Shown here: positions 1 to 5,115 of the stretch, one piece after another | How the letters are laid out: each line of letters opens with the position of its first letter | How positions within the stretch are numbered: the first letter of the stretch is position 1 | Source of the DNA: Candidatus Nanopusillus sp. | GTDB taxonomy: Archaea > Nanobdellota > Nanobdellia > Nanobdellales > Nanobdellaceae | Length of the DNA: 5,115 bases | Assembly: GCA_046536775.1 (NCBI GenBank) | Contig: JAWDMD010000031.1 | Coordinates: forward strand, 1-5,115 | Direction of reading: 5' to 3' | The notes under the pieces: model-generated | What the model saw: only the letters and a program-made list of their open reading frames with translations | Databases searched by the model: none | Told to the model about the DNA's origin: nothing | Made by a program: the position numbers and the translations under genes

Positions 1-216
1 ATTACTTGTTTGAAATTCTATATGTAGTATTGAGTTATCTTCAAGCTCTAAAAGTAAATCCACCCTTCTTTCTTTTGTGCTTGGAAACGCTGAGTTCAAA
101 ACACGTTTGTAGTTTTTACCTATTATCATTCTTATAAATGCGCTTTCTGAAAAAGATGGAATTATATCTCTTATTGTGATATCTATCTTCTGAGGATGTT
201 TATTCTCTTGATCCAT
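1..216 (-). CDS. Rpn/YhgA-like PD-(D/E)XK nuclease / putative transposase family protein, first 72 codons only (gene continues beyond the left window edge)
   Basis: Absent from the supplied track because it has no stop inside the window. The reverse complement of 216..1 is an uninterrupted frame from ATG (216..214): MDQENKHPQKIDITIRDIIPSFSESAFIRMIIGKNYKRVLNSAFPSTKERRVDLLLELEDNSILHIEFQTSN. The block RRVDLLLEL..NSILHIEFQ is the Asp ... Glu-x-Gln nuclease core I associate with Rpn/YhgA-type (transposase_31-like) proteins. The family call rests on that motif alone. There is no Shine-Dalgarno upstream. Confidence 0.5.
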   Translation of the reverse strand, partial: MDQENKHPQKIDITIRDIIPSFSESAFIRMIIGKNYKRVLNSAFPSTKERRVDLLLELEDNSILHIEFQTSN

Positions 217-228
217 AACTTAAGTAAA

Positions 229-237
229 ATTATATCA
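229..237 (-). promoter_or_regulatory. Candidate extended -10 element (TGATATAAT on the minus strand) for the Rpn-like gene
   Basis: The reverse complement of 237..229 reads TGATATAAT. Only 12 nt separate it from the ATG at 216..214, implying a leader of about 5 nt (near-leaderless). That fits the lack of an SD. Confidence 0.3.
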
Positions 238-324
238 CTCTTTGTATAAGTCTATATAAAGCATAGAAAGAGAGGTTTGTCATATTTGAGATAAGTGTTT
301 TCTTAAAAGAAAATAATATCACGA

Positions 325-396
325 CAAGTCTGCCACAATCCACAAGTATACCACGATAAACAAGTCTGCCACGATCCACAAGTCTACCACGGTTTA
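325..396. repeat. Four head-to-tail 18-bp direct repeats (iteron/operator-like array)
   Basis: Units: 325..342 caagtctgccacaatcca, 343..360 caagtataccacgataaa, 361..378 caagtctgccacgatcca, 379..396 caagtctaccacggttta. The period is exactly 18 bp and the conserved core is CAAGT(C/A)T(G/A)CCAC. Units 1 and 3 are 17/18 identical; units 2 and 4 are 14/18 identical to unit 3. A fifth core copy (aagtctgccgc) occurs at 4188..4198 in the right-hand flanking repeat. Confidence 0.85.
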
Positions 397-451
397 TATG
401 TCTACGATGTATTGAACTTGTGCAATTTTTTATAAATAAATATGATATAAT
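380..451. repeat. Left copy of the ~70-bp imperfect direct repeat bracketing the cassette (candidate attL / duplicated rpsT promoter region)
   Basis: 380..424 aligns without gaps to 4188..4232 (offset 3808) with 41/45 identities. Mismatches are at 386, 389, 398 and 402, and all are transitions. Similarity continues with small indels through TATAAAT (431..437 vs 4237..4243) to the TGnTATAAT element (443..451 vs 4248..4256). Confidence 0.85.
443..451 (+). promoter_or_regulatory. Candidate extended -10 promoter (TGATATAAT) for the three-ORF cassette
   Basis: Perfect TGnTATAAT at 443..451, about 78 nt upstream of the first ORF. TTGAAC at 412..417 is -35-like but lies 28 nt from the -10, so it is probably not used as a -35. 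The homologous element sits upstream of rpsT at 4248..4256. Confidence 0.45.
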
Positions 452-529
452 AAGTCATAGGAGAGTAGATTAATTATTAAGTTTTAAAAGTAGTTGAAAT
501 AAACAGATAGGAATAAAAGGAGTGAAGTT

Positions 530-604
530 ATGGGAAAACCTTATAAGACTTTGAAATTGATTTCTTACTTTCACAATAAGCAGATCAGATTTTTAAAGGT
601 GTGA
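530..604 (+). CDS. Hypothetical 24-aa basic peptide (possible leader peptide or small subunit)
   Basis: ATG 530..532 to TGA 602..604 encodes MGKPYKTLKLISYFHNKQIRFLKV. It is preceded by AAGGAG (517..522) with 7-nt spacing, which is a better SD than that of the following ORF. Its stop lies 12 nt before the next start. It is too short for composition or homology arguments. Confidence 0.3.
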   Translation: MGKPYKTLKLISYFHNKQIRFLKV

Positions 605-616
605 AGGGGTGAAAAT

Positions 617-916
617 ATGCCTACTGAAATAATATTAATTGTTATCTTGATTTTATTATTAATTTCAATTGCTTTAAATATTACTACTTACTTGAAACTT
701 GAGAAAAACAAAAGTTTAATACTAGAAGAGATGTCAAATCGTCACAAAGAGGTATCAAATCACAACAATATGATTCAAACCGCAATGAACCAAGCGTTTT
801 TAGATCTAGATAAAAAGATAGAGCGACATGAAAATGAAATCAAAGAACTTGAGGAAAAAATTGAGCATATTATAAAACTTCTTAAAGAGCCATTAACAGA
901 GGAAGATTTAAGATGA
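617..916 (+). CDS. Hypothetical small membrane-anchored coiled-coil protein (99 aa)
   Basis: ORF from the track. SD-like AAGGGGTG lies at 604..611, 5 nt before the ATG. The N-terminus EIILIVILILLLISIALNITTYL is one hydrophobic helix. The remainder is charged, heptad-like sequence (KKIERHENEIKELEEKIEHIIKLLKE). Stop TGA 914..916 overlaps ATG 913..915 of the helicase gene (ATGA). I do not recognise a family. Confidence 0.7.
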   Translation: MPTEIILIVILILLLISIALNITTYLKLEKNKSLILEEMSNRHKEVSNHNNMIQTAMNQAFLDLDKKIERHENEIKELEEKIEHIIKLLKEPLTEEDLR

Positions 917-1794
917 ATGATAAACAATATATCTTAGATTATCTTGGATATTTAAAAGAGTTAAGTAGAAAAATCGGTGTTGGAGTTGATTTTGGAAATC
1001 TTGTTAAATCTAAACCAAGAAATAAAAATCTTGAAAATACTTTTTTCTACTTTGATAAAAACTTAGACATAGGAGAAATTTATAGAATTGACATAGGAGA
1101 AATTTATAGAGCTAATAAAGAAGTAGATGGAAAATTATATTGGTACTTAAGGCAAAAGCTTATAGAAATTAATAATTCAAATCAAGCAATATTTTTAGGT
1201 ATTGGATTATTAAAATATGTAATAAAAGAGAATGGAAGTTATACCAATAAAGCCTTTGGACCTATTTTTATAGTTAACTTAGATATAGAAGAAGATAAGG
1301 AAGGTAAAAGTATATCTATTTATTTTGAAAACTCATATATAAATTATGATCTTTTTAATAACATATCTGAAAATTTAGAAGATAACGAAAACTCTATCCA
1401 ATTAGAACAAGCAGTATACTTTATAAAAACCTTAGAAGAAAAACTTGAAGAAACAAATAATTTGCTTGGTTTAAAGACTCTTGCAAAAGAAGCTATTTTG
1501 AAAATTCCTGAAGCATTTAACATTAAAATTGAACAAGACATTACAATAGAAAACAAAAATGTAGAAGAGATATTTGATAAAAAAGAAAGCGTTTATTTAG
1601 ATAGAAATTATTTTTTTGTCAATAACTTTCCTTCTGAACTATCAACTTACAAATCTTTAGAATTGTTAATTCAAGAAATAAATGAAGAAGGAGATTTTAA
1701 AAACAGCACACTAAAAAAACTTTTTGTATCAGCCTTTGAAGAAAAGATTAACTTAGAGAAAGTTGACAATTTTAAACTTGAAGACTATGAATAT
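913..1794 (+). other. N-terminal region of the 1087-aa protein, tentatively DUF4011-like
   Basis: aa 93-126 read IFLGIGLLKYVIKENGSYTNKAFGPIFIVNLDIE. This resembles the pattern (hydrophobic-G-x-L-x-W/Y ... A/G-P-L/I-hydrophobic-x-P/N-V/L-x-L) that I remember from the DUF4011 domain preceding AAA_11/AAA_12 helicase cores. PRNKNLEN (aa 35-42) is loosely reminiscent of its RNxLLN motif. This is recognition from memory only. Confidence 0.35.
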
Positions 1795-4176
1795 TTAACT
1801 CCTTTGCAACTTTCAGAAAGTCAGAAAAAAGCTCTTGAGAATGCTATAAATTACGAAATTTCTTATATACAAGGACCTCCGGGAACTGGTAAAAGCCATA
1901 CTATAACTGCATTGGCTTTATTGTCTATTTTACTTGATAAAAAAATTCTAATCGTTTCTCAAAAACCACCGGCTATTAAGGTTCTGTTTGAAAAGTTAAC
2001 AGAAATTTTAGAAAAAAATAACATTATTCCGTTTATTTATTACTATGATGAGCACAAAAGAAAAATGAAGGAAAATGTAGGAGCTGTTGAGAGATTAAAT
2101 ATAAAAGACGATTTAGAAGAAAGATTAAGATACTTGGAAGAAAGAGCAATAGATTACATTAATGAGTTAAAAGAATTAGAGAAAAATTATAAAAAATATC
2201 TTGCATTGGAAAATAAATATTACTCTATAAGAAAAGATTTGAATGATGAAGTCAAGTTTTTTGAGGGAGGATTTTTTAATATCAAAAATTACCTCAATCA
2301 CTTAAAATGCATAGAAATTGAAGAGCTAAATCTTCATAAAAATACTTTTAAAGTATTAGAAGGATATGGAAATACAAGACTTTTGCAGTTAAGAAAAGTA
2401 TTTCTTTATAGATTTTTAAAAAACTATCACAAAGAGCTTGAGCTTAAGAAATTTTTAAATATTAGCCAATCTTTATTCTTAGATTCTCTGATAAAAATAA
2501 TTTATGATTATAATAAAATTCAAGATACAAAAAGTAAGATTTTATCATTTGGAGATATACAGAATTTAGTCAATCGGATAAACCATATAAAAAGCCAATT
2601 AATGCAAGTTTCAAAAGAGTTAGTAAATTTAAAGCTATTACTTAAGATTTATGAAAATGCACAAAAATATAAAAATAATTTAGCCAAATTTAAGAATGTT
2701 TTTCATTGGGTAAAAGATCGTTTATTAAAGAATGTACAAGAAAAAGTTAATTATGAAAATATTTTGGAAATTTTTAATATTTGGATTGTAGATATTCCAA
2801 ACGTAGACAGAATACTACCTATGAAGCCAAACTTATTTGATATCGTTGTAGTTGATGAATCCTCTCAGGTAAATTTAGCTCAAATAATTCCGGTATTTTA
2901 TAGAGGTAAGCATATTTGTGTAGTTGGAGACCATAAACAGCTAAGCCTTGAGGCTACAGGTTTAGGATTTTCTATTGGTGGAAAACTTGATAGGTATACA
3001 TGGGAAAAATTTAAACCAAATAAGATAGATTATGAACAAGCAAAAAGAAGAGATTTAATATTAACAAAATCTTCTATTTTAGATTTTCTAGTTTCAGATG
3101 ATTCTGATAAAGATTCGAACAGAGAATCTTTTAACTACATAAGCGCAGAAGCTCAAAGTATGTTAAACGAACATTTTAGGTCAGTTTATCCTTCGGCAAG
3201 TTTTACTTCAAAGAAATTTTATGAAAATAAGATTTATATTATGACAAAAAATCCGAATTTAGAAGATAAAGCATTTAAAAGTATCAAAGTTAACGGTAAA
3301 AGGCATTTAAAATTTAATGTTGTTGAAGAAGAAATAGATGAAGTTTTTAAAATTATTAAAAGTCTAAAAAGAAATAGAAGATATGAGGACGTTGTTTTAC
3401 CAGATTATGTTCCAGAAAATTTTTCAATAGGGGTATTATCATTTACAAGGGATCAAGTGGTGAGGTTGAAGATTAGAAGTTATGCAAACAGTTATGAAGA
3501 TATATTCATAGGAACGCCAGAAGAATTTCAAGGTCATGAGAAAGATGTAATGATTATATCACTTGCTTTGGATGAGACATGCACAAGAAGTAAAAACCAT
3601 TATGAAAATAAAAATAGATTTAATGTTGCTACAAGTAGAGCAAAATATTTTACGTTTTTAGTTTATGGTGGAATTCCTGAAAACTTCCATTTGACTAAGG
3701 AATACATAGCACACTTTGAAAGTATAGAAAATATAGATAGAAAAGACATTGATACAGAAAATGCTTGCTTTGACAAATCTAAATTTGACTCAGAATTAGA
3801 GGAATTTGTTTATAATTATTTAAAAGATATAGTAAACGAGATAAATAAAAATTACCACTCAGATATAAGAATATACAATCAATATGAAACTTGTGGTTAT
3901 AGATTGGATTTTGTATTGCATAATAGAAAAAACAAAAAATTTATTGCATTGGAAGTTGATGGACCATACCATTATGAAATGGCAGGTTTACAAAATATTA
4001 ATTATGCTGATTGGCATATAGAAAGAGCAGAAAGGTTAAAAAGAGCTGGGTGGAAAATAATTCATACACCATATTATAGGTGGTATATTAACGGATGGTT
4101 AGATTCAAGCAATCCTATTATGAGAGAAGAGTTAGAAAGAATTAAAAAGGAACTAGTAGAAAACTTAACCACTTAA
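913..4176 (+). CDS. DUF4011-like / Upf1-DNA2-like SF1 helicase / Vsr-DUF559-like PD-(D/E)XK nuclease fusion protein (Hhe-like candidate defence effector, 1087 aa)
   Basis: 3264-nt ORF with SD GAGGA at 899..903. Helicase motifs: Q-like LSESQKKAL (aa 300-308), Walker A GPPGTGKS (aa 321-328, nt 1873..1896), Walker B VVVDESSQ (aa 645-652, nt 2845..2868), motif III VVGDHKQL (aa 670-677), motif IV-like LNEHFRSVYP (aa 751-760), motif V TPEEFQGHEKDVMIISL (aa 868-884), motif VI NRFNVATSRAK (aa 901-911). C-terminus: GYRLDFVL...FIALEVDGPYHY...ADWHIERAERLKRAGWKIIH, which is the DUF559/Vsr-like signature. Confidence 0.95.
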   Translation: MNDKQYILDYLGYLKELSRKIGVGVDFGNLVKSKPRNKNLENTFFYFDKNLDIGEIYRIDIGEIYRANKEVDGKLYWYLRQKLIEINNSNQAIFLGIGLLKYVIKENGSYTNKAFGPIFIVNLDIEEDKEGKSISIYFENSYINYDLFNNISENLEDNENSIQLEQAVYFIKTLEEKLEETNNLLGLKTLAKEAILKIPEAFNIKIEQDITIENKNVEEIFDKKESVYLDRNYFFVNNFPSELSTYKSLELLIQEINEEGDFKNSTLKKLFVSAFEEKINLEKVDNFKLEDYEYLTPLQLSESQKKALENAINYEISYIQGPPGTGKSHTITALALLSILLDKKILIVSQKPPAIKVLFEKLTEILEKNNIIPFIYYYDEHKRKMKENVGAVERLNIKDDLEERLRYLEERAIDYINELKELEKNYKKYLALENKYYSIRKDLNDEVKFFEGGFFNIKNYLNHLKCIEIEELNLHKNTFKVLEGYGNTRLLQLRKVFLYRFLKNYHKELELKKFLNISQSLFLDSLIKIIYDYNKIQDTKSKILSFGDIQNLVNRINHIKSQLMQVSKELVNLKLLLKIYENAQKYKNNLAKFKNVFHWVKDRLLKNVQEKVNYENILEIFNIWIVDIPNVDRILPMKPNLFDIVVVDESSQVNLAQIIPVFYRGKHICVVGDHKQLSLEATGLGFSIGGKLDRYTWEKFKPNKIDYEQAKRRDLILTKSSILDFLVSDDSDKDSNRESFNYISAEAQSMLNEHFRSVYPSASFTSKKFYENKIYIMTKNPNLEDKAFKSIKVNGKRHLKFNVVEEEIDEVFKIIKSLKRNRRYEDVVLPDYVPENFSIGVLSFTRDQVVRLKIRSYANSYEDIFIGTPEEFQGHEKDVMIISLALDETCTRSKNHYENKNRFNVATSRAKYFTFLVYGGIPENFHLTKEYIAHFESIENIDRKDIDTENACFDKSKFDSELEEFVYNYLKDIVNEINKNYHSDIRIYNQYETCGYRLDFVLHNRKNKKFIALEVDGPYHYEMAGLQNINYADWHIERAERLKRAGWKIIHTPYYRWYINGWLDSSNPIMREELERIKKELVENLTT
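1066..1113 (+). repeat. In-frame 24-bp tandem duplication inside the helicase gene
   Basis: gacataggagaaatttataga at 1066..1086 is repeated perfectly at 1090..1110. The third-to-last codon block differs (att vs gct). It encodes DIGEIYRI-DIGEIYRA (aa 52-67). Confidence 0.9.
1795..3663 (+). other. SF1B (Upf1/DNA2/NAM7-like, AAA_11 + AAA_12 type) helicase core
   Basis: All canonical motifs are present in the correct order (see the CDS entry). The GPPGTGKS, DExxQ, GDxxQL, FQGxExD and NVAxSRAK combination is characteristic of Upf1-like SF1 helicases rather than UvrD/Rep-like ones. Confidence 0.85.
3787..4110 (+). other. C-terminal Vsr/DUF559-like (MTES_1575-type) PD-(D/E)XK endonuclease domain
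   Basis: The candidate catalytic constellation is intact: D999 (nt 3907..3909, in RLDF), E1014 and D1016 (nt 3952..3960, in LEVDG) and H1020. It is followed by D-x3-R-x3-L-x3-G-W-x-I-I (aa 1033-1050), typical of DUF559. Confidence 0.75.
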
Positions 4177-4187
4177 CTAAGCTCTAT

Positions 4188-4256
4188 AAGTCTGCCGCGG
4201 TTTATGTGTTTACGATGTATTGAACTTGTGCATTTGTATAAATTGTTTGTTATAAT
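4188..4256. repeat. Right copy of the ~70-bp imperfect direct repeat (candidate attR / native rpsT promoter region)
   Basis: See the left copy. It starts 12 nt after the helicase stop codon and ends 29 nt before the rpsT ATG. It contains one copy of the 18-bp repeat core (aagtctgccgc). Confidence 0.85.
4248..4256 (+). promoter_or_regulatory. Candidate extended -10 promoter (TGTTATAAT) of rpsT
   Basis: TGnTATAAT at 4248..4256, with a second overlapping TATAAT at 4256..4261. It lies 29 nt upstream of the rpsT ATG. The SD AAAGGAGGT is at 4272..4280. Confidence 0.5.
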
Positions 4257-4285
4257 ATAATATTAATTTTTAAAGGAGGTTTTAG

Positions 4286-4567
4286 ATGCCCAACAAAAGA
4301 CAGGCTGCTAAAAGAGCTAGAAGAGATGAAAGAAGAAGAGAGATAAATGCGTTGCACGTATCAAGGATGAAAACTGCCATAAGGAATTTTAAGAAACTCA
4401 TACAAGCCAAAGATTTGGAAACCGCCAAAGCCAAACTTCCTTTTGTGGTAAGTATGATCCAGCACGCAGCCGCTAAGGGTTCTATACACAAAAACGAAGC
4501 GGCCAGAAGAGTCTCAAGAGTTACACAGCTTTTAAACAAGGCTTTGGCATCCAATGAGCAAAAATAA
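4286..4567 (+). CDS. rpsT: 30S ribosomal protein S20
   Basis: 93-aa product MPNKRQAAKRARRDERRREINALHVSRMKTAIRNFKK...AAKGSIHKNEAARRVSRVTQLLNK. It matches the conserved S20 pattern (AKKRA..E.RR..N....S..KT.IK ... AAKG.IHKN.AAR). There is a strong SD with 5-nt spacing. G+C is higher than in the upstream cassette. Confidence 0.95.
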   Translation: MPNKRQAAKRARRDERRREINALHVSRMKTAIRNFKKLIQAKDLETAKAKLPFVVSMIQHAAAKGSIHKNEAARRVSRVTQLLNKALASNEQK

Positions 4568-5115
4568 GATATACACTATTTTATCGCTTAGCATCACAGC
4601 TATATTTGTGGCCATAGGTTTTTATTTTCTTAAAAACCATGAAAAAGAGTACAACGAAGCTGCAAGTTATCAACTATCAAAAGTAGATGAGCTTTTGCAA
4701 CAAAAAAACTATCAAGGAGCCCTAAACCAAGCGCAGTTTGTGGCAACCCATTATAAGAAAAGCCCAATGGCGCTTTTGGCAATGTCTTATGAAATAGGTA
4801 TATCCACGTTGGCAAACTTGCCTGTGAACGACGTTGCTTTATCTCAAGATATTTCATCTAAAGCAAAAACATTGCCTGCTAAATTCTTATACGAAGAAAG
4901 GGCAGCTTATGGGCTATACAAAGAAGGTAAATATCAACAAGCCATAAGCATACTAAACACCATCCCAAACAACGCTTTCAACAAAGCTTCTGCCTTGCTA
5001 TTGGAAGCCGAAGCTTACGAAAAATTAAACGACAAAGTAAAAGCTATAACAGTTTACAACGATATAATAAAAGCGTTTCCAAAAAGCTATTATGCAAACG
5101 TAGCCTCTCTTAGAA
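4554..5115 (+). CDS. Membrane-anchored TPR-like protein (YfgM/YbgF-like), N-terminal 187 codons; continues past the right window edge
   Basis: Absent from the track because there is no stop in the window. I read the frame from ATG 4554 through 5115 without a stop: MSKNKIYTILSLSITAIFVAIGFYFLKNHEKEYNEAASYQLSKVDELLQQKNYQGALNQAQF...ERAAYGLYKEGKYQQAISILNTIP...EAEAYEKLNDKVKAITVYNDIIKAFPKSYYANVASLR. It has a basic N-terminus plus one TM helix, then TPR-like A/Y/G-patterned helices. The SD is weak. The ORF overlaps the rpsT 3' end by 14 nt. Confidence 0.6.
   Translation, partial: MSKNKIYTILSLSITAIFVAIGFYFLKNHEKEYNEAASYQLSKVDELLQQKNYQGALNQAQFVATHYKKSPMALLAMSYEIGISTLANLPVNDVALSQDISSKAKTLPAKFLYEERAAYGLYKEGKYQQAISILNTIPNNAFNKASALLLEAEAYEKLNDKVKAITVYNDIIKAFPKSYYANVASLR

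Follow-up and report, generated by a model that had tools for sequence, protein, structure and literature searches.

How unrelated genes come to stand between two copies of the sequence that precedes a ribosomal protein gene is the question raised by this locus. The window, i.e., the whole stretch of 5,115 nucleotides that was analysed, belongs to a Hydrogenobaculum strain of the HO type (a hot-spring bacterium) and represents the rpsT-proximal end of a hypervariable island that spans carB to rpsT and contains a CRISPR array, Rpn-family genes, Sel1/lipoprotein genes, and in some strains restriction-modification genes. The features of the window are as follows (nt, strand).

1-216, minus: 5' end (72 codons) of a 327-aa Rpn-like gene, 96% identical to the N-terminus of L001 4847-5830(-).
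324-395, plus: minisatellite array of four 18-nt units (324-341, 342-359, 360-377, 378-395; TRF period 18, 3.8 copies; consensus ACAAGTCTRCCACGATCC).
378-424, plus: left direct-repeat copy, the last minisatellite unit and a core ending TTGAACTTGTGCA, aligned with all rpsT-upstream copies.
425-4185, plus: cassette-specific DNA, absent from L002, L004, L005, and L006, GC about 21-31%.
443-451, plus: extended -10-like element TGATATAAT leading into the cassette, read from the sequence and kept in all cassette copies; putative promoter.
530-604, plus: predicted upstream open reading frame (uORF) of 24 aa (MGKPYKTLKLISYFHNKQIRFLKV) with Shine-Dalgarno AAAGGAG 7 nt upstream.
617-916, plus: small protein of 99 aa, N-terminal membrane helix and coiled coil; its stop overlaps the helicase start.
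913-4176, plus: helicase-nuclease of 1087 aa; by Pfam an Upf1-like SF1 helicase (AAA_11/AAA_12) with a C-terminal MTES_1575/RAP (Vsr-like) nuclease domain.
4186-4232, plus: right direct-repeat copy, one unit (variant ATAAGT...) and core, the native rpsT upstream region.
4248-4256, plus: extended -10-like element TGTTATAAT of rpsT, recognised by its letters and invariant across strains; putative function.
4286-4567, plus: rpsT, ribosomal protein S20, 93 aa (Pfam Ribosomal_S20p, E=1.6e-23).
4554-5115, plus: TPR-repeat membrane protein, partial (Pfam TPR_6/TPR_19), the conserved right flank in all loci.

The identity of the two copies reported in an earlier note, 41/45 positions between 380-424 and 4188-4232 at a fixed offset of 3808 bp, was recomputed with the same result, and a match of 41/45 or better would arise somewhere in the window by chance with a probability of about 2e-10; inclusion of 378-379/4186-4187 gives 42/47 (89%), and the 22-mer TACGATGTATTGAACTTGTGCA at 403-424 and 4211-4232 shows no difference between the copies. 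All four mismatches (A/G, A/G, A/G, and C/T at repeat positions 7, 10, 19, and 23) are indeed transitions, three of which make the left copy more AT-rich. The different origins of the copies that the same note had considered are not indicated, however: at least two mismatches (positions 7 and 23) segregate as polymorphisms among single-copy rpsT sites in the population, that at position 19 recurs in the right copy of another strain, and that at position 10 is unique to the window. The proposed extension of the homology to about 70 bp stands in part, since the extended -10 (TGnTATAAT) is present in both copies, but the alignment past the repeat is not above chance (local alignment of 425-620 with 4233-4430 scored no better than 90/500 shuffles). 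A simple consensus scan detected a canonical -35/-10 pair at neither copy. With 19-22 nt separating it from the downstream -10, the core is not a canonical -35. The Shine-Dalgarno AAAGGAGG of rpsT (4271-4278) is situated 3' of the extended -10.

The repeat, at 47 nt, is no transposase target duplication, as had been argued for one of 70 bp. Neither terminal inverted repeats nor inverted repeats at the cassette junctions were found, and DNA folds of both copies on both strands gave no hairpin (z = +0.27 to +1.87 vs shuffles). A transposon or insertion sequence was rejected on the repeat length (at least 47 nt), the absence of terminal inverted repeats, and the absence of a transposase in the cassette by Pfam.

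The empty site predicted in the earlier note (Rpn-like gene, one repeat, rpsT) is present in the Y04AAS1-type genomes L002, L004, L005, and L006. In L004, window 1-452 corresponds to 9487-9972 and window 4188-5115 to 9903-10830, with a 70 bp overlap, and the cassette DNA together with one repeat copy makes up a 3808-bp insertion relative to the empty site. The clean excision expected from recombination between the copies was reproduced in silico: deletion of 425-4232 gives a product colinear with the Y04AAS1 empty site, from which it differs only by whole-unit minisatellite indels. The right-copy sequence is found upstream of rpsT in every Hydrogenobaculum contig examined, and the repeat stands there with or without the cassette in 22/22 rpsT-proximal sequences examined, as the insertion hypothesis required. 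These data support the cassette being an insertion/deletion polymorphism bounded by the repeats.

The site is also occupied in several nested ways. In the simplest state a lipoprotein gene, one module (as we call the repeat with its putative -10), and rpsT follow each other (L007-L010 and eight metagenome contigs); in the next the Rpn-like(-) gene is added between two module copies (L002, L004-L006); and in the third the helicase cassette is added between a further module pair (window, L001, L003, L052, L063, and L065). At the same site L050 carries a different cassette (N6_Mtase/HSDR_N and HsdS-like) bracketed by direct repeats of 111 nt (87%) and 77 nt (73%), including unit, core, and -10. 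Thus, the rpsT site holds 0, 1, or 2 nested cassettes or a different restriction-modification cassette, all bracketed alike. The left copies vary by strain despite 98% identical cassettes, being of the rpsT type in the window, of a 2-nt-deleted type in HO, L003, and L063, and with a "c-type" core in L052, and variants such as TATATGT are shared by the left copy of the window and the right copy of HO; these strain-varied left copies and shared variants fit repeated exchange or conversion between copies.

Exactly three open reading frames (530-604, 617-916, and 913-4176) lie between the copies, in agreement with the earlier count, and the helicase stop codon is 9 nt before the right copy. The GC content of rpsT and downstream DNA (36-39%) contrasts with that of the cassette, whose leader (425-616) was found only together with it. 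The uORF gave no family match in Pfam and is intact in the window and in 4/5 other cassette-bearing sequences (L001, L003, L052, and L063), with one K/E change. The small membrane/coiled-coil protein, which had no PADLOC match, is a conserved partner of the helicase: its length (61, 99, 128, 153, or 160-161 aa) varies by tandem duplications, its C-terminal motif IEHIIKLLKEPLTEEDLR is conserved as far as Thermocrinis, and in Thermocrinis L015 its gene is likewise paired with the helicase. In L011-L014 both genes are located between hemN-like and proC genes, with 89% nucleotide identity and no repeat. No viral link of the cassette was found.

The helicase matches Sen1, Upf1, IGHMBP2, and DNA2 in PDB and has homologues in Thermocrinis, Persephonella, and Thermodesulfobium. 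Its PADLOC matches (MkoA, MkoC, and Hhe) are partial, that to MkoA (E=2e-36) covering only the helicase C-terminal half (641-912 vs profile 791-1068), and the NCBIfam matches to IGHMBP2, ProA, and Hhe were all far below cut-off. The Hhe anti-phage protein (NF042953) was rejected as an identity, with 53.4 bits against a cut-off of 2000 over residues 302-428 only and no DUF4011 in Pfam. With Hhe and Mokosh (MkoA/MkoC) the protein shares an SF1 (Upf1-like) helicase core and a Vsr/DUF559-type nuclease domain in partial profile matches; however, at 1087 aa it is much shorter, the models (about 1100-1900 aa) being matched only over the helicase motifs, it lacks DUF4011 and scores far below the cut-offs, and it has an obligatory small membrane/coiled-coil partner. 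The segment flanked by the conserved carB and rpsT resembles defence islands in its clustered CRISPR array, restriction-modification cassette, helicase-nuclease, and Rpn-family nucleases with strain-dependent content, but no cassette protein exceeded a curated defence-family threshold in PADLOC or NCBIfam. The helicase-nuclease is a candidate defence protein. We know of no description of promoter-module bracketing as a feature of defence hotspots.

On the other side of the left copy, the gene labelled Rpn-like in the earlier note does match TIGR01784, but below threshold (30 bits vs a cut-off of 52.1, E=4.3e-7); its Y04 copy matches PDDEXK_2 (E=5e-4), and the C-terminus of the protein resembles a nearby, bona fide Transposase_31 protein (E=3e-13). 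Its relationship to Rpn / PD-(D/E)XK "transposase" proteins is probably a distant one. Among relatives this gene is itself a cassette between copies of the module.

In its left part the repeat consists of the last minisatellite unit; the earlier reader had overlooked that the left copy closes a tandem array of four 18-bp units (324-395) on its 3' side. The minisatellite (ACAAGTMTRCCACGnnnn), for which we know of no described function, forms 33 arrays across five Hydrogenobaculum/Aquificaceae assemblies, is found in intergenic DNA and inside open reading frames, differs in copy number among strains, and often stands at contig ends and strain-variable junctions. Exact copies of the core are confined to rpsT and the cassette, while related cores stand before Sel1, lipoprotein, and tRNA units (at most 5 mismatches in 21) and before restriction-modification units. 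The repeat is therefore not a private attachment site, its 5' part being a genus-wide minisatellite unit and its core one of a family. The earlier note had held that a commonly dispersed core would make the bracketing coincidental; dispersion applies to the related cores before unrelated units but not to the exact core, and such a family supplies a mechanism rather than a coincidence. In L052 four co-oriented module copies precede one unit each, in L050 two tandem copies lie 87 nt apart with no gene between, and the R1 copy beside the Rpn-like gene is truncated, stopping at the core, with neither a -10 nor a gene to drive, which marks it as a junction remnant and not a working promoter.

The best reading of these observations, slightly more likely than not, is a homology-driven gain and loss of cassettes between copies of a portable promoter module; promoter activity, the part played by homologous recombination, the direction of individual events (gain or loss), and a defence role of the cassette are what we infer. 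A copy of the module precedes transcription units of the island and also rpsT. It comprises 18-nt units in varying number, a core (about 27 bp) with TTGAACTTGTGCA at its end, and an extended -10. With its own module at the 5' end and the rpsT module adjoining its 3' end, the helicase cassette is bracketed by direct repeats. The module copies would act as portable homology at which the general recombination machinery of the host may insert, excise, and swap cassettes, gene conversion would homogenise them, and the incoming DNA could be either circular, as a product of excision (Campbell-type), or linear, as a fragment acquired from a different strain. Since each copy would supply a promoter, the cassette and rpsT would both stay expressed. 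About 47 nt of homology is little for RecA to recombine efficiently, for which the longer arrays and the repeats of L050 (about 190 nt) would be better suited, and homologous recombination alone leaves the origin of the first duplicated copy unexplained.

Among the closest described parallels are the putative mobile promoters, similar non-coding sequences before unrelated genes in one genome whose mobilisation mechanism was left open (Matus-Garcia, Nijveen & van Passel 2012; PMC3575422) and whose definition asks for 80% identity or more across 50 nt or more, upstream of genes that are not paralogous within a genome. Here the window's left copy aligns by BLAST with the copies near rpsT in L001/L003 at 86-88% over 73 nt, of which the stretch past 47 nt alone is not significant; the ungapped core is at 42/47, the downstream genes are unrelated, and the repeat likewise falls between -150 and -50 of both start codons. 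Unlike putative mobile promoters, the present copies lie side by side in one orientation, enclose strain-variable cassettes at one hotspot, and include an 18-nt minisatellite.

An unlikely alternative is a dedicated site-specific recombination, where the 18-nt units and/or the core are the attachment site of a specific enzyme, possibly one of the two Rpn-family PD-(D/E)XK proteins of the island, and cassette circles with one unit plus core integrate Campbell-wise, as proposed in the earlier note. The right junctions of the helicase and L050 restriction-modification cassettes both leave exactly one unit and core before rpsT, several independent cassettes have junctions at unit boundaries and the core end, which could mean a sequence-specific enzyme, the Rpn-like gene with one array-plus-core would form a minimal 1.1-kb unit between repeats, and the frequency of arrays at contig ends and variable junctions agrees with this. 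However, no integrase or tyrosine/serine recombinase was found in the cassette or island (Pfam, NCBIfam, and PADLOC on cassette ORFs; Pfam annotation of neighbours), these searches yielding only Rpn-family PD-(D/E)XK proteins; Rpn-like genes are not beside the other 33 arrays, repeat length differs by cassette from 47 nt to about 190 nt, left copies are heterogeneous among strains, and hairpin or inverted-repeat architecture is lacking. We know of no Rpn protein that catalyses site-specific integration. With Campbell-type elements and attL-attR islands the locus shares a direct repeat at each end, a single-copy empty site, and restoration of the site by recombination, but it has no integrase/excisionase and no tRNA-gene target, its repeat comes from a dispersed promoter-module family, and several different cassettes are stacked serially.

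Integron cassette arrays are similar in that co-oriented unrelated cassettes follow serially at one site with recurring short separators; here, however, there is no IntI, direct repeats that show no hairpin potential separate the cassettes, a promoter-like module belongs to every cassette rather than one Pc serving them all, and one cassette is in opposite orientation. An integron gene cassette was rejected in the absence of an attC-type hairpin (the z values above) and of IntI from carB to rpsT, none being found among the called genes of L001, L003, and L004. It is a rather improbable speculation that minisatellite and core are together recognised by a cassette-capture system of an undescribed, integrase-independent kind, perhaps with the island Rpn-family PD-(D/E)XK nucleases. 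Such a system would stack promoter-equipped cassettes beside rpsT, seed minisatellite arrays at other variable junctions, and be an integron analogue in Aquificae, every cassette bringing or receiving its own promoter.

That the bracketing is coincidental seems quite doubtful. Promoters of the same family would be kept similar by selection, and the cassette would have arrived by another route, for example illegitimate recombination or flanking-homology replacement after transformation, the repeats being uninvolved; the module family does head many unrelated units, bacterial genomes commonly have homologous sequences upstream of unrelated genes (PMC3575422), and the long conserved flanks (Rpn-like gene, rpsT) could alone exchange cassette presence and absence. 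On the contrary, the two copies of the window (42/47) are closer to each other than to other module-family members, the truncated R1 copy is a junction remnant, the in-silico excision product matches the empty site bar whole-unit indels, and three different cassettes at one site are bracketed alike. Least probable is a duplication at insertion, by a long staggered break or a minisatellite-promoted tandem duplication upstream of rpsT with foreign DNA then captured between the copies and only rpsT-promoter-preserving events surviving, which would suit the gene-free tandem modules of L050, the freely changing unit number, and a presumably strong counter-selection of rpsT promoter loss, but not the left copy that leads into its own non-rpsT spacer, -10, and leader, nor the other core subtype of the L052 left copy, unexpected from simple local duplication.

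The rpsT protein is identical in Hydrogenobaculum genomes CP004347.1 and CP001130.1, and to our knowledge no phages have been isolated for this thermoacidophile, in which the conserved two-gene helicase-nuclease module is a candidate defence system. An 18-nt minisatellite restricted to one genus and close relatives was uncovered as well. In summary, the locus presents a population-sampled case of promoter-like modules before unrelated genes as apparent hinges of a cassette hotspot, where zero-, one-, and two-cassette states and an alternative cassette all survive in nature; thus, the movement of mobile promoters and their role in gene flux, the mechanism of which was left open in PMC3575422, become testable here.

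The cassette at the rpsT end of the island had been described in the earlier note as three ORFs between imperfect direct repeats of about 70 bp. Such a repeat is indeed present in the window, 380-424 and 4188-4232 being 41/45 identical at an offset of 3808, and three ORFs lie between the copies:

Left flank, minus strand: 5' part of the gene for a 327-aa Rpn-like protein (weak, sub-threshold Rpn-family match)
443-451: extended -10 of the left copy, TGATATAAT, read from sequence
530-604: 24-aa ORF with a strong Shine-Dalgarno, preceding the small-protein gene
617-916: 99-aa small protein (membrane helix at the N terminus; coiled coil)
913-4176: 1087-aa protein with an AAA_11/AAA_12 helicase and a C-terminal MTES_1575/RAP nuclease domain
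4248-4256: extended -10 of the right copy, TGTTATAAT, read from sequence
Right of the cassette: rpsT (S20), E=1.6e-23
Right flank, beyond rpsT: TPR protein gene

The four differences between the copies are all transitions (A/G, A/G, A/G, and C/T), with the left copy more AT-rich by three; two added bases give 42/47 identity, and a wider comparison of 375-432 with 4183-4240 gives 84% over 58 nt at the same offset. At the composition of the window, a match this good would turn up by chance at any place in it with a probability of about 2e-10. The final 22 nt of the repeat, TACGATGTATTGAACTTGTGCA, are the same in both copies, which diverge 3' of TGTGCA. The local alignment of 425-620 with 4233-4430 was equalled or bettered by 90 of 500 shuffles, indicating no significant extension past the core, and so the secure repeat is about 47 nt and not 70, although the extended -10 claimed for both copies is there. 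For the same reason the proposal that the left copy holds a decayed rpsT Shine-Dalgarno and start codon was rejected. A tandem array of four 18-bp units (324-395), absent from the earlier note, has the left copy as its last unit. The copies showed no secondary structure, attC-like or otherwise, and no terminal inverted repeats were found. By scan, the repeats have neither terminators nor sigma-70 -35/-10 pairs of canonical type; promoter-like sites are fewer in the window than in its shuffles, and the sole match to known RNA families, a snoRNA (E=0.3), was put down to chance.

The S20 protein of the window is identical in Hydrogenobaculum strains HO (CP004347.1; L001, L-numbers denoting compared loci or contigs) and Y04AAS1 (CP001130.1; L004) and in many hot-spring metagenome contigs. 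The cassette is present in L001 and L003 at 98% identity, and L002, L004, L005, and L006 lack it at the rpsT site. In L004, window 1-452 corresponds to 9487-9972 and window 4188-5115 to 9903-10830, and thus the two flanks overlap by 70 bp on one repeat copy. When 425-4232 (3808 bp) was removed in silico, the product was colinear with Y04AAS1 except for two whole-unit minisatellite indels, bearing out the main prediction of the earlier note, an empty site with a single repeat copy, in Y04AAS1-type loci.

Four kinds of occupancy were found at the rpsT site, where the module consists of 18-nt minisatellite units, a core of about 27 bp, and the extended -10:

No cassette (L007-L010 and eight metagenome contigs): 19x-aa lipoprotein-like gene, then GCTTTTTAGGTTATAGAACGCTTGCTAAGATAGTTT, units, core, rpsT
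One cassette, left part (Y04AAS1): left flank as in the no-cassette sites and units, then decayed core TTTATGATGTATTTAACCTGTAC
One cassette, right part (Y04AAS1): Rpn-like gene (minus strand), second array and intact core, rpsT
Two cassettes (window, HO, L003, L052, L063, L065): helicase cassette between a further pair of copies
Different cassette (L050): carB, directly the module, R-M cassette, module, rpsT

The R-M cassette of L050 encodes an 815-aa N6_Mtase/HSDR_N protein and a 466-aa HsdS-like protein, and its flanking direct repeats of 111 nt (87%) and 77 nt (73%) contain unit, core, and -10. Therefore, three unrelated cassettes are bracketed alike at one site; in L052 four module copies stand in a row, co-oriented. 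In L003 the Rpn-like gene is interrupted by about 1.1 kb with Sel1-repeat ORFs (4118-6025), a further insertion layer. The reading favored here, with modest confidence, is that module copies act as portable homology by which general recombination moves cassettes, each copy supplying a promoter. Action of a dedicated enzyme on the units or core, to which the positional regularity of the junctions would point, is unlikely. No integrase was found in the cassette or island, and the repeats have no hairpin potential. Viral contigs contained neither the minisatellite nor a helicase relative.

The units and the core differ in their distribution. The minisatellite (consensus ACAAGTMTRCCACGnnnn; window 324-395, L008 11050-11085, and L016-L049, for example L024 375-516 and L039 4986-5075) was searched for in species-representative genomes with a two-unit pattern of 22 specified bases, which yielded 34 stretches. 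Five Hydrogenobaculum/Aquificaceae assemblies and a single Hydrogenothermaceae assembly account for 33 of them, and the other is a chance match. The arrays, of 2-8 units each and with unrelated sequences on either side, are intergenic or sit within open frames (18 nt being 6 codons), and are frequently at contig ends; at the aminotransferase/HxlR junction 0, about 0.7, or 2 units are present depending on the strain, and tblastn found no Rpn-like genes beside the other arrays, so that an association of the two was rejected. Related cores (up to 5 mismatches in 21), mostly placed between units (5') and TGTTATAAT (3'), stand before operons for lipoprotein and Sel1 proteins, before a tRNA gene, and before the R-M cassette. 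Thus, the repeat belongs to a family of promoter-like modules and is not a private att site. The earlier interpretation is partly supported: the empty site is found, and the repeat-bounded cassette can be excised in silico. The same note had regarded bracketing as coincidental if the core were common upstream of unrelated genes; related cores do head such genes, which bears this out in part. Exact matches to the 19-mer core in the metagenome collection were limited to the rpsT upstream region of Hydrogenobaculum (12 contigs), apart from six unrelated chance matches. That bracketing only reflects a shared promoter type is nevertheless quite improbable: coincidence is argued against by the exact excision in silico, by the truncated junction copy next to the Rpn-like gene, and by the recurrent bracketing. 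A second core subtype, TGTGTTCACGATGTAGTGAACTTATACA, with inverted hexamers GTTCAC/GTGAAC (L009 10500-10640, minus strand; L050 5070-5146; L023; L037), is found upstream of a tRNA gene and also in tandem behind the first subtype, and may be a putative regulator-binding site common to translation-related promoters.

Among the positions at which the window copies differ, 7 and 23 of the 45-nt repeat segregate among single-copy rpsT sites, the difference at 19 is common to the right copy of HO, and that at 10 is private to the window. Left copies vary by strain despite about 98% cassette identity: that of the window is rpsT-like (42/47), those of HO, L003, and L063 show other changes besides a 2-nt deletion (39-41 identities), and that of L052 has a core subtype otherwise found before lipoprotein and Sel1 genes. 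This variation is what recurrent recombination or gene conversion between modules would give, and it does not fit one clean site-specific event. That the duplication arose at insertion is very unlikely. The helicase (85-87% identical; 89% nucleotide identity over window 843-4168) and small partner are also present in L011-L014, there with a hemN-like radical-SAM gene on one side, proC on the other, and no units or core near that locus, and a Thermocrinis contig carries the same gene pair.

The cassette has 21-31% GC versus 36-39% for rpsT and downstream, and the leader 425-616 was seen only with the rpsT-site cassette within 535 kb of DNA compared. The 24-aa ORF might be a leader peptide or merely unconstrained sequence; besides the window, four of the five other cassette-bearing sequences compared keep it intact, with one K/E substitution. 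The helicase ORF, whose start overlaps the stop of the small-protein ORF, has no exact protein on record, so that comparisons rest on close variants; its nearest solved structures are Sen1, Upf1/NAM7, IGHMBP2, and DNA2, and matches to MkoA, MkoC, Hhe, and ProA were partial or far below threshold (PADLOC, NCBIfam). Its Walker A motif, GPPGTGKS, is at residues 314-321. Its N-terminal region contains a 24-bp tandem duplication (1066-1113, GACATAGGAGAAATTTATAGA[AT/GC]T; peptide DIGEIYRI/DIGEIYRA). The small partner is 61, 99, 128, 153, or 160-161 aa long via coiled-coil tandem duplications (87-bp in HO, L001 6368-6541; 21-bp repeat in the window, 726-848), and its C-terminal motif IEHIIKLLKEPLTEEDLR is kept as far as Thermocrinis. 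Stops or frameshifts split the helicase gene into 250+837 aa in L003 (6623-9891) and 139+101+791 aa in L065 (1038-4288); part of the population therefore carries a decaying cassette, as would be the case for genes that are dispensable.

By operational definition (PMC3575422), the finding counts as a case of putative mobile promoters. The geometry resembles a Campbell-type island, here without a recombinase, and the serial stacking an integron array, although tests for IntI and attC were negative; the island, with its CRISPR array and R-M, is like a defence hotspot. The array (repeat GTTTTGTTTGTACCTATAGGGGATTGAAAC, spacers about 36-38 nt; L004 1754-3724, L001 1097-1609, L003 493-798, L010 1-3200) lies between carB and a Transposase_31 (Rpn) gene, and lone degenerate repeats farther into the island (L004 5283-5313; L001 4673-4702, the latter just 5' of the first module) suggest that gene insertions broke it up; a link of the lone repeat to the 18-mer array through 38-nt repeat-spacer-like spacing was dropped as there is no sequence similarity. 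Elsewhere, L008 has a strain-specific insertion (7475-9737; N6_N4 methyltransferase, RE_BsaWI-type restriction enzyme, PsiE) between purA and the HxlR gene, the polymorphic minisatellite array being on the other side of HxlR, immediately upstream of its start codon. No description of the 18-nt minisatellite or the rpsT hotspot was found in the literature searched on Hydrogenobaculum/Aquificales repeats.

Under the favored reading of portable homology, general recombination between module copies would insert, remove, and exchange cassettes by way of circles or transformed linear DNA, and excision would leave a deletion junction of units, core, and TTTGTATAAATTG. Each copy would supply a promoter to what follows; we infer this promoter activity, the direction of the events, and a defence function for the helicase cassette.

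What the first reader, a model, noticed from the sequence alone, without database searches (positions are those of the whole stretch)
530..4176. Helicase-nuclease cassette with two small tightly linked partner ORFs: candidate undescribed defence system
Three co-oriented ORFs sit behind one promoter, with junctions of 12 nt and -4 nt (ATGA). They are a 24-aa basic peptide, a 99-aa single-pass membrane/coiled-coil protein, and a 1087-aa DUF4011-like + Upf1-like SF1 helicase + Vsr/DUF559-like nuclease. Helicase-plus-nuclease proteins of this kind are established anti-phage effectors (Hhe- and Nhi-type; more loosely the Gabija/Hachiman logic). The context also looks accessory: the cassette is far more AT-rich than the adjacent rpsT, it is bracketed by direct repeats, and it lies next to an Rpn-like nuclease/transposase gene. 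As far as I recall, the Hhe-type protein is described as a single-gene system. A coupled small membrane protein would therefore be a new configuration. It could act as a membrane tether or sensor, or as an inhibitor that keeps the nuclease silent until infection.
Basis: partly seen in the sequence, partly recalled or inferred. Interest (0 to 1): 0.8.

Follow-up and report, generated by a model that had tools for sequence, protein, structure and literature searches.

The report
Membrane-tethered helicase-nuclease two-gene module
A small membrane-anchored helical protein and a large helicase-nuclease form a conserved, horizontally mobile two-gene unit found in many bacterial phyla, most likely an undescribed relative of known anti-phage helicase-nucleases, though no function has been tested.

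Summary
The ORFs are real and sit where stated. In about 26 of 28 homologous loci from at least 8 phyla, a co-oriented gene ends -17 to +17 nt from the helicase start. It encodes an N-terminal TM helix, a helical spacer of variable length and a conserved C-terminal motif. Three of three partner-first look-ups found the helicase directly downstream.

Three points fail or weaken:
- The 24-aa ORF occurs only in near-identical strains.
- No DUF4011 was detected.
- The neighbouring gene is only a sub-threshold Rpn relative.

The module is accessory. Hydrogenobaculum strains with an identical S20 protein lack it. It is flanked by a duplicated piece of the rpsT upstream region. Its GC is below that of its flanks in 27 of 27 loci, its genomic position differs between lineages, and it is sometimes a pseudogene.

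The large protein is a Upf1-like SF1B helicase. It has a 220-aa helical insertion, a Vsr/MTES_1575-type nuclease and a family-specific N-terminal domain that is a separate gene in some lineages.

Best reading: the partner tethers the enzyme to the inner face of the membrane, where it attacks incoming nucleic acid. Defence is inferred, not shown. The protein is not a member of Hhe, Mokosh or CoCoNuT. I rate it a new variant of a known kind.

The parts
617..916 (+). Partner gene (99 aa). It has an N-terminal TM helix (aa 5-23), a continuous helical spacer, and the C-terminal motif IIKLLKEPLTEEDLR.
   Evidence: ORF. (TM KD 3.15; more K/R after the TM in 26 of 26 partners, so N-out/C-in). (helix 2-90, pLDDT 92). 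(C-terminal motif conserved). (conserved synteny).
913..4176 (+). Helicase-nuclease gene (1087 aa), overlapping the partner's stop by ATGA.
   Evidence: AF2 model with pLDDT 84 and pTM 0.79. Foldseek best matches are senataxin, Sen1, Upf1, IGHMBP2, Dna2 and ZNFX1. PDB sequence hits are the same proteins.
913..1782 (+). N-terminal domain (aa 1-290), specific to this family. It is encoded as a separate ~255-264-aa gene between partner and helicase in some lineages.
   Evidence: no Pfam family. (only 26 hits in 1.84e9 representatives, all family members or stand-alone versions). (split loci L016, L017, L018, L026).
1795..2097 (+). First part of RecA-like domain 1, with Walker A GPPGTGKS (K327).
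   Evidence: AAA_11 299-393. (invariant G321-K327).
2110..2772 (+). Helical insertion of about 220 aa (aa 400-620) inside RecA-like domain 1.
   Evidence: helices 401-620, pLDDT about 85-95. The same feature is described for CnuH helicases in PMC11090510.
2773..3672 (+). Rest of RecA1 (Walker B D648/E649, GDxxQL 672-677) and RecA2 (QGxExD 873-878, VAxSRA 905-910).
   Evidence: AAA_12 746-917. (invariant residues).
3790..4173 (+). Vsr-type PD-(D/E)xK nuclease domain (MTES_1575/RAP), with conserved D999, E1014, D1016, H1020 and H1035.
   Evidence: RAP 29.4 bits, above GA 24.2; MTES_1575 31.5 bits, below GA 38.2. (both families in 43 of 44 members). (conservation). (MTES_1575 defined as a Vsr-fold REase, PMC3710099).
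380..452 (.). Left copy of the flanking direct repeat, a duplicate of the rpsT upstream region. The core 380-424 is 91% identical to 4188-4232. The copy includes a putative extended -10, TGATATAAT, at 443-451.
   Evidence: The -10 was read directly from the sequence and was not found by the scan.
4188..4257 (.). Right copy of the direct repeat. This is the native rpsT upstream region, with TGTTATAAT at 4248-4256.
   Evidence: Empty-site strains L093-L097 carry a single copy directly upstream of rpsT.
530..604 (+). 24-aa upstream ORF with a good SD (AAGGAG). It is lineage-specific and not a conserved part of the system. It may be a local leader ORF or a chance ORF.
   Evidence: tblastn finds it only in L079. 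(intact in three near-identical strains). (a 1-nt indel changes its frame relative to the partner in CP004347). (no room for it in L083).

Best explanation
Window 617-4176 is a two-gene operon that behaves as a horizontally mobile accessory module.

Gene 1 encodes a single-pass membrane protein. Only 0-18 residues lie outside the cell. The rest is one long cytoplasmic alpha-helix of very variable length, ending in a conserved ~12-residue C-terminal motif.

Gene 2 encodes a Upf1-like SF1B helicase fused to a Vsr-type nuclease, with a family-specific N-terminal domain.

Proposed mechanism:
1. The partner's C-terminal motif docks onto the large protein, probably onto its N-terminal domain.
2. This holds the ATP-driven helicase-nuclease on a stalk at the inner face of the cytoplasmic membrane.
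3. There the enzyme loads on and cuts foreign nucleic acid as it enters or is first expressed: phage DNA, conjugative or transforming ssDNA, or their transcripts.

Shown here: the gene pair and its conservation; the TM/helix/motif architecture; intact ATPase and nuclease residues; accessory and mobile behaviour.

Inferred: physical binding, membrane localisation of the enzyme, the substrate, and the defence role.
For: Synteny:
- A partner with TM, helical tail and (in 17 of 22 aligned) the C-terminal motif lies directly upstream in about 26 of 28 family loci. These come from Aquificota, Bacteroidota, Nitrospirota, Planctomycetota, Verrucomicrobiota, Cyanobacteria, Sumerlaeota, Ignavibacteria and Chloroherpetonaceae.
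- The reciprocal test gave 3 of 3.

Topology:
- 26 of 26 partners have the TM helix in the first ~35 residues and more K/R after it than before.
- AF2 models a single helix over residues 2-90.

The spacer is free to vary while both ends are kept:
- Partners of 61, 99, 128 and 153 aa occur in Hydrogenobaculum copies whose helicases are 87-98% identical. All keep the same TM helix and the same ...EKIEHI(I/V)KLLKEPLTEEDLR end.
- Lengths reach 340 aa elsewhere.

Link between partner and N-terminal domain:
- In split variants the order is partner, then the N-terminal-domain gene, then helicase-nuclease.

Enzyme integrity:
- Helicase and nuclease motifs are conserved in 44 homologues.
- The fold is that of Upf1, Sen1 and Dna2.

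Accessory and mobile behaviour:
- Strains with an identical S20 protein lack the module.
- It is bracketed by a duplication of the target region. The same pattern, with a 304-nt duplication at 96%, occurs in an unrelated genome, L088.
- The genomic position differs between lineages.
- GC is below that of the flanks in 27 of 27 loci, mean -7.9 points.
- Pseudogenised copies exist.

Precedent:
- The nearest model hits are defence helicases: MkoA, MkoC, PDC-S37, Hhe and ProA.
- Membrane-associated nuclease defences are established: Shield ShdA (PMC10270631) and the Zorya ZorA tail that recruits ZorC/D (PMC11946911).
Against: - No experiment exists, and no complex model could be run.
- All defence-family HMM hits cover only the generic helicase core and fall far below the family cutoffs.
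- Most copies sit between housekeeping genes rather than in recognisable defence islands. Only a handful of 145 neighbour ORFs gave strong PADLOC hits.
- No full-length member was found on plasmids or phages, and only one in viral contigs.
- The external part of the partner is too short to sense anything outside the cell, so a tether is a default reading, not a demonstrated one.
- Upf1-like helicases and RAP domains often act on RNA, so the substrate is open.
- About 5 partners lack the Pro-containing motif and end in a different acidic amphipathic tail.
Confidence: 0.5

Rival explanations
1. The partner is a regulator rather than a passive tether. Either it holds the nuclease inactive and releases it when the membrane is perturbed by infection, or it acts as an antitoxin-like partner of a toxic helicase-nuclease, making the pair an addiction or abortive-infection module.
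For: - Tight translational coupling through ATGA, and strict co-occurrence.
- Pseudogenised helicase genes with intact partners in T. ruber and L100 fit a costly effector.
- Accessory Shield components can negatively modulate ShdA (PMC10270631 abstract).
Against: - The only conserved parts of the partner are the TM helix and about 12 C-terminal residues. The middle changes length freely, from 61 to 340 aa, which is unusual for an inhibitor that must cover an active site.
- There is no external sensor domain.
- Regulator and tether roles are not mutually exclusive.
Confidence: 0.2
2. The module has the same architecture, but the target is RNA: phage or plasmid transcripts, possibly those translated at the membrane. 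This follows what is proposed for CoCoNuT CnuH helicases.
For: - The best structural and sequence relatives are RNA or RNA/DNA helicases: Sen1, senataxin, Upf1 and IGHMBP2.
- The RAP domain match is above the Pfam threshold.
- Type III-B CnuH has the same helicase, helical insertion and Vsr fusion, and is predicted to target RNA (PMC11090510).
- The PADLOC best hit is the Mokosh helicase MkoA, which I recall as being described as an RNA helicase (from memory, not checked here).
Against: - Vsr/MTES_1575-fold nucleases are classically DNA endonucleases (PMC3710099).
- Dna2 is also among the matches.
- No RNA-binding accessory domains (CSD, YTH, SmpB-like) are present.
- No data here distinguish the substrates.
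Confidence: 0.2
3. The pair has a housekeeping or physiological role in membrane-associated DNA processing, such as DNA uptake or repair, and not in defence.
For: - Neighbours are mostly housekeeping genes: rpsT, uvrD, recJ/murC region, P5CR.
- Within Thermocrinis the position between the DUF202 gene and the aconitase gene is stable.
Against: - Presence/absence between strains with an identical S20 protein.
- Different positions in different lineages.
- GC lower than flanks in 27 of 27 loci.
- Pseudogenes in isolate genomes.
- Patchy spread over many phyla at 30-50% identity.
- No conserved third gene.
Confidence: 0.07
4. The module is itself a selfish mobile element, and the helicase-nuclease mediates its own insertion.
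For: - It moves as a compact unit without any integrase or transposase of its own.
- It is bracketed by direct repeats in several independent loci: the window, L088, L003, L014 and L020.
Against: - In the two cases examined (the window and L088), the repeats are duplicated host intergenic sequence, 73 and 304 nt long, not element ends.
- No terminal inverted repeats were seen.
- Most loci have no flanking repeat.
- A conserved membrane partner has no obvious role in transposition.
- P0002 was found at one place in the 1.55-Mb genome shown, CP004347.
Confidence: 0.04

Closest known systems
Hhe (Gao_Hhe; NCBIfam NF042953, 'DUF4011 domain-containing anti-phage protein Hhe')
   Same: A Upf1-like SF1 helicase (AAA_11/AAA_12) with a fused Vsr/MTES_1575-type nuclease. 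Weak HMM hits occur in the helicase core.
   Different: - This protein is 1087 aa, against a model length of about 1800 aa.
- It scores 53 bits against a cutoff of 2000.
- No DUF4011 and no other C-terminal Pfam domain was detected.
Type III-B CoCoNuT CnuH, with the CnuA coiled-coil protein (PMC11090510)
   Same: A UPF1-like helicase with a large helical insertion after Walker A, fused directly to a Vsr-like nuclease, accompanied by a separate protein with no recognisable domain except coiled coil.
   Different: - No McrB-like (CnuB) or McrC-like (CnuC) genes lie next to any copy with Pfam-annotated context.
- The partner here has a TM anchor and a conserved C-terminal motif.
- The N-terminal domain is family-specific, not the Sul7s-like wHTH.
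- Sequence relatedness to CnuH could not be tested, because the supplement sheet is truncated.
Shield ShdA (PMC10270631)
   Same: A membrane-bound nuclease defence. [quoted passage not shown] It reduces phage infection and transformation.
   Different: - ShdA is a single polypeptide with an RmuC nuclease and no helicase.
- Here the anchor and stalk form a separate protein, and the effector is a helicase fused to a Vsr-type nuclease.
Zorya (ZorAB tail recruiting ZorC/ZorD; PMC11946911)
   Same: A long cytoplasmic coiled-coil projecting from a membrane protein connects to soluble DNA-binding and nuclease effectors.
   Different: - There is no MotAB-like motor and no peptidoglycan-binding subunit.
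- The partner is a single TM helix.
- The one weak ZorA hit (E 0.0055, on the L083 partner) falls in coiled-coil sequence and is not meaningful.
Mokosh MkoA/MkoC
   Same: These are the best PADLOC hits (MkoA 2e-36, MkoC 1e-23). They are Upf1-like helicases used in defence.
   Different: - The hits cover only residues ~640-920, the RecA2 region.
- No PLD nuclease is present, fused or adjacent.

Membership tests
Upf1-like (SF1B) helicases | Two RecA-like domains with SF1 motifs (Walker A, Walker B DE, GDxxQL, QGxE, VAxSRA), and a fold and sequence closest to Upf1, Sen1, IGHMBP2 and Dna2. | tested here: met
   Pfam AAA_11 and AAA_12. Conserved motifs in 44 homologues. PDB profile hits Sen1 4e-32 and Upf1 8e-21. 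Foldseek senataxin 4e-20.
Hhe (Gao_Hhe) | A full-length match to the curated Hhe model (NCBIfam NF042953, cutoff 2000 bits) or the PADLOC Hhe model. | tested here: not met
   53.4 bits, covering residues 302-428 only. PADLOC Hhe 52 bits, covering residues 302-395 only.
Hhe (Gao_Hhe) | An N-terminal DUF4011 domain. | tested here: not met
   Pfam gives no DUF4011 hit at E<=0.1 for the window protein, nor at E<=0.01 in any of 44 family members. A phmmer search with the N-terminal domain finds only this family. A structural comparison of the N-terminal domain alone was not possible.
Hhe (Gao_Hhe) | A single-gene system. | tested here: not met
   A conserved upstream partner is present in about 26 of 28 loci.
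Vsr / MTES_1575 / DUF559-type REase fold | A match to the Pfam models, and conserved acidic and histidine residues. | tested here: met
   RAP 29.4 bits, above GA 24.2. MTES_1575 31.5 bits, below GA 38.2 for the window protein, but both families are found in 43 of 44 relatives. E1014 and H1035 are invariant; D999, D1016 and H1020 are at least 90% conserved.
CoCoNuT (Type III-B) | McrB-like GTPase (CnuB) and McrC-like (CnuC) genes in the operon. | tested here: not met
   The window has no such genes. None of the Pfam-annotated contexts has AAA_5/McrB or McrC families.
CoCoNuT (Type III-B) | CnuH architecture: a UPF1-like helicase with a helical insertion after Walker A and a fused Vsr-like nuclease. 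| tested here: inconclusive
   The architecture matches. No CnuH sequence could be obtained to test homology or clade membership.
Mokosh | A helicase paired with or fused to a PLD-family nuclease, with a full-length match to the MkoA or MkoC models. | tested here: not met
   Only partial hits, at 641-912 and 639-919. No PLD domain.
Shield | An RmuC-domain nuclease with an N-terminal TM helix (ShdA). | tested here: not met
   No RmuC hit in either protein. PADLOC gives no Shield hit.
Zorya | A ZorA/ZorB MotAB-like membrane motor. | tested here: not met
   The partner is a single TM helix of 99 aa. The window proteins give no ZorA or ZorB hit.
Rpn (YhgA-like) nuclease/transposase (the neighbouring gene at window 1-216, minus strand) | A match to TIGR01784 or Pfam Transposase_31 above threshold. 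| tested here: inconclusive
   The full-length orthologue (L079 8220-9203) scores 30 bits on TIGR01784, below the cutoff of 52.1. Pfam gives none. Only the C-terminal 90 aa are 42% identical to a true Transposase_31 gene 3 kb away.

The most novel reading that the evidence does not exclude
This is a previously undescribed, widely distributed two-gene immune system. A minimal single-pass membrane protein uses a conserved C-terminal peptide to hold a Upf1-like helicase/Vsr-nuclease on a helical stalk at the inner membrane. The stalk's length is rapidly evolvable (61 to 340 aa, changing by repeat gain and loss between near-identical strains). The enzyme intercepts nucleic acid at the point of entry. 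The family-specific N-terminal domain, which is a separate gene in some phyla, would be the docking or licensing module.
Probability: 0.35. Interest if true: 0.75.

Novelty: new variant of a known kind. Interest (0 to 1): 0.6.

Why it matters
If the tether model is right, the module is a very compact way to place a helicase-nuclease at the membrane. It uses a TM helix, a spacer of adjustable length and a ~12-residue docking peptide. This adds a two-protein solution to the small set of membrane-associated nucleic-acid defences (Shield, Zorya).

The natural series of stalk lengths and the naturally split N-terminal domain are ready-made variants for testing how distance from the membrane and docking control a nuclease.

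The family is common in hot-spring Aquificota, where phage defence is little studied, and also occurs in mesophiles that can be handled in the laboratory.

The finding also shows that Hhe-like helicase-nucleases are not always single-gene systems.

Tried and rejected
- **Three-gene system including the 24-aa peptide: rejected.**
  - tblastn finds the peptide only in the near-identical CP004347 copy.
  - The 87%-identical relative L083 has only 44 nt between the upstream gene and the partner.
  - A 1-nt indel changes its frame relative to the partner between strains.
  - An apparent uORF-partner fusion protein in the database (P0172) is a gene-calling artefact in which TGA was read as Trp; the partner's own stop is read through in the same way.
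- **DUF4011 / Hhe membership: rejected**.
  - The 1400-1650-aa distant relatives found are not Hhe or ProA members either.
- **tRNA or other RNA genes as attachment sites at the flanking repeats:** none found.
- **Carriage on plasmids or phages:**
  - No full-length member on plasmids or phages.
  - One member in IMG/VR.
- **Foldseek against afdb50:** the library was not available.
- **Literature searches:**
  - No paper describing this gene pair was found in searches for a named system with this architecture.
  - The library is incomplete, so this does not prove novelty.
- **A CnuH sequence for direct comparison:** the supplement is truncated.
- **A conserved upstream motif, AATTTCTCAC, seen in L086-L088:**
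  - It is not present in the window or most loci.
  - In L088 it belongs to duplicated host intergenic DNA.
- **Sigma-70 and terminator scan:** no promoter call upstream of the operon and no terminator anywhere in the window.

Full report
**1. What is in the window**

The three co-oriented ORFs exist exactly as described:
- 530-604, 24 aa.
- 617-916, 99 aa.
- 913-4176, 1087 aa.

The gap between the first two is 12 nt, and the last two overlap by ATGA at 913-916.

The surrounding genes are:
- Left: the 5' end of a minus-strand gene (216 down to 1).
- Right: rpsT at 4286-4567 (Ribosomal_S20p, E 1.6e-23), followed by a TPR protein.

GC is 0.21-0.31 across the cassette and 0.36-0.39 from rpsT onward.

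The organism is a Hydrogenobaculum (Aquificota). The large protein is 98% identical to a protein of unclassified Hydrogenobaculum, which lies in the 1.55-Mb genome CP004347.1 at the same locus.

**2. The large protein**

Pfam finds the following:

| Domain | Residues | Score |
|---|---|---|
| AAA_11 | 299-393 | 65.5 bits |
| AAA_12 | 746-917 | 50.2 bits |
| RAP | 1013-1058 | 29.4 bits, above the gathering score of 24.2 |
| MTES_1575 | 973-1060 | 31.5 bits, below the gathering score of 38.2 |

- RAP and MTES_1575 are each found in 43 of 44 family members.
- MTES_1575 was defined as a Vsr-fold restriction-endonuclease domain (PMC3710099).

An alignment of 44 homologues, 26-87% identical, conserves these residues; all are invariant unless marked:
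- Walker A: G321-K327.
- Walker B: D648 and E649.
- G672, D673, Q676, L677.
- Q873, G874, E876, D878.
- N904, V905, S908, R909, A910.
- Nuclease residues: E1014, G1017 and H1035 are invariant. D999, D1016 and H1020 are at least 90% conserved.

The AlphaFold model is good, with pLDDT 84 and pTM 0.79. It shows:
- An N-terminal alpha/beta domain, residues 1 to about 290.
- RecA1, interrupted by a helical insertion of about 220 residues (401-620).
- RecA2.
- A C-terminal alpha/beta nuclease domain.

Foldseek and profile searches of the PDB return senataxin, Sen1, Upf1, IGHMBP2, aquarius, Dna2 and ZNFX1. These are the Upf1-like SF1B helicases.

**3. What the large protein is not**

PADLOC and NCBIfam hits cover only parts of the helicase core and fall far below the curated cutoffs:

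| Model | Result |
|---|---|
| MkoA | E 2e-36, residues 641-912 only |
| MkoC | E 1e-23 |
| PDC-S37 | E 1e-23 |
| Hhe | 52-53 bits, cutoff 2000 |
| ProA | 78 bits, cutoff 1500 |

- DUF4011 is not detected in this protein or in any of 44 relatives.
- A phmmer search with residues 1-290 against 1.84 billion representative proteins found only 26 hits. All are family members, fragments, or stand-alone proteins of 250-350 aa.
- The N-terminal domain is therefore specific to this family.

**4. The partner is conserved. This is the main result.**

A scan of GTDB genomes with a family profile returned about 30 true family loci, 29-42% identical and about 1090-1136 aa. They come from Hydrogenothermaceae, Bacteroidota, Nitrospirota, Planctomycetota, Verrucomicrobiota, Cyanobacteria, Sumerlaeota, Ignavibacteria and others.

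In nearly all loci with an intact upstream region, a co-oriented ORF ends -17 to +17 nt from the helicase start. It encodes an N-terminal hydrophobic helix followed by a long polar tail. The same holds for four closer relatives whose contigs carry gene calls:

| Locus | Partner length | Junction |
|---|---|---|
| L083 | 153 aa | 4-nt overlap |
| L086 | 124 aa | 2-nt gap |
| L087 | 184 aa | 4-nt overlap |
| L088 | 119 aa | 17-nt overlap |

I count about 26 of 28 loci with a partner. The exceptions are:
- L023, a degenerate copy with a frameshifted helicase.
- L005, which lies at a contig edge.

The reciprocal test also held. A profile of seven partners found 173 proteins. All three whose contexts I looked up have the helicase-nuclease directly downstream with a 4-nt overlap.

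**5. Anatomy of the partner**

- In 26 of 26 partners the TM helix lies within the first ~35 residues. It is preceded by 0-18 residues, mostly 6 or fewer.
- In all 26, more Lys/Arg follow the TM helix than precede it.
- By the positive-inside rule the tail is cytoplasmic. This is an inference.
- AlphaFold models the 99-aa protein as one continuous helix over residues 2-90 (pLDDT 92). It breaks at Pro92 and ends in a short, less confident C-terminal turn.

The extreme C-terminus is conserved across phyla. In 17 of 22 partners it follows the pattern 'hydrophobic-hydrophobic-K-E-x-K-x-P-(L/I)-x-x-(D/E)':
- Window: IIKLLKEPLTEEDLR.
- Thermocrinis: RLLKDPITEEDL.
- Bacteroidota: EIK(S/A)PLxLD.
- A second group ends in L(K/R)xSLEESVxF.

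Between the TM helix and this motif, length is free:
- 61 aa in L092, 99 aa in the window and 128 aa in CP004347, where a 29-aa unit is tandemly duplicated. The helicases of the window and CP004347 copies are 98% identical.
- 153 aa in L083, whose helicase is 87% identical.
- Up to 340 aa, with internal repeats, in a Nitrospirota MAG.

Two conserved ends joined by a freely varying helix suggest an anchor, a spacer and a docking peptide.

**6. Split variants**

In two Verrucomicrobiota MAGs, Synechococcus CS-1329 and a Chloroherpetonaceae MAG the system has three genes:
1. The TM/helical partner.
2. A protein of 255-264 aa homologous to residues 1 to about 250 of the window protein.
3. A helicase-nuclease of 844-875 aa.

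The N-terminal domain is therefore an autonomous module. The order 'partner, then N-terminal domain' is kept whether or not the domain is fused. This is my reason for proposing that the partner's tail binds that domain. It is an inference.

**7. The 24-aa ORF is not part of the system**

- It has a good Shine-Dalgarno sequence and is intact in three near-identical strains.
- tblastn finds it in no other locus.
- In the 87% relative L083 the partner starts 44 nt after the preceding gene.
- A 1-nt indel changes its frame relative to the partner between strains.
- It may be a local leader ORF or a chance ORF.

**8. The module is accessory and mobile**

Contigs encoding an identical S20 protein show three main states upstream of rpsT:
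- No insert (L094, L095).
- Only the 328-331-aa minus-strand gene (Y04AAS1 CP001130 and three others).
- That gene plus the two-gene module (the window, CP004347).

L092 also carries the module, but with different upstream genes and a split helicase (section 12).

Alignment of empty and filled sites shows how the insert sits:
- The module follows ...GATGTATTGAACTTGTGCA at 424.
- It is followed by a second copy of the same rpsT-upstream sequence.
- The core copies, 380-424 and 4188-4232, are 91% identical.
- blastn extends the match to 380-452 versus 4188-4257 at 84%.

Each copy carries a TGnTATAAT, at 443-451 and 4248-4256. The module's promoter may therefore be a diverged copy of the rpsT promoter. 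This was read from the sequence; the scan did not call it.

An independent insertion in an unrelated genome, L088 (helicase 40% identical), is bracketed in the same way. There the duplication is 304 nt at 96% identity and consists of the host intergenic region next to uvrD. Shorter flanking repeats occur in L003, L014 and L020. None coincides with a tRNA or an Rfam family.

Further signs of accessory status:
- The genomic position differs between lineages: rpsT; radical-SAM/P5CR; Cu oxidase; DUF202/aconitase, once next to an IS240 transposase; and uvrD/PALP.
- GC is lower than the flanks in 27 of 27 loci, mean -7.9 points and up to -20.
- The helicase gene is broken in Thermocrinis ruber CP007028 (three ORFs) and in L100 (two ORFs).

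**9. Evidence bearing on a defence role**

For:
- The features listed in section 8.
- The nearest HMM relatives are all defence helicases.
- Some neighbours are defence genes: PDC-S05, S23, S41 and S60, DpdE/DrmD, dGTPase, a UG29 reverse transcriptase and type II methyltransferases. All 25 families listed (of 82 with a hit) are matched by a single ORF each, out of 145 scanned.
- A HEPN-like ORF lies next to L023.

Against:
- Most neighbours are housekeeping genes.
- No family member was found on plasmids or phages, and only one in IMG/VR.
- Nothing has been tested experimentally.

The neighbouring 327-aa gene is at best a divergent Rpn-family relative:
- TIGR01784 scores 30 bits against a cutoff of 52.
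- Pfam gives no hit.
- Only its C-terminal 90 residues resemble a true Transposase_31 gene 3 kb away.

**10. Mechanism proposed**

1. The partner inserts N-out/C-in, with its helix projecting into the cytoplasm. The helix would be about 13 nm long for the 99-aa form if fully helical, by my arithmetic.
2. Its C-terminal peptide binds the large protein, probably at the N-terminal domain.
3. The tethered SF1B helicase loads on single-stranded or end-containing nucleic acid near the membrane.
4. The Vsr-type nuclease cuts that nucleic acid.

Membrane-linked nuclease defence has precedent:
- Shield's ShdA has a TM helix, a long coiled coil and an RmuC nuclease. It reduces phage infection and transformation (PMC10270631).
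- Zorya's ZorA tail of about 70 nm recruits ZorC/D (PMC11946911).

Four alternatives remain:
- The partner is an inhibitor or a sensor.
- The substrate is RNA, as proposed for the architecturally similar Type III-B CoCoNuT CnuH helicase with its CnuA coiled-coil protein (PMC11090510).
- The pair has a physiological DNA-processing role.
- The module is a self-mobilising element.

**11. Comparison with known systems and novelty**

The family shares the helicase plus Vsr-type nuclease logic with Hhe and with Type III-B CnuH. It shares the membrane and coiled-coil logic with Shield and Zorya. It fails the membership tests I could run:
- Hhe: model score, DUF4011 and single-gene status.
- Mokosh: no PLD nuclease.
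- CoCoNuT: no McrBC genes.
- Shield: no RmuC domain.
- Zorya: no motor.

I found no paper describing this gene pair. The library is partial, and newer DefenseFinder models could not be run.

I classify the finding as a new variant of a known kind. It is a real and well-supported gene pair with an unusual, testable architecture, but its defence function rests on inference.

**12. Caveats**

- Many loci are MAGs, so some split genes may be assembly errors.
  - In L092 the helicase is split at a run of seven T, which may be a sequencing error.
  - L006, L029 and L037 have fragmented partners.
- The PADLOC census has no matched background.
- The partner count rests on my own ORF calling and hydropathy criteria.

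Noticed in passing
window 324-395; also L093-L097 upstream of rpsT; L079 8114-8210: A tandem array of 18-nt units (ACAAGTCTGCCACGATCC and variants) lies upstream of rpsT. There are four units in the window. Copy number and sequence vary between strains, and a diverged third copy sits on the far side of the neighbouring 327-aa gene. The function is unknown; it could be a regulator binding array or a recombination hotspot.
   Followed up: partly
window 217-4285, compared with L091, L093-L097: The region upstream of rpsT is an insertion hotspot with three main states among Hydrogenobaculum strains that share an identical S20 protein: empty; the 328-331-aa gene only; or that gene plus the module. 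In CP004347 copies of the same upstream sequence lie on both sides of the 327-aa gene and of the module.
   Followed up: yes
L088 7319-7620 and 11320-11623: In an unrelated genome (GCA_017880035.1) the module is bracketed by a 304-nt direct duplication at 96% identity. The duplicated DNA is the host intergenic region next to uvrD, starting at the helicase stop codon. A single-crossover (Campbell-type) integration of a circular intermediate would give this pattern, but the mechanism is unknown.
   Followed up: partly
window 1066-1113: An in-frame tandem duplication of 24 nt lies inside the N-terminal domain of the large protein (DIGEIYRI / DIGEIYRA). It is also present in CP004347 and L092.
   Followed up: no
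L102 5399-8634 (Thermocrinis ruber CP007028); L100 5492-8771; L092 2623-5891: The helicase-nuclease gene is broken into two or three ORFs while the partner stays intact. The L092 break is at a run of seven T in an old draft assembly and may be a sequencing error.
   Followed up: partly
L086 ~131, L087 ~7309, L098, L088 7603, 11606 and (inverted) 7347: The motif AATTTCTCA(C/T)(C/T)C occurs upstream of the partner gene in Thermocrinis-type loci and in L088, but not in the window. In L088 it belongs to the duplicated host intergenic DNA and has an inverted copy 243 nt upstream.
   Followed up: partly
proteins P0163 and P0172: These database entries read through both TGA codons as Trp: the uORF stop and the partner stop. 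This produces an apparent uORF-partner fusion and a C-terminal extension, WMINNIS. It looks like gene calling under a TGA=Trp code on short AT-rich contigs, not a real fusion.
   Followed up: yes
window 4177-4285: No terminator-like site was found between the helicase stop and rpsT, or anywhere else in the window. Transcription from the module could therefore run into rpsT, which also keeps its own TGTTATAAT.
   Followed up: no
L023 4483-5234: The one family locus without a partner has a frameshifted helicase. Directly upstream lie two ORFs whose sequences look like a nucleotidyltransferase and a HEPN protein, a toxin-antitoxin-like pair. This was judged by eye only.
   Followed up: no
L079 5093-6040 and 6582-7232: The same variable region of CP004347 holds a bona fide Transposase_31 (YhgA/Rpn-like) gene (E 2e-31) and a Sel1-repeat protein, a few kb upstream of the module.
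   Followed up: partly
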